Shown here: positions 1 through 64,000 of the stretch, one piece after another | Layout of the letters: every line of letters starts with the position of its first letter | Numbering within the stretch: the stretch's first letter is position 1 | Source of the DNA: an uncultured archaeon | GTDB taxonomy: Archaea; Asgardarchaeota; Lokiarchaeia; Sigyniarchaeales; SOKP01 | Reading direction: 5' to 3' | Length of the DNA stretch: 64,000 bases | NCBI GenBank assembly: GCA_964486045.1 | Contig: CAZALK010000005.1 | Coordinates: 128,001-192,000, forward strand | Position numbers and translations under genes: made by a program | The notes under the pieces: generated by a model | Told to the model about the DNA's origin: nothing | What the model saw: only the letters and a program-made list of their open reading frames with translations | Database searches by the model: none

Positions 1-378
1 TTTGATATTTTGATATTCCATAAATTCTTTAGTAAATTTCGCATTGACCGGTAATCCTGAGACATCTTCTATATTTATAAAATTAAATTTCTCTATTTGT
101 TTTATCCACCAAGAAATTGTGTTTGTATCAACTTTTTGAAGGATATCTAGATGAGAATCTATCCCTGTTCTACACCATTCATGTGTGTTTGTAATAAAGT
201 TTCTATCCCCGTTGAAAAGGAACAATGAAACCCTATCCGCCCCCGACAAAAAGCCTAAATCTTGGAGTGAAGAATTTATGGCCTCATCAAGATCAATTTT
301 TCCAACAAATCTAGAAGAAATTGAAGATATAATCTTTTCGACATTTAATCTTTTCTCTAACGACACCTTGAAATTCAC
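1..378 (-). CDS. N-terminal part of a GAF-domain sensor protein (probable histidine kinase), runs off the window start
   Basis: Manual translation of the minus strand gives an open frame VNFKVSLEKRLNVEKIISSISSRF...GADRVSLFLF...TNTHEWCRTGID...WWIKQIEK...IEDVSGLP...QNIK, a typical sensor-kinase GAF pattern (NTHEWC). Not in the ORF track. Confidence 0.75.
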   Translation of the reverse strand, partial: MNFKVSLEKRLNVEKIISSISSRFVGKIDLDEAINSSLQDLGFLSGADRVSLFLFNGDRNFITNTHEWCRTGIDSHLDILQKVDTNTISWWIKQIEKFNFINIEDVSGLPVNAKFTKEFMEYQNIK

Positions 379-552
379 ACGCAGAAAATTTAAATTCTAG
401 CTCCTGATAGTGAGTAGAATTTATTCTAATAACCCTATTTCTGAAAGTAAGATTATTTAGAGAAATTTAAATTTTTGTAAAGCAAAATTATAACGAAACA
501 AAAGAAAGAGAAGTTTAAGTTTATTTGAAAATTTTTTATTTATGAAAAAATG

Positions 553-794
553 ATCTAAAAAATTTTCGATTAGGGAATTCGGTTCAATTTGCTTTTACCT
601 GTCCAACCACAAAAAACAATCGGAACCGTTGCAATAGCAGAAAAATGGACTTCTAATATGGTAATATCTACTGGATTTGGGATCTCTGCTTCTATTTAAA
701 TATTACTATCGGTTTTTTTATTGGTTTAGTTATTTATCTCTTATTTAAAGCAAAAATTGAAGGAAATCAGAACTTAAATGAAAAACAGATCTAA
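553..794 (+). pseudogene. Collapsed remnant of a MOT1-type (putative sulfate/molybdate) transporter gene
   Basis: Three short segments in different frames: KFSIREFG, LPVQPQKTIGTVAIAEKW and LCFYLNITIGFFIGLVIYLLFK. They resemble the N-terminal, PVQPMK and C-terminal motifs of MOT1 transporters. Confidence 0.5.
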
Positions 795-945
795 TTATTG
801 AAAAAATCGTTTTAATTCATTTTTGAAATATTAGGAATATTTCATTAGATTTATTGAAAAATCATTGAATTTTCGATTTCTTTATATTTTAAATCAACAA
901 TTATTTTAAGGTATTATTCAGATATTCATAATAGAACTAATTACG

Positions 946-1653
946 ATGGTGAATTTAATAATGTTTTCTGAAAATGAACTTAACAATATTAAAAGAGAAA
1001 TGGCTAAATTAAAAAATTCTGTTGTTTTGAAGTTATTTACAGATTTCAAAACTCAAGCAGATGGGAGTAAACTTAGAAAATGTATGGCTTGCGAGGGTAC
1101 ATATGAGTTATTAAAAACATTAAGAGAGTTATCTAATGGGAAATTAATTATAAAAGAGTTGTCAACAGAAGAGAATGCTGAAGAAGCTGAAAAATATAAT
1201 ATTTCAAGGATTCCAGCGATATTGTTTGTTGATGAAAATGACCAAGAAATTATTCGATACTTAGCACATCCAACAGGATCTGAATTTGTACCCTTTCTAA
1301 ATAGTATCCAATATTTTTCAGGAGTAAGACCATATTATGCTGATCAAATCATTACTCATCTAAAAAAAATAAAGAAGTCAAAAATGAAGATCTTTATAAC
1401 CCCCACATGCCCATATTGTCCAATGACAGTACCTGTTCTAACACTCTTTGCTATAGTTTCTAAAGGAAAAATATCAGCAGAAGTTATTGATGTTAATTTG
1501 AATCCTGATCTAGGAATGAAATATCAAGTTCAAGGAGTACCTCATACGGTCGTGAATGAAACTGATAATATAATCGGTCAGTTCACTCCTCAAGATTTGT
1601 TAGACAAATTAGTTGGATCAAAAGAAAGAGATTTTGGAGGGATGTATGCATAA
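946..1653 (+). CDS. Protein disulfide oxidoreductase (two thioredoxin folds, AhpF-NTD/PDO type)
   Basis: CMAC and TCPYCP motifs, cis-Pro motifs RIPA and GVPH. Confidence 0.9.
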   Translation: MVNLIMFSENELNNIKREMAKLKNSVVLKLFTDFKTQADGSKLRKCMACEGTYELLKTLRELSNGKLIIKELSTEENAEEAEKYNISRIPAILFVDENDQEIIRYLAHPTGSEFVPFLNSIQYFSGVRPYYADQIITHLKKIKKSKMKIFITPTCPYCPMTVPVLTLFAIVSKGKISAEVIDVNLNPDLGMKYQVQGVPHTVVNETDNIIGQFTPQDLLDKLVGSKERDFGGMYA

Positions 1654-2336
1654 TGTCTTCAGATGATAGATATAAGGAAATTATAAAGACAGAAATGGCT
1701 AAATTAACCAGACCTGTTAATTTAAAGGTTTTTACTTGTAAGGAAAAACAACCAGAGGGAAGCCAAATACGAGAATGCATGGATTGTGGGCAATTTATGG
1801 CTTTACTGAAGGTTTATGAGGAAAATTCAAATGGGATGCTCACAATAGAAGAATTATGTATTGATGACAACCCCGAATTCGCGAAACAATATGATATATC
1901 TCGAGTTCCTACAATTCTATTCATTGACAATGAAGGGAGAGAAGTTATTCGCTATTTAGCATCACCCAAAGCTGGTGAGATTCAACCATTCATTCAAGCG
2001 GTATTTGCTTTCGCAGGAGCACCGAATTATTATGAATCAACAATACGAAAGAACTTAGATCGCATCAAACCATCTACAATAAAGGTAATGATAACAGAAA
2101 CTTGCCCTTACTGTCCACAAGTTGCTACAGTAGTTAATAATTTTGCAATAGCATCGAAAGGAAAAATTAGATCAATTATAATTGATATAACGGCAAATCC
2201 CGACATTGGTCAGTACTATGACGCAGCAGGAGTCCCTTACACAATCATTAATGACCAAAAAACGATTGTAGGTATGGTTGGCGCACCTGAGATATTAAAA
2301 GCATTGATTGGGAGTGATATTCGAGTTCAATATTAA
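1653..2336 (+). CDS. Second protein disulfide oxidoreductase paralogue
   Basis: CMDC and TCPYCP motifs. TAATG stop/start overlap with the upstream paralogue. Confidence 0.9.
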   Translation: MSSDDRYKEIIKTEMAKLTRPVNLKVFTCKEKQPEGSQIRECMDCGQFMALLKVYEENSNGMLTIEELCIDDNPEFAKQYDISRVPTILFIDNEGREVIRYLASPKAGEIQPFIQAVFAFAGAPNYYESTIRKNLDRIKPSTIKVMITETCPYCPQVATVVNNFAIASKGKIRSIIIDITANPDIGQYYDAAGVPYTIINDQKTIVGMVGAPEILKALIGSDIRVQY

Positions 2337-2420
2337 TTCTTTTTTAACTTGTTTAACTCCATTTTTTTCTATGAAGAAAATAATTTATGTATGTATTACT
2401 TATAGAAAGGAGAGGAAAAG

Positions 2421-3365
2421 ATGTTTAACTTTGATATGGAAAGTATTGATTTTGAAAAGACTTATGACCTTATTGTTTTAGGGGGTGGCCCCACAGCAAT
2501 AGGATGTGCTATATATGCCGCAAGGTTTGCAATGGATGTACTTGTTATTGGCAAAATTTTCGGCGGTTTAATAGCAACAACACACATAGTTGAGAATTAT
2601 CCTGCTATAACCTCTGTCAGTGGTCAAGGGTTAATGGAGATGTTCAGAGACCATATGAATTCACTCAAAATACCGTACATATCAGATGAAATAAAAAGTA
2701 TTGAAAGAGTGGACGATCATTTTGAGCTTAATTCATTTTTTCAAAAATTTAAAGCATATTCAATTTGTATTGCCACCGGTTCAGAAAGGAAAAAACTTGG
2801 AGTTCCGGGGGAGGAAGATTATGCTGGAAGGGGTGTGTCTTATTGTGCAACATGTGATGGACCGTTTTATAAAGATAAAGTTGTTTGTGTAATTGGAGGG
2901 AGTGATTCTGCTGCAAAAGAGGCTTTATTCTTATCTCAGAATGTTAAAAAGGTTTATATTATCTACCGTGGAGAAGAAATACGAGCTGAACCGATAAACA
3001 AGCAAAGAGTGTATGATAATGATAAAATTGAAATCATTTATGAAACAAACATTCTTGAAATTAAAGGAGATAATACTGTAAAGTCTGTGATTTTTGATAA
3101 CGGTAAAGAATTTGAGGTGAATGGAGTCTTCATAGAGATAGGGTCGATCCCCAATTCCGAATTAGCAAAAAGAATAGGAGTAAAGACAAATGAGAAAGGA
3201 GAGATCATAATTAATCGTAAATCCGAAACAAACATCCCGGGAATCTTTGCTGCGGGAGATGTAGCGGATGCACCATTTAAACAAGCGATTACAGGTGTAT
3301 CTGAAGGTGTAATTGCTGCTTATTCTGCTTTTGATCATGTTAAAGAAATGAATATTGAATATTAG
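2421..3365 (+). CDS. trxB: Thioredoxin-disulfide reductase
   Basis: GGGP FAD motif, GRGVSYCATCDG active site, GGSDSA, TNIPGIFAAGDV. Confidence 0.95.
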   Translation: MFNFDMESIDFEKTYDLIVLGGGPTAIGCAIYAARFAMDVLVIGKIFGGLIATTHIVENYPAITSVSGQGLMEMFRDHMNSLKIPYISDEIKSIERVDDHFELNSFFQKFKAYSICIATGSERKKLGVPGEEDYAGRGVSYCATCDGPFYKDKVVCVIGGSDSAAKEALFLSQNVKKVYIIYRGEEIRAEPINKQRVYDNDKIEIIYETNILEIKGDNTVKSVIFDNGKEFEVNGVFIEIGSIPNSELAKRIGVKTNEKGEIIINRKSETNIPGIFAAGDVADAPFKQAITGVSEGVIAAYSAFDHVKEMNIEY

Positions 3366-3403
3366 AATTGTTTTCTTAAAAAAAATATAAAAAGAAAAAA
3401 AGT

Positions 3404-3784
3404 TTAATCTATTTTTATATCTATGCTATGGTATTCGGGTTCTTTAAAGGGTACTTCAATCTTTAAAAGCCCTTGATGATAAACTGCTTTTGCCTCTTCT
3501 GGTTTTACTGGACAACATATAGCGTAGGAACCGATATAGATTGTGTCATCGGTTTCTCCTTTGATGAAAAAACTTTCATCATGCATCTTGAGTTTAATTG
3601 AATCCTTCTCTGCTCCAGGTAGTTGTATTTCGATTTTATAAGTCTCACTGTCATCATCAGCCCAAGAACAAATTTCAGGAGACATTAAAAACTTATCTTC
3701 TTTAGATTCTTCTTTAATTTCTTCTATCGCTTCTTCTTTAATTTCTTCTTTCGTTTCTTCTTTGATTTCTTGCATTCTTTTCAC
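3404..3784 (-). CDS. Small heat-shock protein (Hsp20/alpha-crystallin) with acidic repeat N-terminus
   Basis: IQLPG and AKAVYHQGLLKIEVP alpha-crystallin motifs. Confidence 0.85.
   Translation of the reverse strand: MKRMQEIKEETKEEIKEEAIEEIKEESKEDKFLMSPEICSWADDDSETYKIEIQLPGAEKDSIKLKMHDESFFIKGETDDTIYIGSYAICCPVKPEEAKAVYHQGLLKIEVPFKEPEYHSIDIKID
3701..3775 (-). repeat. In-frame imperfect 12-bp tandem repeat encoding (EEIK/EETK/EEAI/EESK)n
   Basis: QEIKEETKEEIKEEAIEEIKEESKED. DNA repeats such as ttcttctttaat occur on the + strand. Confidence 0.8.
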
Positions 3785-3955
3785 TTTAGAGTTTTTTTTT
3801 TAATATAGATTTCTTATTAAACCATCCAAAGTAGCTGATATAAAAGTTCTTTCTATGGTTCATTACAAAAAAGAATTTTTTCACTAAAAGATAAAACCAA
3901 AAACTAGTTTTATTTTTAAATTATAAAAAGATGAAATTTTGTGGAATGGGTACTC

Positions 3956-4897
3956 TTATTGGGGATTTAGTAAATGTGATTCTTTTAATAGTATTTTCAA
4001 AATCTTGTCCCAATATTCTTTAACTTCCCATTCTTGTTTTTTTTTTATTTTTGCAGAGATTTCTTTTAAAATTTCCCTAATTGCGAGTGAACTAAAGTAT
4101 GAGATATTTGGGGCGATTACTGATAACATATATTGTTTTTCTCCAAATCTTTCACGTTCATCTGGAAAAGAATCAAAGAACAGATAACCCTTTTTCTTAA
4201 TATTTTCTATATTTAATAAAATACTCTCAGCTTGGGTTATCTTGTCATGCCCATAAATAGAAGTTGCTGCGTGAAAAAGCTGTTTCCCAATTGTTCTTGT
4301 TGAAAAATGACATAATTCATCAGAAGGATAACTATCCTTCAATCCAGGACCGGTAATATCGTCCCAGCATACGTAGAGTAAACAGAAGAAGGACATTTCA
4401 TCTTTAGAAATAGGTTGTTGTAATTCTGTATTGGCAGAAGTGAGGAGCTGCTTAATTTTATCATCAATTAAATCGGATTTTCTACTACGGGCAATTTTTC
4501 CAGATATTGAGGCAATAAGATCCTCCTTGTTAAATGGTTTCGTAATATAATCATCTACTCCTAACATCTTCCCCAATCGAATATCTTCAGGTGTTGATTT
4601 AGCCGTTAGGAATAAAAATGGAACACGATTCCATTGAGAATTGGAGGATACAACAGAAAAAAATTCATAGCCACTCATGTTTGGCATCATAATATCACTT
4701 ATAATAACTTCAGGTATTGTTTCTAGGGTAGTGAGGATATTGAGTGCTTCATCCCCACTATTAGCAGTTACTACTTCATAATTCATTTTTTCGAGCATTA
4801 TTTTGAGATTGAAGAGGATGTCTAAATTATCATCTACAACCAGTAATAATGGTTTACCGTTTGAATTTGACATAGTTTTGATTACGTCTAAACACAA
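3956..4897 (-). CDS. Response regulator: REC domain fused to a C-terminal longin/uDENN-like domain
   Basis: REC motifs VVDD, SDIMMPNMSG, LTAK and YITKPF. C-terminal LLYVCWDDITGP and YLFFDSFPDERERFGEKQYMLSVI. The true start may be the ATG at 4873. Confidence 0.85.
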   Translation of the reverse strand: MCLDVIKTMSNSNGKPLLLVVDDNLDILFNLKIMLEKMNYEVVTANSGDEALNILTTLETIPEVIISDIMMPNMSGYEFFSVVSSNSQWNRVPFLFLTAKSTPEDIRLGKMLGVDDYITKPFNKEDLIASISGKIARSRKSDLIDDKIKQLLTSANTELQQPISKDEMSFFCLLYVCWDDITGPGLKDSYPSDELCHFSTRTIGKQLFHAATSIYGHDKITQAESILLNIENIKKKGYLFFDSFPDERERFGEKQYMLSVIAPNISYFSSLAIREILKEISAKIKKKQEWEVKEYWDKILKILLKESHLLNPQ

Positions 4898-5006
4898 TTC
4901 ACAAAGATCTTCAATATTTTATTGAATCGATCTTATATAAATGAGTTTTTCTATTGTTGATTCCATTTTTAATAATCCGAATATAATTTAAAGTTTGTAC
5001 TAGAGG

Positions 5007-7568
5007 CTATGAAAGTTGAGGTAGAAATAGATTAATTGTTGTTCCTTTTTCTAATTCACTTTCAATGTATATTTTACCTTGATGGGCCTCTATTAAATCT
5101 TTAGCAATAGCTAATCCTAATCCAGTTCCAGTTATTTTATCTACATTACTACCGCGGAAAAATCGTTCAAAAATGTGAGGAATATCTTCTTTTGAGATCC
5201 CACGACCATGATCCTTGAATTGAAAGAGAACTCCCTTATTCCCATCCAAATTATATTCACCTTGATAATTATCTATAGCATTAATTTCTATTTTTGAATT
5301 TTCATTTGAGTATTTTAAAGCATTTTCTATTAGAATTCGAAAAATTTGATCAATCCTTTTTGAATCACCTCGTAGATGAAGATGGTCATCCACCTCGATT
5401 TCAAAATCTATATTCTTTTCCTTGCCTATAGGTTCCATAAGATATAAGATTTCGTTGATTATTTCTAAAGGATTATATTCCTCTCGTTCTATTACTAGCC
5501 TATTTTCATCAATTCTTGAAATTAAAAGTATATCTTCTGCTAATTTATTTAGCAATTGGATGTTTCTTGAGATCCCCTCCATCAATTTTTCTTCTAACTC
5601 CTTATTGAGTGAACTTTTATTCTTAGTAAGATATTCGATTGACATCAACAAAACGGTAATGGGTGTCCTTAATTCATGTGAAACTGTAGAAATTAATTGG
5701 GATATCTTCTGTTCCGCTTTTTTACGTTCTGTAATATCTAATCCGTAAACATTTACATAATCCATATTTTCAACTGGAGTAACAGCTAGAGTATAAGTTC
5801 TGCTATTTAACCTTACTTCGAGTTCCTCGTTTTTCTTAGTAGTTAGAGCAGTATATATTGGTTTTTCTAAAACCCTCGGAATGAGATTATCTTCACTAAT
5901 GTTAAATAATTTCTTACCAATTTTATTAGAATAGATTACTTTTTGGTTATTTACTCTCAATACAGGATTTGGATTTTCAGAAGGAAATTTTGATAAATTA
6001 AGTATCTCCTCTTCTGCTTTTTTACGTTCTATAAAAGTAGCAATCATTTCAGAAATTCCGTTAATTAAAAACCGCTCTTCCTTAAAAAAAGGTCCCTCCT
6101 CAAATTCAAGCCTTTCCTCTAAATATAAAACTTCTATAGCTCCAGTAGTTTTTCCATATTCTCTAATATTAGCTTTTAGTACCCATTTAGTTTCTCTAAA
6201 ATTTGCTGTTGTTAGCTCTTGACCTTTGTAAAAAATTCTCGCACAAGTAATTTCAGGATATTGCCAAGCTGGTGGAAGATATCGTAATGTTTCTTCTAGA
6301 ACTTGCTCTATCGAAATATCTTTTTTTTCAATCAATTTGGAAACATTATAGAAACACGTAAGTTCTTTTACTCTTTCTTTTAAATCGTATTCTCTCTTCT
6401 TTATCTCTTCTTCTGCTTTCTTCAATTCTGTAATTTCTGTTGCGACACTAAGTAAGGAGGGAAATTTTGATTCGTAGTCTTCTATCGGCTGTTCTACTAT
6501 CCAATAAGTTTTTCTACCGACTGGTATGTCGAATGTACGCTGATAAGATCTACTCCTTCCCTCTCTAATTAGCTCTTGGTTACTTTTCATGTATTCATCA
6601 GCTAACTTCTGTGGTAGAACGTCATGAAGTGTTTTTCCTATGAAATCCTCGGGTATTCCACCCAACTCACTAGCAGCTTTTTCATTTACTAATAAATATA
6701 TCCCATTTTCGTCTAGCATTGTGATGCCTGCCCCAGAATGATCAATAATATTTCTTAATTCCAATTCACTTCTCTTGATTTGTCTTAACAATAAATCAAA
6801 TGGTTTTTCGATTCCAATTTGAATTACAGATTTGTACAAAAGGTAGAATGCAATTATTTTAAAGATATGGCCAACTAAATTTGAAAATCCGTAAACATTA
6901 ATATAAAATGTGAAGGCCAATTCTGCGATCATTATTGAGACAATTGAACTAACAATCAGGACTAGAACTTTTTTATCAAATTCTTTCCGATTTCTAATAA
7001 TTAACAAAAGAGAAACAAGCAATACAAGATCAATTACATATTCACTGATGATTTTAAAAGGAGTTAGACCATAGTTTTCAATATAACAGATGGGGAAGAG
7101 ATTATTAAAGATCAATGTTAGTAAGATAATAGTAATAAGAAAATAGGTTACGAGAAGATAAAAGGGATTGATAGTCCTTTTTAATAGAAGCAAAGCAGTT
7201 AAGATAGATCCTGCTTGAAGGTAACGAGCAGCTATCCATAAAGATGTTGGAAGATTTGCATCAAACTCAAGAAAAATCTGCATACCCGTATAAGAAAACG
7301 TATGAATTAAATCAAAAATACCAATAAAAAGAGATGAAACCCCAAGAATTAGAAAAAAGGAGTTTTTCATATATCTCCGAGAGTTCCAACCAACGAAAAA
7401 CACACCTCCTGCGATAATTATGCTGAATATTTCTGCAATGCTATGAAATAATAAATATCTATAAAGACTTGTAATATATACAAGTAGCAACCCCAAAAAT
7501 AAAATTAAATATTCTATTATTTCCGGATTTACATTAAGAGGGAAAGTTCGATTATTATTTTCCGACAT
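5007..7568 (-). CDS. Membrane sensor histidine kinase (MASE3-PAS-GAF-like-PAS-HisKA-HATPase)
   Basis: MASE3-like YLLFHSIAEIFS, DLIHTFSY and LWIAARY. SHELRTP H-box, ENALKY N-box, DHGRGI, FERFFR, GTGLGL. Confidence 0.92.
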   Translation of the reverse strand: MSENNNRTFPLNVNPEIIEYLILFLGLLLVYITSLYRYLLFHSIAEIFSIIIAGGVFFVGWNSRRYMKNSFFLILGVSSLFIGIFDLIHTFSYTGMQIFLEFDANLPTSLWIAARYLQAGSILTALLLLKRTINPFYLLVTYFLITIILLTLIFNNLFPICYIENYGLTPFKIISEYVIDLVLLVSLLLIIRNRKEFDKKVLVLIVSSIVSIMIAELAFTFYINVYGFSNLVGHIFKIIAFYLLYKSVIQIGIEKPFDLLLRQIKRSELELRNIIDHSGAGITMLDENGIYLLVNEKAASELGGIPEDFIGKTLHDVLPQKLADEYMKSNQELIREGRSRSYQRTFDIPVGRKTYWIVEQPIEDYESKFPSLLSVATEITELKKAEEEIKKREYDLKERVKELTCFYNVSKLIEKKDISIEQVLEETLRYLPPAWQYPEITCARIFYKGQELTTANFRETKWVLKANIREYGKTTGAIEVLYLEERLEFEEGPFFKEERFLINGISEMIATFIERKKAEEEILNLSKFPSENPNPVLRVNNQKVIYSNKIGKKLFNISEDNLIPRVLEKPIYTALTTKKNEELEVRLNSRTYTLAVTPVENMDYVNVYGLDITERKKAEQKISQLISTVSHELRTPITVLLMSIEYLTKNKSSLNKELEEKLMEGISRNIQLLNKLAEDILLISRIDENRLVIEREEYNPLEIINEILYLMEPIGKEKNIDFEIEVDDHLHLRGDSKRIDQIFRILIENALKYSNENSKIEINAIDNYQGEYNLDGNKGVLFQFKDHGRGISKEDIPHIFERFFRGSNVDKITGTGLGLAIAKDLIEAHQGKIYIESELEKGTTINLFLPQLS

Positions 7569-7621
7569 TTTGCTATATAAAGCTCATCTATAAATTAATA
7601 ATTTTTCCCATCGAAAATCGT

Positions 7622-8161
7622 TTAAGTGATTGTAGTCTTCTCAAAAATTGCATATATTGAGGTTTTAAATAATGAATATGTAAAATTCGGTGGTATTTTC
7701 TCTTTTATTTTTTTTATAAATTTATCAATGATTATCTCATTTAATTCTTGATTAAATTTTAGGTCTGGATCATATTTATGGAGAAAAATTGAAAAATCAA
7801 TATTCTTACGTTTTTGTATTGATTTTATTACCTTTTCCAAGTACTCAATTGCATGAACATACCTTTTTACATCTTGAATATCAATAACATATATTATTTT
7901 ACTAGTGTCATCAAAGAATTTGGATGTTTGGTTAATATAATCCCCACGGTATGCTTTTTGTCCACTAAGATCCCAAATGACATACTTCAAATTCAAAGCT
8001 TCAAAATTTTCTATATCTGGCTCTCTAGTGGGAACTATTGAATTAAAAATAGATAGGTTCTTAATTCCTTGTAAACATTTTGATATTGATGTTTTTCCAC
8101 TATTAGCTAATCCAATCATTAAGATTTTTTTTGATTTTTCAGAAGTTTTTGAAATAGTCAT
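7622..8161 (-). CDS. Small Ras-superfamily GTPase, Rag/Gtr1- or Arf-like (eukaryotic signature protein)
   Basis: G1 GLANSGKTS, G2 PT, G3 WDLSGQ, G4 HKYD (Rag-type His), G5 TSI. No C-terminal roadblock domain. Confidence 0.88.
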   Translation of the reverse strand: MTISKTSEKSKKILMIGLANSGKTSISKCLQGIKNLSIFNSIVPTREPDIENFEALNLKYVIWDLSGQKAYRGDYINQTSKFFDDTSKIIYVIDIQDVKRYVHAIEYLEKVIKSIQKRKNIDFSIFLHKYDPDLKFNQELNEIIIDKFIKKIKEKIPPNFTYSLFKTSIYAIFEKTTIT

Positions 8162-8216
8162 AGTTAATCAAAATAAGGCGTTATTTACATAGAGTTTATA
8201 ATTTTCTTTTAAGATC

Positions 8217-8552
8217 TTAAGATAAAGTATCATAGATGTCTTGATCTCTTATATGCTTAAATTTTTTTTTATTAATATCCAGTGCAATTGTATTTATTGT
8301 CTTTATGAGGTTAAGAATTTCATTATTTTCAATTTTGTAGTATTTGATATTATCTCTTTTCTCAAAGTCGATGAAATTATTCTCTATTAGCATATTTAGA
8401 TGTTTAGAAATTGTTGATTGAGATCTGTCCAAAGCTAACTTAATTTCTAAGGCAGTTTTTTCACTGTTCTGTAAAAGACTTATTATATCTAATCTTGTTG
8501 GATCACCAAGTACCTTCAAGAACTCAACAGTGTATTTTCGTAATTCGCTCAT
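8217..8552 (-). CDS. ArsR/SmtB family transcriptional regulator
   Basis: KVLGDPTRLDII and SQSTISKHL motifs. Confidence 0.9.
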   Translation of the reverse strand: MSELRKYTVEFLKVLGDPTRLDIISLLQNSEKTALEIKLALDRSQSTISKHLNMLIENNFIDFEKRDNIKYYKIENNEILNLIKTINTIALDINKKKFKHIRDQDIYDTLS

Positions 8553-8682
8553 TCAACCGTAACACCATTTTATGAGATAATTCTTTTTTTTGGCTTTTAA
8601 ACCTTATTTTAATGGATTATTAATTGTTCCTTATTAATACGAAAATCACAAAGATTTAAATATTATATTATCGTAATACAAC

Positions 8683-8704
8683 TATATCGTCATATCGCGA
8701 TATA
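8683..8704. promoter_or_regulatory. Inverted repeat TATATCG-N8-CGATATA, putative operator between divergent arsR and lrp
   Basis: tatatcg tcatatcg cgatata, overlapping a perfect palindrome atatcgcgatat (8692-8703). Confidence 0.5.
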
Positions 8705-8746
8705 TGAATATCACTTTTAATTTAAATCTAAAAAGAGATAAAAAAA

Positions 8747-9217
8747 ATGATTAGTGAAAAAATTGGAATAGATTCTATCGATTGTCAGATAATGGATTTA
8801 ATTCAAAAGTCTCCAAATCTCACACATACTGAAATTGCTACACATGTAAACCGTAGTCAACCTACAGTTGGTATGCGGATTAGGAAACTTGAGAAATTAG
8901 GTGTTTTAAAGTACCAGGCAGGAATTAATATTAGGATTGCAAATCTTTGTTTTGCTAGAGTAGAACTTCAGACTAAAAATCCAAAAAAGGCAATAGAGAT
9001 TGTTAACCGCTGTCCTAATATGATTAACGCGCTTAAATTGAGCGGAAGTACAAATCTAAGCATTTTATTAGCTGGTACAAATTATAAACTCCTCGATGAT
9101 ATTGTTAATGTATATTTTAGAGATGATCCTGATGTTATACACGTCCATATTGATATAATTGAAGATGTTGTCAATGATTTCGTTTTACCGATTGATTATA
9201 ATCTTGTAGCTGGATAA
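8747..9217 (+). CDS. Lrp/AsnC family regulator (paralogue 1)
   Basis: DSIDCQIM...THTEIA...SQPTVGMRIRKLE HTH plus RAM domain. Confidence 0.9.
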   Translation: MISEKIGIDSIDCQIMDLIQKSPNLTHTEIATHVNRSQPTVGMRIRKLEKLGVLKYQAGINIRIANLCFARVELQTKNPKKAIEIVNRCPNMINALKLSGSTNLSILLAGTNYKLLDDIVNVYFRDDPDVIHVHIDIIEDVVNDFVLPIDYNLVAG

Positions 9218-9323
9218 TATGATTAAATAAAATGCTAAATTTTTCATCATACATTATTGAGTTAAAAATAAATCTGGATTACTAACAATCAGATAAATTT
9301 TATTTTTGCTAAATTATTATGTT

Positions 9324-9575
9324 CTAATCTATAATAATCGCTCTTAATTTGCATGCTGTAGTACACATATGACATTTTACACAGCGATCTTCACGATCCT
9401 CTACAACAGTACACTTAGGAATAGAATCTTTATTAACAACTTCATATATTCCCCTGAAACAAGCCTCCTCGCAATAAAAATCCCTGCAAGTAACGCACTT
9501 ACTTACATCAATGTGATGAAATTTGTAACTCTCGATAACACTCTGATCTTCTGCTTTACTCATATAAGTAATCAT
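9324..9575 (-). CDS. 2x[4Fe-4S] ferredoxin
   Basis: CVTCRDFYCEEAC and CVKCHMCTTAC. Confidence 0.85.
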   Translation of the reverse strand: MITYMSKAEDQSVIESYKFHHIDVSKCVTCRDFYCEEACFRGIYEVVNKDSIPKCTVVEDREDRCVKCHMCTTACKLRAIIID

Positions 9576-9856
9576 AGAAAAATAGACATTTATCTATTTA
9601 GGTTTTAGAGTATAAGGCTTTTTCTACTAGATAATATAAAACAGAAAAAGAGGAATAAATTGATTTTTATATTTTAAATCAAAAATTATGGGAATGCTTT
9701 CCCCTATTAGATTTTGTTATTTTTTGAATATTTCGATTTGTTTTTCAATTGATCCATAATTTTAAATTTTTTTATTCACTTTTCAGTTCACCTTATTTTT
9801 ACTGCATAACATGAATTAAGATATTTTAGGTGAAATAGATTTTAGAATTTCGAGCA

Positions 9857-10075
9857 TTGAGAGTAATGGGTTATTTAAATAGGTTTATTTACCTAATATT
9901 TTATATATCAGCTATAATCCTTTTATATGATGAGCATTCACTGGAGTATTTAGGGAAAGAATTCTATAATCCTATTTTGGGGATAGGGTTTGTTGTTCTG
10001 GGGATTACTATTTTCTTCCTTTCCTTTGTTAAGGATATCTATCAATACCTTAAAGATAGAAACCCCAACTGGTAG
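9857..10075 (+). CDS. Small two-TM membrane protein, hypothetical
   Basis: Two hydrophobic helices. Fills an intergenic gap. Confidence 0.5.
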   Translation: MRVMGYLNRFIYLIFYISAIILLYDEHSLEYLGKEFYNPILGIGFVVLGITIFFLSFVKDIYQYLKDRNPNW

Positions 10076-10181
10076 TAATTATGCTTTCCAAAGCCTAATT
10101 TTCACACATATTGCTTTAATTGGATTTTTAGATACCTGTCGGAAATATAAAGAAATTTTTCTTTAGATTTAAAGAAGAATT

Positions 10182-10691
10182 TCATTCATGACTATGGTCT
10201 TCATTGCATACTGGGCAACTTTTGGTGTGCTCGATATTAAAATTTAACGGTAGTACTAAATCATCTGCCACATCAATAATGAGGGACATTTGGACTTTTG
10301 CAACAGCCGGGTTTCTTCTAAAATGATGATTTACTATCCGTTCAAGAATACTGAGATTTAACCCAACAATAATAATGCTAATATTCGCATCTCCACTTAA
10401 ATTGAAAGCGTTTAACATGCACGGACACTTATTAACCATTTCAAATGATTCTTGGGGATTATTAGTTTGGATATCAACCCTTGCAAAGCATAAATCCCGA
10501 TTCTTAAGTGTAATGCCTGCTTGATATTTCAAAACTCCTAAATTCTCAAGTTTTTTAATTCGCATCCCTATAGTTGGCTGACTACGATTCACGTGCTCAG
10601 CGATTTGAGCGTGGGTAAGATTTGGCGACGTCTGGACTAAATCCATTATCTGACAGTCAATTTCATCAATTCCTAGACTTTCACTTAACAT
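10182..10691 (-). CDS. Lrp/AsnC family regulator (paralogue 2) with C-terminal CPVC and His tail
   Basis: SQPTIGMRIKKLE HTH, CPCM, C-terminal SCPVCNEDHSHE. Confidence 0.9.
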   Translation of the reverse strand: MLSESLGIDEIDCQIMDLVQTSPNLTHAQIAEHVNRSQPTIGMRIKKLENLGVLKYQAGITLKNRDLCFARVDIQTNNPQESFEMVNKCPCMLNAFNLSGDANISIIIVGLNLSILERIVNHHFRRNPAVAKVQMSLIIDVADDLVLPLNFNIEHTKSCPVCNEDHSHE

Positions 10692-10912
10692 ATTTTATCA
10701 CTTCTCTACTGAAATTTTGTAAAAAGCTATAAAAAAGATATAAAATTATCTTTTAGATCCTTACTTTGAAAGAAAATATAATAAAAAATAAAAATTTTTG
10801 GCAAATATCACTTGTTTTTTTGAAATATTCTTACATCCATACAAATTAGTAATGATTGGATTGGAATCGATCATGAAGTAAAATCTCCATTGTTTGATTA
10901 TTACCATGTAAT

Positions 10913-12172
10913 TTACTTTCTATAATCTGTAAGGGGAAGATTGTCTATATCATAAGGAAGAAGGGCATTATCTGGGATAGGATCAATGTAAAGGTTGCGA
11001 AATTTTGGATTTTGCATTCTACAGAAAGTAGCTCGATGATTATAAGCAGGATGACGTACTATTTTTCTCCAAATTTCTCTTAAAGTTTGATTTCGGATAT
11101 TCCCGAAGGATAAAGGGGTAAAATCACAGGGTGCCACATCACCATAGGCAGAAACATAATACTGGATATTTCCTGCCAAACACCCAATTCCACCGAGATA
11201 TCCTTCTATGGAATTTTGCCATGATTGAGAAGAGAGAGGGGGAATTTTACTTTGATTAAAAATTTTAGAAGAAAATTCGCGAATTTCATCACGCTGCTCC
11301 ATGGTAAGCATTTCACTTGTGTCCTTTAACATATTTCCTGTTGGTACACCATCAAAAAGAATTACATTATGGACACCTAACCCCTCAGCAAATTTATATA
11401 ATTTTCTATACATACCCTTTTCTGTACTTGTATGAGTGGCATAGGAAGAAAGACCAACAAATACTCCTTTTGATTTCATCTTCTTAATCCCAGCAACAGC
11501 GGTTTCGAAAAGGCCGGGAGTTTGTCTTAGCTGGTCGTGTTCTTCAGAAATGGGACTGTCAATGCTAACAAAAAGCGAATATAACCCAGCCTTTGCTAAT
11601 TTATCCACATTCTCATCTGTAAGGTACTGCCCATTTGTAAACATGATTGGAACAACCTTTTTTTTATCGACATATGATATAAGATCAAAAATATCTTCAC
11701 GCAGTAAAGGTTCCCCTCCTGTGAACGCAAGTATTGAAACACCAAGGTTTTGACTGTCATCAATAAGTTTTTTAGCTTCCGCAGTGGTAAGTTCTTTCTT
11801 GTCCTTCCTAAAATGCCTTCCCGCACTACAATGGACACAATTACATTGACATCTATAGGTAACGGCAAATGTCATCGCAACTGGAAAAGGATAACGAAAA
11901 ATTCGACCTTTAATTGCAGCTTTCATCAAACGATACATTGGACGACTCCCAACTGGTGGCGCAAATGTGTTTGAAACTCTTTTACCATTCCATTTACCTA
12001 AATTCTTATAACTTCTATAGAATTTTGCCTGAATCATTAGCATGGTGAAGAATCCTAATTTATCAATAATCGGATTCAAAACACCAGTACCTATTATTTC
12101 TCCAGTTCCAAGCTTTTTAAAACTAATAAGTTTTCTACCAAATAGTTTTAAATAAATCTTTTCTCGCTCCAT
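10913..12172 (-). CDS. Radical SAM protein with SPASM/twitch domain
   Basis: CQCNCVHC, FTGGEPLL, GCLAG...GDVAPCDF, FGNIR. Confidence 0.9.
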   Translation of the reverse strand: MEREKIYLKLFGRKLISFKKLGTGEIIGTGVLNPIIDKLGFFTMLMIQAKFYRSYKNLGKWNGKRVSNTFAPPVGSRPMYRLMKAAIKGRIFRYPFPVAMTFAVTYRCQCNCVHCSAGRHFRKDKKELTTAEAKKLIDDSQNLGVSILAFTGGEPLLREDIFDLISYVDKKKVVPIMFTNGQYLTDENVDKLAKAGLYSLFVSIDSPISEEHDQLRQTPGLFETAVAGIKKMKSKGVFVGLSSYATHTSTEKGMYRKLYKFAEGLGVHNVILFDGVPTGNMLKDTSEMLTMEQRDEIREFSSKIFNQSKIPPLSSQSWQNSIEGYLGGIGCLAGNIQYYVSAYGDVAPCDFTPLSFGNIRNQTLREIWRKIVRHPAYNHRATFCRMQNPKFRNLYIDPIPDNALLPYDIDNLPLTDYRK

Positions 12173-12495
12173 GAAAAATTAAACCTTAATAGTTAGTGTG
12201 TTATTTAAAATTTTGAAAAAATAGTCGATGATATCGTAATATTTTGCTCATTTAATATTAAAATCTTTTTATTCAAAAATATAAAGCTAATCATTTAACG
12301 ATTTTATAATTAGCTCTTTTCATTCCAACAACCATTTTTTGGATTCGTCAAACTCTTACATCTTAGAAATTGTACAAAGACAACTTCTTTATCAGACGAC
12401 TGAAGACTAATTTTTTATAAATTTGTCCTAATATTTTATAAGTTGTATTAATTATACATAATTATAGGAGAAAAAATACCTTTTATTAAAATAAA

Positions 12496-13050
12496 ATGAT
12501 TTCTACTAAATTAAAACTCGATGATATTGATAGGCAAATAATTTCACTTGTTCAAGAGAATCCAGCTCTAACACATACGGAAATAGCGTCAAGAATAAAT
12601 AGGTCTCAACCTACTGTCGGAATGCGGATAAAAAAGCTGGAAAAAAGTGGAATTTTACAGTTTCAACCCGGAATCAATTTTAAGAAGGTTGACTTACATT
12701 TAGCGACTGTTGAATTAAAGACCAAGAATCCCGACCGGATTATGGATATGGCAAAACACTGTCCATTCATGTTAAATGCGTTTAAATTAAGCGGGGACCA
12801 TAATATCTGTATTTTACTTGCGAGTTCTAAGCTTCAGAAATTAGATATTGTTGTAAATTACCATTTCCGGAACAATTCCGAGGTACAGAATACCTCAATG
12901 GAACTCGTTATTGATATTGCTAAGGATTTCATTTTGCCTATTGATTTTGACTCAGAAGACCACGATCCTACAATTGAGGAAGGCTGCGGTAAAATGTGTA
13001 AATTCAAAATCGCTCAAGAAAAAGGATTAGTACAAGCTTCAGGAGACTAA
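12496..13050 (+). CDS. Lrp/AsnC family regulator (paralogue 3) with C-terminal CGKMC
   Basis: SQPTVGMRIKKLE HTH, HCPFM, CGKMC. Confidence 0.9.
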   Translation: MISTKLKLDDIDRQIISLVQENPALTHTEIASRINRSQPTVGMRIKKLEKSGILQFQPGINFKKVDLHLATVELKTKNPDRIMDMAKHCPFMLNAFKLSGDHNICILLASSKLQKLDIVVNYHFRNNSEVQNTSMELVIDIAKDFILPIDFDSEDHDPTIEEGCGKMCKFKIAQEKGLVQASGD

Positions 13051-13131
13051 TCTTTTTTTAATACCTCTCATTTTTATTTTTTTTGAAGTTAAGGCAATTA
13101 TTTTATTTTTTCAAAAAAAGATACTACTTAT

Positions 13132-13692
13132 TTATAATTCTTTTTCTTGATTGAATTTAAATTTTGGCAAGTCGCCTTTCATTTGGCAATTTGGACCGCA
13201 ATGTCTTCCGTCAAAATCTTCAATCTGAAAATCTATTGGTACAACAAAATCATGGATGCTTTCTATTAAGATATTTGTTTTAACGTTGATCACATTTTTA
13301 TCTCTTCGAAAGCATAAATCAACGAGTTTTTCAATTGTTTGTAAATCTGAGGCCGAGATAAAGCAAAGAACATTAAATTCCCCTGAGATTTTGAATGCGT
13401 GGTTAATAAATGGACAGTTTTCAATTTTTTTAACAATTTCTTCAACATCTTTTGTAGACACATACACTATAGCTACTTTTATATCAACCTGTTTAACATT
13501 GAAACCAACCATTTTTGTCAGTAAATGTTTTCTCTCCAGCTTGATAATCCGGGCGCCCACAGCAGGCTGAGATTTCTCTATTTCTTTGGCTATATCGGAG
13601 TGGGTGATGTCTGGATCGGCCTCGATCATCTCGATGATTTTTTTATCAGCTTCATCTATTTTTAACAATTCGTTAAAACTTTTTTTCTTCAT
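13132..13692 (-). CDS. Lrp/AsnC family regulator (paralogue 4) with C-terminal CGPNC
   Basis: SQPAVGARIIKLE HTH, NCPFI, HCGPNC. Confidence 0.9.
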   Translation of the reverse strand: MKKKSFNELLKIDEADKKIIEMIEADPDITHSDIAKEIEKSQPAVGARIIKLERKHLLTKMVGFNVKQVDIKVAIVYVSTKDVEEIVKKIENCPFINHAFKISGEFNVLCFISASDLQTIEKLVDLCFRRDKNVINVKTNILIESIHDFVVPIDFQIEDFDGRHCGPNCQMKGDLPKFKFNQEKEL

Positions 13693-13909
13693 GTCTATGG
13701 TTTGGTAACAAATTTATAATTAAAAATTTGAGCACTATTAATTGAAATCTTAATAAATATGTTAATTTAGTGTAATAAGATGAATCATAAATTTGATTCT
13801 TTTTTATAAGTATTATAATTATAAATATTAAAAAGCTTTAGTAGATTTTGATTACGACTCATGGAAAAAAAGGTTGTTGGTTGAAACTCATCTAAGAGTG
13901 AAGATAGTC

Positions 13910-14872
13910 TTATAGGATATTTGTAAAAATATTGATAATTATAATCACTATAATGAACCCTACTAGCCCTATTATAAATTTTGTTGGATCTCCCTTTTCC
14001 TTTTCTGGGATAACTTCACGAACAATTACATATAGAATTACACCAGATATAAAAGAATAGAAGATAAACAGGAGTTCCAGGCTAATAGGGATGAAGGAAT
14101 TCATTAGTATTCCTACAAATATACCCACAAAAGCGGCGGTTGATTGTATGTATTTAATTACTGGTCGATGTTCGTGTTCTGCTTCTTCATAAATTTCCAA
14201 ATCTGTAAAAATTATGTGACGTTCAGATCTTCTTGAGACTAGCGCTCTAAAAAAAGCATAAATGAAGAAAAGTATTCCTGTTATTATAGTTTCTAGAGAT
14301 AGTAATCCAATAATGATTATTCCAACCAGAAAATGGTAAATGTAATCTGTAATTAACCTAAATTCATGTAAATCTTTATTAATATGGTTCTGAATTTTTG
14401 CTTTATATATATTTATTTCAGTTTTCATTTCTTCTTCTTGATCAATCAATGCTGTTAAAGATTGAGCTATATCCTTTAGGGCATCTTCATCTAATTTATC
14501 GTTCCTTATTTCTCTAGTAAGGATTCTTTCCATATTATGTTCAACAGTTTCTAGTGTCTCTTCTTTCGTAAGTAATTTTCGCATTTTTTTTTGAGTTCCA
14601 GATTCAACTTTTTGTAAAATTAATTTCTCAGTAATATGTATAAAAACAAAACCAACCAGCACGAATAAATATTCAAATAATTCCAAATCAAAAGGAGATT
14701 CTGGTAATCTCACACTAATTTCTGGGAGCACAATAAGGAAAAAGTAAACTATAGATATCCCAGCGATGTAAGAGCCATGTATTCGGATGAGTTTATGTTC
14801 AAAATAATCCGTGAGGAAGAATAAAGTCCCAAAAAATATTGCGAGAAGTATAACAACAAAATCGACAGACAT
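13910..14872 (-). CDS. ZIP-fold-like membrane protein with a long helical cytoplasmic insertion
   Basis: SYIAGISIVYFFLIVLPE and FISGVILYVIVREVIPE resemble ZIP TM2 and TM7. About 85-aa charged helical insert. Confidence 0.6.
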   Translation of the reverse strand: MSVDFVVILLAIFFGTLFFLTDYFEHKLIRIHGSYIAGISIVYFFLIVLPEISVRLPESPFDLELFEYLFVLVGFVFIHITEKLILQKVESGTQKKMRKLLTKEETLETVEHNMERILTREIRNDKLDEDALKDIAQSLTALIDQEEEMKTEINIYKAKIQNHINKDLHEFRLITDYIYHFLVGIIIIGLLSLETIITGILFFIYAFFRALVSRRSERHIIFTDLEIYEEAEHEHRPVIKYIQSTAAFVGIFVGILMNSFIPISLELLFIFYSFISGVILYVIVREVIPEKEKGDPTKFIIGLVGFIIVIIIINIFTNIL

Positions 14873-14984
14873 AACTTGTATTAATTTTTAGGTTTTTAAA
14901 GGTTTTACAACAATTTCAAAATAAAGGTATAAATTCTATGCTAATTTTGATAAATACATTGAAAAGTAGTAATTAGGTTGGTGA

Positions 14985-15893
14985 ATGAGTATTCAATTCT
15001 TAATTATCACATCAAAAGAAGATAAAGCTTCAATAAATATCAGGAATAATTTGTTAAATTCAAAATATTATAATTTTGAAGAATTTGATTCTTTATGGCA
15101 TGATCATCCTGTTTTTAAATTAACCGAATTAGCCGCTAACGATGAGGAACAATCCAATCTAGAAAAGACTGATGTATATCTTGGCTTGACCAAGGAACCT
15201 CTAATCTTTCTAAACGATTTAAGATTAGAAGAATCGATGATAAGTCCTGACTTCCTAATTTTTGCCAGCCGACATACTTCAAAAACTGCTCAACCTGCCT
15301 TTTTAGTGCATACAACCGGAAATTGGGTTCAAAATACTGATTTTGGGGGTGATCCCCATTCATTATCTTTAACAAGTGCCTTGTTACATAAGGCAGGATT
15401 TATTTCATTTATTGAAAAAGAGTTACCACCTACAATCTCCGATTTCACGTTTGATATAGAAGTTACACATCATGGACCCACTACATTAGAAATTCCGTTG
15501 ATATTCATGGAATTAGGAAGTAGTAAGGCAGAATGGGGTATTGATGATGCAGGTGAATCAGTAGCAACTGTAATTATTGAAACAATTTATAAGTATTTAA
15601 AATTCAAAAAAGAAAGGGACCTGAAGATATGTTTAGGCTTCGGTGGAACACATTATGGGCCAAACTTTCGTAGACTAATAGAGAATACAGATCTAGCTAT
15701 GTCTTTCATCTGTCCTAAGTATTATGTTCAAGATTTAGATCGCGAAATGATATTAAAAATGATTCAAAATACTTTCGAAAAAGTTGATTATTTTCTCATA
15801 GATTGGAAGGGGACAAATTCTGCAGATAAAAAGCATCTTATTCCCTTATTAGAAGAGTTTGACATCCAAATTAAAAAAACCAAGGACTTTTAA
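14985..15893 (+). CDS. dtdA: D-aminoacyl-tRNA deacylase (archaeal DTD2 type)
   Basis: ASRH, VHTTGN, EVTHHGPT, ELGS and GFGGTHY motifs. Confidence 0.92.
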   Translation: MSIQFLIITSKEDKASINIRNNLLNSKYYNFEEFDSLWHDHPVFKLTELAANDEEQSNLEKTDVYLGLTKEPLIFLNDLRLEESMISPDFLIFASRHTSKTAQPAFLVHTTGNWVQNTDFGGDPHSLSLTSALLHKAGFISFIEKELPPTISDFTFDIEVTHHGPTTLEIPLIFMELGSSKAEWGIDDAGESVATVIIETIYKYLKFKKERDLKICLGFGGTHYGPNFRRLIENTDLAMSFICPKYYVQDLDREMILKMIQNTFEKVDYFLIDWKGTNSADKKHLIPLLEEFDIQIKKTKDF

Positions 15894-15924
15894 AACATCT
15901 TCTTGTGAAAAGATGAATAACAAG

Positions 15925-16794
15925 TTAATTTGCTTCTTCTTTAATCTTTTCATAAAATTTTACTAAATTCTTAAAAACGTAGTGTGTAGGTGTGTATCCT
16001 TGAGTTGCGGATTTAGATAAGACCTTCATAAGAAAATCTTGATGTGTACAATTTTCATCAGGTGTAACATTCAGTTCCCGAATATTATAAAAACTACGCC
16101 AGAATCCGGTTGGAAAGTCTACTAGTGGCTGTAACACTTGGTTATATTGTTTTCTTCCTTGTTGACTTAAAACTAATTCTTTTTTTAGCTCATAGAAATT
16201 ATCTTTACCCTTTTTCTTAATAGTGATTATGCCTTCTGATTTAACTTCCTTCATGATAGTATTTAAGTCAGCAGGCTTAAGACCAGTGATATTCAATTTT
16301 TTCATACTATCGAGAATCTCGGTATCTGTTTGGCCCTTGAGTTTGATTAATGTATAATTTCTAGCCATGATATTGTATTTCATTGGAACTGACGTATGAT
16401 CCATTTTATTATATTGAATTAAATTCCCAAGAATTTGTTTAGCTGTAAGATATTTTAAAACAAGCTGATCATCTTCTGAAAAATCATTTTTAAATAATTC
16501 AGAGTTGAAATAGTTATCATATAGAGTCTGTAACAGTGACTTTATTAAGTGAAATCCGTCTACAACAGCATTTTCAACAATTCTTAGAACCTCAATTCTA
16601 TAATCAATATCATTAAGGAATTTTGTCTTATCAAGAGGGATTTGGCGTATGATGTGGGGTTTGTCATTCAATGGTTTTAAGTATTCATCCCATTTTTTCT
16701 TAAAACGGTAAGATTGTGTTTTTGCTATATTTGAGAGTTTATGAACAACATCTAAAAGTTTTGTTAAAAACTCTTGCTCTGTTACCTTCGTCAA
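15925..16794 (-). CDS. Hypothetical helical protein, possible winged-helix segment
   Basis: 289-aa ORF with normal coding composition. No family recognised. Confidence 0.7.
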   Translation of the reverse strand: MTKVTEQEFLTKLLDVVHKLSNIAKTQSYRFKKKWDEYLKPLNDKPHIIRQIPLDKTKFLNDIDYRIEVLRIVENAVVDGFHLIKSLLQTLYDNYFNSELFKNDFSEDDQLVLKYLTAKQILGNLIQYNKMDHTSVPMKYNIMARNYTLIKLKGQTDTEILDSMKKLNITGLKPADLNTIMKEVKSEGIITIKKKGKDNFYELKKELVLSQQGRKQYNQVLQPLVDFPTGFWRSFYNIRELNVTPDENCTHQDFLMKVLSKSATQGYTPTHYVFKNLVKFYEKIKEEAN

Positions 16795-16974
16795 TTTTTT
16801 TGCTTACCTGACCTGACTGTGCTCAACAGCCTTATTAATTAAATTTTTTCTAACCTAATAATAATATTAAAATCTATAGATTTTTAAATTTTTAAATTAA
16901 ATTGTGAAAACAGAAATAATAATTTCTTTTAATTATTAATTACAATCAAAAATGAAAAAAATAACTATTTACAG

Positions 16975-17373
16975 GTGTTCCTTAAGATTAAACTCGATCA
17001 TGTAGCGGTTGGTTCTAATTCTGAACAAGAAGCTGATAAATTCTTTACTGAATTATTAGGTTTAAAAAAGACTAGATCTTTTACAGTTTCAGCTGACTTA
17101 ATGGAAAGTTTTTTTGGTGTAAAAAACGAGCAGCTAACTATAAGATATGGAGAGGGTAGCTTAAGTTTCGAAGTATTCATTACTAATAATGCCGAGAATG
17201 CCAGAGATACTTTTACCCATCCCTGTTTGTCTATAGAAAACAGAAACGAGTTTCTAAGTAGAGCTACGTCTTTGGGATTTCCCATTATAAAAGTTCCAAG
17301 GAAGGATAGCGACAATTATTATCTTTTTATTAAAGATTTATTTGACAATTTATATGAAATAAAAGAGATCTAA
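16975..17373 (+). CDS. VOC/glyoxalase family protein
   Basis: LDHVAV, FFTELLGL, THPCL, FIKDLFDNLYEI. Confidence 0.85.
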   Translation: MFLKIKLDHVAVGSNSEQEADKFFTELLGLKKTRSFTVSADLMESFFGVKNEQLTIRYGEGSLSFEVFITNNAENARDTFTHPCLSIENRNEFLSRATSLGFPIIKVPRKDSDNYYLFIKDLFDNLYEIKEI

Positions 17374-17386
17374 AAAGTAAGGGCAC

Positions 17387-17815
17387 CTAATCTAAATTAT
17401 TTAAGATGCCAGAACTTTTTATAATATCTTTATGATCGAACGCTAATTTCAATGGGGAAAATTTTGTTAATGGGATAATTTCTAACGCAGCTGCATCATC
17501 TAAAGCTATTGGTTTCTCGTTTTCTGTCAGAGGTTCCCCGAGGAAGGCAATAGAAATATTATGACCTCTTGGGTCACGTTTTGAGTCAGAGAAGACTCCA
17601 ATCAATTTAATTATCTTTATTTTTATATTTGTCTCTTCTCTTGCTTCTCGAATGCACGCATGTTCCACAGTTTCACCAACTTCAACAAAACCATCAGGTA
17701 AAGCTAGTTCCCCTTGAAAAGGTGGGTGTTTTCTCCGTATTAAGACAATATCTTGTTTATTATTCCATAAAATTACCGCATCTACAGCCACGAGTGGAGT
17801 TACTGGTTTTGGCAT
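17387..17815 (-). CDS. NUDIX hydrolase (ADP-ribose pyrophosphatase-like)
   Basis: Nudix box GFVEVGETVEHACIREAREET, RDPRGH, LAFDH. Confidence 0.9.
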   Translation of the reverse strand: MPKPVTPLVAVDAVILWNNKQDIVLIRRKHPPFQGELALPDGFVEVGETVEHACIREAREETNIKIKIIKLIGVFSDSKRDPRGHNISIAFLGEPLTENEKPIALDDAAALEIIPLTKFSPLKLAFDHKDIIKSSGILNNLD

Positions 17816-17817
17816 AG

Positions 17818-18669
17818 TTACTCATCCCACACCGCAGATTGAAGCAAATGTTCTATCCTCGACTTCCTTGGTCTCATAAACTCGGTATTATTCCCTTTCC
17901 TTTCCAATAACAAACTCTTTTCAAGAGTACTTGAATTAACTGTAAAAACTTCTAAATCACCCCCGTCAAGAAAAATTTGATTAAAACTGGGTGAATCATC
18001 CGCACGGACTTTTTTTGAGGTTGATGTACCACAGTAAAGAAAAGTCGTACTAAAGTTATTTTTACAAGACATTACATAAGAATGGCTCACGTGACGGTGA
18101 CCTGCTAATACCAAATCTATTTCGAATAATTGGGTGAATTCTAAAATTTCTCCTGCATCTCGAACAGTAGTGAATTTTTGTCCTGACATTGGAGTAGGAA
18201 TTAAATGATGATGCAATGCTATGACTCTATTTTCCAAATTTTTATTATACTGACGCCCTAACCAGTCTAATTGTTCATCCCCGATCCTTCCTTCTGCCAT
18301 ATCATCTATGGCTGAGCAGATACCTACAATCATGGTATCTTTATCCTCTATTACCAATCTTGACCTTCGAGGTCCTATTAGTTTTTCGAAAAATACAAGT
18401 CCACTATTTTTAGCATCATGGTTACCTGGAACTGCAATGAACTTGGTGATTTCTTTCATTCGTTGAAGATAAGGGAGAACTTTTTCAAATTGAACAACCC
18501 TCCCCTTATGAATAATATCACCTGTACACACAACTACATCTGGATGAGTATCTTTTATAAATTTAATAACATTCTCCATTAGTTCGGGAACGAATTCACT
18601 TCCATAATGCAAATCAGAAATTTGAATGATTTCAACCATTTTTTCGACTCTCTTTAATATTTTGTTCAC
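17818..18669 (-). CDS. Calcineurin-like metallophosphoesterase
   Basis: SDLH, TGD, PGNHD, LHHH and GHRH motifs. The start is probably the ATG near 18639. Confidence 0.9.
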   Translation of the reverse strand: MNKILKRVEKMVEIIQISDLHYGSEFVPELMENVIKFIKDTHPDVVVCTGDIIHKGRVVQFEKVLPYLQRMKEITKFIAVPGNHDAKNSGLVFFEKLIGPRRSRLVIEDKDTMIVGICSAIDDMAEGRIGDEQLDWLGRQYNKNLENRVIALHHHLIPTPMSGQKFTTVRDAGEILEFTQLFEIDLVLAGHRHVSHSYVMSCKNNFSTTFLYCGTSTSKKVRADDSPSFNQIFLDGGDLEVFTVNSSTLEKSLLLERKGNNTEFMRPRKSRIEHLLQSAVWDE

Positions 18670-18808
18670 ATCTTAAGTACGAATTTCGATCATTCTCCTA
18701 AACAAATAATTAGTGCTAAATTTAAAATGTTTTAATGAGAATAATAACTTAAAAAAAATAGGATATAATATAATTTTTGTTCAGAATAATTTTTAAAGAA
18801 AAATCAAT

Positions 18809-18991
18809 CTAACTAAAATTCTCTACATTGAGAGATTGATATAAATTGCTGAGTTTTGAATGTGATTTACGCTTTTTTCCTAATGAATATAGAATATTTT
18901 GATTATTACAATCAAAACAAATCCCATTAACATTTATATAGCGTACTTCCCCGAATTTTGGGCACCAAAACTCTTTATATATAGGTTTCAT
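18809..18991 (-). CDS. Small Cys-containing hypothetical protein
   Basis: 60-aa ORF with WCPKF and ICFDC, in an otherwise empty gap. Confidence 0.4.
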   Translation of the reverse strand: MKPIYKEFWCPKFGEVRYINVNGICFDCNNQNILYSLGKKRKSHSKLSNLYQSLNVENFS

Positions 18992-19154
18992 ATTTATTTA
19001 CTCAAATATCTGTCATTTATTCTCATTCTTCTATATTTAATAGAAACAATATATAGTTTTAAACACTCTCTCCATATAATATAATGAATTATATATTCTA
19101 TATAGAAAAAGAAGTAAAATAATTATTGAATAAATGGAAAATCAAGAATGGGGA

Positions 19155-22127
19155 TTAATCTTCATAATAGTGGTCTTCTAAATATTTTCTTACCTTGAAT
19201 TTATCAATAGAATCATCTATTATAAGTCCAGTAGAATAACTTTTATTTCCACCACCTTTTCCATAATCATCAAAATAATTAACACAATCCATTACTATTT
19301 TATTTGCACTATAATCGGATTCTTTCAGAGGTTCAGGACCTAACATAGCTGCTATTTCTATACCCTTCTCTCTTTTAGAAATATAAACTGCCATCAAATC
19401 TCCTGATTTTTTAAAGAGTTTTGCACTGATTTTTTGAAGATCTTTTTTTGGCAAATCATACTCATCTATCACAATTCGATATTTATGATCATCTTTAAAA
19501 AATCGAGCCTTATTGTTCATTAGAATAACATTCTCATTACTAAGAAGCTCTTTTCTTAATTTTAAATTTTTCTTCCCGTATTCCCACTCTGAATATAATC
19601 TTTTGACTTTTGAAGGAACTTTTTCACTCTCAACATGAAGAACCTGAGTTAATTCAGATAAAATATCACCTTCAAATATTTTTTCATTTTTTAAATCTAA
19701 ATCATCTTTCCCTGCTTTTTCTACCTTATGAGTTAGCTTATTGCGTTTCTTTAACAACTCTTTAACTCTATCAACAAGATATTTTGATTCTACTTTTAGA
19801 TATGATTCTAATTCTAAAATAATTGCTTTATTTTTTGCCTCTAACTCGAGAGAGGCTTCGCCTGCGGTAAAAATTAACCTTATGACACCATCTTGAATTG
19901 CGTGTGATTTAATAATTATAATTTTCCCTGTCTCAGATGTATTATTCAGATGAGTCCCCCCACAAGCTTCAACGTCGATTCCCGGAATCTCAACAATACG
20001 AATATTTTTACCTGGAACAGCCCCGCCTTGGTATATTGCCATCCCATATTTTTGTTCAGCTTCGGTTCTTGGGACAAATGAGAGATTTAGATTGATTGCT
20101 CTATCCACAATTTCGTTTGACTTCTTTTCAATTTCAATTATTTTATCTCTAGGAATTTGCTCATAATGAGTTATGTCAAGATGAGAGTTTTTTAGAGTTT
20201 TCCTTGCGCCAGCTTGGTTTATATGATTTCCTAAAATTTCTCTTGCAGCTGCATTTACAATATGGGTCGCTGTGTGATGTTGAGAGAGCTGTGTTCTCCA
20301 AGGTTTACTAAGTTCTACCTTAACAGTATCACCTTTTTTAAATTTTGGTTTTTCTTCCAATACATGGACAACGATTTTCCCTTGTTTAAAGGCATCATTG
20401 AATTGCTGACCATTTATCGTTCCAATATCATGAATTTGACCCCCCGAGGTTGGATAGGTTACAGACTGGTCTAGAATTACCATATTATCAATAATCTTTA
20501 ACACTTGAGCATTATTCGAAATTTCTGTATAGTCAAAGTAATAGAGTGATTTTGTTTCAGGTATACCTTCGAGATCAAGTTCAATTTCCTTCCCTGTAGC
20601 ATGAATTTGTTCGATTTTTTCATGTTTTTCTACTACAAGATTGTAGAAGTTGTCTGGAATTTTAATATTCACTCCATACTTTTTAGCTGCTTCTTTAACC
20701 ATATCAGGACTTACCCCATTTGAATCATATAACTCTATAAGAGTGTTAGTTGAAATTTCACCTTTCTTTAATTCTCGTTCTAATATTTTTCCAGCTTTTT
20801 TCTTAGTAGTGTAAAATTTCTCTTTCTCAACATCGAGTATCTCTTTAATTTCATCTAAATTTTCAGACACTTCTGGAAAGATTCCTTTTAATTCTTCAGC
20901 ATGCCAATTGCATACATCAGCCATATCAATTTTCCAATTGAATTGATCAATAAAACTAATCGCTCTCCTGAAAATTACTCTTAAATTATACCCTCCCCCA
21001 ACATTCGAAGGAAGTTTCCCATCATTAATAGCAAACAATAAAGATCGGGAATGGTCTGCAATTGAGTAAAGGCCAGTCATAGGCATGATTTTATTTTTAA
21101 GATCTTTCGCGTCAATCTCTAATTCTTTAGCAACACGATTCCATGCTTCATCAATATTTTCAACTTCGTCAACATTTAGATAAGCCGAAAATTGAGAGAA
21201 TCGATTATACAAATCCAAATCTAATTCAATTTTTGTAATCTCTCTTAATTTCTTTAAGACAAACGGAAAAATAGCTTCATACATATTAGGGGTTCCTTGT
21301 GAGAACCAGGCAACACGTTCTTGACCTAAACCCATATCGAGAACTTTCAGTTTTAACTCTCGTGGGCCTTCTGGAGTTTGTTCAAACATTGTGTAAACTT
21401 GGTTAAATAATTCTACTCCTCTGCTGAAAAATTCAAGACAACATCCAAAAGAGCCTCCTCCTGCCCATGAATCCTCATGGATTGTTATTTCTTCTTTTGG
21501 AAGGCCAACACCCTCATGAAGAAAATCATGTATATCCATAAAAAGCTCACCTTGGTTCCACTCTTCAGGTGATACAAATGCATGTTGTCCGATCATAACG
21601 AAACCTGTGTTATGTGACCCCGTGATCCCCACATTTTCAATATCATTAAATCGTAAACAAAATTGGGGAATTACTAGTTTTTTTGCAGGTGGTTCTACTT
21701 CTCCAGTAATAACGTAAGGTTGGAACGCGGATATTGATGCCATTGTAAATTCTGAGGTTGGGTTCCATCTCGCTACACAAGGATATCTTTTGATAGGTAC
21801 ATAACCTCTCGGTTCTAAAATTTCAACTATTTTGTTCCAAACTCCAATAAATGAAAGCTTCACTTTTGAAGGATTATTTACAGTAACTTGAAAACCTCCA
21901 GAACATACAGGATCTCCGCACACCTCTCTTTCTTTAAGTGTTGTCCAAAAATAATTACCACAACATTCGCATTGTTTTCTTATATACCCTAATCTTCTAA
22001 GTTCTTCTGTAGGGAAATATTCATCTGGATTTTTTGAGGCTATTTTCTTGAAAACTTGTTTTAATTGTTTATCGGTTTGAGCTTCGACAAGTTCCTTCTG
22101 TTCTTTCTCTGAGAGCACTTTAATCAA
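19155..22127 (-). CDS. alaS: Alanine--tRNA ligase, archaeal type
   Basis: N-terminal Zn motif CECC/CGDPVC, QFCLRFNDI, WAGGG, DMGLGQER, IADH, editing motifs HTATH and CGGTH. Confidence 0.97.
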   Translation of the reverse strand: MIKVLSEKEQKELVEAQTDKQLKQVFKKIASKNPDEYFPTEELRRLGYIRKQCECCGNYFWTTLKEREVCGDPVCSGGFQVTVNNPSKVKLSFIGVWNKIVEILEPRGYVPIKRYPCVARWNPTSEFTMASISAFQPYVITGEVEPPAKKLVIPQFCLRFNDIENVGITGSHNTGFVMIGQHAFVSPEEWNQGELFMDIHDFLHEGVGLPKEEITIHEDSWAGGGSFGCCLEFFSRGVELFNQVYTMFEQTPEGPRELKLKVLDMGLGQERVAWFSQGTPNMYEAIFPFVLKKLREITKIELDLDLYNRFSQFSAYLNVDEVENIDEAWNRVAKELEIDAKDLKNKIMPMTGLYSIADHSRSLLFAINDGKLPSNVGGGYNLRVIFRRAISFIDQFNWKIDMADVCNWHAEELKGIFPEVSENLDEIKEILDVEKEKFYTTKKKAGKILERELKKGEISTNTLIELYDSNGVSPDMVKEAAKKYGVNIKIPDNFYNLVVEKHEKIEQIHATGKEIELDLEGIPETKSLYYFDYTEISNNAQVLKIIDNMVILDQSVTYPTSGGQIHDIGTINGQQFNDAFKQGKIVVHVLEEKPKFKKGDTVKVELSKPWRTQLSQHHTATHIVNAAAREILGNHINQAGARKTLKNSHLDITHYEQIPRDKIIEIEKKSNEIVDRAINLNLSFVPRTEAEQKYGMAIYQGGAVPGKNIRIVEIPGIDVEACGGTHLNNTSETGKIIIIKSHAIQDGVIRLIFTAGEASLELEAKNKAIILELESYLKVESKYLVDRVKELLKKRNKLTHKVEKAGKDDLDLKNEKIFEGDILSELTQVLHVESEKVPSKVKRLYSEWEYGKKNLKLRKELLSNENVILMNNKARFFKDDHKYRIVIDEYDLPKKDLQKISAKLFKKSGDLMAVYISKREKGIEIAAMLGPEPLKESDYSANKIVMDCVNYFDDYGKGGGNKSYSTGLIIDDSIDKFKVRKYLEDHYYED

Positions 22128-22379
22128 ATTCTAAATGTTCAAATTCTCGAATAATAATAATTAAAAATAATATTGGTCATTCTATTATATTTTCTTTTAA
22201 TTTTTAAAAAATTAGAAATATACTCGAAATAAAGTTTTTCTCAAATGTAACCTTTTCAATTTCGTTAAATCTCAGGTAAAATTGAAGTATAATGAGGCTT
22301 TTTCCGGGTAGTAGTAACTCCCGAAGGGGACAAACTCTTTAAAAATTAGAAAAATAAGGAGATAAAGATAAAAAGTAAA

Positions 22380-22583
22380 ATGAATGGAACAAAGCGAGTA
22401 GATATTAAATCAGGCATGCGAGTTTTAATCGTATTAAAGAGAGATCAACGATCTGGCAAGTTAACCGAGGGTACAGTCAAAGATGTGCTTACAAACTCTC
22501 CTAATCACCATTATGGGATTAAAGTTCGGTTGAGGAGCGGTAAAATTGGACGAGTGAAAGAAATAATCAGCTCAAAACAATAA
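22380..22583 (+). CDS. YwbE family protein (DUF2196)
   Basis: IVLKRDQRSGKLTEGTVKDVLTNS..H.YGIKVRL..GKIGRV. Confidence 0.88.
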   Translation: MNGTKRVDIKSGMRVLIVLKRDQRSGKLTEGTVKDVLTNSPNHHYGIKVRLRSGKIGRVKEIISSKQ

Positions 22584-22873
22584 GATACTAAAAAACCAAG
22601 AGTATTTAGGCAATGTAACTCTTTTTTACTAAATAATGGGGTTTTTTTAGTAATTATTACTTCTAAATTTTGAAGATTTATTCGTCGAATAATAAGGCAT
22701 TTTAGATGCTATCAATGTGATTGCATCAATTAAGATTTCTTCCTTCTGAGATGGGGTACTTAATTATTTTAATGATGAAACCCGTTCATGTGCTTGTCCA
22801 AAATAAAAGTAGGAAGATTTACATGAGCGTAGGTAAAGGAGAAACCCACAACAGAAAGAAAAAATGGAATAAA

Positions 22874-24307
22874 ATGTTAAAAGAAACACATAGAATGACC
22901 GGTACGGTCAAATGGTATAATGAAAAGAAAGGATTTGGATTTATAACATCCGATATGAACAGTGAAGATGTTTTTTTACACCATACTGCACTGCAACAAC
23001 ACGAGGATGTACAGGTCGTCACTGGCGATCGCATTACATTTACAATCCAAAATCAAGAAAAGGGACCCGCTGCTCTTGAAGTAAAACGGTTCTCAGAAGA
23101 AAAAGAAATAATACACCCCGATCAAGCTGACCTTGGAACAAAATTTACCGATCTCGACCTAAAACCAGAAATATTGCACGCAATAAGAGATGCTGGTTAC
23201 GTGAATCCAACACCAATTCAAGCGCAGGCAATACCGATGGTCTTTAAAGGACAAGATTTACTAGGATGTGCCCAGACGGGAACAGGTAAAACTGCTGCAT
23301 TTGCGCTCCCAATCCTGCAGCGATTGATGAATAACCCAAGCAAGGACAGATTGAATATAATAAATAATAATAAGTATAAAATAATAAGTAAAATACGGGC
23401 GCTAGTACTTTCACCCACGAGAGAATTGGCAATCCAGATAGCGAATAGTTTCAGCATTTATGGAAAATACACTGGATTAAACAACGTGGTCATCTACGGA
23501 GGAGTTAGTCAAAATCCACAGGTTGCAAAGCTAAAACAAGGAGTAGATATTATAGTTGCGACACCCGGTCGATTACTCGACTTGATGAGACAAGGACATA
23601 TAAAGCTGAACCATGTCGAGATGTTAGTCTTAGACGAAGGAGACAGAATGCTTGATATGGGTTTCATCCACGATATTCGATCTATCATCAAGAGTGTGCC
23701 ACAAAAAAATCGACAGACATTGCTCTTTTCTGCTACAATACCTCGTGAAATAATTAAATTCGCGAGAAACATTCTGCATGATCCCGTCCATATAAATATA
23801 TCTCCAGATGAACCCACCTTGGAAATAATTGAACAGGCTGCATTTTTTATATCGAAAGAGAAAAAGCAAGCTTTGCTGGAATATTTACTTGCCGATTCAA
23901 CTATTACACGAGCGTTGGTTTTTACACGCACCAAACATGGCGCGAATCGAGTCGTTAAGAAACTACAGAGGAAGAGGATACGTGCCGAAGCGATACATGG
24001 AAATAAATCACAATCCGCACGTCAAATTGCGCTTAAAAACTTTCGGACTGGAAAAGCTCGAGTGTTGGTAGCTACTGATGTTGCTTCACGCGGTCTTGAT
24101 GTAGATGACATCTCACATGTAATCCAATTTGACTTGCCAGATGCGTCGGAAACATATTTGCATCGCATCGGTCGGACGGCAAGAGCAGGTGCGGGAGGGA
24201 CCGCCTTTGCATTCTGCGAAAAGAGTCAATACAAGCAATTAAGAGAGATCGAACAGTTGATTCGAATGCGAGTGAAAATTGTCAAAAACCACCCCTACAC
24301 CAATTGA
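22874..24307 (+). CDS. Cold-shock domain fused to RhlE-like DEAD-box RNA helicase
   Basis: GTVKWYNEKKGFGFI and DVFLH (CSD RNP motifs), then PTPIQ, AQTGTGKT, PTRELA, TPGRL, DEGD, SAT, RGLD and HRIGRTAR. The ORF track starts at 22721, but the likely start is 22874 or 22895. Confidence 0.92.
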   Translation: MLKETHRMTGTVKWYNEKKGFGFITSDMNSEDVFLHHTALQQHEDVQVVTGDRITFTIQNQEKGPAALEVKRFSEEKEIIHPDQADLGTKFTDLDLKPEILHAIRDAGYVNPTPIQAQAIPMVFKGQDLLGCAQTGTGKTAAFALPILQRLMNNPSKDRLNIINNNKYKIISKIRALVLSPTRELAIQIANSFSIYGKYTGLNNVVIYGGVSQNPQVAKLKQGVDIIVATPGRLLDLMRQGHIKLNHVEMLVLDEGDRMLDMGFIHDIRSIIKSVPQKNRQTLLFSATIPREIIKFARNILHDPVHINISPDEPTLEIIEQAAFFISKEKKQALLEYLLADSTITRALVFTRTKHGANRVVKKLQRKRIRAEAIHGNKSQSARQIALKNFRTGKARVLVATDVASRGLDVDDISHVIQFDLPDASETYLHRIGRTARAGAGGTAFAFCEKSQYKQLREIEQLIRMRVKIVKNHPYTN

Positions 24308-24374
24308 TTTCTCTAGAGCATCGTTCATTTGGTTAAAAGATAAGAATGGTTGTTACACGTATAGAAAGTGTTGA

Positions 24375-24398
24375 TTTTTTTTTTTTTTTCGCTTTTTT
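24375..24398 (+). terminator. Oligo-T tract, putative archaeal terminator
   Basis: Long T run downstream of the helicase gene. Confidence 0.45.
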
Positions 24399-24749
24399 AT
24401 ATATCTAATGATGTATAAATTATTTTAAATTTTAGTCCTGTTGATTATAATGATGAAAAACGATAATGAGAAATGAATAAAGTGTCTGATTTAAATCATT
24501 TTTACTCAGGTTTTGACGAACTTTAATAAAATAGGATGAGAAAATTTATCTAAATGAGTAATTTATCGGTCTTATGTCACATTTACACACATATTGACAA
24601 AATGACAAAACTGGATGGTAAAATTTAAATAACTCTTTTTACATTAATTTAGTGACAAAATTAAACTTTCTTTATCTAAATAGTTTGATTTTGTAATTTT
24701 AATCAAAAGAATAATTTTAGAATTAAAGAAAAAAAAAAGGAAACATTTT

Positions 24750-25448
24750 ATGAAAAAAACTAAAATATTTGCTTTGCTAATCTTTTCAGCCTTAATATTT
24801 GGAGTTATAGGTGGTGTAGTAGGATATCAAGAATATCTTTATAGATGGGAGGATAATGGGGGCGAAGGAACTCATGGTGGATGTCATCATGATGATTCAG
24901 TACCTAGCGTAATCGGAACTTTAGTTTTAACTGTTAATGAAACGGGAAATTTATCTCCAGGACAAGCCTTCACTTTAGAGATCGACGTCCTTAACTTTAC
25001 AGAGGCTACCGTAGATCCGTATGTCCGTTCGGGGAGTGGTAGAGTTTCGGTCGGTCTACCTGGGTATAAAGGTGACAATGCGAAGTTTACATTAGCACTC
25101 AATCACCAGACGCTAAATCGAGGAGAAAAGTTAGATCAATGGGGATCTTATGATCCTGGAGATACCGATAACGTCTTTGAGCTTTTTGCACCAATGGAAG
25201 CTGGAACTTATGAACTTTGGGCAGTAGTAATGGCGGCCATGAATCAAACTGACACGGAATCGTTCAATATTACTTATGTAGAAGATTTTATTACGATTAC
25301 TGTTGTAGCTCCTTCCGGTCCAGCAACAGGCCCAGAAACAATTTCAGGTGGGCTGTTAGTAGTTATTCTTAGCTGTACATTGGGTGTATCCACTATCTTA
25401 ACCCTTAGAATAAGAAAGAGAGCAAGAAGAATAGAGCTGTTGTCATAA
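24750..25448 (+). CDS. Exported, C-terminally membrane-anchored beta-sandwich protein with HGGCH motif (Reeler/choice-of-anchor-V-like)
   Basis: Signal peptide MKKTKIFALL..., GEGTHGGCH, LSPGQAFTLEI, APMEAGTYEL, C-terminal TM plus basic tail. Confidence 0.6.
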   Translation: MKKTKIFALLIFSALIFGVIGGVVGYQEYLYRWEDNGGEGTHGGCHHDDSVPSVIGTLVLTVNETGNLSPGQAFTLEIDVLNFTEATVDPYVRSGSGRVSVGLPGYKGDNAKFTLALNHQTLNRGEKLDQWGSYDPGDTDNVFELFAPMEAGTYELWAVVMAAMNQTDTESFNITYVEDFITITVVAPSGPATGPETISGGLLVVILSCTLGVSTILTLRIRKRARRIELLS

Positions 25449-25697
25449 AATATTATATTTAAATACTTTTTTTTTATTTTAATTTATCAAAAAAATAAAT
25501 AGTTTTAATGTAACTCGTAATTTAGGTAATATATTTCTTGTTCTAAAAACTCAATGTTTACAACTTTTCTAAAGTGGAATTCAATGAATTCTTGAAATAT
25601 CTGATTATAGTTTATTGAAAGATAACAGTGAGAAGATATTAATTTGAAGAAAAGTCAGTAAAGAAGTAACCATAATTCTGATATACCTTAGAGAGTA

Positions 25698-26144
25698 TTA
25701 AAGATTTAAGGTTTGAAGATGTAAGTATCCCTTTTTCGCGAAATCATAATCTAGAAATTCAATTTTTTCAGGGATTATCTTCAAAAGTAATGTCCTCCTC
25801 CCTCGAACAATTTTTTGAGCTTTTTCGAACTCATCATCCCCATCTCTTAAGAAGATTAATCTTTCTTTTCCTGAAGCTGTGATTTGCATACCTTGAATTT
25901 TTCCTTCAGATATGGGGGTGTAAATACCAATGCTAATTTTCGGATTATCTTCGATGTTCTTCACTTTCCTTCCGGGAGCAGGTCCAACATAAATATTAAA
26001 ATTGACTTTTTCGGTATAAAAATCCATTGGCGTTGCGCGAGGAACATTATTGGCACATGTACATAAAACCAATGTTTTTCTTTCATTTAGATATTCACGA
26101 ATTTCTCTTTTTAACTCATCTTCTGGCATTTTCTGATTTGCCAT
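25698..26144 (-). CDS. Pyridoxamine 5'-phosphate oxidase-like flavin-binding split-barrel protein
   Basis: LVLCT...PRATPM, RKVKNIEDNPKISI, GMQI. Confidence 0.8.
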   Translation of the reverse strand: MANQKMPEDELKREIREYLNERKTLVLCTCANNVPRATPMDFYTEKVNFNIYVGPAPGRKVKNIEDNPKISIGIYTPISEGKIQGMQITASGKERLIFLRDGDDEFEKAQKIVRGRRTLLLKIIPEKIEFLDYDFAKKGYLHLQTLNL

Positions 26145-26441
26145 TCTTAAATTCTCACAATTTTAACTTATAATGCACAATTAAAATGAAGAGTTAAAGA
26201 TAAATTTTGGAAAATGTAAATTATTTTGTTTAAGATCATCAAAAAATTCCAAAATTTGGAATGTAATTATCTTATTTCTATAAAACTATTGATTGGGATT
26301 ATCAATATGTTAATTTTGGCACCACTAATTTCAAGATAGGAACATTTAATAGATGGGAATTTATATAAGTAACAGAACTAAACTTTTATTACTTAAAAAG
26401 TTTAGAATTGAAGTTTTTATAACAAATTTAATAAAATTTTA

Positions 26442-27356
26442 ATGAAAAAAATGAAGAGTCAAAATCATAAAAAATCGCTAATATTTGTGTTTGGATTGTT
26501 TTTGATAATAACAGTTGTCGGAGTTTCTTTAAACACGAGTGCATACCCGAATGAGAGTACAATAGGTTGTCACCCTGGAGGTTATACTATCACTGTTGTA
26601 AATGACTCTGTGATCCAAGACGAAGTCTCAACTACACATAATTTGGAAATTACGGCTACAGGTCCAAGTGTTGTTATAGATGTATTTACAGATGCGTTGG
26701 ATAATGAATTGTTTACAATTTTACCAAATACTATTATCACAGACAATTCTGCTGAAGATTTAGATCCTGCAACAGATTCTATTCGAGTGATATTGAATGT
26801 TACACTACCGTCTCAAACTGGTGTTTACACACTACGAATACTCAGTAGGGCACCAACATTATCTGGTGAAAGTACTCCCATAAGTGTTCTTGATATTGAA
26901 GTAACAGTTGGAGATGTGATTGAACCACCACCCTCAACATCGTTATTTGACAAATATAACCTTTATCTTGGAGGAATTGCTGTTCTATTCATGACTATTG
27001 GAACCATCGTATTTCAGATTAACGTGTATAAAAAATTAGATTCTAAATTCCATGGAATTTTCATGACGATAGCATTCATATTAGTCACGGTAAATATCTT
27101 CTTAATTTTGAATGACACTATGATCACATACAACAGATCAATAATCCTAACTAGTAGTCAATATGTAGGTCAATTGAATAACATAATTCTAGGATCAATA
27201 GGATATTTGGCAGGAATTGTTGTTGTATTTGGAATATACACAAATGTACCAGGATTAAAAATGAAATTTGCAGTGTATACAATGCTTTTAGGATGGAGCA
27301 TTAATCTCTTCATCGGAATATTCCTACCTGCTCCAAGTTTTGTTTTAGGAGGTTAA
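26442..27356 (+). CDS. Exported GCH-motif domain plus C-terminal 4-TM cytochrome b561-like (degenerate) domain
   Basis: Signal peptide ending SAYP, TIGCHPGG, LPSQTGVYTL, TM region with FHGIFMTIAF. Confidence 0.6.
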   Translation: MKKMKSQNHKKSLIFVFGLFLIITVVGVSLNTSAYPNESTIGCHPGGYTITVVNDSVIQDEVSTTHNLEITATGPSVVIDVFTDALDNELFTILPNTIITDNSAEDLDPATDSIRVILNVTLPSQTGVYTLRILSRAPTLSGESTPISVLDIEVTVGDVIEPPPSTSLFDKYNLYLGGIAVLFMTIGTIVFQINVYKKLDSKFHGIFMTIAFILVTVNIFLILNDTMITYNRSIILTSSQYVGQLNNIILGSIGYLAGIVVVFGIYTNVPGLKMKFAVYTMLLGWSINLFIGIFLPAPSFVLGG

Positions 27357-27362
27357 AAAAAG

Positions 27363-28685
27363 ATGAGTTTAAATACAAAAAAAGGATTATTTCTATCGTT
27401 ATATTACCTAAGCCCTATAATCGCTTCGATAATCTATTTATTTGAAGAACCAGTAGCATTTTCACTTGTAAGTAGTACCGCGCTTTCACAAGGACCCATT
27501 CTGTACGTGTTTCAATATCTAATACATACAATTGCCAGTATAATAGGAATCTTCTCTTTTATCTGGATGTGTTTCAATATCATCATAATGATAAAAATGA
27601 AAGGGATTGAGAAGAATTTTACTTTAAGGTGGTTAGTCAAATTTCACACAGTAATGGCTGTGATTGCATTATTTCTGGGAATTGCGCATGCACCCTTAGT
27701 GATGTTAAAAACGATGGGTAATGAAGACCAAATAGTTTCAGGAACAATTGGGTTGCTCATATTCATAATCTTAATGATCTTTGCTATAATTTTCATGTCC
27801 AACCGATTGTTAAGCAATACTAGAATCGAGGCTCTGAGATCAACTGCATATGAAAGGAAATTTAGATATGGTGTTAACAAATTCCTCCACAATATAACAG
27901 TGTTGGCAGTAGGGGTCATATTTTTTCACACGTTAATATCAAACACCTCAAAAAGTTCGATGCTCATGGTTGGTGTATATTTCTTTTTCTTTGATGTTAC
28001 TATTATTGGTTGGGTTAGCCATAAGGTGGTCCGAAAGCTTCGTGTGGGAACAGATCCATATTTGTACCGTAAGGTTTCCTGGGATACATTAGCTGAGGTT
28101 GTACCTTGGTTATACCAAGGAGCGAATAATGACTGGGCCATACAATTAATCAAACAAAATCCTTCTCTTTATCCTTGTCTCCAGTGTGGTACGTGTACAG
28201 GTAAATGTCCAGTATCAATTTTTACGGAAGGGGAATATAATTCAAGGAAATTAATACAATGGATATTAAAGGGTCTAAAAGATAAAGTTGTTATTGATAT
28301 GGAACCTAATGTTTGGCAATGCACTCAATGTTATACTTGTGCTGAAAATTGCCCACAACATGTAAAACTGCCTGATATTATTCTTTTCCTGAGAAATAAA
28401 TTAGCAGAACGAGGAGAGGCCCCTGATGGTTTTTTAAGTGAAGCCGAGGCTGTTTATAACAACGGAGTATCTATTCCTCTTCAAAACGCAGTAATAAGGA
28501 GAAGAAAAATATTAGGGCTCCCGCCAATTCCAAAATTTGATATTCAAGAAATTCAGGATATAATGGATATGGCAGGTCTTAATGATATAATTTTAAAACA
28601 TGTTGTTACAGAAAAAGAAGACATAGATACAAAACACATTTTAGAAGAAAAAAGTGAGGTGAAACCATACATTGGCGGAAGTTAA
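27363..28685 (+). CDS. Ferric-reductase-type (NOX/FRE) bis-heme b membrane domain fused to heterodisulfide reductase subunit C
   Basis: About 6 TMs with H-x13-H (FHTVMAVIALFLGIAH) and H-x12-H (LHNITVLAVGVIFFH). Then CLQCGTCTGKCP, WQCTQCYTCAENCP and RRKILGLP (HdrC). Confidence 0.88.
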   Translation: MSLNTKKGLFLSLYYLSPIIASIIYLFEEPVAFSLVSSTALSQGPILYVFQYLIHTIASIIGIFSFIWMCFNIIIMIKMKGIEKNFTLRWLVKFHTVMAVIALFLGIAHAPLVMLKTMGNEDQIVSGTIGLLIFIILMIFAIIFMSNRLLSNTRIEALRSTAYERKFRYGVNKFLHNITVLAVGVIFFHTLISNTSKSSMLMVGVYFFFFDVTIIGWVSHKVVRKLRVGTDPYLYRKVSWDTLAEVVPWLYQGANNDWAIQLIKQNPSLYPCLQCGTCTGKCPVSIFTEGEYNSRKLIQWILKGLKDKVVIDMEPNVWQCTQCYTCAENCPQHVKLPDIILFLRNKLAERGEAPDGFLSEAEAVYNNGVSIPLQNAVIRRRKILGLPPIPKFDIQEIQDIMDMAGLNDIILKHVVTEKEDIDTKHILEEKSEVKPYIGGS

Positions 28686-29580
28686 GAAAAGAGTATTAGT
28701 GTACCCGGGATGTATTATCCGAAATCGTTTACCTTTTCTTGAAAAGAGCGCCCGTCTTGTTTTCGAAAGATTAGATTACGATCTTCAGGATGCACCCTTT
28801 GTTTGTTGTCCAGATCCAGTTGGAGTAGCTTCTATATCTAAAAAAACATGGTTAACTCTTGCAACACTTAATTTAACATTTGGTGAGAGTGAAAATTGTG
28901 AGATTTTATCCCTTTGTAATGGGTGTTCTGAAACTTTAGTGAGAGTCAATCATACAGTAAAAAATGATAAAGAAAGTTTAAAAGAAGTTAACGATATCCT
29001 CGAGAAGAAGGGTTATAAATATAACGGGAATGCTAAGGTTTCTCATTTTGTTAGAACATTAGTTGAAGATATTGGCGTCAAGAAGATTCAGAAAATAGTG
29101 AAAACAGTTTGGGATCACTATAGTGATATACACAATCCAATTAAAGGTTTAAGAATTGCTTCTCATCCAGGATGCCATTATAATAGACCAAGTGAAGTAC
29201 TTCAATGGGATAATCCAATAAATCCACAATACCAAGAAAAACTGATAAAATCAATTGGAGGTATTCCCGTATCATACGATGAAAAAATGCTTTGTTGTGG
29301 ATCTTGCGTTTCTAGAACTAGGGATGATATCGGATTGGAGATTATTAGGAAAAAATACCAAAGTGTGACAGAAGCAGGAGCACAAGTCATTTCTGTGAAT
29401 TGTCCAGCATGTTTCCAAATGATGGAATCACATCAGAGAATTGTAAATAAGAAATTTGAAGATAATTATAATATTCCGGTCCTTTATATAACAGAATTAA
29501 TGGCATTAGCATTTGGATACACACCAGAAGAGATTGGTTTCAAATTTCATTCCATCGGAAGTGGAAAAATTTTCTCTTAA
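28672..29580 (+). CDS. hdrB: Heterodisulfide reductase subunit B
   Basis: Two CCG domains: YPGC, VCCP, LCNGC and HPGCH, LCCG, NCPAC. IPVLYITELMALAFG. Confidence 0.92.
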   Translation: MAEVKKRVLVYPGCIIRNRLPFLEKSARLVFERLDYDLQDAPFVCCPDPVGVASISKKTWLTLATLNLTFGESENCEILSLCNGCSETLVRVNHTVKNDKESLKEVNDILEKKGYKYNGNAKVSHFVRTLVEDIGVKKIQKIVKTVWDHYSDIHNPIKGLRIASHPGCHYNRPSEVLQWDNPINPQYQEKLIKSIGGIPVSYDEKMLCCGSCVSRTRDDIGLEIIRKKYQSVTEAGAQVISVNCPACFQMMESHQRIVNKKFEDNYNIPVLYITELMALAFGYTPEEIGFKFHSIGSGKIFS

Positions 29581-29581
29581 A

Positions 29582-29596
29582 TTTTTTTTTTTTTTT
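29582..29596 (+). terminator. Oligo-T tract directly after hdrB, putative terminator
   Basis: Run of about 15 T between convergent genes. Confidence 0.5.
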
Positions 29597-29630
29597 AATT
29601 TTGCAAATTAAAAATAGATGTTAATAAGTG

Positions 29631-30086
29631 CTAAATATAAAAAGCAGCATATCTTAAAATGCCTGTGGTTAGTTGAACTGCTAAATCTATTACTAATAAA
29701 TATCCAATTATTCTATGGATTAATTTTATCTTCTTTCTTTTTTTTATAATTAAACTAGGAATAATTTGAAGAAAAACTAGTATTACTGCTATTAAACCCG
29801 TTAAACCATGAATACCTCCGAATTCAAAAGTATATTCTATATTTAAAACATTGTCCACTAATATACCAAGTGAGAAAGAAATGACTACAATTATCCCTGT
29901 TATTATAGCAAGAATTCTATGCGTATTAAAAGTATTTTTTGTGATCCTTGATAGTCCGAACCTTCCTGCATTTTTAGTACCAAATATTACAGTTATAAGA
30001 ATTAGAGTAAATGAACTAATACCAAAGATGATATGGAATATTATAGGAATCATATTTTTTATACAATTATTTATTATTTTTTTCAA
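29631..30086 (-). CDS. Four-TM cytochrome b561-like protein
   Basis: Four His, one per helix: IFHIIFG, THRILA, IHGLTG, IHRIIG. The likely start is the ATG at 30053. Confidence 0.7.
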   Translation of the reverse strand: MKKIINNCIKNMIPIIFHIIFGISSFTLILITVIFGTKNAGRFGLSRITKNTFNTHRILAIITGIIVVISFSLGILVDNVLNIEYTFEFGGIHGLTGLIAVILVFLQIIPSLIIKKRKKIKLIHRIIGYLLVIDLAVQLTTGILRYAAFYI

Positions 30087-30215
30087 TTAGTAAATTTCTT
30101 ACTAGAATTGTTATTTGAAATATGAAATAAACTTACCATTAATAGAAAATATAAATTATGATGATCCTTCTTTTAGAGCAAAAAATTATTGAAAAAATTT
30201 CTTATATTATAAAAT

Positions 30216-31361
30216 TTAGAATCCAAACATGTTAATTGGTGAAGAACCATCACCTGAGTCAACAGCAGCTTGTACGTATGGAGAAACAGGGCCGTTTGCT
30301 AAAACCATAATTTTTACCTTGGATCCCATATCTGGATTATTTTGAACACCAAATTTTAATTGAGCGCTCTCAGGAATTCCATTTGTAATAGTAGAGATAA
30401 CAGTATCTACTTTAGATAACGATAATGTATGATCGCCTGTAACAGATACTATACATCTCTCAACTTTACTAGTATCTGGTTCTAGCAGTGGATTATTTAG
30501 TGCTAATTTTGCTTTTTCTATTAAATCTGATTCATTTCCCACTGATTCTGCGATACCAACTAGCCCAGATGGGTATTTTTCTCCTTTAACAAAAATTCTT
30601 TTCACGTCAGCAAAGTCTATGTTGACTAGACCACAGTTATTAATCAGATTAACAACTTCTCCAATATTTCTAATTAAGACTTCATCCATGATTTTGAAGC
30701 CAGTAATCATCGGAATTTTTCCAACTATACTCAACAGATTGTCATTCGGGACGGTTATTAGGAAGTCAGAATATTCAGCAAGATTTTTTAAACCTTGTGT
30801 TGCTTTTACTGCCCGTTGAACGCCTTCTGATTTAAATGGAAGTGAACAGAAAGTAACCACTATTGAATTATTTTTCTTTGCCTCTTCTGCAATAATGGGT
30901 GCTGCTCCAGTGCCTGTTCCTCCACCTAATCCGCAAGTTAGAAAAATAATATCACCATCAAGAAGTTTACTCAATCTATCGCGATCTTCTACAGCAGCCT
31001 CATTTCCTACTGAAGGATCATTTCCTGAACCCATTCCTTGACATCGATCCTTACCAATTAAGACTTTATGTTTTGCGTTTGAATAATATAAATCATGGGC
31101 ATCAGTATTAATATTGATAGTTTCAGCATTTTTTATTCCAAGTTCTTCCAGTCGTGAAACTGTATTATTTCCGGCACCTCCAACTCCAACTACCAATGAT
31201 TTAATCTTTAAAACTTTCAATAATCCTGCTAAATAATTATCATCATCGCAATTTGGATTGGTGTTAGGATTTTGGTTTTGATGAGCTATTTCCTTAAATC
31301 TATCTCTTACAGATGATCGAGATTTTGCTAGTTCGGCTAAATCAAAAATATCATTACTCAT
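30216..31361 (-). CDS. ftsZ: Cell division protein FtsZ
   Basis: GVGGAGNN, NTD, GLGGGTGTG, PFKSEG, GLVNIDFADV (T7 loop). Confidence 0.95.
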   Translation of the reverse strand: MSNDIFDLAELAKSRSSVRDRFKEIAHQNQNPNTNPNCDDDNYLAGLLKVLKIKSLVVGVGGAGNNTVSRLEELGIKNAETININTDAHDLYYSNAKHKVLIGKDRCQGMGSGNDPSVGNEAAVEDRDRLSKLLDGDIIFLTCGLGGGTGTGAAPIIAEEAKKNNSIVVTFCSLPFKSEGVQRAVKATQGLKNLAEYSDFLITVPNDNLLSIVGKIPMITGFKIMDEVLIRNIGEVVNLINNCGLVNIDFADVKRIFVKGEKYPSGLVGIAESVGNESDLIEKAKLALNNPLLEPDTSKVERCIVSVTGDHTLSLSKVDTVISTITNGIPESAQLKFGVQNNPDMGSKVKIMVLANGPVSPYVQAAVDSGDGSSPINMFGF

Positions 31362-31719
31362 AAATTTTCATCAATAGAATTGAGTTTTTTATAATACTCA
31401 CATGTGCTTAGAATAATATATCATTATAATATGCCCATAACATGAAACGGATTAATCTCGGAATTTTGAATAAAGATAATTTCTGGATTTTTAAAAATTA
31501 AAGCCTACCACCAAATTTTTAGTAACCATCAATTAGATCTATCTCAACAGAAAAATGGGTAGATCTTGGAAAAGACACTTTTTACTGAAAGCAAAAGTGT
31601 GATAACTTCAAATTTGTCTGTTTTTTTATCCGAATTAAATTTTTTCATCTGAAATAAAGGACTAATTGCGTTAAGAAAGATTTATAAGCCCAAATTTCCA
31701 TGAATATCAAGTAGGAAAT

Positions 31720-31959
31720 ATGGAAATTGATAATACCAAAAACGGCAGCGGAGAGTCAATAAATGGCTCAGTAAGTACCGATTTAATAAAAGTGAGAGCT
31801 GTTATTACTTGTCCAAATGGTGATTACAAGAAAAAGTTTAGAAATCAATTTTTAAGAAAGGAAATAGAAATGATGATTGTTAGCTTTAAAGTTTTCGATT
31901 GGTTAACTTGTAATAAATGTGGGGAACTATTACAGTTACATCTAGAGTTTAATATTTAA
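31720..31959 (+). CDS. Small putative zinc-ribbon protein
   Basis: TCPNGD and TCNKCGE, with an SD-like AGGA upstream. Confidence 0.65.
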   Translation: MEIDNTKNGSGESINGSVSTDLIKVRAVITCPNGDYKKKFRNQFLRKEIEMMIVSFKVFDWLTCNKCGELLQLHLEFNI

Positions 31960-32325
31960 AATTTTAAAGAGGCTGCTTACAATTTTCATCTTTACTAATT
32001 TTTGGATTATAATTATGCTTTAATCTTAGATTTCAAGATTTATCAAATCTAAAATGATTTGTATTCATAATTTAAAGCTTTTATTTGTCATTTTATGAAT
32101 TGAAGAAAAAAGTTACCAATTGATGTTAAAATTTACATGCTATTCGGGAAGTTTAGGTATTACTAAATAAGTTCACAAACCTATGATCTTCAAAGTTATA
32201 AAATTCAAAATCAACGAATAGGTAGCATTAAAATTATTAGGAAACAAGACTATTATTTTTGTTAACGATCAAGAATTTATATAAAGCAAATATGTAATAT
32301 TTAAAATTTAATTGGATGACTTTTA

Positions 32326-34638
32326 ATGGTGCAAGTATTAAACAAGACAATCATAAAGGGGATAATCCCACGTATTGAAAGGCTCAGGGAGGAATTTTTG
32401 AATCTCAAACCTACGGCTTCAATTGAGAGGGCCCGTATTGAAACAAAAGTAATGAAGGAAACAGAAGGAGAGTCAGTGATCACCCGTAGAGCAAAAGTTT
32501 TCGCTGCAACAGTAAGGGAGATGCCAATTTATATTTACCCCAATCAGCTGATTGTAGGATGTACAAGTGTCAGGCCACTCTGTACTAATGTTACACCCGC
32601 GATCAATTTAGCGGCACTAAAAGTTGGGCATTCATACATTCTTGGAACGAGAGAAGATGCCCCCTTTCCGGAGCTTAGTGATGAGGATATGAAAGAGTGG
32701 AAGGAACTTACACCTTACTGGACAGAACAAGGTAGAAAAGTGAATACGCATCACTTTGGTCATAACATCCATGATCATCAGAAGGTACTGAAGAAAGGCT
32801 TTTTTGGAATAAAAGAAGAGGCTGAGGAAAGATTATCAAGGCTTGACCTTACTGAACCTGATGAAGCTGCAAAAGTACCCTTCCTAAAGGGTGTGATTAT
32901 GGCAATGGAAGCTGCAGCCGAAATTGGGAAAAGATTTGCTTCCTTAGCAAGGAAATTAGCTGAAAAAGAAGAGGATAGTATAAGAAATGCCGAGTTACTG
33001 AAGATTGCCGAGGTTTGTGATCAAGTACCGGCACATCCAGCAAGAACATTCTATGAAGCATTACAATCTTACTACTTTTCTTACCTTTTATTGTTTTGGG
33101 AGGTAATACCCACCCTGGGTTTTAGTCAGGGTAGGATGGATCAATATCTATATCCATACTATAAACAGGACATAAGAGAAGGACGAATAACCAAAGAAGA
33201 AGCACAAGAGTTAATTGATTGTTACCTACTCGCGGGAAACTTCGAGAGAGATGTAAATCCTTCGGGAACGCCAATGACAGTTGGTGGTGTTAAAACTAAT
33301 GGACAGGATGCCACCAATGAACTCTCTTACATGTTTATAGAAAGTGTTATGCACACCAGGTTACCACTTCCTTGGCTTAGCGTGCTAGTTCATAATCAAA
33401 TGCCAGATGAATTGTTAATAAAAGCATGTCAACTCTGCACATTAGGGACCGGTCAGCCACAATTCGTCAATAGCGATGTTATAATATCCCAAGCTCTTGC
33501 TCGTGGTAGTATGGGTGGTCCAACGATAACACTGGAGGATGCTCGAAACGCTTCCCCACAGGGGTGCTTCGAACTGGTAATACCTGGTAAAGATTCTGGA
33601 TACTTTTACTTCCAAATGCCTAATCTTGCGGCCTGTATGGAGTATGTCATGACTAATGGGGTTCGTCGTATCGATAAAAGAAAATTTGGATTAGAGACAG
33701 GTGACCCAAGAAAATTCACATCATTTGAAGAGGTTCAGGAAGCTTTTCGTAAACAATTGGCTTGGATGAGAAGATACATTCAAAAATCTGGTAACATTGT
33801 GGAAAGAAAAATAATCGAATTTACCCCAACGGTTTATGAATCTGCTTTAATAGAAGGTTGTATTGAAAAGGGGATATGCAGGGAAGAAGGTGGAGTTCAT
33901 TACAATTTTAATAACGGAGGGGCAGTACTTGCATCAACAGATGCAGGAGATTCTTTGGCTGCAATCAAGAAGCTTGTATTTGATGAAAAAAAATTCACAA
34001 TGGCGGACTTATGTGATGCTCTTGATAAAAATTTTGAAGGATATGAGGAATTACAGCACATGTTACTAACCGCACCTAAGTTTGGAAATAATGATGACTA
34101 CGCTGACGAACAGGCGGCTTGGGTTTTACATCAGTGGATGATCGAATTCAACAAAGTAAAGAACCTGCGTGGAGGTCAAGGTTGCCCAGGAGGTTCCGTG
34201 ATGGGATCTTATGATCCACAAGGCAAGCTAGTTGGAGCCCTCCCCTCGGGAAGATTAGCTGGGGAACCGCTGGTAGATGCTTCCTCTCCTAGCCGTGGGA
34301 AAGATTTAAAGGGTCCAACAGCAGTAATAAATTCCATGGGAAAAATTGATCATGTTGAAATACTCGGTGGTATTACTTTTAATTTAAGAATAGATCCAGC
34401 GGTTTTTAAAGATGGAAATATGGAAAGAATGGCTGCCATGGTAAGATCATTTATCGATCAGAAGATTTTTCATATGCAAGTTAATGTAGTTTCTTCAGAC
34501 ACGTTGAGAGCTGCCCAGAAAGATCCCGAGAAATATCGAGACTTAGTTGTAAAGGTAGCTGGTTATAATGCTTTTTTCACGCAATTGACTGATTCTCTAC
34601 AGGATACCATCATTACCAGGACAGAACACAGACTATAG
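32326..34638 (+). CDS. Glycyl radical enzyme (PFL family, non-PFL type), substrate unknown
   Basis: RAKVF, GRMDQYLYPYY, Cys loop PQGCFEL, APKFGN, PSGRLAGEPL, Gly loop YRDLVVKVAGYNAFF. Confidence 0.92.
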   Translation: MVQVLNKTIIKGIIPRIERLREEFLNLKPTASIERARIETKVMKETEGESVITRRAKVFAATVREMPIYIYPNQLIVGCTSVRPLCTNVTPAINLAALKVGHSYILGTREDAPFPELSDEDMKEWKELTPYWTEQGRKVNTHHFGHNIHDHQKVLKKGFFGIKEEAEERLSRLDLTEPDEAAKVPFLKGVIMAMEAAAEIGKRFASLARKLAEKEEDSIRNAELLKIAEVCDQVPAHPARTFYEALQSYYFSYLLLFWEVIPTLGFSQGRMDQYLYPYYKQDIREGRITKEEAQELIDCYLLAGNFERDVNPSGTPMTVGGVKTNGQDATNELSYMFIESVMHTRLPLPWLSVLVHNQMPDELLIKACQLCTLGTGQPQFVNSDVIISQALARGSMGGPTITLEDARNASPQGCFELVIPGKDSGYFYFQMPNLAACMEYVMTNGVRRIDKRKFGLETGDPRKFTSFEEVQEAFRKQLAWMRRYIQKSGNIVERKIIEFTPTVYESALIEGCIEKGICREEGGVHYNFNNGGAVLASTDAGDSLAAIKKLVFDEKKFTMADLCDALDKNFEGYEELQHMLLTAPKFGNNDDYADEQAAWVLHQWMIEFNKVKNLRGGQGCPGGSVMGSYDPQGKLVGALPSGRLAGEPLVDASSPSRGKDLKGPTAVINSMGKIDHVEILGGITFNLRIDPAVFKDGNMERMAAMVRSFIDQKIFHMQVNVVSSDTLRAAQKDPEKYRDLVVKVAGYNAFFTQLTDSLQDTIITRTEHRL

Positions 34639-34736
34639 AAAAATGAAGATTTTATTATAAAATTCTGAAATTTTCCAAAATCACTTTCCTACTTATTCTT
34701 GGAAAGATATTTTACTTTTCAAAAAACGTATCGTTC

Positions 34737-36047
34737 TTATATTTCAAAATTAAAATGACCGTATGTACCACCACCACCGGGAGTATATTCAATTTCATTA
34801 TTTCTAAGTGCGTTAATTACTGAAGAGATAGTGGGATCAAATTCTTCAATCTTGCTAATTGGTATATCGATTAAAATCTCGAATTCTTTTCCAAGTTCTT
34901 TAATTAGTTTGTCATAGGCATTTAAAACCGTTTTACTCGTAGGACTTTTTATTCCTTTTACAGATCGGATAATATCTATAAGTGGTATGGCATCAACATA
35001 TTTTGGTCGATGATCTGGGTGTTTTGGTATTTCATGCGTAGAAATTTTTTCAATTCTTTCACTCACTCCTAATTTAACTTTGAAATTTTTATTCTTCTCA
35101 TCTTTACATGCCGGACAAACCATTTTATTCTTAGCAACTTGATTTATAAATTGTTTTCTCGCCGTATCAGGATCGTTAGAAAAATAATTTACAAAATCTT
35201 CTGATTTTGAATATTGGCTAAAAATAGAAATCCCGGTTTTATCAGTTTTCTTGAATATAACTCTTCTACGACATTTATTACAGAACATATTAAAGTATTT
35301 GCCTAGTTCCGGACTTAACCCTACGTTTAATATGATTCTTCTGCTGTCTTTTCTCATCAAAGCTAAAAATAATTCCTCAAAGGAGGGATTATCAAGATCC
35401 ACCTTATTAAATTCACGTCCTAGAGAGCGCGGGCTTTGTGAATGCGCGTCGCTATTACTCAAAAATGACACATTTTTTAAACTCCCTAATCTATCTGCTA
35501 AATCTGTATTAGCTGAAAGACCTAACTCTAAAAAATGTACTTCTTTTGCTGCGTCTTGGTAACAATCCTTGATTGTTTCAAATTTACCCTGACGAAAAAT
35601 CGCTTTAAAAGGCGTAAATGCATGTGCTGGACCAATAATTCCTCCTGAATCTGAAATTATATCAACCAATGCTGGAGGTGATAAGTTAACTCTAGGTCTT
35701 CCGCCCCATTCATCTAAAATATTTTTTGAATATGATTTTAATTTGTTTTGAATTTCTTTAACTGAATTGAAATCAGGAAATAAAACTAGATGATGAATAC
35801 TTTCTATATCCTCAATTTCAGTCTGAAGGATAAAAAAAACACCTTTATACGAAAAAGATCTATCATCTTCCTTTTTCAAATTACGTTCCATGTATTTAAA
35901 CCATTCTGGTTGCAGGATATCCCCAGTTCCAAGAATATTTAGACCTTTCTTTTTACAGGTCTCCAGCATTGTATCTAAATTCAATGATTTAGAGACTGCA
36001 ATAGAGTGGGGACTATGTATGTGGAGATCAGCGTTAAAAACATCCAT
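34737..36047 (-). CDS. endoQ: Endonuclease Q (PHP domain, deaminated-base repair)
   Basis: ADLHIHS, GTGD, GPAHAFTP, ELGLSA, SNSDAHS, LGRE, CNKC and CPAC, LGVSERI, PGGGGTYG. Confidence 0.88.
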   Translation of the reverse strand: MDVFNADLHIHSPHSIAVSKSLNLDTMLETCKKKGLNILGTGDILQPEWFKYMERNLKKEDDRSFSYKGVFFILQTEIEDIESIHHLVLFPDFNSVKEIQNKLKSYSKNILDEWGGRPRVNLSPPALVDIISDSGGIIGPAHAFTPFKAIFRQGKFETIKDCYQDAAKEVHFLELGLSANTDLADRLGSLKNVSFLSNSDAHSQSPRSLGREFNKVDLDNPSFEELFLALMRKDSRRIILNVGLSPELGKYFNMFCNKCRRRVIFKKTDKTGISIFSQYSKSEDFVNYFSNDPDTARKQFINQVAKNKMVCPACKDEKNKNFKVKLGVSERIEKISTHEIPKHPDHRPKYVDAIPLIDIIRSVKGIKSPTSKTVLNAYDKLIKELGKEFEILIDIPISKIEEFDPTISSVINALRNNEIEYTPGGGGTYGHFNFEI

Positions 36048-36106
36048 CAGTTATTAAAAACCTTACTTCAATAAAAAGATTTTAATAACGTGTTAATTAT
36101 TTGAAT

Positions 36107-37156
36107 TCAGCTTACGATTATCATCTTGTCTTTCGTTTGATCAGTCAATATAATTCTAAAATATTCTAATTCATTCTTGAAAACAACTTTTTCTAATTTA
36201 CCTTCTACTAAGACAGTGTTACCCTCCTTAACATGCTCACAGAAACGCGCTCGAAAAGAATTTATTTCTAAAATTGTCTTAGGATCGACATTTTTCATGG
36301 TTGATTTTCTATCCAGGATTTTTAAAACTTTAATTTTATAAGAGCAGGGTGTAAATATTGAATCTTTAGAGTCAGTAACTAAAACTTTAGCTTTAATTCT
36401 ACCATTATTTTTATATTGATACTCATAAAATGTTCCTTTCCAATCATTAGGGCTCTTAATGTACCTTATAAAAAAATTATGTCCATAGAATTTACCTTGA
36501 TGTAACTTTCCCCGTTCGGACTTCATAAACTCTTTAAAAGATATATCTGATCCTCCAACCCTCCAGTTATAATGAGACTTATATTCATCTAGATTGTACA
36601 TTCTAAATTGATTCTGTGCTTTAAATATACCTTTTAATTTTTCTTGAAATTTGATTGAAGTTTCTGTACCATAGATTATTATGTCAATATCTGAATCTTC
36701 TTTATTTAATCCTGACATAACTGAACCTGTAATTCCTATTGTGTTGATAGAAATATTTCCTTCATTTATAAATAATTCACATAAATCTAAAGAGTATTTT
36801 TCTGTAGAAGCGAGGTTTTTCTTTTCAATTAATTCCTTTAAACAATCTTGGGGTGTGTAAATTTTTTTAATATCATTATTATAAACCCCCTGTACCTTTA
36901 TATCAAGTTCTTTAGAGAAAAATAAGTATTCAGGATGAAATTTTCTTAATAGTGAATACCGCTCATCTAAATCATAAATTTTTTTATACTTAGTGCCATT
37001 TTTTCTCCGGTCTCCCTCGGGATGTGGATAAAACCTCAAAAAACAGATTTTTCTATCATTTGGGTGGAGTAACCCTTTAACATCAAAGATTAAGTTAGTT
37101 TTCTTAGTTTCAATATAATCCCCTTCAATTCCTTTGTTGAATTCCATGAATTTCAC
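36107..37156 (-). CDS. Predicted Pol-beta-type nucleotidyltransferase (archaeal, with C-terminal OB-like region)
   Basis: IGITGSVMSGL...SDIDIIIYG, VKGLLHP, VEGKLEKV. Confidence 0.75.
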   Translation of the reverse strand: MKFMEFNKGIEGDYIETKKTNLIFDVKGLLHPNDRKICFLRFYPHPEGDRRKNGTKYKKIYDLDERYSLLRKFHPEYLFFSKELDIKVQGVYNNDIKKIYTPQDCLKELIEKKNLASTEKYSLDLCELFINEGNISINTIGITGSVMSGLNKEDSDIDIIIYGTETSIKFQEKLKGIFKAQNQFRMYNLDEYKSHYNWRVGGSDISFKEFMKSERGKLHQGKFYGHNFFIRYIKSPNDWKGTFYEYQYKNNGRIKAKVLVTDSKDSIFTPCSYKIKVLKILDRKSTMKNVDPKTILEINSFRARFCEHVKEGNTVLVEGKLEKVVFKNELEYFRIILTDQTKDKMIIVS

Positions 37157-37175
37157 AGCAAAAATATTATGGGTA

Positions 37176-38312
37176 TTAATATTTTGAAGGAGTTTTTGAT
37201 TTTATTTTATGTTTTGGGATGGTCTTTGTTTTTCTTAATTCTTTTTCAAAATTTCTTTTTTCGGTTTGGAATCGTTGTTTGTCTTTCTCTAATTTTTCTC
37301 TCTCCCGTTTTATCATATTTTTATCACGACTTAAATCTGATTTCTCCCTTTCCAAGCGTTTGAGATCATTATTTAATCTTTGAAATTTTTCTTCTAATGG
37401 GGGAATTTTTCTAGATATAGAGTGGAATTTGTTTTCAGCTTTTGGAATTTTACTTTCTAATTCTTTCATTCTTGCTTCTTGTTGCCTTTTTTTGCTTCCC
37501 AGACTTTTTACATCATTTTCTACATTATTTCTATACTTTTTTAGATCTTCCTTCTTCTTTTCGACTTCACGAGCTTTGAGGTTTAAATTATCTTTTTGAT
37601 AACGTAATTTCTCTCTGTTTTCTTTAAGCTTTCTTTTTTCATCACTAATTCTGTTTCTGTCATCAACTAACTCTCTCTTTAGACTATTAACTTCTCTATT
37701 GAGATCGTCTCGTTTTTTTGTTAAATTTTTTATTTTGCTCCTTAAATCTCCTAACTTGTTCTCTAAATCTTCATTAGTCCTCTCAAGTGCGCTTTTTCTT
37801 CTCTCCATTCCCGGTAACTTAGTTTTTATCTCATTTAGTTGTTTTTCTGCATTCTGCTTCTCGGAATCTAATGAATTTTTTTGGTTTCCTAACTCTTCTC
37901 TCAAATTATCTAATTTTTTCTTAAACCTATCCAATTGAGCTTTCTTTTGATTTAATCCATCATTTTCTTTTCTTACCTTATCTTTTAATCGTTGCTCTCT
38001 TTCAATTAATTCTTTTTTCTGCAGCTCTATATCATTTTTGGCTTTTATCAGACTGTTCTGGATGATATCTCGCTTTTCACGAAGATTTTTTAATTCAAGT
38101 TCTTCATTTTTTCTTTTTTTTTCAAGATCTGCAATATTCTCTTTGTAATTTTCAATTTGGTTAAAGTGATTTTCCCATTCAATCTTTTCTTTATTTAATT
38201 TGATTCTTTCCTTCCTTATCTTTTTTAATAATTTCTTATCAATACTTATGTCTCCATAATCATCTGGGGTTTTTTCTTGTATTTGGTGTTTAGGGATAGG
38301 TTTATCATTCAT
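37176..38312 (-). CDS. Long coiled-coil protein with matching N- and C-terminal motifs
   Basis: About 340 aa of K/E/R/L heptads. KPIPKHQIQEKTPDDY at the N-terminus and KTIPKHKIKSKTPSKY at the C-terminus. Confidence 0.8.
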   Translation of the reverse strand: MNDKPIPKHQIQEKTPDDYGDISIDKKLLKKIRKERIKLNKEKIEWENHFNQIENYKENIADLEKKRKNEELELKNLREKRDIIQNSLIKAKNDIELQKKELIEREQRLKDKVRKENDGLNQKKAQLDRFKKKLDNLREELGNQKNSLDSEKQNAEKQLNEIKTKLPGMERRKSALERTNEDLENKLGDLRSKIKNLTKKRDDLNREVNSLKRELVDDRNRISDEKRKLKENREKLRYQKDNLNLKAREVEKKKEDLKKYRNNVENDVKSLGSKKRQQEARMKELESKIPKAENKFHSISRKIPPLEEKFQRLNNDLKRLEREKSDLSRDKNMIKREREKLEKDKQRFQTEKRNFEKELRKTKTIPKHKIKSKTPSKY

Positions 38313-38436
38313 ATTCTTTTAATCATTATCTCATTCTACTAATAAATCCATATTAATTCTAACTCTAAAGTGTTTGCAATTTAATTAAAATGGTTTAAAA
38401 TGACAAATTACATTTATTTAACCATATCAATAATGT

Positions 38437-38874
38437 CTAAAAAAAATCATGGATAAATTTTTCGATAATATATCTTGGATCTCTCCACCTTCTAATGTTT
38501 GCATTAGATGTTATAACTATAATTAAATCTAATTCTGGAATACAATTTAGATACTGCCCACCATATCCTGCAGCCATGAAACCATTGAAATCCTTATATC
38601 TTGTAATCCATACATGATATCCATATCCTTCACAATGATTTTGTAAAGATTCTATAATCCATTCTCTAGGAATTACTTGCTCATTGTTCCAAATTCCCTG
38701 ATTAAGATATAGATATCCAAATCTTGCTAAATCTCTTGGGCTTAACTTTAATCCATAACCACCAATATTGATGCCTTGAGGATCTTTCATCCATTTTATC
38801 TGATTTGATATCCCAATAGGTTTAAAAAGATACTTCTTAGCAAAATCTTGAGTACTTGTATTAATTATATTCAT
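38437..38874 (-). pseudogene. C-terminal fragment of an AmpC/beta-lactamase-like serine hydrolase
   Basis: LFKPIGI, GGYGLKLSPRDLARFGYLYL, YGYHVW, AAGYGGQ and PELDLIIV are present. The catalytic SxxK and YxN region is missing. Confidence 0.75.
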
Positions 38875-39099
38875 TTTTCCTCAATTAGTATGTAAAATTT
38901 CTTACTAAAAATTAATATTGGGATTTACAAATAATAAGCAAAAAATGTCCATTGGATTATTGATTTTCAAGTGAAGATTCCCTCTAGTTGGTAATTTTAT
39001 TTATATAGTTTAATTGACATTATTCTCATATAGTTATTTAACAAGAAGAATCAAGATCAAACGTAATATTTATGCATTTAAGTAAGTGGTGGGTGTTAA

Positions 39100-39519
39100 A
39101 TGGGATTTGATGATGAAATTGATGAAGATTTAGAATTTGACGAGGATTTGGAAGAAGATTTAGATGACAAGTCAAATGAATCCTTACCGAACATTCCAAC
39201 TAATGAGATTAATTCTAAAACTCCTGCTAGGAGAGGAATTCCAGAGGGAAAAAAGATTTCAGTATATTTTATGTCCACAATTGGTCCTGGAGAGAAAAAA
39301 CAAAAATTACTTGTTAATACGGGAAATTTTGTTGGAGAAATTAAAGAAACTGTAGCTAATCTATTTGCTCTAGATCCAGCAGATTTTTATTTGAGTTCTG
39401 GGGGGATTACAATGGATGATGATTCAGTCCTTTTTGATTATAATGTGGCTGATGGAGATGATGTACTACTCATTCCAGCTAGTATTGCTGGTAAAGTCTT
39501 TCAAATATTTTTAAAATAG
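39100..39519 (+). CDS. Ubiquitin-like protein paralogue 1 (acidic N-tail, ...IPASIAG plus 8-aa extension)
   Basis: Beta-grasp pattern VYFMSTIGPGEKK...LSSGG.TM.DD..L.DYNVADGDDVLLIPAS. Clear paralogue of 44904..45239. Confidence 0.85.
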   Translation: MGFDDEIDEDLEFDEDLEEDLDDKSNESLPNIPTNEINSKTPARRGIPEGKKISVYFMSTIGPGEKKQKLLVNTGNFVGEIKETVANLFALDPADFYLSSGGITMDDDSVLFDYNVADGDDVLLIPASIAGKVFQIFLK

Positions 39520-39528
39520 ACGCCTCTT

Positions 39529-40323
39529 TCAGTTTTTTTCTTTTCTAGAAGGAATTAGAGCAATTTCATCATCATCTTCAATATCGTAATCTTTTATTTG
39601 GGAGTTCTCTTTTAGTAATATACCTCCAGAAGACAAAACAAAATCTTGTTGGCTGTAATCAAACAATACCCCGACTTTTTTCTTCACTAAGCTGATTAAT
39701 TCTGTTGTATCGAGAATGATTAACTTAGTTATCTCGCCGGGTTCAACTAAAGATCTTATGTAAACGCGTATCTGGTCCTTTAGATTAATCGTTGTGTTCA
39801 GAGGTATATAGGATATCTCCTCATCAATTTTATCTCTGTTCTTAAGCATGTTTTCGATTAATTTTTTTCGCTCATTATCATCAAAATAGAGCATTTCTCT
39901 AATAAATAGTATTTTGTCTAGCTTTGACAAGACAAGTAAGTTTATTTTTCCTAATTCTTCCTCACTAAAAACTGAAAAAATATATTTATTAATTATTGGT
40001 ATATCCTCATAAGATTCATTTGAATCAAGATATTCTTCTATTGAAGGCAAAGCCTCAAGATATTCATCAATAATATTCTCTTCTATATCATGAATAGACT
40101 TGGGTTTTGGTGAATATTTCTTATCTCTTATTTTATCATGTGGATAACCTGCAGATTGGATAACAGTGTAGATTGTACTAGTAGAGAGAACTGCAACACT
40201 CCCGATTGTTAGAATAAGAAATAACGGGGTATTATTTATACCAAATAGGAAATAACTTATGTAAATTAAAATAAAAACAGCGTAAAGAATAATAACGCTT
40301 AATATTCTATATTTTTTCCTCAT
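39529..40323 (-). CDS. Membrane-anchored protein with C-terminal ubiquitin-like domain lacking terminal Gly
   Basis: Two N-terminal TMs. C-terminal VYIRSLVEPGE...FVLSSGGILL...IKDYDIEDDDEIALIPSRKEKN is homologous to the two soluble Ubls. Confidence 0.8.
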   Translation of the reverse strand: MRKKYRILSVIILYAVFILIYISYFLFGINNTPLFLILTIGSVAVLSTSTIYTVIQSAGYPHDKIRDKKYSPKPKSIHDIEENIIDEYLEALPSIEEYLDSNESYEDIPIINKYIFSVFSEEELGKINLLVLSKLDKILFIREMLYFDDNERKKLIENMLKNRDKIDEEISYIPLNTTINLKDQIRVYIRSLVEPGEITKLIILDTTELISLVKKKVGVLFDYSQQDFVLSSGGILLKENSQIKDYDIEDDDEIALIPSRKEKN

Positions 40324-40407
40324 AGTTTTTTAATAAATCTGCTTCTAATTTTTAAATATTTGAATTAATTTTTAAATGAGATTGGCATGATAATGGAGTT
40401 TTAATAA

Positions 40408-41076
40408 TCAATCACCTAGTATTAACTTTCTAACCTTATTATACTTCTTAACATCTAATTTGAATAAAATTCTTTTTTTTTCTTTTTCAGTTTCTACTAA
40501 TTTCAGATTTTCTAGAATATTAAGGTATTTTTTAATAGTAGTATGATTCTTTTTAGTTCTATTAGCTATTTCAGTAATTCTTAAGGGTTTATCTTCTTTA
40601 ATCATAAATTTTATTATTTTTAGGACGATGTCCTTTTTCAAATAGTGATAGAACTTATCAAGTTTTGGATTGGAATCGAATTTAAAGAAAATCCTATGGT
40701 TATTGAGTTTTTTTGACCTGATGAATTCAAATTTTTCTAAACAAGAAAGGTGCCATAATGCTTGATTGCTTCCAATCTTTAGAGCTCTCATAATTTCATT
40801 AATGTTTGATGGGGTATTTTTAATGAAATTATAGATCTCATTCCTCGTAGGATTTTCAATGATATTATTTTTCATTAATTTAGTTCCAGGAATGATAATT
40901 CTTTTTTTTATGAGTTTCTTAATAATTTGTTCTATTTTGTTGCGGTTTAAGTCCGAAGTTTTTGCTCTATAAGCTACAAAATCGATTATATCGATAATCG
41001 AAAAGAATGTTTTTTTTGTCAAATATTCTTTTACTAATCCAAGAACAACAGAATCTAATTTCTCCAGGGAACTCAT
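40408..41076 (-). CDS. Tandem winged-helix transcriptional regulator
   Basis: NPTRNEIYNFI...WHLSCLEKF and ITEIA...HTTIKKYLNILE. Confidence 0.82.
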   Translation of the reverse strand: MSSLEKLDSVVLGLVKEYLTKKTFFSIIDIIDFVAYRAKTSDLNRNKIEQIIKKLIKKRIIIPGTKLMKNNIIENPTRNEIYNFIKNTPSNINEIMRALKIGSNQALWHLSCLEKFEFIRSKKLNNHRIFFKFDSNPKLDKFYHYLKKDIVLKIIKFMIKEDKPLRITEIANRTKKNHTTIKKYLNILENLKLVETEKEKKRILFKLDVKKYNKVRKLILGD

Positions 41077-41328
41077 AAGCCATATATTACTTTATGTTTT
41101 CATTTCATTGTCTTTATCTTGGAAAACTCTCTCTACAGCAATAAAATTAATATATATTAATAATTAATCCTCCAATTTATAATATCATTTCTTTTGCTCC
41201 TTACCATCTTCTTCTACATTGTTATACCAAATCTTATTTTTAAGAAATGTGTTACGTCTTATATTGAGAAATAGTAAAGGATAAGTTTAAGAAAACATTT
41301 ATAATTTTGAAGGAGGAATGCATCATTT

Positions 41329-43671
41329 TTGGTGTTTATAGAAGATCACTTAGATAAAAAGAAATTTGATCCAAAATTTCAAGCAAAACTTAAGCCAATC
41401 TTTCATAAGACAGTGGAGTTTTATATCTCAGTAGAATTACCTAAAGATGAGTCGAATAGATGGCCTATTAAGTTTTATTTAAAATTCCAAAATGATAATT
41501 TTTTTATTCCTCTGTCTGATCTGTGGATTTATGATGGCCTATTTAATGAGAAGTTTGTTAGTATTCTATTAGACAAAAAAGAGTTTCTAAATTTGCTCTT
41601 GGAGTCAATGAGAATAGCAATTAAAATTTTTCCTTCCTTACATCGCACTCTAAAGGATAATTACCCTCAAAATATTGAGATGAATTCTTCCGAAGTTTCT
41701 GAATTTCTTACTTATCCAATAGAGTTACTCAAAGATATTGGGTTTAAAGTTCAATATCCTGCCAAATTAAGATTAGCGCAGAAGAGGGGTTTATCTGCTA
41801 AATTACTGATCGGGTCCAAATCAAATAAAAGTAAATCTGATTTTAGTTTGGGATCTTTATTAGATTTCAGATGGGAATTTCTTCTTTTCGGAAAACCCGT
41901 ACGATTAGAGGAATTGAAAAGATTATTGAAATTGGATGATCCATTAATAAAATGGAGAGATAATAAGTGGATTTTCATTAACAAGGAAGATCTAGACTTT
42001 TTAAAGTGGATTTATAAAAATAATGGATTTTCTGGGAAGATTAAGGTAGCAGATATATTAAAATTTGAGTTAAGGGATAAATACACAAATTTACATCTGA
42101 GAAGAGATTATAAAATAAAATTTTTAGGAAATCTTCGGACAAAAATCAAACACATCAAGAAAAAGTTAGATTTTAAATTAATAGAGCAACCAAAAGATTT
42201 TGTGGGTGAACTAAGAGAATACCAGCAAATAGGATTTTCTTGGTTAGCGATGCTCTGTGATATTGGATTAGGAGTATGCTTAGGAGATGATATGGGGCTC
42301 GGTAAAACCATACAGACTCTAGCTTATCTCTCTTACAGACGAGAAAATTATTCTAATGAAAAAGGGAGCATTTTAATTGTGTGTCCTACATCATTATTAA
42401 CTAACTGGGAACATGAGATAAAGAAATTTTCCCCGAAATTCAAGGTTCTGAAATACTATGGATCGAGAAGAGGAAATCTCCGAGATAAAAGAGATACCTT
42501 TCTAATAGCTCACCAAATAATTTTAACTTCCTACGGAGTTGTAAGAAACGACATAGATTTCTTAAAAGATATAGAATTTAATGGAATTATAATTGATGAG
42601 TCTACAAATATTAAAAATTATAATTCTAAAAGAGCTAAATCCATTTACTTATTGAAGGGGGGTTTTAAAATCGCATTAAGTGGTACACCCATAGAGAATC
42701 ATCTCGAGGAATTATGGTCACTTTTTAATTTTCTAAATCCTGGATTACTAGCTTCTTTGAATGAGTTCAGGAAAACATTTGTAAATCCAATTCAAAATTA
42801 TCGAAATGCTGAAAAGATCAAGAAACTAAAAATTATTATAGATCCCTTTATCTTGAGACGATTAAAGACAGATAAAAAAGTAATTAAAGATTTACCGGAA
42901 AAAAATGAAATTATGATATATATCAATCTGTCTGACTCGCAAATAAGTCTATACAAAAAAATAGTAGATGAAATTCTTAAAGATATAAGAGAAAATTATA
43001 ATAGTGCAAGAAAACGAAATGGGCTTGTTCTTAAGCTTATAACTAAGTTAAAACAGCTATGTAATCACCCATTACAATATCTTAAAATTGAACCATCTAA
43101 ATACAATTTTAATGAAAACCTCAATGATTTTCTTGTTCAATCTCCTAAAATTGCAAGGATTTTTGATATTATAGAGAATATTCTTGAGAATGACCAAAAA
43201 GTTCTTATATTTTCACAATATAAAACGTTAGGTGATATCTTATTAATGGCTTTAACCACTAAATTTGGGAAAATAGTATCATTTTATCATGGTAGCTTGA
43301 ATCCCAAACAAAGAGATATGATTGTAAAGGATTTTCAATCAAGGAAAGAGGGAAATTCAAAAATTTTGATTGCTTCCATCAAAGCTGGTGGTTTTGGTTT
43401 AAATTTAACCCAAGGAACTACTGTTATACATGTAGATCGGTGGTGGAATCCTAGCACGGAGTCACAAGCCACTGATAGAGCTTATCGAATTGGTCAAGAT
43501 AAGAATGTAAATGTTTTTAAATTTATTGCTATTGGAACAATAGAAGAAAAGATTGATGCCCTGCTGGAAGAAAAAAGAAAGTTATCAAGGCAGATTATAA
43601 CTCCTACGTCTTCAATTATTTCAAAATTACCTATAGAAGAGATCGAAGACCTATTTTCCTTAATACACTGA
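41329..43671 (+). CDS. SNF2/Rad54-like DNA translocase (SSO1653 type)
   Basis: LREYQQIG, CLGDDMGLGKT, CPTSLLTNW, IIDES, LSGTPIEN, LRRLK, AGGFGLNL, WWNP, QATDRAYRIGQ. Confidence 0.93.
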   Translation: MVFIEDHLDKKKFDPKFQAKLKPIFHKTVEFYISVELPKDESNRWPIKFYLKFQNDNFFIPLSDLWIYDGLFNEKFVSILLDKKEFLNLLLESMRIAIKIFPSLHRTLKDNYPQNIEMNSSEVSEFLTYPIELLKDIGFKVQYPAKLRLAQKRGLSAKLLIGSKSNKSKSDFSLGSLLDFRWEFLLFGKPVRLEELKRLLKLDDPLIKWRDNKWIFINKEDLDFLKWIYKNNGFSGKIKVADILKFELRDKYTNLHLRRDYKIKFLGNLRTKIKHIKKKLDFKLIEQPKDFVGELREYQQIGFSWLAMLCDIGLGVCLGDDMGLGKTIQTLAYLSYRRENYSNEKGSILIVCPTSLLTNWEHEIKKFSPKFKVLKYYGSRRGNLRDKRDTFLIAHQIILTSYGVVRNDIDFLKDIEFNGIIIDESTNIKNYNSKRAKSIYLLKGGFKIALSGTPIENHLEELWSLFNFLNPGLLASLNEFRKTFVNPIQNYRNAEKIKKLKIIIDPFILRRLKTDKKVIKDLPEKNEIMIYINLSDSQISLYKKIVDEILKDIRENYNSARKRNGLVLKLITKLKQLCNHPLQYLKIEPSKYNFNENLNDFLVQSPKIARIFDIIENILENDQKVLIFSQYKTLGDILLMALTTKFGKIVSFYHGSLNPKQRDMIVKDFQSRKEGNSKILIASIKAGGFGLNLTQGTTVIHVDRWWNPSTESQATDRAYRIGQDKNVNVFKFIAIGTIEEKIDALLEEKRKLSRQIITPTSSIISKLPIEEIEDLFSLIH

Positions 43672-43685
43672 TAAGTAGAATAATG

Positions 43686-44600
43686 TTAACTACTAGAAGG
43701 AGTCATATTTTCTGTTGTTTTAAGAGGAAAGTCTGGATTTAATTTCATTATATGTGCTATGTGAAAAACACCCCATGAACCACATAAATCGCAATCGACA
43801 TCATTCCCATAACAACAAAAAGGAATTTCAAACCCATTATCCCCTAAATAGATAGGGAGCATGATGTTCTTCAATGGGCAATTATTGGTTATTTGAAGTG
43901 CGGTTTGGGATAATAAAAGATTAAGTACTTTGCTATTATTAAGAACAAAGCGTGGGTATTTCTTTTTTAATTTAATTATTTCTTTAACTGCCGAATCCCT
44001 CTCTTTTAGTGATTTCCAGCCAAATTCAGATTTATCTTTTTTTTTTGGAACATAAAAAGTAAAGGTAATACCTCTTATTGGAGTTTCTTTGCGCAAGACG
44101 TTTATTAATTTTTCATAATTACCTTTCCCTATTTTAGAAACAGCACAATTACATTGAAGATCTCCTTTAAAATCGTCTGGTAAATTATCTAAATTACTTA
44201 TTACTCTGTTGAATACACCTGTTCCTCTTATATCATCATTAAGTTCTTCAGGACCATCTATTGAGATCGTCCATTTTGTGCTAGATCCTAAATTAATTAG
44301 TGGTAATGTTCCATTAGTGGCAATGACGTTTTGAGGAAACAATTTAACACCCTCCTTTAAAATATCTTTTCGGAGAAGAGGTTCTCCTCCCATCCAGAGC
44401 ATTCTGATTATTCCATAAATTCTTTGATAGTTTTTAATTTCTTCAATCATAACGTTTGTTGCCATTTCATTTTTCTCAGTGGGTGTATTAGGATTGCCTT
44501 CCCGAAAAACGAAACAATGCTTGCATTTTAAATTACATCTATTTGTAATATTCACCAAAGCTAATGGGAATCTTGGTGTTATATCTTTCATTGTATACAA
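43686..44600 (-). CDS. Radical SAM protein with Cys-rich C-terminal domain
   Basis: CNLKCKHC, GGEPLL, TNGT, SIDG, FCCYG..VDCDLCG. Confidence 0.88.
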   Translation of the reverse strand: MYTMKDITPRFPLALVNITNRCNLKCKHCFVFREGNPNTPTEKNEMATNVMIEEIKNYQRIYGIIRMLWMGGEPLLRKDILKEGVKLFPQNVIATNGTLPLINLGSSTKWTISIDGPEELNDDIRGTGVFNRVISNLDNLPDDFKGDLQCNCAVSKIGKGNYEKLINVLRKETPIRGITFTFYVPKKKDKSEFGWKSLKERDSAVKEIIKLKKKYPRFVLNNSKVLNLLLSQTALQITNNCPLKNIMLPIYLGDNGFEIPFCCYGNDVDCDLCGSWGVFHIAHIMKLNPDFPLKTTENMTPSSS

Positions 44601-44903
44601 TTAATTAGATATTGAAATTATTAAAGATTTTACTTGACTGTTAACATTATTTATATTTAAAAAGAAAGAAAAGGATAAACAGAATGTCAATTTGGATACA
44701 AGGCACAAGAAAGTAATAATCAAGATCCTCAAAACTGAATTTTAATTTTCACCCTTTTATTCCTCTTTATTCTGGTATAAAAAGAGATTTTATCTTTCTA
44801 TATTTACTGCAATTTTATGCCAACGAAATTTATTAATAAAAATTTATCCGATTTTATTAAGAAGTAAAAAAAAATTAAAATAAAAAAATCGAAAGTGATA
44901 TGA

Positions 44904-45239
44904 ATGAGTTTTGAAGAAGAATTTGATGAGGATTTAGAATTAGAAGAGGTTCCAATGAAATCTAAGACACCTGCTTCGAAAAATCCTTCAGGAAGGAAGA
45001 AAACTGTATATTTTATTTCTACCATAGGACCCGGTGAAAAGAAAGAAAAATTAACTGTGAACGATGGTAACCGCGTTGAAGACATTAAACATACATTAGG
45101 AAATCTATATGGTCTTGATCCTGATGATTTTCACCTTAGTTCTGGTGGGAGAACGCTGAACGAGTCTGACAAATTATCGGACTATGATGTAAACGATGGG
45201 GATGATATTCTTATGATCCCTGCGAGTACAGCTGGGTAA
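44904..45239 (+). CDS. Ubiquitin-like modifier (paralogue 2), ends in single Gly (PASTAG*)
   Basis: LSSGGRTLNESDKLSDYDVNDGDDILMIP resembles ubiquitin LIFAGKQLEDGRTLSDYNI. First gene of the E1-E2-JAMM-RING run. Confidence 0.88.
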   Translation: MSFEEEFDEDLELEEVPMKSKTPASKNPSGRKKTVYFISTIGPGEKKEKLTVNDGNRVEDIKHTLGNLYGLDPDDFHLSSGGRTLNESDKLSDYDVNDGDDILMIPASTAG

Positions 45240-45270
45240 ACTTATATAATTTTCTTCATATTTTAATATG

Positions 45271-45306
45271 TGAGGGCATTAAGCCCTTCAATTTTTTTAT
45301 TTTTTT
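45271..45306 (+). terminator. GC hairpin plus T-tract between the Ubl and E1 genes
   Basis: tgagggc-attaa-gcccttca followed by atttttttatttttt. Confidence 0.55.
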
Positions 45307-45320
45307 AAAAACTATTAATC

Positions 45321-46553
45321 GTGATAATAATGGATAAGGATTCAGACTTTTTTGCTACTGGTTTATCAGTGGAAGAGAAAGATTTATACAATCGTCAATT
45401 CCGTCTTGAGGGTTGGTCTCAGAAATTGGTAAAAAATTCAAGAGTATTAATAGCTGGTGTAGGAGGTTTAGGGTGTGAAATTGCTAAAAATTTAGCCATG
45501 CTTGGTATCGGTCATTTAGATCTTGTTGATTTAGATATTATTGAGCATTCAAATTTGAATCGCCAAATTTTATTTGCAGGAGCGAAAATGGGGGAGCCAA
45601 AAGCGATTGTTGCAGCTAGAAAATTAGCAGAAATTAATCCTAATATTACTATTAAGGGATACCACACTTCTTTAGAGCGATTAGATCCGGCATTGTATCT
45701 CTCTGCCGATATTGTTATCGGTGGTCTTGATTCGATGAATGCACGTTTAAACCTAAATGCTCAATGTGTAAGATTTAGAAAGCCTTTGATAGATGGAGGG
45801 GTTTCTGGTTATCATGGTCATTTATATACAATTTTTCCTTATCAAAATGCTTGTTACGAATGCTACCCAATTCCTGAAAGGGAAACTGATAATATGGCTG
45901 CTTGTACGGTTGTTGGAGTGCCCAGAAAAAGGATTCACTGTGTGTTTAAGGGGCATCTAGCATTTTCTGAGAAGTTTGATAAAGATCCGAATCCAAAGAA
46001 TATAAATGATATTAAGTTTATTCAAAAGTTTGCGAATGAATTAGTAAATAAACATAATTTCTTACCAGAATATTCAAAAGATGATATTGTAAAAATAATA
46101 GATAGACACGATCCAGGAATAATAACAATTAATGCTGTAATTTCTGCATTACAGTCTCATGAAGCTATAAAAATTCTTCATTGGAACAATGGTCATAAAG
46201 GAATGGGTAAACCCATTAAAAGTTACTTGATTTTTAATGCAATTACAATGAAATTTTATCATATAGAAAAACAAAAAAACAAAAATTGTTCTCAATGCGG
46301 AAAAAAGGTTCGAAGAGTTTCGATCAAATTAAAATCTCGTTCACCATGCATAAATATTATTAATGTGCTAAAGAGAAATGGATTTAAATTAGATCCTGAT
46401 TTAGAGCCTGTTATAACGTTATTAGATTTTAATGATATACAGATGGTAGATTTAGATCAGAATCCAATCGAAAATGGATTAAGAAATTATGAATTAATGA
46501 CTGTAGCTGGCTTTAAAGAAGGGGAAATTTTTGTAACCTTAAAACTGACATGA
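45321..46553 (+). CDS. Ubiquitin-like activating enzyme E1 (UBA3/UBA2-like, single chain)
   Basis: YNRQ, GVGGLG, DLDIIEHSNLNRQILF, ACYEC, catalytic-Cys region AACTVVGVPRKRIHC, PGIITINAVI, CSQC, C-terminal extension. Confidence 0.92.
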   Translation: MIIMDKDSDFFATGLSVEEKDLYNRQFRLEGWSQKLVKNSRVLIAGVGGLGCEIAKNLAMLGIGHLDLVDLDIIEHSNLNRQILFAGAKMGEPKAIVAARKLAEINPNITIKGYHTSLERLDPALYLSADIVIGGLDSMNARLNLNAQCVRFRKPLIDGGVSGYHGHLYTIFPYQNACYECYPIPERETDNMAACTVVGVPRKRIHCVFKGHLAFSEKFDKDPNPKNINDIKFIQKFANELVNKHNFLPEYSKDDIVKIIDRHDPGIITINAVISALQSHEAIKILHWNNGHKGMGKPIKSYLIFNAITMKFYHIEKQKNKNCSQCGKKVRRVSIKLKSRSPCINIINVLKRNGFKLDPDLEPVITLLDFNDIQMVDLDQNPIENGLRNYELMTVAGFKEGEIFVTLKLT

Positions 46554-46651
46554 ATTTTTAATCAAAAATTATTTTAAAAAACAAGGAAACAAAATTTAAT
46601 AAAATAAAATTTTTAATATAAAAATAGGAAAAATAAAAGGGGGATAAAATT

Positions 46652-47179
46652 ATGAGTATAAGAAGTAGTCGTATTTCACAAGATTTTGCGGGATTAAAAA
46701 AAATGTATAAAAATGGTGTTATTGTTCAATTAAAACCGTTTAATCCTAAAAAGAAAAGTATCGATCATTTGGCTATTACTATAAAGGGTCCTAAGGGTAC
46801 CGCATATGCAGGAGGAATTTATCGTTTAGAAATGAGATTTCCTTCTCAATATCCTAGACAACCACCATTTGTAAGAATGCACACTCCAATCTGGCATCCA
46901 AATTTTTGGCCAAAACCGAGTGAGTATAAAGGACAGAGAAATATTTGTTTAGAATTAGTCGATCCCTCCCTAATTGGAAGGAAGGGGGGATGGAGTCCAT
47001 CAAAAACAGCAGTAACAGTTGTTCAAGCAATAATTGCAATGTTAAACACCAGAGGGAAATATATCAATCCAACGGATGTGTTTAATAAAAAAGCAGCTAT
47101 AGAATTGATGAAAAGCCGAAAATTCTACGAGAAAAAGGTGAGAAATCTGTCTAAAAAATATGCAAATAAAAAATGGTGA
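46652..47179 (+). CDS. Ubiquitin-conjugating enzyme E2
   Basis: GPKGTAYAGG, FPSQYPRQPP, IWHPN, ICL (catalytic Cys), WSP. Confidence 0.93.
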   Translation: MSIRSSRISQDFAGLKKMYKNGVIVQLKPFNPKKKSIDHLAITIKGPKGTAYAGGIYRLEMRFPSQYPRQPPFVRMHTPIWHPNFWPKPSEYKGQRNICLELVDPSLIGRKGGWSPSKTAVTVVQAIIAMLNTRGKYINPTDVFNKKAAIELMKSRKFYEKKVRNLSKKYANKKW

Positions 47180-47186
47180 GATCTAT

Positions 47187-47999
47187 ATGCAAGATGAAAA
47201 TTTATCCAACAATTCAATCCGAGAAGTAATAAAAAGAAAGATTAAAGAAAAAATAAAAGAGGAGCTATTAGAGGAGATTAGAGAAGAACTTAAATTAGAG
47301 GAAGAAGAATTAACTGAAGAAATTTCATCAATGATTACTAAAAAGAGCACTGCTAAACCAATTGTAAAACTTTCAAAAATACCTACGACTAAAATCACAG
47401 AGAAAAAAAATACTGGGACTTCATTGGAGGATGAAATTCAAAAAGAAATTTATATATCAGTAAAACCTATCCTTAAAGTAGCTAGTCATGCGCTAAAATA
47501 TGCTAATTCAAAGATTCCAAGAGAGAATTGGGTGGAAGTTATAGGACTTCTTGCAGGAAAAATAGGTAAAAAGGATATACTATACATTGAAGATGCTTAC
47601 CCGATGGGTCATGGAACAGCAGTATATGCTGAAATTAAGAATTATAAGAATTATGTAAGAGCTTTTGAGGATATTAAGAAGCAAGGACTATTCATTTGTG
47701 GATGGTATCACTCTCATCCATCCTACAATTGTTTTATGTCGAATGAAGACTTAGGAACACAGGCAAGGTATCAGAAACTCTGGGATAAGTCTGTCGCTCT
47801 TGTTATTGATCCTTATCAGATTAATGGCAAATCTACGGGATTTGAGATATATAGGGCAGATATTAAAAATAACACATGGTACCCTTTAGTATATGGGATT
47901 AAAGGATCATTAGATGTGCGTATGTTACCTGAAATATTGAAGTTTATGAATCCTATAATTGAAGGAAAGCCAGTATATCTTGAATATGATGAAGATTAA
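47187..47999 (+). CDS. JAMM/MPN+ isopeptidase (Rpn11/CSN5-like) with charged N-terminal extension
   Basis: EVIGLLAG, GWYHSHPSYNCFMSNED, VALVIDP. The ATG at 47187 follows a GGTGAG SD (the ORF track starts at 47160). Confidence 0.92.
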   Translation: MQDENLSNNSIREVIKRKIKEKIKEELLEEIREELKLEEEELTEEISSMITKKSTAKPIVKLSKIPTTKITEKKNTGTSLEDEIQKEIYISVKPILKVASHALKYANSKIPRENWVEVIGLLAGKIGKKDILYIEDAYPMGHGTAVYAEIKNYKNYVRAFEDIKKQGLFICGWYHSHPSYNCFMSNEDLGTQARYQKLWDKSVALVIDPYQINGKSTGFEIYRADIKNNTWYPLVYGIKGSLDVRMLPEILKFMNPIIEGKPVYLEYDED

Positions 48000-48027
48000 A
48001 ATATAAAAAAGGGATGAGTTTTTAACC

Positions 48028-49221
48028 ATGGTTAAAACTAAGACTGTTATAATAATACTAGGAATATTTTCGTTAATTGGATTAATTCATGGTATTGCAG
48101 CAGCTTCATTTAATGTTTTTATCACATGGCTACTAATTGGAATATGGTTGATTTTTTCTTTTAAAGTCTTTAAAAATATAAAACGTTATCGATCATTTAA
48201 TTCACCCTATAATACAGCGTTCTTTATAATCGGACCTCTTCTTGTTGGAATTTTCTATTCAATTTGGGGTTATTTTACAGGATTAATGGGAGAAAATTTA
48301 ATAGAAGGTGGTAACTTATACGTGAGCTTCTGGAGTTTAATATTTGGATCTCCCTATGTTGTTTGTGGTTCATTATCTTTATATCGTTGTTTTAAAAAAT
48401 ATACTGTCGTTTATTTTGGTACTAAATCAATTAAAGCTCGCACAATGGGTTATATTTTAAGTATTTCAGTTATATTATTCATCATTGTGTTCTGGGTAAG
48501 TTTTTATTCTGTAGTTGATTTCTATGAGTCTTTATTAATACCTCTACATTTTTCAATAGACCTCAATCTTCTGTTGCTGTTAATTAGCACGATAATAATA
48601 ATGATAGCATCAGGAGTATTAGGAGCTCGAAGTCATTTACCCCAATTAACTAGAGAATACATATCACAGCGTGTTAATAGATTAAATAATCTAACATCAC
48701 CTAAAAGTAGCAATACTCCTAGTAGAAATAGAGAGCGTATTCGTACAACAACTAGATCATCACTTTCTCCTACAACCAGAACTACCACAAAAACCTCCAG
48801 GTCTGTCTCACATTCTTCTAGATCAACACCTACATCACGTAGGCAAACTTTAAGTTCGAGAACCAAAAAAACAACTAAAACAGCAACAAGGAAGCCAAAT
48901 ACAATTGGTCAAAGTTCAATAAATTTGAGAAATCTAGCTATATATAAACCTAAAGCAGCAAATCTTTCAATAGAAGATTTTAAATGCATTTTTTGTTTTA
49001 AATTACCAGAATTCCCTAAAGATAATGGCAGAGGAATAGTTATATGCCCAAATTGTAGGTATCCCGCTCATGCAGATGAATTCAAAGATTGGCTTGATAG
49101 TTCTGGTCTTTGTTCTCGTTGCAATGCCCCAATACCGGCAAGTTATAAAAGAAATCCGAAAATAATTGCGGTTAAAAACTATCTAACGGCGTTTAAGGAT
49201 TACATAAGTAGAAATAAATGA
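48028..49221 (+). CDS. Multi-pass membrane protein with S/T/R-rich linker and C-terminal RING-like finger (putative E3 ligase)
   Basis: About 6 TMs, a low-complexity linker, then CIFC...ICPNCRYPAHADEFKDW...CSRC. Confidence 0.82.
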   Translation: MVKTKTVIIILGIFSLIGLIHGIAAASFNVFITWLLIGIWLIFSFKVFKNIKRYRSFNSPYNTAFFIIGPLLVGIFYSIWGYFTGLMGENLIEGGNLYVSFWSLIFGSPYVVCGSLSLYRCFKKYTVVYFGTKSIKARTMGYILSISVILFIIVFWVSFYSVVDFYESLLIPLHFSIDLNLLLLLISTIIIMIASGVLGARSHLPQLTREYISQRVNRLNNLTSPKSSNTPSRNRERIRTTTRSSLSPTTRTTTKTSRSVSHSSRSTPTSRRQTLSSRTKKTTKTATRKPNTIGQSSINLRNLAIYKPKAANLSIEDFKCIFCFKLPEFPKDNGRGIVICPNCRYPAHADEFKDWLDSSGLCSRCNAPIPASYKRNPKIIAVKNYLTAFKDYISRNK

Positions 49222-49281
49222 TTCAGAAAGAGTTTCTACAGACATCAATCTACATTTCTTTATTCTATGATAAAAAATAAA

Positions 49282-50238
49282 TTATTTTTGATGTACCGCG
49301 CTTTTTAATTCACCTAGTGTAATTTCAACTTCAGAAAATACATTATAAGGATGAATTGATTCATAGCTCTCGATAATGAATGTAATTTTCAAATTATTAT
49401 CTAAATTGGTAAAATCTCTTAAAACAAAGTTTTTTGCCATTTCTCTAATTACATCCTCGGCAAATAAGGGCTTTAAGTGAGCTGTTCTTACCAATTCAGC
49501 TTCATCTGGCCTCTTTAGAATTGACTGAATTTTTCCACTCATAGATTCTTCGATCACATTAATAATGTCTAACACATCAATTTTGTGAATCTCAAGGTCT
49601 TTCATTTCGACGATAATTGTTCCCTTTGAACGTTGATTATGTGAAGCGAAGGGAAGTAAATTAATCAATTTATTAATATCTTCTTGGGAGATTACAATAT
49701 CTTTCCTTGTTTTAATAACTTCTTCTGCGTATTCTTGTGACATTTCCTTTGCACAGGGACAGACCGTCATTCCAACTGCACTAGCTCCTATGAAGTAAGT
49801 AAAATCGATTTCTCCGTTTAATGACCGCTTTGCTTTAACGAGTGAATTAATTTCATATGATTTTTGAATATTTCTCTCATGATTTTCTCTTAATTGAACA
49901 ATTATTTTACCTTCTAATTTTACTTCAGCTTTTGAGGTATATGGATGGCGTTCCAGCAATTTTTTTACAATTCTATCCCCAACTAATTCAATTGTTGGAG
50001 TGGGTTTGTAAATTATTTCGTTTATAACTTCTTCTATTGTTTCTGAAGTTCTTGACATATGAACACCTCTTTGTTCGGCAGGAAGTCCAATATAAGCTGA
50101 AACCTTAGGGTAAAATGAATATTTTTTATTCATTTGAACGATTTCAACTTTTTTCTCCAACTCTACTACTCCTACCTTATCAATGGGGATACTTATTGCC
50201 GAATTAGAATCTTGTAGATCTTTTTTGAATTTATAAAT
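49282..50238 (-). CDS. mptA: GTP cyclohydrolase MptA (FolE2 family), probable ATT start
   Basis: QRGVHMSR, GMTVCPCA, SHNQR, LKRPDE, FAEDVIRE, ESIH. The conserved DLQD...IPIDKVGV lies upstream of the TTG at 50160, and the frame opens at ATT 50238. Confidence 0.9.
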   Translation of the reverse strand: MYKFKKDLQDSNSAISIPIDKVGVVELEKKVEIVQMNKKYSFYPKVSAYIGLPAEQRGVHMSRTSETIEEVINEIIYKPTPTIELVGDRIVKKLLERHPYTSKAEVKLEGKIIVQLRENHERNIQKSYEINSLVKAKRSLNGEIDFTYFIGASAVGMTVCPCAKEMSQEYAEEVIKTRKDIVISQEDINKLINLLPFASHNQRSKGTIIVEMKDLEIHKIDVLDIINVIEESMSGKIQSILKRPDEAELVRTAHLKPLFAEDVIREMAKNFVLRDFTNLDNNLKITFIIESYESIHPYNVFSEVEITLGELKSAVHQK

Positions 50239-50352
50239 CTAGTCTCACCAAAAGTCAGTGTTTTTTTTTTTATGGTCTATTCTTTAAAAAGATGAGATAA
50301 TAATAAAATTATATAACTTACTTTTATAAAAAACAATAACATCAAGATTATT

Positions 50353-51516
50353 ATGCCAAAGAAATCTTTGTTTAGTAAATATGCCTTAATAGGGGATAAT
50401 TTGGAGTTAAAACAAAATGTGAATTTTAATCTTACTCCAGAGGGAAAAATATTGAATCTTCTATATGATGATATGGATTCGGAAATAGATATTTCACCTA
50501 ATGATAGTAATTATTTGATGATTCCTGGATTCATCAATTCTCATATCCACATTGGAGACAGCTTTGCTAAAGAAAAAGGTTTCAACAAAAATTTAAGCGA
50601 GGTTGTTGAACCCCCTGATGGATTAAAGCATGAGTTACTTAGAAATGCAACAAGAGAAATGAAATTAATAGCAATAAAAAATGCAATATTAGAAATGTTA
50701 TCAAATGGAATAACTTGCTTTGTTGATTTTAGAGAAAGAGGATTAGAGGGTATTAACGTGTTAAAAGAAGCATTAAGCAACTCTCCTATTTTTTTTCTAA
50801 TTTTAGGTCGTTTTCGAGATTATGGTGATATTGAATCTATTTTTTCTCATTCGAATGGGATAGGATTGGTTAGTTATGATATCACAACACCGAAGATTAA
50901 AGAAGAATTAAAGATCAATAAAGAAAAATCTAAAAAGATAATAGCTTGTCATTGTGCAGAATTAGTTAGGGATGAATCTTTAATAAAGGAAATATGTGAG
51001 GATGATCTTGTTGATATTATTGTTCACGGAACTCAATTTACAAGAGAAGATTTAGAAGTAATTAAGAAAAAAAAGAAGGTTTTAATTCTCTGTCCTCGAT
51101 GTAATGGATATTTTGGAGTAGGATTTCCTCCTATTAATGAAATTTCAAAGTTGAAAATTCCCATTTCTTTAGGAACAGATAACTTGATGGCTAACAGCAC
51201 TGATTTATTTGAAGAAATGCGGTATCTCTACCGTATTTCAAGAGTATTAGATAATAAACAGTTGATTTCAGCAAAAGAATTGTTAAAAATGGTAACGGTT
51301 AATGCTGCTCGAAATTTTAAACTAGAAGAAGAAATCGGTTCTATATCCGAGAATAAATATGCAAATTTTTTTATGGTTAATTTAGATGAACCAAATTTAT
51401 ATACATCGAATTTAGATTATGAAACTTTGTTACCTTTAATTGTTCAACGATGTAATGCTTCAAATATTAAAAAAACCTACATAAAAGGAGAAATTGTCTT
51501 TGATAGGAGCTATTAA
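50353..51516 (+). CDS. Metal-dependent amidohydrolase/deaminase
   Basis: PGFINSHIHIGDS, DFRE, HCAE, VHG, CPR, LGTDN. Confidence 0.88.
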   Translation: MPKKSLFSKYALIGDNLELKQNVNFNLTPEGKILNLLYDDMDSEIDISPNDSNYLMIPGFINSHIHIGDSFAKEKGFNKNLSEVVEPPDGLKHELLRNATREMKLIAIKNAILEMLSNGITCFVDFRERGLEGINVLKEALSNSPIFFLILGRFRDYGDIESIFSHSNGIGLVSYDITTPKIKEELKINKEKSKKIIACHCAELVRDESLIKEICEDDLVDIIVHGTQFTREDLEVIKKKKKVLILCPRCNGYFGVGFPPINEISKLKIPISLGTDNLMANSTDLFEEMRYLYRISRVLDNKQLISAKELLKMVTVNAARNFKLEEEIGSISENKYANFFMVNLDEPNLYTSNLDYETLLPLIVQRCNASNIKKTYIKGEIVFDRSY

Positions 51517-52171
51517 ACCTTACGTTATTCTGAGTGCAGCAATGAGTATCGATGGAAAAATAGCTTCAAAAACAGGAGACCCTGAATTATCAGATGAAGA
51601 AGACTGGAAAGATGTTCATAAACTTAGAGCTCAAGTAGATGCTATAATGGTGGGGAAAGGAACAATTTTAAAAGACAATCCTAAGTTGCATATAAAATTT
51701 CATGAACATTCAGGATATTATAGGATTGTTGTAGATAGTAATCTTACCATTCCTATTGATTCCAATATCATTTCATTCCAACCCGAAACTTATCCAACTA
51801 TTATCTGTACAACTGAAAATGCCTCCCTTGACCAAATAAGGAAATATGAAGAAAAGGAGATTAAAGTCATACTTGCAGGAAAGGGTGAGAAAGTCGATTT
51901 AAGAAAATTAATGCCACTTCTAAAGACCCTTGAAATAGATACAATATTGTTAGAAGGTGGGGGGAATTTGAATTGGGGTTTTATAGAAAATGATTTAATT
52001 GATGAAATTAGGCTAACTGTTGCTCCTTGGATTGTAGGTGGGAAGGAAGCAACGAGTTTGGTGGAAGGAATTGGGTTCGATAAAATGGAGGACGCTCGAA
52101 AATTTAAGTTACTTGAAGTGAGAAGCAGAAATAATTATGTAGTTTTGAAATACAAAAGGAATTTGCGATGA
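51494..52171 (+). CDS. arfC: 2,5-diamino-6-(ribosylamino)-4(3H)-pyrimidinone 5'-phosphate reductase (archaeal Rib7/RibD-C)
   Basis: AAMSIDGKIA, VHKLRA, DAIMVG.GT..DNPKL, LLEGGG. No deaminase domain. Confidence 0.88.
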   Translation: MSLIGAIKPYVILSAAMSIDGKIASKTGDPELSDEEDWKDVHKLRAQVDAIMVGKGTILKDNPKLHIKFHEHSGYYRIVVDSNLTIPIDSNIISFQPETYPTIICTTENASLDQIRKYEEKEIKVILAGKGEKVDLRKLMPLLKTLEIDTILLEGGGNLNWGFIENDLIDEIRLTVAPWIVGGKEATSLVEGIGFDKMEDARKFKLLEVRSRNNYVVLKYKRNLR

Positions 52172-53268
52172 GTCGAAGAGAAATTGAATCTTTAAAGAAT
52201 TTAACATTAAAAGAATTAAGAGGGAGGGCAAAAAATACCAAATCGCACTTACCTAATGATGAGCGATTTACAATTACTTACTCCAGAAATTTCACACTTT
52301 CATTATCTAATTATTGCCAAAATTTCTGTGGATATTGCTTTTACAATCATAGAATTCCGAAATTAAATGGAGAAGGAAGCATAATACTAATTAGTAATGA
52401 ACAAATGCAAGAAGCAATCCAAAAGGGTATTAGTCATAATTGCAAAGAGGCATTAATAATGTCTGGAGAAAATCCGGATAGTTTTGAGGAAGTTAAAGAT
52501 GAATTAGACAAAAGAGACTGTAGTGATTTTATTGAATATGTAAAAGATATCTCTACATATTTATTAAATTTCAACCTTTTACCTCATACAAATATAGGTG
52601 CGCTTACTTTTGACGAATTGAAACAATTAAAGAACTGTAATGCCAGCATGGGATTGATGCTTGAAAGTACTTGTATGGATCTAATTGAACTAGGGGGTGT
52701 ACATAGACAATCACCAGGTAAAATCCCTTCTATACGAATAGAACATATCAAAAATGCAGGAAAATTAAAAATTCCCTTTACTACAGGATTACTCTTAGGA
52801 ATTGGGGAAACAATTGAGGATAGAATAAAAGATTTATTTCTGATTAAAGAAATTCATGAAGTTTATGACCATATCCAAGAGGTTATAATACAAAATTTTG
52901 TTGATAAACCTGGAATTCCGTATAAACCTAGAACAAGCGTTACAACTGAAGACATCCTTAGAATTGTGGGGTTGGCGAAAATCATTTTTGAAAACGATAT
53001 AGCCATTCAAGTTCCACCCAATCTCATTGCGGGATTTGAGAAAGATTTTATTGAGATGGGTGTAGATGATTTTGGAGGAATCTCACCATTTACTGTAGAT
53101 TATATTAATCCTGAAAAAAATTGGCCCCAAATTAACGATTTAAAAGATATTTGTGATTCAAAAGGGTATATACTCAAAGAAAGGTTGCCAATTTATGATA
53201 AATATATACAAAAAAAGGGATTCTGTCCAGAAGATATTAAAAAGGTCATAGATAATATGAATTATTAA
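52168..53268 (+). CDS. cofG: FO synthase subunit CofG
   Basis: ITYSRN, CQNFCGYC, LLPHTN, SMGLMLE, PFTTGLLLGIGE, HIQEVIIQNF, IQVPPNL, DFGGISP. Confidence 0.93.
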   Translation: MSRREIESLKNLTLKELRGRAKNTKSHLPNDERFTITYSRNFTLSLSNYCQNFCGYCFYNHRIPKLNGEGSIILISNEQMQEAIQKGISHNCKEALIMSGENPDSFEEVKDELDKRDCSDFIEYVKDISTYLLNFNLLPHTNIGALTFDELKQLKNCNASMGLMLESTCMDLIELGGVHRQSPGKIPSIRIEHIKNAGKLKIPFTTGLLLGIGETIEDRIKDLFLIKEIHEVYDHIQEVIIQNFVDKPGIPYKPRTSVTTEDILRIVGLAKIIFENDIAIQVPPNLIAGFEKDFIEMGVDDFGGISPFTVDYINPEKNWPQINDLKDICDSKGYILKERLPIYDKYIQKKGFCPEDIKKVIDNMNY

Positions 53269-53288
53269 CCTTACAAATTGCTTGTTAA

Positions 53289-54404
53289 ATGTTAGAACAG
53301 ATAAACTCAGAGATAAATGTAATCTTAAAAAAATCATTAGAGAATGATGAAATATCAACTGAAGAAGCATTAAAATTGCTACAGGTTCATGGTAAAGAGT
53401 TTATTGCTTTACAATATGTAGCTAATCAAATTTGTTTTGAGAAAAAGAAAGATATTGTAACTTTTGTAATTAATAGGAATATCAACTTTACAAATGTGTG
53501 CTTTCAAGGATGCAAATTCTGTTCATTTAGTCTGCCAACTAATCATCAAGATGCATTTTTACTTTCAATGGAAAAAATTAGAGATAAAGTCACCGAGGCA
53601 AAAAAATTTGATTGTTCTGAGGTTTGCATTCAAGGAGGTATAAATCCTAAATTAAAATTCGATTACTATTTAGACATTCTCAAGACGGTTAAAGATGTAG
53701 ATAAAGATATTCATACTCATGCATTTTCCCCACAAGAAATCTATTTTATGTCAAAGTTGTATGACAGTTCAATAGAGAATACATTAAAAGAATTAAAAAA
53801 GGCAGGGTTAGATTCAATACCAGGAACAGCAGCCGAAATTTTGGTTGATGATGTCAGAAAAGTTGTATGCCCTAATAAAATTTCTACTCAACAATGGATA
53901 GATATTATCACTACATCACATAATTTAGGAATTCCAACTACTTCAACTATCATGTATGGTCATATCGAAACACTTAGAGATAGAATTAAACATTTAGAAG
54001 TTTTAAGAGAAATTCAAAAAAAAACAAATAGTTTTTCAGAGTTCGTGCTTTTACCTTTTGTTAAAGAAAATCCTATTTTATCCAGATTGGAAGACCATCC
54101 TTTAAATCCTAGTTATGGGATGGCTGATTTAAAATTATTTTGCGTATCTCGAATATTTTTGAATAATTATATTAATAATATTCAATGTTCATGGCCAAAA
54201 TTAGGGCCAAAATTCTCACAAGTCTCTTTAAATTATGGAGTAAACGATTTCGGCGGCACATTATTTGAAGAAAACATTTCTAGAAGTGCTGGAGCTGAGT
54301 TTGGTCAATTTCTATCTTCGGAAGAAATCGTAAAGATAATAAGAGCGGCTGGAAAGCGCCCTGCTCGAAGAGATACTTTGTATAATATAATAAAGTATTG
54401 TTAA
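53289..54404 (+). CDS. cofH: FO synthase subunit CofH
   Basis: VTFVINRNINFTNVCFQGCKFCSF, QGG, HAFSPQE, PGTAAEIL, TIMYGH, NIQCSW, NDFGGTL.EENISR. Confidence 0.92.
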   Translation: MLEQINSEINVILKKSLENDEISTEEALKLLQVHGKEFIALQYVANQICFEKKKDIVTFVINRNINFTNVCFQGCKFCSFSLPTNHQDAFLLSMEKIRDKVTEAKKFDCSEVCIQGGINPKLKFDYYLDILKTVKDVDKDIHTHAFSPQEIYFMSKLYDSSIENTLKELKKAGLDSIPGTAAEILVDDVRKVVCPNKISTQQWIDIITTSHNLGIPTTSTIMYGHIETLRDRIKHLEVLREIQKKTNSFSEFVLLPFVKENPILSRLEDHPLNPSYGMADLKLFCVSRIFLNNYINNIQCSWPKLGPKFSQVSLNYGVNDFGGTLFEENISRSAGAEFGQFLSSEEIVKIIRAAGKRPARRDTLYNIIKYC

Positions 54405-54407
54405 AAA

Positions 54408-56273
54408 TTAAAGACCTTGTAGGTATTCTAAAACATAGCGTTGTGTTATTAGATCAGAATTAACCATACCCAAAACTTTTCCTTGTTGAACAACTGGCAT
54501 CGCAGAAATCTGATACTGCTCGAGTTCACGTACAATATCTAAAATGGAGAAATTTGGGGACACTGAAATAACTTCCTTAGTCATTATCTCTTCAAGGTTG
54601 GCAGCACCTACTCCTTCAGCAGTTGCTTTAGTTATGTCCCAGTCTGTTACAACCCCTACTAGTTTATCTTCAGAAATAACGGCAACTGTTCCGCTATTTT
54701 TTTCAATCATTAAAGCCGCAGCATCTTGTATACTTCGGTTAACATCAATTGTAGGTATTGGAATCATAATATCTTCTGCTGTCCATTCGCTTTCTTTAGC
54801 AGTTAAACGTTGGATACTGATACGCTCAGCTGCTGAGCATGGAAGCATATCAGGGTTTGATGCTAATAAATCGACTAATTCTATCATATTATGATGAATA
54901 ACATCCTCTCGATAATCTTTTCCAGCTCTTAACCTTTGCTTTGAAAGCTCAGCAAACTCTTCAAAATGATCCCCTAATAATTTTTCTACTTTTTTGCTAT
55001 CTCCTAACATTTCTTCAGGTATTTGTAAACGATCTGGAGATTTAATGATGTGTTCTTGAGCAGCAAAGATGACACCACCAGAATTAACTAAATAATCATT
55101 AGCAATCATGACTCCCCTTTCTCTGTATACAATTTGTTCCATTCTGGTTCGAGCCGCTTTTCTATTCGGATCAGGACTATATGTATTAGCACCTTCTACG
55201 ATTAAGGACCACTTACCCATGCGATCAACTGTTATTGAAGGGGATTCAGAAGGGCGTACTCCTAAATAATTAAATATAGGAGCTGCCGGAACCAAACAAA
55301 ATGCCTTCTCAAGAAGTAAATTATTCCGATTAGTTGAAAATTTAGTTGGATGTTTATATCCCTTAGAAAAAATCTCTTTCTGGAAGTAAATGTTAGTTAC
55401 TAAACGATTTTCTTGCCATAAACTAAAAAGATCTTCTGTTGGTAATCCAGATTCATTATACAAATAACCTTCTAAATCGCTTATACCAATAACTTTAGCC
55501 TCAGGGATTCTTTCCTTCAGAATGCGTGCTGCATGAGCACCAACCGCGCCAAATCCTTGAATCAAAATTTTAAGATCGGCTGTTTCCGGAATTTCTAAAT
55601 TGGCAAATTGTGAGAGTACTCTCAATCTTGGCATAATTTCTAGTAAAGTTTGTAGCGCAATTACAACACCCCCCGCTGCCGCTCCAAGTTCATCAATCCG
55701 ATTTCCGCCCATATCAGCCGGTTTAGATACGGCACTATCTAAGCCATTTTCTATTGCGATGGTTTTCATATCGGCATCATTTGTACCTACATCTGGCCCT
55801 GGTACATAAATATCTTTGTATCTATTAATTAAACGCGCAAAACCACGAATAATTTCATTATGATCCTCTGGTGAGAGATTTCGTTCAGCCACTATCCCAG
55901 CTTTCCCACCGCCGTATGGAAGATTAGCTGCTGCGTTTTTTAGAGTCATCCCTCGAGCTAAATTATGTATATCTGAAGGTAATATATCAGGTAGCATTCT
56001 AATTCCACCCATACTCGGTTTTCCCATACTCAAATTATCGACTATTAAATACCCACCAATTTCCAATGGTGATTCTTCATCCCATATACAAGCTACTAGA
56101 TGCGGACCTAATTTATCAGCAACTATTCGTAATCGAGATAATAAATGCTCATCCACATTACTGAACTCTAAATATACCTTCCCTTTATCCCTTTTAAGCC
56201 GAGTCTTAAGAGTAGCTTCCGGTAACCTCTCTTTCAAAAAAGTTTCCATTTTCTTTGGAATCATAATTTCCAA
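54408..56273 (-). CDS. Glu/Leu/Phe/Val dehydrogenase fused to a C-terminal CBS pair
   Basis: GGIR, MTLK, GGGK, GPDVGT, QGFGAVG, EGAN, NSGGV, then CBS motifs GVVTDWDI and AMPVV. Confidence 0.9.
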   Translation of the reverse strand: MEIMIPKKMETFLKERLPEATLKTRLKRDKGKVYLEFSNVDEHLLSRLRIVADKLGPHLVACIWDEESPLEIGGYLIVDNLSMGKPSMGGIRMLPDILPSDIHNLARGMTLKNAAANLPYGGGKAGIVAERNLSPEDHNEIIRGFARLINRYKDIYVPGPDVGTNDADMKTIAIENGLDSAVSKPADMGGNRIDELGAAAGGVVIALQTLLEIMPRLRVLSQFANLEIPETADLKILIQGFGAVGAHAARILKERIPEAKVIGISDLEGYLYNESGLPTEDLFSLWQENRLVTNIYFQKEIFSKGYKHPTKFSTNRNNLLLEKAFCLVPAAPIFNYLGVRPSESPSITVDRMGKWSLIVEGANTYSPDPNRKAARTRMEQIVYRERGVMIANDYLVNSGGVIFAAQEHIIKSPDRLQIPEEMLGDSKKVEKLLGDHFEEFAELSKQRLRAGKDYREDVIHHNMIELVDLLASNPDMLPCSAAERISIQRLTAKESEWTAEDIMIPIPTIDVNRSIQDAAALMIEKNSGTVAVISEDKLVGVVTDWDITKATAEGVGAANLEEIMTKEVISVSPNFSILDIVRELEQYQISAMPVVQQGKVLGMVNSDLITQRYVLEYLQGL

Positions 56274-56419
56274 CCCTTTAAGATATAACTTAGCAATTTC
56301 TTTAAGATTTTATGATTAAATATGTTTTCACTTTTGTTAATTTTACATTAAGACAAATCTAATTTTTTTTATAGGTAAAACCATTTTAATAATTAATTTA
56401 ATTAATTTGAAAATTTGAA

Positions 56420-56752
56420 ATGGTACTATTTATGGCAATAATAAGTATAGCAATTCTTAACGTTAAAGAAGGTAAGATGGAAGAAGCTAAGGAAGTTTTA
56501 AAAAAACTCGTGCCAAATGTTAAAGAATCAGAGCCAGGAACATTAGAATATATCCCCCATACATTCAAATATAACCCAAATTCAATCATATTTTTTGAAA
56601 AGTATGAAGATGAGAGTGCAGCACAAGCACATGTGGCTAATTTACCTAAAAACATGGCCGAATTCGCTCCACTGTTAGATAGAGGAATAGTGACTCTCAC
56701 TATAATTAATGATGAACTAGCTTCCGTAAGAAACATAGAAAAAATAGTGTAA
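56420..56752 (+). CDS. Antibiotic biosynthesis monooxygenase (ABM/YgiN-like) protein
   Basis: VKEGK.EE, EPGTLEY, FFEKYEDESA..AH. Confidence 0.85.
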   Translation: MVLFMAIISIAILNVKEGKMEEAKEVLKKLVPNVKESEPGTLEYIPHTFKYNPNSIIFFEKYEDESAAQAHVANLPKNMAEFAPLLDRGIVTLTIINDELASVRNIEKIV

Positions 56753-56769
56753 TTATTACTTTTTTTTAT

Positions 56770-58326
56770 TTATTCATCTTGAATATAAGGTTTTCCAAGA
56801 AGTAACGATATTTCAGCTTTCTTCAGCTCTCTTCCTAAGTAATTCAAATGATAAAAATCTTCTGTTAAATTCTGGTTAATTATTTCTTTACTAAGAGCTT
56901 CAGCATTCTCTCCAATATATGTATGGAGCAAGTTGTCTTCATTTGAATAAAAAAGAACAATAATTTTTCCTGCATTTTGATTTAGATAAATTCTAAAATA
57001 TCCACCATCATCTTTTATATAATCTTGGTCTAATGTATTTACAAATATCGCGTTAACTTCATTCACTTGAGGTGCTTTCTGGCTAATTTTACCTTTTGCC
57101 TTAAATACGGATAAGCCTTGATTGATTGGAGGTGTTTTTTTATTTTTAGCTAAATAGTTAAGTTTTATGCTATCTTTTAATTCTCTAACACCACCAAATA
57201 ATTTAGGGCTATGTTCAACAGTAAATAATATCCCTATATCTAGTTCTACAGCAATACTTGCAAGGAGTCCATTCACTCCCACTGAATCTATGTCCATCAA
57301 TTCTACAACATTTGAAATACCAAAAAAGAGAGGTAATTGATCATCTGGAGGAAGTTTTTTGTATAAGAAATAAGTTTCCAATGAATTACAAATACCAGGA
57401 GAAATTGGGGTTTCCAATAGAGGATCAGCAATTAATTTGGTAAATCCATGGTTTCTCAGTTTTTTTGTCAATATTTGTAATTTTTCAATACGGATTTCAG
57501 GATTTCTAGGAAATTTTCCCTCTCTGATATTTGTAGGGAGAATAACAATTGGAATGTCTTTGGGAATGTTAATAAACTCCTTATAATTTCCGATATCAAA
57601 GCTAAGAATCATATCAATATTCACATCTACGGCTGCTAGAATTTCAGAGGGATCCATAGAATCTATACTGAGTAAAATGTTAAACTTGTTCCTTAATATT
57701 TGGATGATTTCTTTGACTCTAAGGGGATTTGGCTTATTCGACACACAACCTATATCAATAATATCTGCTCCAGAATTAATATAATGGTGAGCTTTCTTTA
57801 TTATGCTTTTATCGCTTTTACTCGTACAATTTACTATTTCTGCTATAATTGGTGGGGGGAGATTTCTTCCTATAATTAATTTGGATTTTTCCTTATTAAT
57901 ATAAAAAGTATGTAGCCCTAGATTTTCCTTAGCAATCTCATATTGTTCTTGAACTATTTGATTGTATTGGGTTTCCCCTGAGCGTTGGAATAATTCATTT
58001 GCGGGTATAGTATTAGACAGATTTACTTTCTCTAGATTTTTTAACAATGGGGGGAGATCTGATGCGAATTCAGGTCCCTTCCGAATTCTAACAGAGAACT
58101 TTTCTTCTAAAGCAGTTGAATCCCATTGTACAAAACCAGGCAGTAAAACAAGATTGTAGTTAAACTTTGATTTAGTGTTAAGAATTGTTTCGGCTAGAGA
58201 TTCAGTTAAAAATGCAGATATTGAAATTGGAGCTTCTTCAACTTTAATAGTATGAGTTTTAACTGATTTTATTACTTTTTTTATAATTGGATAGCTTTGT
58301 TTCCCAGTAATGATAAGAATTTTAAT
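56770..58326 (-). CDS. Archaeal dihydropteroate synthase-like protein (methanopterin pathway), probable ATT start
   Basis: The frame extends 93 codons beyond the ORF-track start to *IKILIITGK. Motifs IIAEI, GADIIDIG, SIDS, DPLL, NVVELMDIDS.GVN and HLNYLGREL.KAE. Confidence 0.85.
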   Translation of the reverse strand: MKILIITGKQSYPIIKKVIKSVKTHTIKVEEAPISISAFLTESLAETILNTKSKFNYNLVLLPGFVQWDSTALEEKFSVRIRKGPEFASDLPPLLKNLEKVNLSNTIPANELFQRSGETQYNQIVQEQYEIAKENLGLHTFYINKEKSKLIIGRNLPPPIIAEIVNCTSKSDKSIIKKAHHYINSGADIIDIGCVSNKPNPLRVKEIIQILRNKFNILLSIDSMDPSEILAAVDVNIDMILSFDIGNYKEFINIPKDIPIVILPTNIREGKFPRNPEIRIEKLQILTKKLRNHGFTKLIADPLLETPISPGICNSLETYFLYKKLPPDDQLPLFFGISNVVELMDIDSVGVNGLLASIAVELDIGILFTVEHSPKLFGGVRELKDSIKLNYLAKNKKTPPINQGLSVFKAKGKISQKAPQVNEVNAIFVNTLDQDYIKDDGGYFRIYLNQNAGKIIVLFYSNEDNLLHTYIGENAEALSKEIINQNLTEDFYHLNYLGRELKKAEISLLLGKPYIQDE

Positions 58327-59425
58327 CTAAATCACTCATCAATTTATCTTTATTAAATGGAATAAAAATATTATCTAAAATTGAACCTGATGCATGTTTG
58401 ATATCTAAATTATTTATTATTTGCTCAAATCTTCCCCCTAAAAGGCCGTTTGCTATAAAGGTTGCACCTTGAGCAGCACGTTTAGCTATTTGACTATAGG
58501 TTTTCATTATTCTAACAGGTGCAATATCTCTCAATCCTCTTTCGATCCTATCTTTGATATATCTAAGTTCTGCCCCTCTTCCCGCTAACAAAACCTCCTT
58601 AACTTTTTCCTTTTTTGAAAAAGAGGAGGAAATTCCAAAAACAGCTTTTTTAACACTCGATACATACGCTTTTAGAGCTGTTTTCACTTGCACGTCATTT
58701 TCTGCTAATAAAGTGATTTCCTTTAAACTTAAGTCAGAATATCCTGCAATCGAAGCAACCCCACCTTTATAAATATTTTCTTTATGGATTTTTTTTATTA
58801 AATATGCTAATTCACCGTCAAGACTTCCACAAGCCCTAAATCCCATAATATTTGAACCCCCTATTCCATCAATTATTTGTCCATTTTCAATTGCTAATAC
58901 CGCAGTAAAACCGTATCCAATTTCAACCATTATGAAATTTGTTTCCTCTGGCTTAATTTGATATGTTTCTATCTGATCTCTGATTCCCACAACGGCAGTA
59001 CATAATTTATCGGCAGTTCCCATATCAACCTTGTTAATTTTACGATAATTAGGAACAGTAGGAAGATGTTTAACACCGGGGACGATTACAGATTTAGTCG
59101 GTTCTGCTTTAATAAGCCTTAGAATTTCCCCGAGTCCTAGAAGTTTTTTCTGATCTTCTCTTTCAAATTTTAGCAAAGTAAAAAAAATATCTTTCTCAGT
59201 TAAATCTTTAACATCTTTTAATGGGAGACCAAAACCACTTGGGGCTACCATTAAATCAAGGTTTTTAATGGATCTAATTAGACTTATAACTTTTTGAGGT
59301 TCTTGAACTATTTCCTTAGAGGAAATTGAAGTATCCAAAATTATTTCATTTCCTTTTAAAGCAAAAAAGTCCCAGGACTTCGAGCCAGGATCTATACCTA
59401 AAGCAGATAATTCTCGCGTGGTCAC
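58322..59425 (-). CDS. DUF1464 family ASKHA-fold (butyrate/sugar kinase-like) protein
   Basis: GIDPGSKSWD, APSGFG, PGVKHLPTVP, NKVDMGTADK, EIGYGFTA, GSLDGELAY. Confidence 0.8.
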   Translation of the reverse strand: MTTRELSALGIDPGSKSWDFFALKGNEIILDTSISSKEIVQEPQKVISLIRSIKNLDLMVAPSGFGLPLKDVKDLTEKDIFFTLLKFEREDQKKLLGLGEILRLIKAEPTKSVIVPGVKHLPTVPNYRKINKVDMGTADKLCTAVVGIRDQIETYQIKPEETNFIMVEIGYGFTAVLAIENGQIIDGIGGSNIMGFRACGSLDGELAYLIKKIHKENIYKGGVASIAGYSDLSLKEITLLAENDVQVKTALKAYVSSVKKAVFGISSSFSKKEKVKEVLLAGRGAELRYIKDRIERGLRDIAPVRIMKTYSQIAKRAAQGATFIANGLLGGRFEQIINNLDIKHASGSILDNIFIPFNKDKLMSDLD

Positions 59426-59618
59426 TTAAATCATATTGTTAACTAAATCTAAGAATAATATATGATTTTAGAAAATTTAATCAATAATAAGGATATTCAT
59501 TCTACTTTTAGATTTTAAGTTATAATTATTTAAATTTTCATGAATTTCTAATCTTAATTCAATAAAAAATAAATTAGAATACAGAAGTAAATTCAATTTA
59601 AAATTAGGAGTAAATATC

Positions 59619-60152
59619 ATGGCAGTAACAGTTTGGGTGTGCAAAATTTGTGGAGAAGCTTATATTTCGACAACCGATAAACCCGCAAGATGTCCATTCT
59701 GCGGCGTATACGAAAAATATCTAATAGATTCAAAAGATTACGATGACACTGGAGATTGGGATGTGGAATTAAATGACACTGATAAAGCTAATGCTGAAAA
59801 AGCTTTAGGAGTAGAGGTTTCTAATGCACTTTTTTATAAATGCTCTGCCAAAAAAGTTAAAGAAATCGATGGTAAGAAGCTATTTAAGATACTAGCTAAA
59901 GTTGAGAGTGAACATGCATCGGTGTGGAAGAAAATTCTAAAAGTGGATAAGATTAAATGGGAACCCGCAGAGACTTGTGAACCTGAATATAAAGCAGATT
60001 TAGAAGATTCTCATGCCAGAGAGGAGAGAGCAATAAAGTTTTATGCTGAGGCTGCTGCTGCTGCAAAGAACCCTCGTGTAAAAGAAATATTCCATGCTTT
60101 TGTCCAGGTTGAAACTGATCATTTACACTTATCTGAGGAAAGACTTAAATAA
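59619..60152 (+). CDS. Rubrerythrin-like protein (N-terminal rubredoxin plus ferritin-like domain)
   Basis: WVCKICG, CPFCG, ExxH pairs (ESEH, ETDH). Confidence 0.88.
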   Translation: MAVTVWVCKICGEAYISTTDKPARCPFCGVYEKYLIDSKDYDDTGDWDVELNDTDKANAEKALGVEVSNALFYKCSAKKVKEIDGKKLFKILAKVESEHASVWKKILKVDKIKWEPAETCEPEYKADLEDSHAREERAIKFYAEAAAAAKNPRVKEIFHAFVQVETDHLHLSEERLK

Positions 60153-60224
60153 GCAGTAAAAGTCCACACATTTTTTTCACCAATTTTCATTCATTTAATA
60201 TCCAGTTTATCAGAGTAGATTTTA

Positions 60225-60752
60225 ATGCAAAAATCAGCCCTATTAATAATAGATGTACAAAATGGGTTATTTTCAATAAAAAACCTTCCTATCTACAATG
60301 CGGAATTATTAATTAAAAACATTAACAGCCTTATTAATAAAGCTCGAAATGCACAAGTTCTAATAATCTTTATTCAACATAATGAACCTAAAGGAAAACG
60401 ATTAGAAACTAACACAAAAAATTGGGAAATTCACCCAATGCTACAACAAAATGAAGCAGATATTAATATTCAGAAATTCCAATCTGATTCATTTCTCGAG
60501 ACAAACTTAGATGAAGAACTAAAAAAACACAAAATTTCAAAATTAGTAATTACAGGTTTGGCTACTCCTATGTGTGTTGATACTACTGTTAGGTCTGCTG
60601 TAAGCCATGGATATAAAGTTACTTTGATACAAGATACTCATAGCACGATAGATTCTGATATATTAAGGGCATCTCAAATTGTTGCTCACCATAATGATGT
60701 TTTAAGATTCTTTGCTGAGCTTAAAAAAGAAAATGAATTTAATTTTAATTAG
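60225..60752 (+). CDS. Isochorismatase-like cysteine hydrolase
   Basis: ALLIIDVQ, K...DSF..T.L, GLATPMCVDTT, DTHST. Confidence 0.9.
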   Translation: MQKSALLIIDVQNGLFSIKNLPIYNAELLIKNINSLINKARNAQVLIIFIQHNEPKGKRLETNTKNWEIHPMLQQNEADINIQKFQSDSFLETNLDEELKKHKISKLVITGLATPMCVDTTVRSAVSHGYKVTLIQDTHSTIDSDILRASQIVAHHNDVLRFFAELKKENEFNFN

Positions 60753-60778
60753 GCGAAAAGGTCTTTTATATTTAAATA

Positions 60779-61789
60779 ATGACAGAAATAATAGATTCTG
60801 TACGAGATTTTAAAGAAGAAGGTTTAATTTTTGAAATTCAGCGGTTTTCAACCGAGGATGGGCCCGGTATTAGAACTACTGTTTTTATGAAACATTGTCA
60901 TCTGAAATGCAAATGGTGTCATAACCCAGAATCTTTACTTAATAAACCTCAATTAGAATGGATCGGGCACAAATGCATAGGATGTAAAACTTGTATAGAA
61001 ACATGCAGCCAAGAAGCAATTTTTTTCGATGAAACAGGATTGATAATTAAGAGAAAAAAATGTACTAATTGCCGAGAATGTGTGGAGGAATGCCCATCAA
61101 CAGCATTAAATATGATTGGCAACTGGTGGAATTCTGAGGACCTTTTTTATGAAATAAATAAGGATAAAGTTTATTATTCTGAATCTGGTGGAGGAATTAC
61201 TATTTCAGGAGGTGAACCTACACTTCAACATCCCTTTATTCTGAAATTTTTAAAAAAGTGCAAAGAAAATGGCATCTCAACAGCTTTAGATACTTGCGGT
61301 TATGCTTCAGAAGAAGTCTATAAAAAATTGGTACCTTATATTGATTTGGTTTTGTTTGATATAAAAGAAATAGATAATAAGAAACATTGTGAATTTACTG
61401 GAGTGCCTAATATAAAAATTCTAGAAAATATCTCATGGATTGCTAAATATTTAAAAAATAATAATAAAAGAACGTGGATTCGGACCCCTATTATCCCTGG
61501 ATATACAGCAACTGAAGAAAATATTATGGGGATTGGAAAATTTATTGTTGATAAATTAAGAAATGTTCCCGAACGATGGGATTTATTAGCATTCAATAAT
61601 TTATGTACAACTAAATATGAACGCCTTGGGATTGACTGGCAGCTTAAAGACGAACTGTTGATGACAGGAGATCAAATTGAAGATTTATGTAGAGTTGCTA
61701 AAAACACTGGTATTAAAAATGTTCAGTGGTCAGGTCTTACTCGAAAGATTGACGATTCCCAAAAATTAAATAATAGCATCATTAAATAG
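60779..61789 (+). CDS. Glycyl-radical enzyme activating enzyme with ferredoxin insertion
   Basis: EDGPGIRTTVF, CHLKCKWCHNPE, CIGCKTC, CTNCRECVEECP, SGGEP, DTCG. Confidence 0.93.
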   Translation: MTEIIDSVRDFKEEGLIFEIQRFSTEDGPGIRTTVFMKHCHLKCKWCHNPESLLNKPQLEWIGHKCIGCKTCIETCSQEAIFFDETGLIIKRKKCTNCRECVEECPSTALNMIGNWWNSEDLFYEINKDKVYYSESGGGITISGGEPTLQHPFILKFLKKCKENGISTALDTCGYASEEVYKKLVPYIDLVLFDIKEIDNKKHCEFTGVPNIKILENISWIAKYLKNNNKRTWIRTPIIPGYTATEENIMGIGKFIVDKLRNVPERWDLLAFNNLCTTKYERLGIDWQLKDELLMTGDQIEDLCRVAKNTGIKNVQWSGLTRKIDDSQKLNNSIIK

Positions 61790-61824
61790 TAATCTAGAAA
61801 GACTTCCTTTAAGAATGGTTTATT

Positions 61825-62562
61825 ATGGAAATCAATTATCAAGACATAGGTTTGATTAAAAATCAATTATACGAAGTCTTAGCAACCACTTTTACATTTA
61901 AGGATAATGAAATTATACCTAACACCTCATGTATGGGAGTAAGATTAATAGGTGATAGAGTAATTCAAATGACTCCTTATCCACTTACAAAAACTTTAAA
62001 GAATTTAAGAAAAAATGGGCTTATCATACTTAATTTTGTTGATAATATATATTTGTATGCATTAACCTCCTTGAAAGATCCAGATCCTCTTATTGATTTA
62101 AAACAATTCCCAGATGAATTTTATAATCACCATAAGATTATCTATAAAAAGGAAATTGAGCCGATTTTTAAAGATCTGAGTGATAATAAGCTATTATTAG
62201 TTCCCTATATAAAAAATGCTTGGGCATTTGCTCTTTGTAAAACTATTGAAGATAAACAAATTATCAAGAAAGATAGTCTAGGTGAATCAAAAATTGTTGA
62301 GTTTAAGTTGAAAATTTACTCATTAGTGAAAAATAGAGAATCTTTTAAACTTTTTAATAGAGCTGAAAATTTAACATTAGAAATCTTAATCTTAGCAACA
62401 CGCTTAAAGATTGCTAAAGAAAGAAATGATAAGCAGTTATGTAATAGAATTCATGGAAAAATATTAGATTATATCAAAGTTATTGAGAGATTTAGTAAAA
62501 ATTCAAAAGTTAAAAAATCCCTTCAATTAGTTAGTAAATATTTGAATACAATAAATTATTAA
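61825..62562 (+). CDS. DUF447 family protein
   Basis: YEVLATT, PNTSCMG, T.KNL, FNRAE...LE..ILATR. Confidence 0.78.
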   Translation: MEINYQDIGLIKNQLYEVLATTFTFKDNEIIPNTSCMGVRLIGDRVIQMTPYPLTKTLKNLRKNGLIILNFVDNIYLYALTSLKDPDPLIDLKQFPDEFYNHHKIIYKKEIEPIFKDLSDNKLLLVPYIKNAWAFALCKTIEDKQIIKKDSLGESKIVEFKLKIYSLVKNRESFKLFNRAENLTLEILILATRLKIAKERNDKQLCNRIHGKILDYIKVIERFSKNSKVKKSLQLVSKYLNTINY

Positions 62563-62664
62563 ACTTCTTGAAGAACCACCATAGGGCTTTTAAATGGTAT
62601 TGTTTTCTTTTCTTTAATCTTTATACTGATATTTTTCGTCTTCATCATAAAATTTCTTACTGAG

Positions 62665-63060
62665 TTAATCAATAATGGTTATTTTTTCTATGAACATAAG
62701 GGGATATTGCATATCTTCAATCCAATCAATTTTAGCTAGCACTTCCACATCCTCATATTTAATTATTAATTCAGCTCGAATGATATTTCCCGTGATTTCG
62801 TCATAATCGAATGTTGTGGATTTATCTCCTACTATTTTATCTTTATCTAATTTAATTTTAACTGATTTGACAAAAGGCTGGCAACTAATTGCTGCTTCAA
62901 TTCCATTTTCTATAGAACTAATAATTTTTTCGTCTGAACTTATAGGAATTCCACACAAAATATGATAAAGAGTACCTAGTTTAATTCCTGTTTCAAAACA
63001 AGCTCTCTCTCTTAAGTTTAAACTCGATGAGAAATAGATCTTTTCATTTTTTCTTGACAT
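62665..63060 (-). CDS. mptD: Archaeal dihydroneopterin aldolase
   Basis: RERACFETGIKLGTLYH, IE.AI..QPFV, YPLM. Confidence 0.88.
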   Translation of the reverse strand: MSRKNEKIYFSSSLNLRERACFETGIKLGTLYHILCGIPISSDEKIISSIENGIEAAISCQPFVKSVKIKLDKDKIVGDKSTTFDYDEITGNIIRAELIIKYEDVEVLAKIDWIEDMQYPLMFIEKITIID

Positions 63061-63066
63061 AAAATA

Positions 63067-64000
63067 TCAGTCGAAATATTCAATTTTTGCTCCTGTATTA
63101 TTCGGTTTACAGATATAAATATGCCCTCCACCGTTCTTCCGATTTTTTTGCACTTCTTTTAGAATAGCTTCCACTTCTGAATCAGATTCTACAATCCCAA
63201 TAACGCTAGGACCAAATGAAGACATCCCATAAGCTTTTAATCCATATTCATCAAAAAATGTCAAAAGATTCTTAACAATTTCATTCTGAAGGTCAATTTC
63301 GATCTTTTTAAAGCCAATATTTTGAATTCTTTTCAACCCTTCCCCAAAACACTTTAAGTCATTCTTTATAATCCCTGGAATCATTTTCATTATAATTTGA
63401 TGAGAAACCTCATTTACTTCCTTTTGGGGAATTGGCGCGTAATTCTGAAAAACCCTAATTTCTTCATCCCCAAAAGCACCTTTTTTGACATCAGGAATTA
63501 CTAATAAAAATCTCCAATTTTCAGGGATGTTATGCCGAGAAATTGTTAATGCTGGATTCACTGAAGGGGAAGCAGATGAGGGTAAAAAAGTTTCTTTTTC
63601 TTTTCCAAACCCAAAGTCATGTCCACCATCTAATATAAAACCTCCTGTCTCAAAACCACTCCAACCAATCCCAGATGTACCTCCCCTATTTACCATTTGA
63701 GTCATTTGTTTTATAGATAAATGATTAATATTCTTCAATTTGGTTATCGCACTGATGATAGCTAAAGATAGTTGAGTTTTTGACCCTAGTCCTACGTGTG
63801 AGGGAAAGTATCTTTTAAGGTTGAAGTGGAAATTTTTATTACTAATATTAAATGTTTTAAATACTTTTGAAGCAATTTCATTGATTACTTCTATTGACTC
63901 TCTATAATATTTATGAGCTTCAATCTGAAACTCCTCAGCACTATTTGAAGCCTCAAACACGACGTTAGGCTGATCTAACATAAGACCTATACCGCCATCA
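63067..64000 (-). CDS. mptG: Beta-ribofuranosylaminobenzene 5'-phosphate synthase (GHMP family), 5' end outside window
   Basis: PSHVGLGSKTQL, RGGTSGIG, GGFILDGGH, FLPSS, GFKKIE, GMSSFGP. The frame is open to the window edge. Confidence 0.9.
   Translation of the reverse strand, partial: DGGIGLMLDQPNVVFEASNSAEEFQIEAHKYYRESIEVINEIASKVFKTFNISNKNFHFNLKRYFPSHVGLGSKTQLSLAIISAITKLKNINHLSIKQMTQMVNRGGTSGIGWSGFETGGFILDGGHDFGFGKEKETFLPSSASPSVNPALTISRHNIPENWRFLLVIPDVKKGAFGDEEIRVFQNYAPIPQKEVNEVSHQIIMKMIPGIIKNDLKCFGEGLKRIQNIGFKKIEIDLQNEIVKNLLTFFDEYGLKAYGMSSFGPSVIGIVESDSEVEAILKEVQKNRKNGGGHIYICKPNNTGAKIEYFD

Follow-up and report, generated by a model that had tools for sequence, protein, structure and literature searches.

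The analysed window, a stretch of 64,000 nucleotides from an uncultured Asgard archaeon (GCA_964486045.1, CAZALK010000005.1:128001-192000) with a G+C content of about 30%, carries five co-directional genes on the minus strand in the order ArsR, GTPase, MASE3 kinase, receiver-longin, and HSP20. The genes of this cassette and the features of the receiver-longin gene are as follows:

8217..8552, minus strand: ArsR-type HTH regulator that opens the cassette (Pfam HTH_5, 9e-11)
7622..8161, minus strand: Rag/Arf-like small GTPase of 179 aa without a roadblock tail, the proposed target (Pfam)
5007..7568, minus strand: MASE3-PAS-HisKA-HATPase membrane sensor histidine kinase of 853 aa (Pfam MASE3, 6.6e-80; HisKA; HATPase_c)
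3956..4873, minus strand: gene of the receiver-longin response regulator (305 aa, counted from the ATG)
4505..4843, minus strand: REC domain with the phospho-acceptor set D22, D23, D68, T98, K120 (Pfam Response_reg, 7.5e-24)
4385..4504, minus strand: long alpha5 extension, then a flexible linker (full-length AF2 model)
3968..4384, minus strand: predicted longin domain of the FLCN/Lst4/C9orf72 type, residues about 172-310 (AF2 and structure searches)
4346..4366, minus strand: W178-D179-x3-G183-P184 motif in the beta1-beta2 turn (family alignments)
4142..4162, minus strand: beta4-beta5 loop D246-G252 with the candidate arginine finger R250 (DSSP of the model)
3404..3784, minus strand: HSP20 small heat-shock protein gene, downstream (Pfam HSP20)

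The receiver-longin open reading frame covers positions 3956-4897 of the minus strand (313 codons) and stays open upstream to a TTG at 4897. Translation likely starts at the ATG at 4873, because the 100% identical database protein P0003 has 305 aa. Residue numbers run from the TTG at 4897, and subtracting 8 gives the 305-aa form, in which R250 is R242. The codons of W178, G183-P184, R250 (AGA), and D68 lie at 4366-4364, 4351-4346, 4150-4148, and 4696-4694, respectively. Both peptides that a preliminary description had quoted from this gene were found in the translation of the open reading frame.

Pfam and NCBIfam recognise the bacterial-type receiver alone in this protein. PF00072 (REC) matched residues 19-131 with 84.5 bits against a cut-off of 30.2, and residues 150-313 were given no family assignment by either database. 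The acidic pocket D22/D23, the phospho-acceptor D68, T98, and K120 were kept across 121 orthologues, and because of this conservation the receiver looks functional. In the full-length AF2 model (pLDDT 86.5, pTM 0.52), the receiver ends in a long alpha5 helix at 116-146, followed by a disordered linker at 148-157 with a pLDDT below 50 (both in 305-aa numbering) and then by the longin domain. The two domains appear flexibly tethered in this model, which is compatible with control via receiver dimerisation, and we infer that control takes this route. The protein ends three residues past the last longin helix, and no DENN domain follows the longin.

The longin domain was modelled with AF2 from alignment A1, which holds 79 representatives of 50%-identity clusters, and reached a pLDDT of 91.9 and a pTM of 0.85. 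DSSP placed beta1 at 172-179, beta2 at 183-190, alpha1 at 200-215, beta3 at 224-230, and beta4 at 235-245, with beta5 at 253-262, alpha2 at 267-285, and alpha3 at 292-310 making up the C-terminal part. This beta-beta-alpha-beta-beta-beta-alpha-alpha order is that of a longin, and the absence of an N-terminal helix separates it from a roadblock domain. A Foldseek search of the PDB returned GATOR1 (NPRL2/3), the SEA complex, FLCN-FNIP2, the Lokiarchaeal “Roadblock-Longin” 8yqg, DENND10, and DENND1 first. PAS/LOV matches in the same search were dismissed at rmsd values of 10-17 A. VIA-align, which is independent of Foldseek and was run exhaustively over 48,161 representative chains, ranked FLCN (6nzd_H) highest with a Z of 12.4 (rmsd 2.6 A over 130 residues), followed by Lst4 (12.2), the Lokiarchaeal longin 8yqg (11.9), C9orf72 (11.5), FNIP2 (10.2), and SMCR8 (9.9), which completes the top six. 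Lower ranks were taken by VAMP7 (9.7), TRAPP (9.4), DENND1A (9.1), and the NPRL chains (about 9), with the DENND1, Mon1-Ccz1, and TRAPP longins spanning 8.4-9.4, and the lowest named matches were roadblock proteins at about 8 and MglB at 7.7. Longins thus fill the top ranks in two structural searches, and the Z declines gradually into generic longins with no sharp break. A shape search of the ESM Atlas gave TM scores of 0.61-0.71 to clusters tagged Folliculin (from Heimdall-type archaea), SMCR8, C9orf72, and NPR2, and also to Avl9/DENND11 clusters and an archaeal Arf/Ras-GTPase fusion. On the modelled structure, the assignment of a longin fold is solid, and the searches consistently, though in a graded way, favour the FLCN/C9orf72 group above generic longins. 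The preliminary description had compared the output domain with uDENN/longin domains, and the predicted fold together with the structural searches supports a longin of the FLCN/Lst4/C9orf72/SMCR8 kind.

Sequence profiles behaved differently from the structural searches. For the 79 family members, no Pfam match to Folliculin, NPR2, C9orf72 (C9orf72-like, PF15019), or DENN was obtained at E-values up to 10, and whole-genome scans with PF06218 (NPR2) and PF11704 (Folliculin) returned nothing at the receiver-longin locus. The longin family profile had 0 matches among all PDB sequences, and a language-model atlas gave sub-threshold leads alone (0.80 and 0.77), the 0.77 cluster having NPR2 in 19% of its members. 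Because sequence profiles place the domain in no named family, its homology to eukaryotic GAP longins rests on fold and short motifs. A literature search for the PDB entries 8yqg, 8yl2, and 8zla found no paper.

A word-indexed search with residues 150-313 recovered 271 proteins, nearly all of them receiver fusions of about 300 aa, and the named homologues were labelled Promethearchaeota, Lokiarchaeota, Thorarchaeota, or Hodarchaeota. HMMER, run exhaustively over 1.84 billion cluster representatives, matched 157 clusters to the longin family. Invariant in the 121 orthologues were W178, D180, G183, P184, Q206, Y215, G216, F241, D242, R250, and M257. Across the broader A1 set, W178 was present in 75, G183 in 74, P184 in 73, and R250 in 55 of the 79 representatives, with Y267 also nearly invariant. 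As judged from these alignments, the conservation of the motifs exceeds chance.

Two motifs link the domain to GAP-type longins. A GP pair is found in C9orf72 (G38-P39) and SMCR8 (G68-P69) and also in FLCN and NPRL2, where it marks the end of the loop before beta2 and adjoins the arginine finger, and it is absent from the FNIP2, NPRL3, TRAPP, adaptin, and DENND longins covered by a 2025 survey (PMC12290439). In the betaL4-betaL5 loop of SMCR8, R147 corresponds to FLCN R164 (Tang et al., 10.1101/2020.04.16.045708). SMCR8 R147 points at BeF3- in ARF1, and the C9orf72 W33G/D34K mutation abolishes GAP activity (Su et al., PMC8213707). The WD..GP motif that had been proposed for the output domain is present, with W178, G183, and P184 invariant among the orthologues and G183-P184 forming the first residues of beta2. 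The suggestion that an Arg of DERERFG sits in the beta4-beta5 loop holds for position, since the motif falls between the strands at 235-245 and 253-262 of the model, and needs correction as to residue. The first Arg, R248, varies freely among the 121 orthologues, and the conserved residue is the second, R250, which was retained in 121/121 orthologues and is missing from 24/79 representatives. By longin topology, in which the strands of the sheet are ordered 2-1-5-4-3, the turn between beta1 and beta2 would adjoin the one between beta4 and beta5 at one end of the sheet. In the model, one chain bears both a C9orf72-type WD..GP and an SMCR8/FLCN-type Arg.

The GTPase encoded at 7622-8161 matched Pfam Arf (1.2e-19) and Gtr1_RagA (1.5e-19) in a tie. 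Its GxxNxGK(T/S) P-loop, T45, D64-x-x-G67-Q68, and H128-K-x-D131 are invariant in 53 orthologues, HKxD being the Rag-type G4 motif. The protein has no C-terminal roadblock tail, unlike the dimerisation architecture of Rag/Gtr. Its closest solved relatives are the Lokiarchaeal 8yl2 and the Rag-like GTPase “LokiRagM” (8zla/9m28), followed by sequence by Arl3/Arf1 with partial coverage and RagC/D with full coverage of the G domain. The invariant Gln68 fits a GTPase that would take an Arg in trans.

The cassette recurs in Loki-, Hod-, and Thor-labelled genomes. It is present on a complete Promethearchaeota chromosome (L001), on two Hodarchaeota-labelled contigs (L002 and L003), and on a Thorarchaeota-labelled contig (L004). 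HSP20 occupies the same position in L001-L004, the ArsR gene precedes the GTPase in these four loci and in L063, and the MASE3 kinase gene sits between the GTPase and receiver-longin genes in orthologous loci. A close receiver-longin homologue was found in 12 of 81 reference genomes sampled across the phylum. Within the window's family, 7 of 8 genomes have a GTPase orthologue on the same strand about 2.8-3.3 kb away, and in the eighth genome the genes are split between two contigs, the longin copy being close to where its contig begins. A sigma-70 promoter and terminator scan, which is uninformative for an archaeon, gave 24 promoter-like sites against 29 expected and no terminator-like site.

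A further 71 loci from 61 genomes of the class were scored with local HMMs. They include receiver-longin genes with a Rag-like GTPase gene immediately after them at a distance of 0-163 bp, pairs of the two that converge or overlap, and an ArsR, GTPase, receiver-longin order. Paralogues of receiver-longin are thereby found next to other Rag-like GTPases, and adjacency to a GTPase occurs in at least three different gene arrangements. In P0155 and P0177, the longin domain shares one chain with a Ras-family and an Arf-family GTPase, respectively, and both fusions retain the Arg, while further proteins join the domain to hybrid kinases, RsbRD_N, DUF1638, or TPR domains. The GTPase at 7622..8161 had been proposed for GAP assays with this protein, and as a predicted partner it is well supported by gene context and by these natural fusions.

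Retention of the Arg was compared with the presence of a Rag/Arf-like GTPase within 5 kb. Such a GTPase was found for 44 of 50 Arg-bearing and 1 of 10 Arg-less copies at informative loci (Fisher p = 3e-6), but the copies are related to one another, which confounds the table and keeps it from being independent evidence. When a tree was built with the loop columns removed, supported branches held 2 independent contrasts (4 over all branches), too few for the sign test to reach significance, and it gave p = 1. A link between Arg retention and GTPase adjacency is therefore no more than suggestive. An Arg-less paralogue lies in the window's own genome on contig C8, where its neighbours are Usp and hydrolase genes. 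No genus other than that of the window was seen to have the Arg-less “GKGTFM” subfamily, and an obligatory Arg-less heterodimer partner for receiver-longin was set aside for this reason.

A complex of two longin copies with the GTPase, GTP, and Mg was predicted, and the GTPase partner alone was scored. The score was 0.59 (runs 0.62, 0.01, and 0.59) against 0.00 for the best control, with the runs agreeing in at least 0% of contacts and a partner pLDDT of at least 73. Of 80 solved complexes, 58 attained the mark applied, as did 2 of 110 mismatched pairs, and only 7 of those 80 complexes but both passing mismatches passed at a score of 0.60 or under. The prediction weakly supports binding, and its score may reflect likeness to existing solved longin-GTPase complexes.

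In the preferred reading, to which we give about an even chance, receiver-longin would act as a longin GAP under the control of phosphorylation. Its target would be the Rag/Arf-like GTPase encoded nearby, R250 would serve as the finger, and WD..GP would line the pocket. Receiver D68 would be phosphorylated by the MASE3 histidine kinase, whose gene lies immediately upstream, and phosphorylation would alter receiver dimerisation or free the tethered longin so that a longin dimer platform forms. This platform would bind the GTPase, whose gene lies two positions upstream, in its GTP-loaded state. R250 would then enter the nucleotide pocket beside the WD..GP turn and complement Gln68 of the GTPase, and the resulting faster hydrolysis of GTP would turn the GTPase off. 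The reading builds on the fold, the motifs and their conservation, the integrity of the receiver, and a GTPase linkage that is conserved. Physical binding, dimerisation, catalysis, and the way in which control runs are steps that it would entail. A structural role for R250, as a partner of D242/D246, which are also conserved, could take the place of the catalytic one. The motif observation of the preliminary description is confirmed, and its GAP interpretation is reasonable but unproven.

Alternatively, the longin may bind the GTPase as an exchange factor, anchor, or nucleotide-state sensor, in the manner of Ragulator, TRAPP, Mon1-Ccz1, DENN, or RomR/RomX-type modules, with R250 in a structural or interface role, an alternative that is unlikely but deserves real weight. 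Gene context and fusions give linkage rather than the sign of regulation, and in the cis fusions to GTPases the longin domain could be a dimerisation platform, for which the C-terminal roadblock domain of Rag offers an analogy. Most longin/roadblock platforms are GEFs (PMC10933270; PMC12290439) or scaffolds, and the structural neighbours at Z 8.4-9.4 include the longins of DENND1, Mon1-Ccz1, and TRAPP. However, the best structural matches are those of the FLCN/Lst4/C9orf72/SMCR8 group, and R250 is invariant in the GTPase-linked orthologues. The GP motif and the beta4-beta5 Arg are moreover reported solely in GAP-type longins and are absent from DENND, TRAPP, FNIP2, and NPRL3 (PMC12290439), which speaks against this alternative.

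It is improbable that receiver-longin is an effector or feedback element, in which the GTP-bound GTPase would bind the longin and modulate MASE3 phosphotransfer or localise the regulator, with information running from the GTPase to the two-component system instead of the reverse. The GTPase precedes the kinase and receiver-longin in the cassette, an order that would suit such a flow, and context cannot give direction. The RomR protein of Myxococcus, which carries a receiver domain, offers a precedent. Together with RomX, it has been re-read as an effector of MglA-GTP and not as a GEF (PMC13408092). The strict conservation of a GAP-type Arg and of the WD..GP pocket would be left unexplained by this alternative. 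Receiver domains normally govern the attached output domain of response regulators, which also speaks against an effector role.

The least probable alternative makes the longin a GTPase-independent interaction or dimerisation output (towards ArsR, HSP20, or a membrane partner) and the GTPase linkage mere co-regulation, in line with the lack of a GTPase within 5 kb of 6/50 Arg-bearing and 9/10 Arg-less copies, the paralogue beside Usp and hydrolase genes on contig C8, and the SNAREs and adaptor sigma subunits, which are longins without a GTPase role (PMC10933270), but it sits poorly with at least three GTPase-adjacent arrangements, the direct GTPase fusions, motifs that are those of GAP longins, and, as weak support, the complex prediction of 0.59 against 0.00.

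In Asgard archaea, small GTPases and longin/roadblock proteins each number in the dozens, and matching regulators to their targets is the wider question. Tran et al. 2024 (PMC10933270) noted for one Lokiarchaeon that its GTPase genes do not, as a rule, share operons with longin genes, and a 2025 paper in Traffic (PMC12290439) asked what family of GTPases is the target of GP/Arg longins. The cassette offers a conserved and tractable pair for it, a 179-aa GTPase and a 305-aa receiver-longin with D68 as a built-in switch. Its value is that of a test case for regulator-target biochemistry and not of the idea itself. If Arg-dependent GAP activity were true, the chemistry of longin GAPs would be older than eukaryotes and would have answered to two-component systems, which would bear on the origin of Rag/mTORC1-type signalling.

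More tentatively, with the chances leaning clearly against it, the cassette could be an archaeal precursor of Rag-FLCN/GATOR nutrient signalling. A membrane sensor kinase would then take the place of a lysosomal scaffold and toggle the longin GAP by phosphorylation. One chain carries both WD..GP and the Arg, and therefore an ancestral homodimeric GAP is possible, from which the catalytic/non-catalytic heterodimers of eukaryotes may have diverged. The Arg-less paralogues, namely those on contig C8 of the window's own genome and at locus L063, would then be first steps toward a partner like FNIP, NPRL3, or C9orf72.

The idea of a GAP longin in these archaea is not new. Liu et al. 2020 published the class of fusions, and PMC12290439 the signature of GP and Arg in Asgard longins. 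In the accessible part of their text, Liu et al. (10.1101/2020.10.19.343400, Fig. 5c; Nature 2021) describe Asgard NPRL2-like longins fused to two-component domains and propose a connection between prokaryotic two-component signalling and eukaryote-like GTPase regulators. Receiver-longin belongs to the same architecture class, a receiver or kinase-related domain with an NPRL2/FLCN-like longin in Asgard archaea. An analysis of the Arg and GP, a named GTPase partner, and the cassette are absent from that part of the text and present here. [quoted passage not shown] Its set consists of a reference Heimdallarchaeial protein and 14 other Asgard longins, its main text contains neither receiver fusions nor operons, and the partner GTPase is left as a question (PMC12290439). 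Added here are R250 instead of R248 as the conserved residue, both motif types on one predicted chain, a quantified conservation of the cassette, several independent GTPase pairings and fusions, Arg-less paralogues, and the count of Arg against adjacency.

Among eukaryotic systems, the longin of FLCN (yeast Lst7) in the FLCN-FNIP GAP for RagC/D is the best structural match. It shares the Arg in the beta4-beta5 loop and the GP motif and acts on a Rag GTPase, and in ending after its longin the protein resembles yeast Lst7, which is longin-only (10.1101/2020.04.16.045708). However, the structurally aligned residues are 12% identical, Pfam Folliculin gave no match, and receiver-longin has neither a DENN domain nor the zinc-binding insert, nor an FNIP-like partner gene in its cassette. 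Control would come via the fused receiver and not via Ragulator/SLC38A9. The ARF/RAB GAP C9orf72-SMCR8 shares the W-D-x3-G-P spacing, which equals that of C9orf72 W33-D34...G38-P39 (PMC12290439, PMC8213707), and R250 would correspond to R147 of SMCR8. The WD element and the Arg lie on two subunits in the human complex and on one chain here, and receiver-longin is without a DENN domain and without WDR41. The MglA/MglB/RomR-RomX system of Myxococcus is similar in that a dimer of the roadblock/longin superfamily, together with the receiver protein RomR, regulates a prokaryotic small GTPase (PMC9481161, PMC13408092). MglB, however, is a roadblock protein and not a longin (VIA-align Z 7.7) and gives no Arg finger, and while receiver and platform are separate proteins in Myxococcus, they are fused in receiver-longin.

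Judged by its sequence, the receiver-longin gene may be served by an archaeal promoter and a terminator of its own, besides any read-through from the kinase gene. A TATA-like element, TTTATATAA, at window 4933-4941 (minus strand) precedes the ATG at 4873 by 60 nt, and downstream of the stop codon there are oligo-T runs (3900-3955). The following genes flank the cassette:

Window 946-1653 and 1653-2336, strand opposite to the cassette's HSP20: two tandem thioredoxin-fold paralogues
Window 2421-3365, strand opposite to HSP20: thioredoxin-reductase-like flavoprotein
Window 8747-9217 and 10182-10691, upstream of the cassette: Lrp/AsnC-type regulator paralogues

The thioredoxin-fold and reductase genes (946-3365) adjoin HSP20. 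The position of the thioredoxin-reductase-like gene is kept in L001 (a Promethearchaeota chromosome) and L002 (Hodarchaeota-labelled), which hints at a redox or stress neighbourhood for the cassette. Upstream, a small ferredoxin-like ORF lies between the two Lrp/AsnC-type paralogues, and this arrangement was also found in L001, L002, and the Thorarchaeota-labelled L004.

Outside the window, the longin domain was also found in other architectures and in copies lacking the candidate finger Arg (R250):

Own genome, contig C6 (L006:6247-10374), plus strand: long PAS protein with partial longin match, 1375 aa
Own genome, contig C8:185435-185833 (L005:7427-8320), minus strand: second receiver-longin protein, a paralogue of 297 aa
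L007:4079-10054 (genome G026, contig C1): Arg-less receiver-longin locus
L063:3269-9957 (genome G115, contig C300): variant cassette

The N-terminus of the contig C6 protein matched the first half of the longin family of the receiver-longin protein (E 4.6e-8), and the rest of the chain carries many PAS domains. Many genomes of the window organism's family encode relatives about 1130 aa long. In seven metagenomic relatives (P0155, P0177, P0124, P0130, P0176, P0179, and P0264), the longin domain of the receiver-longin protein was fused to a Ras-family GTPase, an Arf-family GTPase, RsbRD_N, DUF1638, hybrid kinase-receiver proteins, and TPR repeats. These varied fusions show that a single GAP-like module has been shuffled extensively among domain partners.

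The contig C8 paralogue shares 33% identity with the window protein and retains W-D..GP, with Glu at the R250 position. It is adjoined by Usp, alpha/beta hydrolase, and cyclase genes, and no GTPase gene was found within 7 kb. Its Arg-less "GKGTFM" subfamily was present in eight further genomes of the same genus, where none of seven informative loci lay near a GTPase. The L007 receiver-longin carries Leu for Arg and a WH..GP motif. It is paired with two CitMHS transporters and a PAS kinase of the soluble kind, and the surrounding genes include no GTPase; this copy possibly represents a non-GAP use of the longin domain.

The L063 cassette is ordered ArsR, Rag-Arf-like GTPase, Arg-less receiver-longin (Ile replacing Arg), CheB-CheR-PAS-kinase fusion on the opposite strand, and Arg-bearing receiver-longin. 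Its two longins may form a catalytic and non-catalytic pair that would recall FLCN-FNIP.

Follow-up and report, generated by a model that had tools for sequence, protein, structure and literature searches.

A candidate membrane complex of Lokiarchaeia combining a NOX-type membrane domain fused to HdrC, an HdrB-like protein and a putative outer haem subunit

Three adjacent genes of a Lokiarchaeia genome (g1, g2 and g3, together the trio) raise the question of whether Hdr-type thiol/disulfide chemistry can be wired through a membrane in Asgard archaea. These organisms are the closest known relatives of eukaryotes, and their energy metabolism has been modelled as fermentation and H2/formate syntrophy, with abundant soluble HdrABC-MvhD and an unknown high-potential acceptor. 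With Hdr thiol/disulfide chemistry joined to a transmembrane haem wire and to a haem protein outside, Asgards would gain a respiratory-like or electron-exporting route, and the trio would suggest a route for recycling the Hdr thiol/disulfide pair. As read from its gene content, the trio is a candidate membrane complex of a previously undescribed kind; literature searches returned no paper on the FRD-HdrC architecture of g2, on Asgard Ccm or on single-Cys cytochromes in Asgards. The relevant features of the window (the whole 64-kb stretch of DNA that was analysed) are as follows:

24750-25448, + strand: P0326 (232 aa, exported), with a signal/anchor at the N-terminal end, an H-G-G-C-H motif, a beta-rich domain and a membrane anchor at the C-terminal end
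26145-26441, + strand: AT-rich intergenic region, presumed promoter of g1 from sequence reading only
26442-27356, + strand: g1 (P0001, 304 aa), putative single-Cys c-type haem subunit (conserved Cys-His, model, Ccm synteny)
27363-28052, + strand: g2 residues 1-230, six-helix FRD-type membrane domain (His spacing, conservation, fold match, profile search)
28053-28157, + strand: g2 residues 231-265, conserved cytoplasmic linker between TM6 and HdrC (P232, R236, W240 and D241 invariant)
28158-28685, + strand: g2 residues 266-440, HdrC-like domain and C-terminal tail (TIGR03290, 5odc_C, invariant Cys)
28672-29580, + strand: g3 (P0003, 302 aa), HdrB-like, with two CCG domains (TIGR03288, PF02754 twice, 8rvv_B alignment)
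29582-29596, + strand: T15 tract directly 3' of the g3 stop, by its sequence a likely archaeal oligo-T terminator

The preliminary description of this DNA had proposed a three-gene operon with a 6-bp gap, an overlap and a terminal T-tract, and the coordinates agree. All three ORFs lie on the + strand (26442-27356, 304 aa; 27363-28685, 440 aa; 28672-29580, 302 aa, with a TTG start). The g1-g2 gap is 6 nt, g2 runs 14 nt into g3, and the g3 stop codon (29578-29580) is followed by the T15 run at 29582-29596. An overlap of the identical 14 nt is also called in the relative L005, and the HdrB gene is predicted to be translationally coupled to g2. The FRD-HdrC fusion itself is genuine. An assembly artefact, which had been named as a possible refutation, is ruled out by 155 homologue clusters (E ≤ 0.001; query coverage above 90% in most of the 120 listed) and by an independent 19-kb contig from a second sample, which spans 26200-29481 with 15 single-base differences. 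All clusters that carry a taxonomic label are Asgard and, on present sequences, the FRD-HdrC family is restricted to Asgard archaea. The source genome has a single copy.

The membrane domain of g2 is of the NOX/FRE type (FRD) and probably not of the NarI/HdrE type. It carries two histidine pairs, H95-x13-H109 on TM3 and H176-x12-H189 on TM5, of which H109, H176 and H189 are invariant in 33 family members and H95 is present in 32 of the 33. In an AlphaFold model, six long helices fall within residues 2-226 and the pairs sit on helices 3 (88-116) and 5 (169-192), so that the bis-haem signature reported earlier for a domain of roughly six helices holds. We infer b haems at an inner site formed by H95 and H176 and an outer site formed by H109 and H189. 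The top fold match is SpNOX (8qta; VIA-align Z 16.9, rmsd 3.4 Å over 174 residues), with NOX5, DUOX, STEAP and NOX2 at Z 11-14. A family profile limited to the transmembrane part retrieves proteins with FRD, FAD_binding_8 and NAD_binding_1 domains at E 6e-30 downwards, and outside the family the closest relatives are FRD-FAD-NAD proteins of a NOX-like kind, among which one from Promethearchaeota ranks first. The SpNOX match and these relatives together uphold the NOX/FRE assignment of the preliminary description. With Ferric_reduct (PF01794), the Pfam family that it had named for a check, 14 of the 33 family members give matches at E ≤ 0.1, the strongest at 5.7e-6, while the protein of the window gives none at E ≤ 1. 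Weak PF01794 matches elsewhere in the genome (C14 and C3) proved to be cytochromes b of the DUF4405/Ni_hydr_CYTB type and not FRD paralogues.

Two other identities were considered for this domain. A NarI/HdrE-type anchor is the less likely reading: NarI (1q16_C) ranked far under the FRD matches in Foldseek (E 2.4, probability 0.16), and no NarI-type family was found among the Pfam or NCBIfam matches of the membrane part. Cytochrome b561, despite a Z of about 15, has one His per helix, whereas the four histidines of g2 sit pairwise on two helices, and this assignment was dropped. Judged by the Lys/Arg-rich loops, both ends of the domain face the cytoplasm, as do loops 2-3 and 4-5. HdrC lies on this side, and the CH motif of g1, which follows an N-terminal anchor, is predicted to be outside.

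After the linker, which has low pLDDT in the model, the protein continues as an HdrC-like domain, which its sequence separates from the methanogen HdrC equivalog. Residues ~266-407 match TIGR03290 at E 4.7e-31 with 107.7 bits, under the equivalog cut-off of 160 bits, and the family profile aligns with solved HdrC (5odc_C) over 143 positions (E 1.6e-31). Both CxxCxxCxxxC(P) motifs are present (C272/275/278/282 and C320/323/326/330) and all eight cysteines are invariant, which makes the HdrC complete and bears out the proposed fusion of a bis-haem domain to a 2x[4Fe-4S] protein. Foldseek pairs g2 with HdrC chains at E 1.5e-6 (alignment Z 9.5), and NF038018 (qmoC) also matches this part (E 1.3e-12). 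No FAD_binding_8 or NAD_binding domain was found in g2 with Pfam or NCBIfam; HdrC occupies that place.

The preliminary description had taken this arrangement as a replacement of the FAD/NADPH module by HdrCB without HdrA. The position of HdrC and the FRD-FAD-NAD identity of the nearest relatives fit such a swap. As that description had also maintained, the window has no gene of this kind: a tblastn search with HdrA and MvhD of the same genome found neither, its sole match being a 58-residue ferredoxin-like stretch at 60962-61123. Both are likewise absent from those related loci for which gene calls are listed. Elsewhere in the genome, however, there are ~10 HdrA and 9 MvhD paralogues, including an hdrCBA-mvhD set, which makes the HdrA-free part of the claim less certain.

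The product of g3 is the intact two-CCG HdrB that had been described. PF02754 matches it twice, and in an alignment to solved HdrB (8rvv_B, E 2.5e-56) the two C...CC...CxxC sets coincide, so that all ten cysteines of two non-cubane [4Fe-4S] sites are present. Against TIGR03288 it scores 235.4 bits (E 7.7e-70), under the equivalog cut-off of 345, whereas the canonical HdrB of the same genome reaches 402.8 bits. The FRD-HdrC-HdrB architecture holds as first described, but heterodisulfide reduction is only a candidate function: both Hdr parts score under their NCBIfam equivalog cut-offs, and the substrate need not be a heterodisulfide of the CoM/CoB type. Production of such thiols is not known from Lokiarchaeia.

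The protein encoded by g1, which earlier appeared only as an upstream protein, is probably the outer redox partner of this core and not a bystander, given its invariant xxxCH motif and its link to the Ccm genes. An N-terminal membrane helix is followed by an outward-facing beta-sandwich that bears Cys43-His44 (TIGCHPGGY) and by four transmembrane helices; the model has a mean pLDDT of 79, with helix 7-30, strands 49-156 and helices 172-294. C43 and H44 are invariant across 26 aligned homologues. The motif in the window is T-I-G-C-H and not a conventional CxxCH, and in the family (n=56) xxxCH is found in 54 members and CxxCH in 2, at the same site, with a single Cys in 42 of the 56. Among the aligned homologues there is no invariant Met or His in the outer domain as a second axial ligand.

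Neither Pfam nor NCBIfam matched a family to g1. Of the ESM Atlas structures, a single cluster, uncharacterised and from Promethearchaeota, matches over the full length, and the beta-sandwich resembles generic Ig-like domains (TM <0.45); the PDB yielded only generic four-helix bundles. A feature search gave scores of at most 0.87 and, on 12% of one cluster, a hint of Reeler that we note as a lead only. The structure prediction with the upstream protein that the preliminary description had suggested gave g1 and the FRD domain a score of 0.48 (best control 0.00), weak support, since in the calibration the mark was reached by 58/80 solved complexes and 2/110 mismatched pairs, and scores of ≤0.60 belonged to only 7 of the 80 plus both passing mismatches. 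Agreement of contacts between runs was 48% or more, with a pLDDT of 71 or more for the partner.

The g1 family is tied to cytochrome c maturation (Ccm), as an association and not a dependence. In four relatives the trio lies in or adjoins ccm genes: between ccmE and ccmB (L005), before ccmA/B (L106), after ccmF (L107) and between ccmF and genes for CcmG-like and CcdA-like proteins (L108). Among 161 Lokiarchaeia species genomes, a full-length g1-family gene occurs in all 28 that have ccmE, usually within 10 kb of it, although these counts are phylogenetically non-independent, as the positives all belong to two genera. The source genome has ccmABCEF, and no signal-anchored CxxCH protein, that is, no conventional CxxCH cytochrome, was found in it.

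For a second exported protein, P0326, an associated role as a haem or metal protein on the outside is probable. A paralogue 39% identical to it is encoded directly upstream of ccmC in the source genome, and homologues occur in the Ccm/trio loci of L005 (three copies) and L108. No Pfam or NCBIfam family matched it. Its family (n=79) has xxxCH in 62 members, 57 of them HxxCH, and HxxCxH in the other 17, and 59 of the 79 have a single Cys. We know of no c-type haem site with C-x-H, and a metal site would suit these 17 members. Together, the g1 and P0326 families could represent a new class of single-thioether cytochromes. A gene of ~140 aa, P0327, which is conserved upstream of loci with FRD-HdrC alone, was rejected as a further partner: its product is soluble and has no Cys-His motif, and the gene belongs to a conserved proteasome/exosome neighbourhood, so its proximity is most simply read as synteny by kinship.

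We consider it somewhat better than an even chance that the trio forms one membrane complex with a predicted transmembrane electron conduit, from HdrB through the Fe-S clusters of HdrC and two b haems to an outer c-type haem. The bound cofactors, the contacts between subunits, the spacing of haem and cluster, the substrate and the direction of electron flow are all as we infer them. In the cytoplasm, HdrB, which has two non-cubane [4Fe-4S] sites, would oxidise a thiol pair or reduce a disulfide. The two [4Fe-4S] clusters of HdrC would link it to the inner b haem (H95/H176), passing electrons one way or the other, and this haem would exchange them with the outer one (H109/H189). On the far side of the membrane, the haem of g1 would be attached through the single Cys43, with His44 as axial ligand, and installed by the Ccm of the genome; g1 might then exchange electrons with other outer carriers, for example P0326 with its HxxCH motif. 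Outward flow is modestly favoured over inward flow. In the outward case, the complex would re-oxidise the thiol product of many HdrA-MvhD modules and export the electrons; in the inward case, it would work as a proton-motive redox loop like HdrDE. The HdrA/MvhD paralogues of the genome are possible partners in such a thiol/disulfide cycle.

Of the rivals to this conduit, the one that survives best, though we regard it as unlikely, is that FRD-HdrC (with HdrB) is a self-sufficient enzyme like NOX or the ferric reductases, in which the outer b haem directly reduces an acceptor, soluble or mineral, for example an Fe(III) chelate, O2 or humics, while g1 is only structural or anchoring and its Cys-His pair binds metal or nothing. 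NOX and STEAP, which g2 matches in fold, are FRD enzymes that reduce their substrates directly at the outer haem. 'Solo' FRD-HdrC is the commonest form among relatives; it occurs alone, with neither ccmE nor g1, in 9 of 18 genomes, which indicates that the core can do its work in the absence of g1. Nor is HdrB always encoded alongside and, in five 'solo' genomes, no dedicated HdrB orthologue was found, only paralogues 44-46% identical to g3. The C-x-H variants in the sister family of P0326 and the lack of an invariant distal ligand in g1 would also fit. A merely structural g1 would not, however, be expected to keep its CH invariant, its cysteine single and, in two members, a CxxCH at the same site, nor does it sit well with the tight g1-g2 spacing, the recurrent Ccm neighbourhood, the 28/28 co-occurrence with ccmE, or the g1-FRD score, which is weak but control-clean.

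The trio could instead be a Ccm accessory that exports reducing power from a cytoplasmic thiol and keeps haem iron or apoprotein cysteines reduced, replacing a missing CcmH or supplementing CcdA. Its location inside or next to the ccm genes of L005, L106, L107 and L108 is what such a role would predict, but we think the role improbable on four grounds. First, genes for reductant export (CcdA-like and thioredoxin-like) are already present in those clusters, and ORFs of the same size exist in the source genome. Second, a maturation factor is not usually duplicated, but in some relatives the trio occurs as a tandem pair or twice in the genome. Third, FRD-HdrC is found in only 9 of the 28 ccmE-positive genomes. 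Fourth, the trio and the ccm genes of the source genome are on different contigs. There is a similarly small chance that HdrC still docks an HdrA-MvhD module, with the FRD anchoring a complete HdrABC-type complex, perhaps a bifurcating one, in the membrane or serving as its electron outlet, for although the HdrC domain is full length and several of the HdrA and MvhD paralogues apparently have no adjacent HdrBC, neither hdrA nor mvhD accompanies the trio here or in the related loci with listed gene calls, the canonical hdrA adjoins its own hdrC and hdrB, and the conserved linker tethers the HdrC N terminus to TM6.

If the conduit reading is extended to the whole cell, Lokiarchaeia might possess an unrecognised extracellular electron-transfer chain of single-Cys (xxxCH/HxxCH) c-type haem proteins, matured by a divergent Ccm. 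FRD-HdrC/HdrB would be its cytoplasmic entry, re-oxidising the thiol pair from HdrA-MvhD bifurcating modules and exporting the electrons, with minerals, humics or a syntrophic partner as acceptor. We put this forward as a speculation with a modest chance of being correct; if true, a 'heterodisulfide cycle' would be closed in a non-methanogen.

Several characterized systems share parts of this design. Like HdrDE of Methanosarcina, DsrMK and HmeCD, the trio pairs a cytoplasmic Fe-S/CCG module of the HdrB/HdrC type with a di-haem b subunit (a predicted one in the trio), without HdrA, and it could likewise form a redox loop. In those complexes the cytochrome b is of the NarI/HdrE type, whereas that of the trio is FRD (NOX-type); the trio also fuses HdrC, and not HdrB, to the membrane domain and adds a putative outer haem-protein subunit, and a quinone or methanophenazine link is not evident in it. 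QmoC, of the QmoABC complex of sulfate reducers, similarly joins an HdrC-like 2x[4Fe-4S] domain and a di-haem b membrane domain in one polypeptide. Its Fe-S domain, however, is N-terminal and its membrane part NarI/HdrE-like, while g2 has an N-terminal membrane part of the FRD type; the partners of QmoC are the HdrA-like QmoA/B, while that of g2 is HdrB.

The closest likeness of the membrane domain itself is to SpNOX, NOX, FRE, STEAP and MsrQ (YedZ), which also have six helices, H-x13-H on TM3, H-x12-H on TM5 and, in the cytoplasm, an electron-input module C-terminal to TM6. In contrast to NOX and FRE, g2 has no FAD/NAD(P)H dehydrogenase module, and HdrC with a separate HdrB stands in its place. 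Eukaryotic NOX and ferric reductases are built around the FRD fold, and here an Asgard-specific family of it exists beside NOX-like relatives in the same phylum. In a 2013 survey of FRD proteins, the partner domains were FAD/NADPH, FMN, Fer2, Rieske, DOMON and peroxidase, with HdrC not among them, and archaea were regarded as having no ancient FRD genes (PMC3591440). As in MsrQ-MsrP, where the FRD membrane protein supplies electrons to a dedicated extracytoplasmic redox partner, the gene of the putative partner, g1, adjoins that of the FRD protein. PMC12525009 gives quinol or a flavin reductase as the electron source of MsrQ, whereas the donor module of the trio would be HdrCB, and MsrP is a soluble molybdoenzyme whereas g1 is a membrane-anchored putative haem protein. 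The motif of g1 has its nearest parallel in the single-cysteine mitochondrial cytochromes c of Euglenozoa (A/FxxCH), which likewise keep only the second Cys of CxxCH, just before the axial His. In contrast to these, g1 is archaeal, a candidate haem protein with a beta-sandwich and membrane helices, and it is associated with Ccm System I, whereas the Euglenozoa cytochromes c go with the kinetoplastid maturation system (PMC8262978).

The three genes (the trio) form a compact operon:

26442-27356 (+), ORF of 304 aa, putative outer Cys-His membrane protein (g1)
[quoted passage not shown]
28672-29580 (+), ORF of 302 aa with a TTG start, HdrB-like protein (g3)

As the preliminary description had it, these genes show a short gap (6 nt between g1 and g2), an overlap (14 nt between g2 and g3) and a T-tract (T15, 29582-29596) 3' of the last stop codon, that of g3. 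Approximately 300 AT-rich bases precede g1. Farther upstream are a PNPOx-like (PF01243) gene of 148 aa on the opposite strand (25698-26144, -), located between g1 and the gene for the exported protein P0326, and a DEAD-box helicase gene with an N-terminal cold-shock domain fusion (CSD + DEAD + Helicase_C; 22721-24307, +). Directly downstream is a convergent gene (29631-30086, -) that is not kept beside the trio in relatives. Its product is a 151-aa membrane protein with weak matches to cytochrome b561 (E-value: 1.2e-5), DUF4079 and DUF420; judging from these matches, it is possibly another small haem-b protein.

The membrane domain of g2 carries the proposed H-x13-H and H-x12-H signature: 13 residues separate H95 from H109 and 12 separate H176 from H189. 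In an alignment of 33 full-length homologues, H109, H176 and H189 are kept in all 33 and H95 in 32; linker residues P232, R236, W240 and D241 are kept too. An AlphaFold model (mean pLDDT 76) folds residues 2-226 into six long helices with the His pairs on helices 3 and 5, the arrangement of the FRD of NOX enzymes. Judged by Lys/Arg-rich segments at the N terminus, between helices 2 and 3, between helices 4 and 5 and beyond helix 6, the C-terminal domain is cytoplasmic, with H95/H176 towards the inner and H109/H189 towards the outer face of the membrane. The Pfam model suggested for checking this assignment (Ferric_reduct, PF01794) does not match g2 of the window at E ≤ 1 but does match 14 of the 33 family members (best E-value: 5.7e-6). 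When a profile of the g2 membrane part alone was searched against 1.8 billion representatives, 288 proteins were matched at E ≤ 0.001. Those outside the family are chiefly FRD+FAD_binding_8+NAD_binding_1 proteins of ~445 aa (from E 6e-30), together with short proteins consisting of an FRD alone and a single case of an FRD joined to a two-cluster ferredoxin; the best-scoring of these relatives, P0182, is annotated from a Promethearchaeota MAG. Structure comparison gave Z 16.9 for SpNOX (rmsd 3.4 Å, 174 residues) and Z 11-14 for NOX5, STEAP, DUOX and NOX2. Cytochrome b561 was ruled out, as its arrangement has one His per helix, and a NarI-like identity is improbable (Foldseek E-value for NarI: 2.4). 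The domain is thus best assigned to the NOX/FRE rather than the NarI type, as first proposed.

Two other architectures were encountered. NOX-like FRD-FAD-NAD proteins of ~450 aa are encoded by Promethearchaeota (P0182, with matches in genomes G048, G085 and G014), a point relevant to where eukaryotic NOX/FRE enzymes came from. In the metagenomic protein P0186 (290 aa), the partner of the FRD is a plain ferredoxin domain with 2x[4Fe-4S] (two PF00037 matches), an FRD/Fe-S architecture absent from the list of a 2013 FRD survey (PMC3591440).

The remainder of the trio is related to heterodisulfide reductase, and both claims made for it, a 2x[4Fe-4S] HdrC fused to the membrane domain and an intact two-CCG HdrB, are upheld. 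Residues ~266-407 of g2 match HdrC (TIGR03290, E-value: 4.7e-31; Foldseek E-value: 1.5e-6), the g2-family profile matches solved HdrC (5odc_C, E-value: 1.6e-31) and all eight cysteines of the two CxxCxxCxxxC motifs are kept in the 33-member alignment. Similarly, g3 matches HdrB (TIGR03288, E-value: 7.7e-70; solved HdrB, E-value: 2.5e-56), and both of its C...CC...CxxC cysteine sets line up with the solved protein. Because the scores fall below the equivalog cut-offs (107.7 versus 160 bits for the HdrC part and 235 versus 345 bits for g3; the canonical HdrB of the same genome scores 402.8), we name these proteins HdrC-like and HdrB-like without a claim on CoM-S-S-CoB.

The fusion is not an assembly artefact, the concern raised at the outset: g2 has 155 homologue clusters, with query coverage above 90% for most among the matches listed, and 26200-29481 is also spanned, with 15 base differences, by a 19-kb contig of another sample. 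The named clusters are from Promethearchaeota or Lokiarchaeota, and public records call these proteins only "4Fe-4S dicluster domain-containing protein" or "heterodisulfide reductase subunit C". The source genome has a single copy, and the fusion occurs in ~17-18 of 161 Lokiarchaeia species genomes. Among GTDB species representatives, the full-length fusion was found at only 14 loci, labelled Promethearchaeota, Hermodarchaeota, Thorarchaeota, "uncultured archaeon" (two) and Nanopelagicaceae (one). The last (L024, DATKTW010000106.1, "Candidatus Nanopelagicaceae bacterium") is a solo FRD-HdrC gene on a contig that is probably mis-binned, as it has Promethearchaeota-type DUF2110/proteasome/exosome synteny and nests among Promethearchaeota loci in the tree.

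Forms of the FRD-HdrC locus (L, loci of relatives):

Trio (g1 + FRD-HdrC + HdrB): the window, L005, L029, L106, L108
Duo (FRD-HdrC + HdrB): L001, L020
Solo FRD-HdrC: L003, L021-L028, L030-L033

At a further locus, L107, g1 and FRD-HdrC are present and no HdrB was called. For most solo genes the surroundings are a conserved proteasome/exosome region, and one (L026) is closely followed by distinct hdrC-like and hdrB-like genes. Solo genes are found in genomes without ccmE and g1; in five solo genomes searched, no HdrB more than 46% identical to g3 was detected. In a tree of the membrane domain, the FRD-HdrC family is split from NOX-like proteins (support 99/99) and solo and duo forms make up one clade (87/98), with the trio forms unresolved at the base; given the long outgroup branches, polarity is uncertain.

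The g1 protein matches no Pfam or NCBIfam family, and its ~55 homologue clusters are nearly all from Promethearchaeota. Its model (pLDDT 79) has an N-terminal membrane helix, a beta-sandwich (49-156) and four more helices; the invariant Cys43-His44 lies on the outer side, just past the anchor. Across 56 family members, the site reads xxxCH in 54 (with a variable residue at -3) and true CxxCH in two, and in 42 the motif cysteine is the only one. Prediction of a g1-FRD complex weakly suggests contact: the score was 0.48 (best control 0.00; contact agreement between runs at least 48%; partner pLDDT at least 71), in a calibration whose mark was passed by 58/80 solved complexes and 2/110 mismatched pairs, with only 7/80 solved complexes and both passing mismatched pairs at ≤0.60. 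Two g1 paralogues in the same genome, with motifs H-S-A-C-H and H-x4-C-H and four membrane helices each, head operons without an FRD:

C2:76583-80450 (L103:14587-18450), g1-like paralogous operon
C2:88389-92090 (L104:6393-10092), g1-like paralogous operon

In each, a GlcD-like FAD_binding_4 flavoprotein and then a Fer4+CCG (HdrD/GlcF-like) protein follow. These may be 2-hydroxyacid dehydrogenases wired to an outer protein of the g1 kind. Pairing of a cytoplasmic CCG Fe-S protein with an outer xCH membrane protein thus recurs as a design in this organism. The NOX-type fold of g2 would also suit a direct NOX-like reductase for which g1 is a mere anchor; with the invariant Cys-His counting against it, we regard that as rather unlikely.

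Several trios lie among genes for cytochrome c maturation (Ccm). The trio is flanked by ccmC/ccmE and ccmB/ccmA in L005 and precedes ccmA/ccmB in L106, g1 and FRD-HdrC lie beyond two ccmF-like genes in L107, and L108 has two tandem trios between ccmF and genes for thioredoxin-like (CcmG-type) and DsbD_TM (CcdA-type) proteins. Of the 161 Lokiarchaeia genomes, 28 carry ccmE and 32 a full-length g1-family gene. The g1 family accompanies ccmE in every one of the 28, though these fall within two genera and are not independent events. Within each genus both genes are patchy and co-vary, mostly sharing a contig less than 10 kb apart. The source genome (99% complete) has a complete but divergent Ccm cluster (C2:~66.5-76 kb, L103) encoding an EB_dh-family protein and, immediately 5' of ccmC, a P0326 paralogue; ccmC, ccmE, ccmB, ccmA and ccmF come next, and then ORFs of 108, 177 and 247 aa, the sizes of three L108 genes (CC_Se-fam, Redoxin and DsbD_TM). 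Its CcmE lacks HxxxY and CxxxY motifs and ends "...TQCS", with a cysteine two residues from the C terminus. In a six-frame census of this genome, the only signal-anchored CxxCH protein was zinc-ribbon-like, no ORF had more than two CxxCH motifs and g1 was the only anchored protein with CH[PG] after the anchor. As ccm genes are present and such CxxCH proteins are otherwise absent, the xxxCH proteins are the best candidates for Ccm clients. P0326 (24750-25448, +) is exported, with a C-terminal anchor and an H-G-G-C-H motif, and has homologues in L005 and L108; of 79 family members, 62 have xxxCH (HxxCH in 57 of these) and 17 have HxxCxH, which counts against a strictly c-type site. These neighbourhoods might suggest that the trio is itself a Ccm accessory; we consider this very unlikely.

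The absence of HdrA, claimed initially, holds for the operon and the window, where tblastn searches using HdrA and MvhD of the same genome found neither, but not for the organism: the genome has an hdrC-hdrB-hdrA-mvhD-frhB-like cluster at another locus, and ~10 HdrA and ~9 MvhD paralogues outside the window. That g2 is a membrane anchor docking one of these HdrA proteins is very unlikely.

The best-supported reading of the trio is a transmembrane electron conduit. Its parts, ligands and sidedness are as described; for cofactor binding, subunit contacts, distances, substrate and electron direction, we infer the following scheme. The HdrB-like g3 would provide a thiol/disulfide site at the cytoplasmic end, which the HdrC clusters of g2 would link to the inner b haem; electrons would pass between this and the outer b haem within the FRD, and the latter would be linked to a putative g1 haem and through it to more outer carriers, such as P0326. 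HdrDE consumes protons inside and builds up membrane potential, and inward flow through the trio would likewise consume cytoplasmic protons and build a potential. With outward flow, the trio would get rid of electrons and restore a disulfide acceptor that the many HdrA-MvhD modules could use. We lean towards the outward direction because Lokiarchaeia are not known to have a disulfide-forming reaction such as that of Mcr.

HdrC is not among the partners of the domain given in the 2013 survey, which held archaea to be without ancient FRD genes (PMC3591440), and no description of an FRD-HdrC architecture was found in the literature. Like HdrDE, DsrMK and QmoC, the trio sets Hdr-type Fe-S/CCG modules on a di-haem b anchor. 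It differs from them in three respects. First, its anchor is of the FRD type, while theirs is of the NarI type. Second, HdrC is a fusion partner. Third, a putative outer haem subunit is added.

What the first reader, a model, noticed from the sequence alone, without database searches (positions are those of the whole stretch)
39100..49221. Complete ubiquitin-like conjugation locus built on a mono-glycine (Ala-Gly) modifier family
Seen: Ubl-E1-E2-JAMM-TM/RING in one orientation (44904-49221), plus two further paralogous Ubl domains 5 kb upstream. The modifier ends IPASTAG rather than GG and has a long acidic N-terminal tail. Knowledge: archaeal Ub-E1-E2-RING-JAMM operons are known (Caldiarchaeum, Asgard) with di-Gly ubiquitin. 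UFM1 ends IIPRDRVG with one Gly at the same P-x4-G spacing, and SUMO has a flexible N-tail. Inference: a distinct modifier system with a ubiquitin-like core, UFM1-like C-terminus, UBA3/UBA2-like E1 and membrane E3. It probably modifies membrane-proximal substrates and may bear on how eukaryotic Ubl pathways diverged.
Basis: partly seen in the sequence, partly recalled or inferred. Interest (0 to 1): 0.88.

Follow-up and report, generated by a model that had tools for sequence, protein, structure and literature searches.

The report
Asgard Ala-Gly ubiquitin-like conjugation operon
This Asgard archaeon carries a complete ubiquitin-style protein-tagging gene set (tag, E1, E2, trimming protease, membrane-bound RING-like ligase); its tags always end in Ala-Gly instead of ubiquitin's Gly-Gly, and the set is conserved in about half of sampled Asgard genomes but has not been tested at the bench.

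Summary
Window 44904-49221 (+) encodes a ubiquitin-family modifier ending IPASTAG, a ThiF-type E1, a UBC-type E2, a JAMM protease with an intact metal motif, and a polytopic membrane protein with a RING-like zinc domain.

Two paralogous Ubl genes lie 5 kb upstream. One ends AG plus 8 residues. The other is membrane-anchored and has no terminal Gly.

The Ala-Gly end is a family signature:
- 94 of the 120 best homologues stop exactly at IPASTAG.
- The other homologues have 1-6 extra residues or are tandem poly-Ubl precursors.
- Divergent classes keep IP-x-S-T-A-G.

Tag and E1 occur in the same 11 of 33 sampled Asgard families (192 and 182 of 400 genomes) and are adjacent in four distant genomes fetched. 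The same genome also holds two other E1/E2 sets and Gly-Gly Ubls, so this looks like a separate pathway.

The fold and profiles are ubiquitin-like, closest to Caldiarchaeum ubiquitin. No UFM1 family match was found. The E1 scores best against SUMO E1 (UBA2), then UBA1 and NEDD8 E1 (UBA3).

Verdict: a new variant of the known archaeal ubiquitin operon kind. No biochemistry was done here.

This scan found the same system before on other DNA (e1-4868962, e1-2088339, e1-2299496, e1-3191408, e1-4759173).

The parts
44904..45239 (+). Modifier A: 111-aa ubiquitin-family protein. It has a disordered bipartite N-tail (acidic block, then the basic K-S-K-T-P block), a beta-grasp core at residues 31-106, and the C-terminus IPASTAG directly at the stop codon.
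   Evidence: PF00240 30.9 bits. AF2 model has pLDDT 81, with the core above 90. Best fold matches are Caldiarchaeum ubiquitin 6fno_D/6fj7 at E 5e-8 to 2e-7. VIA gives Z 12-14.8 to Ub/ISG15. 94 of 120 homologues end IPASTAG.
45321..46553 (+). E1: ThiF-fold adenylating enzyme. It has GxGGxG at residue 46, two CxxC motifs (178, 323), a candidate catalytic Cys195 in an A-C-T context, and an 85-aa C-terminal domain that may be a ubiquitin-fold E2-binding domain.
   Evidence: ThiF 206 bits. phmmer against PDB gives SAE2 136 bits, UBA1 131, UBA3 124 (residues 34-335), MoeB 118 and UBA5 55. For residues 325-410 the atlas neighbours are UAE_UbL/E2_bind clusters at 0.86-0.88, which is a lead only. Pfam finds no UFD.
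46652..47179 (+). E2: UBC-fold conjugating enzyme, pI 10.5. HPN is at 82-84 and the catalytic Cys at 99, a 14-residue spacing.
   Evidence: UQ_con 88 bits. HPN and Cys are invariant in 25 aligned sequences; orthologues are 79-88% identical. The PDB best hits are generic UBCs at 50-59 bits.
47160..47999 (+). JAMM/MPN+ metalloprotease with a Glu/Lys-rich N-terminal extension of about 95 aa. It is the likely maturase and deconjugase.
   Evidence: PF01398 53 bits. The H-x-H-x7-S-x2-D motif is intact at residue 184. The best PDB relative is the Caldiarchaeum Rpn11 homologue 6fjv (64 bits), followed by Rpn11 and CSN5.
48028..49221 (+). Polytopic membrane protein. It has 5-6 TM segments, a Ser/Thr/Arg/Lys-rich linker (net +22) and a cytosolic RING-like zinc domain at residues 320-365. 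It is the candidate E3.
   Evidence: Hydropathy and loop charges are. The invariant C, C, C, C, H, D/E, W, C, C pattern holds in 25 orthologues and in distant classes. The AF2 model has pLDDT 73. Its neighbours are almost all RING/U-box domains, but the scores are weak: Foldseek E >= 0.013 and VIA Z <= 5.8. There is no Pfam hit, and all 120 homologues are annotated as hypothetical.
39100..39519 (+). Modifier B: paralogous Ubl with a longer acidic N-tail. Here it ends IPASIAG plus an 8-residue extension.
   Evidence: 61% identical to modifier A. PF00240 23.3 bits. Most orthologues stop exactly at IPAS[I/T/V]AG. It is syntenic in about 50 loci.
39529..40323 (-). Membrane-anchored, non-conjugatable Ubl-domain protein: two N-terminal TM segments, an acidic middle, and a C-terminal Ubl domain ending IPSRKEKN.
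   Evidence: PF00240 24.1 bits at residues 204-256. Orthologues end IPSRK-x-K-x and none has a terminal Gly.
40408..41076 (-). Tandem winged-helix protein. It is a conserved neighbour and probably a regulator.
   Evidence: HTH_5 and TrmB hits. Atlas neighbours are Asgard wHTH clusters at 0.95-0.97. In relatives it lies roughly 270 bp upstream of modifier A.
37176..38312 (-). 378-aa coiled-coil protein. Both of its ends carry the same [I/V]-[K/R]-x-K-T-P motif found in the modifier N-tails. It is a candidate partner or substrate.
   Evidence: Only coiled-coil Pfam noise. Orthologues have one N-terminal and 1-3 C-terminal motif copies. It is syntenic in 46 of 80 loci and next to the Ubl in L100 and L101. 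The strict motif occurs nowhere else in the genome's ORFs.

Best explanation
This is a self-contained ubiquitin-like conjugation pathway of an Asgard (Promethearchaeota, Lokiarchaeia-type) archaeon. It is dedicated to modifiers whose reactive end is Ala-Gly. It runs in parallel with Gly-Gly Ubl systems encoded elsewhere in the same genome.

Proposed mechanism, with each step marked as shown or inferred:
1. Maturation. Modifier A is made ready to use. Modifier B, and many homologues elsewhere, carry short C-terminal extensions or are tandem repeats, and are trimmed after Ala-Gly by the Rpn11-like JAMM protease. This is inferred from the family pattern and from the characterised Caldiarchaeum Rpn11.
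2. Activation. The E1 adenylates Gly111 and takes it onto Cys195. The domain and motifs are shown; the activity is inferred.
3. Transfer. The modifier passes to Cys99 of the very basic E2. The HPN/Cys motifs are shown.
4. Ligation. The polytopic membrane protein presents a cytosolic RING-like domain that recruits E2~Ubl. Ligation would therefore happen at the cytoplasmic face of the membrane. The RING assignment is the weakest link.
5. Reversal. The JAMM protease also removes the tag.

Inferred accessories:
- A membrane-anchored Ubl-domain protein without a terminal Gly, acting as a docking module or decoy.
- A coiled-coil protein that shares the K-T-P tail motif with the modifiers, as a candidate substrate or adaptor.
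- A wHTH regulator.
For: Domain identities and catalytic motifs are.

Ubiquitin-type fold: the model is closest to Caldiarchaeum ubiquitin.

The Ala-Gly end is conserved:
- 94 of 120 close homologues stop at IPASTAG, and about 22 have 2-4 extra residues.
- Divergent 50%-identity cluster representatives keep IP-x-S-T-A-G.
- These include tandem 2x and 3x precursors and C-terminal fusions.
- A110 and G111 are at least 90% conserved across the 48 aligned sequences.

Conservation as a unit:
- About 50 of 80 loci hold the block coiled-coil / Ubl-B / TM-Ubl / wHTH / Ubl-A-E1-E2-JAMM-TM-RING. E1 is 75-84% and E2 76-88% identical.
- The same cassette occurs in three distant families, and in a rearranged form in a fourth.
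- The Ubl is present in 192 of 400 genomes of the phylum and the E1 orthologue in 182 of 400. The family-level profiles are nearly identical, for example f1 119 versus 114 of 134, f13 24 versus 23 of 31, f16 18 versus 18 of 22. Both are absent from the same 22 families.

Parallel systems in the same genome:
- A JAB-E1-E2 cluster with a Ubl ending GG plus LKV.
- A UBA1-like 527-aa E1 with its own E2.
- A stand-alone Ubl ending AGG.

RING-like domain: eight conserved candidate ligands, and structural neighbours that are almost exclusively RING/U-box.
Against: - No biochemical or expression evidence was obtained.
- The RING-like domain matches no Pfam RING model above threshold. The best is zf-RING_16 at 14.8 bits against a 27.4 cut-off.
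- Its fold matches are weak, and one canonical ligand position holds Glu/Asp.
- Orthogonality to the other E1/E2 sets is inferred only from gene linkage and co-occurrence.
- The C-terminal E1 domain is called a UFD only on a sub-threshold language-model lead. Pfam finds nothing there.
- A 2026 paper reports 'Ufm1 homologues' in nine Asgard clades without accessions that I could read. If these are this family, part of the finding is already published under another name.
Confidence: 0.75

Rival explanations
1. This is simply the organism's general ubiquitin system. The Ala-Gly end would be a neutral lineage variant, the enzymes would cross-react with the other Ubl sets, and there would be no separate pathway.
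For: The modifier belongs to Pfam ubiquitin. The closest solved relatives of the tag and the protease are the Caldiarchaeum ubiquitin system. The gene order resembles known archaeal operons.
Against: The Ala-Gly end is held across classes for more than 700 sequences. The tag is tightly linked to, and co-distributed with, one E1 orthologue group. The same genome keeps Gly-Gly Ubls next to other E1/E2 genes.
Confidence: 0.15
2. It is an archaeal forerunner of the UFM1 pathway: a single-Gly modifier with the IP-x4-G register.
For: A paper reports Asgard Ufm1 homologues with disordered termini, partial hits and multi-hit proteins, and this family also shows those features.
Against: 0 of 48 family members hit Pfam Ufm1 at E <= 1, while 48 of 48 hit ubiquitin. 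The own genome has no credible PF03671 match: the best hit, E 0.05, lies in an aspartokinase-like ORF. The E1 scores 136 bits to SAE2 and 55 to UBA5. The E2 is a canonical HPN UBC. There is no UFSP-type Cys protease; a JAMM is present instead.
Confidence: 0.05
3. It is an anti-virus defence module of the bacterial Bil/Bub or CBASS Cap2/Cap3 kind (Ubl, E1, E2, JAB).
For: The component list is the same. The E1 gives partial hits to PADLOC 'E1-E2' models, up to 57 bits over the ThiF core.
Against: The Ubl, E2 and membrane protein have no PADLOC hit, and the JAB hit is marginal. The cassette is vertically conserved with stable synteny across families, and the E2 is about 85% identical among relatives. 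That is unlike patchy defence islands.
Confidence: 0.03
4. It is a sulfur-carrier system (ThiS/MoaD/URM1/SAMP-like), in which the E1 makes a thiocarboxylate on the terminal Gly.
For: The E1 has a ThiF/MoeB fold (MoeB 118 bits). A few family members give weak ThiS hits (6 of 48).
Against: A dedicated E2 with a catalytic Cys, a JAMM and a RING-like protein are linked to it. The E1 has no rhodanese domain. The modifier is ubiquitin-family.
Confidence: 0.02

Closest known systems
Caldiarchaeum subterraneum ubiquitin operon (Ub, E1, E2, small RING finger protein, Rpn11 homologue), reconstituted in vitro (PMC5654768, PMC6043591)
   Same: It has the same five functional classes in one cluster. Its ubiquitin is the best structural match of this modifier (6fno_D, 6fj7). 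Its Rpn11 homologue is the best solved relative of this JAMM (6fjv, 64 bits). In that system the precursor is trimmed by the JAMM.
   Different: That ubiquitin ends in di-Gly and its E3 is a small soluble RING protein. Here the end is Ala-Gly and the modifier has a conserved 30-residue tail. The candidate E3 is a polytopic membrane protein unrecognised by Pfam. The block also carries a second modifier, a membrane Ubl-domain protein and a coiled-coil protein.
ESCRT-linked Asgard ubiquitin cascades (Heimdall/Odin ubiquitin, PMC9192718; Helarchaeia E1-E2-RING E3 with pro-ubiquitin, bioRxiv 10.1101/2023.07.25.550441)
   Same: It comes from the same phylum and is a eukaryote-type E1/E2/RING cascade. 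Precursors have short C-terminal extensions.
   Different: Those use a conserved C-terminal di-Gly motif and sit with ESCRT genes. This cassette has Ala-Gly modifiers and no ESCRT neighbours in the window. It coexists with Gly-Gly Ubls in the same genome.
Eukaryotic SUMO and NEDD8 pathways (UBA2/SAE2 and UBA3 E1 subunits, UBC9/UBC12)
   Same: The E1 scores highest against SAE2 and aligns nearly full-length with UBA3. The E1 is compact with a short Cys domain, and a possible C-terminal UFD. The modifier has a flexible, lysine-bearing N-tail, as SUMO does (established knowledge). Residue 72-equivalent is Ala, as in NEDD8 (by inspection).
   Different: There is a single E1 gene and no partner subunit gene in the cluster. 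The modifier ends Ala-Gly. Orthology to either eukaryotic E1 is untested, and UBA1 scores almost the same (131 against 136 bits).
UFM1 system (UFM1, UBA5, UFC1, UFL1/DDRGK1, UFSP)
   Same: It has a single terminal Gly preceded by I-P-x4. It acts at a membrane (the ER in eukaryotes; established knowledge).
   Different: There is no Pfam Ufm1 signal. The E1 is far closer to canonical E1s than to UBA5. The E2 is a canonical HPN UBC. The protease is a JAMM, not a Cys protease.
Hrd1-Usa1/HERP ERAD ligase complex (established knowledge; analogy only)
   Same: It combines a polytopic membrane RING ligase with a membrane-anchored UBL-domain protein. HRD1 RING entries appear among the weak fold neighbours.
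   Different: No sequence relationship was shown. The archaeon has no demonstrated ER. The function is untested.
Bacterial Bil/Bub and CBASS Cap2/Cap3 Ubl systems
   Same: They also consist of a Ubl with a terminal Gly plus E1, E2 and JAB.
   Different: Only the ThiF core gives PADLOC hits. This cassette is vertically conserved and not island-like.

Membership tests
Ubiquitin family (Pfam PF00240) modifier | Sequence match to the ubiquitin profile above the curated cut-off | tested here: met
   30.9 bits against a cut-off of 25.4. 48 of 48 aligned family members match.
Ubiquitin family (Pfam PF00240) modifier | Beta-grasp fold of the ubiquitin type | tested here: met
   The AF2 core has pLDDT above 90. 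Foldseek gives E 5e-8 to Caldiarchaeum Ub, with TM 0.83-0.92 to ubiquitins. VIA gives Z 12-14.8 at rmsd 1.1-2.5 over 72-86 residues.
Canonical ubiquitin/NEDD8/SUMO-type conjugatable Ubl | C-terminal Gly-Gly | tested here: not met
   It ends Ala-Gly. A110 and G111 are at least 90% conserved in 48 sequences. 94 of 120 homologues end IPASTAG.
Conjugatable Ubl (general) | Exposed or exposable C-terminal Gly | tested here: met
   Gly is the last codon. Homologues carry 1-6-residue extensions or tandem repeats, each after A-G.
Canonical E1 (UBA1/UBA2/UBA3 type) | ThiF adenylation domain with a nucleotide-binding Gly motif | tested here: met
   ThiF 206 bits. GxGGxG at residue 46. SAE2, UBA1 and UBA3 score 124-136 bits.
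Canonical E1 (UBA1/UBA2/UBA3 type) | Catalytic Cys in an inserted Cys domain | tested here: inconclusive
   Cys195 sits in an A-C-T-V context within the region aligned to UBA3. It was assigned by inspection; no structure was made.
Canonical E1 (UBA1/UBA2/UBA3 type) | C-terminal ubiquitin-fold domain that binds E2 | tested here: inconclusive
   Atlas neighbours of residues 325-410 are all UAE_UbL/E2_bind clusters, but at 0.86-0.88, below the 0.9 mark. Pfam finds none.
UBC-type E2 (PF00179) | UBC fold with the HPN motif and a catalytic Cys | tested here: met
   UQ_con 88 bits. HPN 82-84 and Cys99 are invariant in 25 sequences.
JAMM/MPN+ deubiquitinase (Rpn11/CSN5 type) | MPN domain with the H-x-H-x7-S-x2-D metal motif | tested here: met
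   PF01398 53 bits. The motif is at residue 184. Caldiarchaeum Rpn11 scores 64 bits and Rpn11 57-58 bits.
RING/U-box E3 | Match to a RING profile | tested here: not met
   The best hit is zf-RING_16 at E 0.022, 14.8 bits against a 27.4 cut-off. 120 homologues have no precomputed Pfam domain.
RING/U-box E3 | Eight zinc ligands in cross-brace spacing | tested here: inconclusive
   The pattern C-x2-C...C-x2-C-x4-H-x-[D/H]-E-x3-W...C-x2-C is conserved across classes. The sixth position is Glu or the adjacent Asp/His, which is not the canonical Cys/His.
RING/U-box E3 | RING fold | tested here: inconclusive
   The model has pLDDT 73. Neighbours are almost all RING/U-box, but Foldseek E >= 0.013 and VIA Z <= 5.8.
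RING/U-box E3 | Binds the E2 and stimulates discharge | not testable with these tools
   This needs biochemistry.
UFM1 system | Modifier matches the Ufm1 family (PF03671) | tested here: not met
   0 of 48 members match at E <= 1. The only match in the own genome is E 0.05, in an unrelated 469-aa ORF.
UFM1 system | Modifier fold closer to UFM1 than to ubiquitin | tested here: inconclusive
   Only ubiquitin, ISG15, NEDD8, SUMO, FAT10 and Hub1 rows are listed. A family that is not listed is not excluded.
UFM1 system | UBA5-type E1 | tested here: not met
   UBA5 scores 55 bits, against 124-136 bits for SAE2, UBA1 and UBA3.
Known anti-phage Ubl systems (PADLOC) | Component proteins match defence-system models | tested here: not met
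   Only partial ThiF-core hits for the E1 and a marginal JAB hit. The Ubl, E2 and membrane protein have none.

The most novel reading that the evidence does not exclude
Asgard archaea already run several orthogonal Ubl pathways in one cell. The Ala-Gly pathway would be a discrete one with three features:
- Its compact E1 is a sister of the eukaryotic SUMO/NEDD8 E1 catalytic subunits rather than of UBA1.
- Its E2 reads a short acceptor or docking motif, [I/V]-[K/R]-x-K-T-P. This motif is present in the modifier tails (chain formation) and at both ends of the neighbouring coiled-coil protein.
- Its membrane RING ligase and membrane Ubl-domain protein form an ERAD-like quality-control unit.

If so, the split of Ubl pathways, and membrane-anchored RING ligation, would predate eukaryotes.
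Probability: 0.2. Interest if true: 0.85.

Novelty: new variant of a known kind. Interest (0 to 1): 0.6.

Why it matters
Archaeal E1-E2-RING-JAMM ubiquitin operons are known, and two have been reconstituted. All characterised ones use di-Gly ubiquitin.

This cassette differs in several ways:
- Its Ala-Gly modifier family is strictly conserved, with its own E1, E2, protease and an unannotated membrane ligase candidate.
- It is present in about half of sampled Asgard genomes.
- It coexists with Gly-Gly systems.

It therefore offers a concrete test of whether pathway-specific Ubl recognition arose before eukaryotes. Such recognition would rest on the penultimate residue, tail motifs and a dedicated E1/E2. 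It also allows a test of whether membrane-anchored RING ligation is that old.

The proteins are small and soluble apart from the E3. The cassette also occurs in a closed 6.04-Mb genome of the same order (G138), which may help if that organism is in culture.

Tried and rejected
1. Complex prediction of the E2 with the RING-like domain plus two Zn gave 'no answer' (score 0.14, mark 0.32). This is not evidence either way.
2. UFM1 reading. No Pfam Ufm1 signal was found in the family or in the genome. UFM1 chains were not among the 50 rows shown by Foldseek or VIA. This is reported only as an absence.
3. Defence-system reading. PADLOC gave only ThiF-core hits.
5. Genome-wide search for the K-T-P motif as a substrate list. 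A loose pattern gave 36 ORFs, mostly chance. The strict K-[S/T]-K-T-P-[A/S] form occurs only in the modifier and the coiled-coil protein. No substrate catalogue resulted.
6. Pfam on the E1 C-terminal 86 residues and on the JAMM N-terminal extension found nothing meaningful.
7. Literature. No paper in the held library describes an Ala-Gly-ended Asgard Ubl. The Asgard 'Ufm1 homologues' of PMC12962969 could not be matched to sequences because no supplements are held.
8. A phylogeny with eukaryotic E1s was not attempted, because no tool supplied eukaryotic E1 sequences and typing them from memory is unreliable.
9. Atlas search of the wHTH protein returned only Asgard wHTH clusters and gave no link to UFL1/DDRGK1-type winged helices.

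Full report
**What is in the window**

ORF listing and Pfam confirm five co-directional genes.
- A 111-aa ubiquitin-family protein, 44904-45239 (PF00240, 30.9 bits).
- A 410-aa ThiF-type E1, 45321-46553 (206 bits).
- A 175-aa UBC E2, 46652-47179 (88 bits).
- A 279-aa JAB/MPN protein, 47160-47999 (53 bits), overlapping the E2 gene by 20 nt.
- A 397-aa protein, 48028-49221, with no Pfam hit.

The catalytic signatures are present.
- The E1 has GxGGxG at residue 46, two CxxC pairs and Cys195 in an A-C-T context.
- The E2 has HPN at 82-84 and Cys99.
- The JAMM has H-x-H-x7-S-x2-D at residue 184.

The last protein has 5-6 hydrophobic segments and a basic Ser/Thr/Arg/Lys linker (net +22). It has a C-terminal Cys/His domain at residues 320-365. 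By loop charges the C-terminal domain is cytosolic.

- 39100-39519 (+) is 61% identical to the modifier and ends IPASIAG plus 8 residues.
- 39529-40323 (-) has two TM segments and a Ubl domain ending IPSRKEKN.

The host genome is a 5.18-Mb, 45-contig assembly that is 99% complete. Its relatives are labelled Promethearchaeota / Lokiarchaeota.

**The Ala-Gly end is a family trait**

The large protein search found 706 homologues. Of the best 120, which are 69-96% identical, 94 stop exactly at IPASTAG. About 22 continue for 2-4 residues after A-G.

The exhaustive search of 50%-identity representatives reached divergent clusters.
- Their ends read IPHSTAG, IPVSTAG, IPSSTAG, IPTSTAG and IPSSRAG.
- Genes with two or three tandem copies occur (P0122, P0121). 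In these each A-G is followed directly by the next acidic tail.
- Longer proteins carry the domain at their extreme C-terminus. The N-terminal parts include Roadblock (weak hit), HerA-like ATPase, CDC48_N-VWA, and a zinc-ribbon/coiled-coil family.

In a 48-sequence alignment, Ala110 and Gly111 are at least 90% conserved. The only row seen without a terminal Gly is the membrane-anchored paralogue.

Extensions and tandem repeats after A-G are the pattern expected of precursors that a protease trims to expose the reactive glycine.

**What the modifier resembles**

The AF2 model (pLDDT 81, core above 90, N-terminal 30 residues low) is a ubiquitin-type beta-grasp.
- Foldseek ranks Caldiarchaeum ubiquitin first (6fno_D E 5e-8, 6fj7). 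Ubiquitin, NEDD8, ISG15 and SUMO follow.
- VIA-align gives Z 12-14.8 to ISG15/ubiquitin-type domains.
- A profile of the family hits single ubiquitins in the PDB at about 30 bits.
- All 48 members match Pfam ubiquitin, 39 match Rad60-SLD, and none matches Ufm1.
- The own genome has no credible Ufm1 match.

The UFM1 likeness is therefore limited to the I-P-x4-G register.

**The enzymes**

E1, against solved structures:
- It scores best with SAE2/UBA2 (136 bits), then UBA1 (131) and UBA3 (124, aligned over residues 34-335).
- MoeB scores 118 and UBA5 only 55.
- A language-model search of residues 325-410 returns only eukaryotic UAE_UbL/E2_bind clusters at 0.86-0.88, a lead below the tool's 0.9 mark. 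Pfam sees nothing there.

E2: it is a generic UBC, scoring 50-59 bits to Ubc13-like, UBE2T and UBC9. It has an unusually long HPN-to-Cys spacing, which the genome's other E2 shares.

JAMM: its closest solved relative is the Caldiarchaeum Rpn11 homologue, followed by Rpn11 and CSN5.

**The candidate E3**

The C-terminal domain is strongly conserved, with 34 invariant columns among 25 orthologues. Across distant classes it keeps C-x2-C...C-x2-C-x4-H-x-[D/H]-E-x3-W...C-x2-C. The Glu sits where RING-H2 has its sixth ligand, four residues before the conserved Trp. The adjacent position varies only between Asp and His, so either could be the ligand.

The AF2 model is of middling confidence (pLDDT 73). 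Its neighbours by two independent methods are almost all RING or U-box domains, but the scores are weak: Foldseek E >= 0.013 and VIA Z <= 5.8. No Pfam RING model reaches threshold. All 120 best homologues are unannotated 'hypothetical proteins' with no Pfam domain.

I therefore treat 'RING-like E3' as probable, not shown.

**Conservation as a unit**

A scan of species-representative genomes found 140 loci, of which 80 were kept. tblastn with the window's proteins shows one block in about 50 of them: coiled-coil (-), modifier B (+), TM-Ubl (-), wHTH (-), then modifier A, E1, E2, JAMM and TM-RING (+), and usually the same downstream gene.

Identities to the window's proteins are:
- E1 75-84%
- E2 76-88%
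- JAMM 55-80%
- TM-RING 53-68%

In relatives the wHTH gene lies roughly 270 bp upstream of modifier A. In this genome an SNF2 helicase and a radical-SAM gene (41329-44600) are inserted there; L023 also has the SNF2 gene. About 25 loci are stand-alone second copies of the modifier with unrelated neighbours.

Across 400 genomes of the phylum the modifier is found in 192 and the E1 orthologue in 182. The E1 threshold was E <= 1e-90: in five genomes checked, orthologues scored 1e-112 or better and paralogues 1e-63 or worse. The family profiles nearly coincide, and both genes are absent from the same 22 families.

In four distant genomes the modifier is immediately upstream of the E1. In three of them E2, JAMM and TM-RING follow; in the fourth they are nearby in another order.

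**Parallel systems in the same genome**

Whole-genome family searches and ORF lists show three further items.
- A JAB-E1(305 aa)-E2-like cluster, with an 87-aa Ubl ending GG plus LKV.
- An E2 (39% identical to this one) near a 527-aa E1 whose best PDB hits are UBA1 (145 bits) and then SAE2 (102 bits).
- A stand-alone 87-aa Ubl ending AGG.

This favours a dedicated Ala-Gly pathway beside Gly-Gly pathways. Specificity is inferred from linkage only.

**An unexplained shared motif**

The modifier tails contain [I/V]-K-S-K-T-P. The neighbouring coiled-coil protein carries the same motif once at its N-terminus and 1-3 times at its C-terminus in its orthologues. Fusion proteins repeat it before the Ubl domain. 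The strict form occurs nowhere else in the genome's ORFs.

It may be an acceptor-lysine consensus, a docking motif or a phosphosite. I could not test which.

Charges are complementary. The modifiers are acidic (pI 4.1-4.5). The E2 (10.5), the E3 (10.2) and the coiled-coil protein (9.9) are basic.

**Prior knowledge**
- Caldiarchaeum's operon was reconstituted in vitro (PMC5654768, PMC6043591).
- Asgard ubiquitin has been studied in the ESCRT context with di-Gly ubiquitin (PMC9192718; bioRxiv 10.1101/2023.07.25.550441).
- I found no description of an Ala-Gly family in the held library.
- One paper reports 'Ufm1 homologues' in nine Asgard clades, noting disordered termini, partial hits and multi-hit proteins (PMC12962969). 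That could be this family under another name, but no accessions were readable.
- This scan has met the same cassette on other genomes, with similar verdicts.

**Verdict**

This is a real, complete and deeply conserved Ubl conjugation cassette. It is a new variant of a known kind, defined by:
- Ala-Gly modifiers with a conserved bipartite tail;
- a dedicated compact E1 and a basic E2;
- an Rpn11-like protease;
- a membrane-embedded RING-like protein.

All activity is inferred from sequence.

Noticed in passing
window 41329-44600: An SNF2-family helicase gene (780 aa, +) and a radical-SAM gene (304 aa, -) sit between the wHTH gene and modifier A. In most related loci these two neighbours lie roughly 270 bp apart, so this looks like an insertion into the conserved block. 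L023 and L035 also have the SNF2 gene.
   Followed up: partly
L018 5009-7319 (G000:C2:173008-175318): A second, compact Ubl system lies in the same genome: JAB (163 aa), E1-like (305 aa), E2-like (146 aa) and, on the opposite strand, an 87-aa Ubl ending GG plus LKV.
   Followed up: partly
L017 4639-5157 and 7190-8773 (G000:C1); L001 1438-1701 (G000:C10): A third E2 (172 aa) and a 527-aa E1 lie next to a 1588-aa coiled-coil/TPR-like protein. The E1's best solved relatives are UBA1/UBA6, not SAE2. On another contig there is a stand-alone 87-aa Ubl ending AGG.
   Followed up: partly
P0121, P0122, P0125, P0127/P0131/P0136/P0137, P0151, P0171/P0185 (metagenomic relatives): The Ala-Gly Ubl also occurs as 2x and 3x tandem precursors. 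It also occurs as the extreme C-terminal domain of longer proteins: Roadblock/LC7 (weak Pfam hit, E 0.0013), HerA-like ATPase, CDC48_N plus VWA, and a zinc-ribbon/coiled-coil family with repeated K-T-P motifs.
   Followed up: partly
L004 (G000:C13:10132-10293, minus strand): A ubiquitin-family domain (25.6 bits) lies inside a 669-aa open frame. It was not examined.
   Followed up: no
The genome search genus g2 (G145-G149): In one genus of the same family, none of five genomes has the E1 orthologue and four lack the modifier. Two of these genomes are 100% complete. This suggests loss of the cassette as a unit.
   Followed up: no
window 49282-50160 (-): A 292-aa gene downstream of the TM-RING gene is conserved in position in 39 of 80 related loci. 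Its family was not tested here.
   Followed up: no
G135 and G143 (closed genomes of about 4.4 and 4.3 Mb, same order): The modifier was not found at E <= 1e-10 in these two single-contig genomes, and neither appears among the 182 genomes with an E1 match at E <= 1e-90. The closed 6.04-Mb genome G138 of the same family has the full cassette. This matters for choosing a culture to work with.
   Followed up: partly
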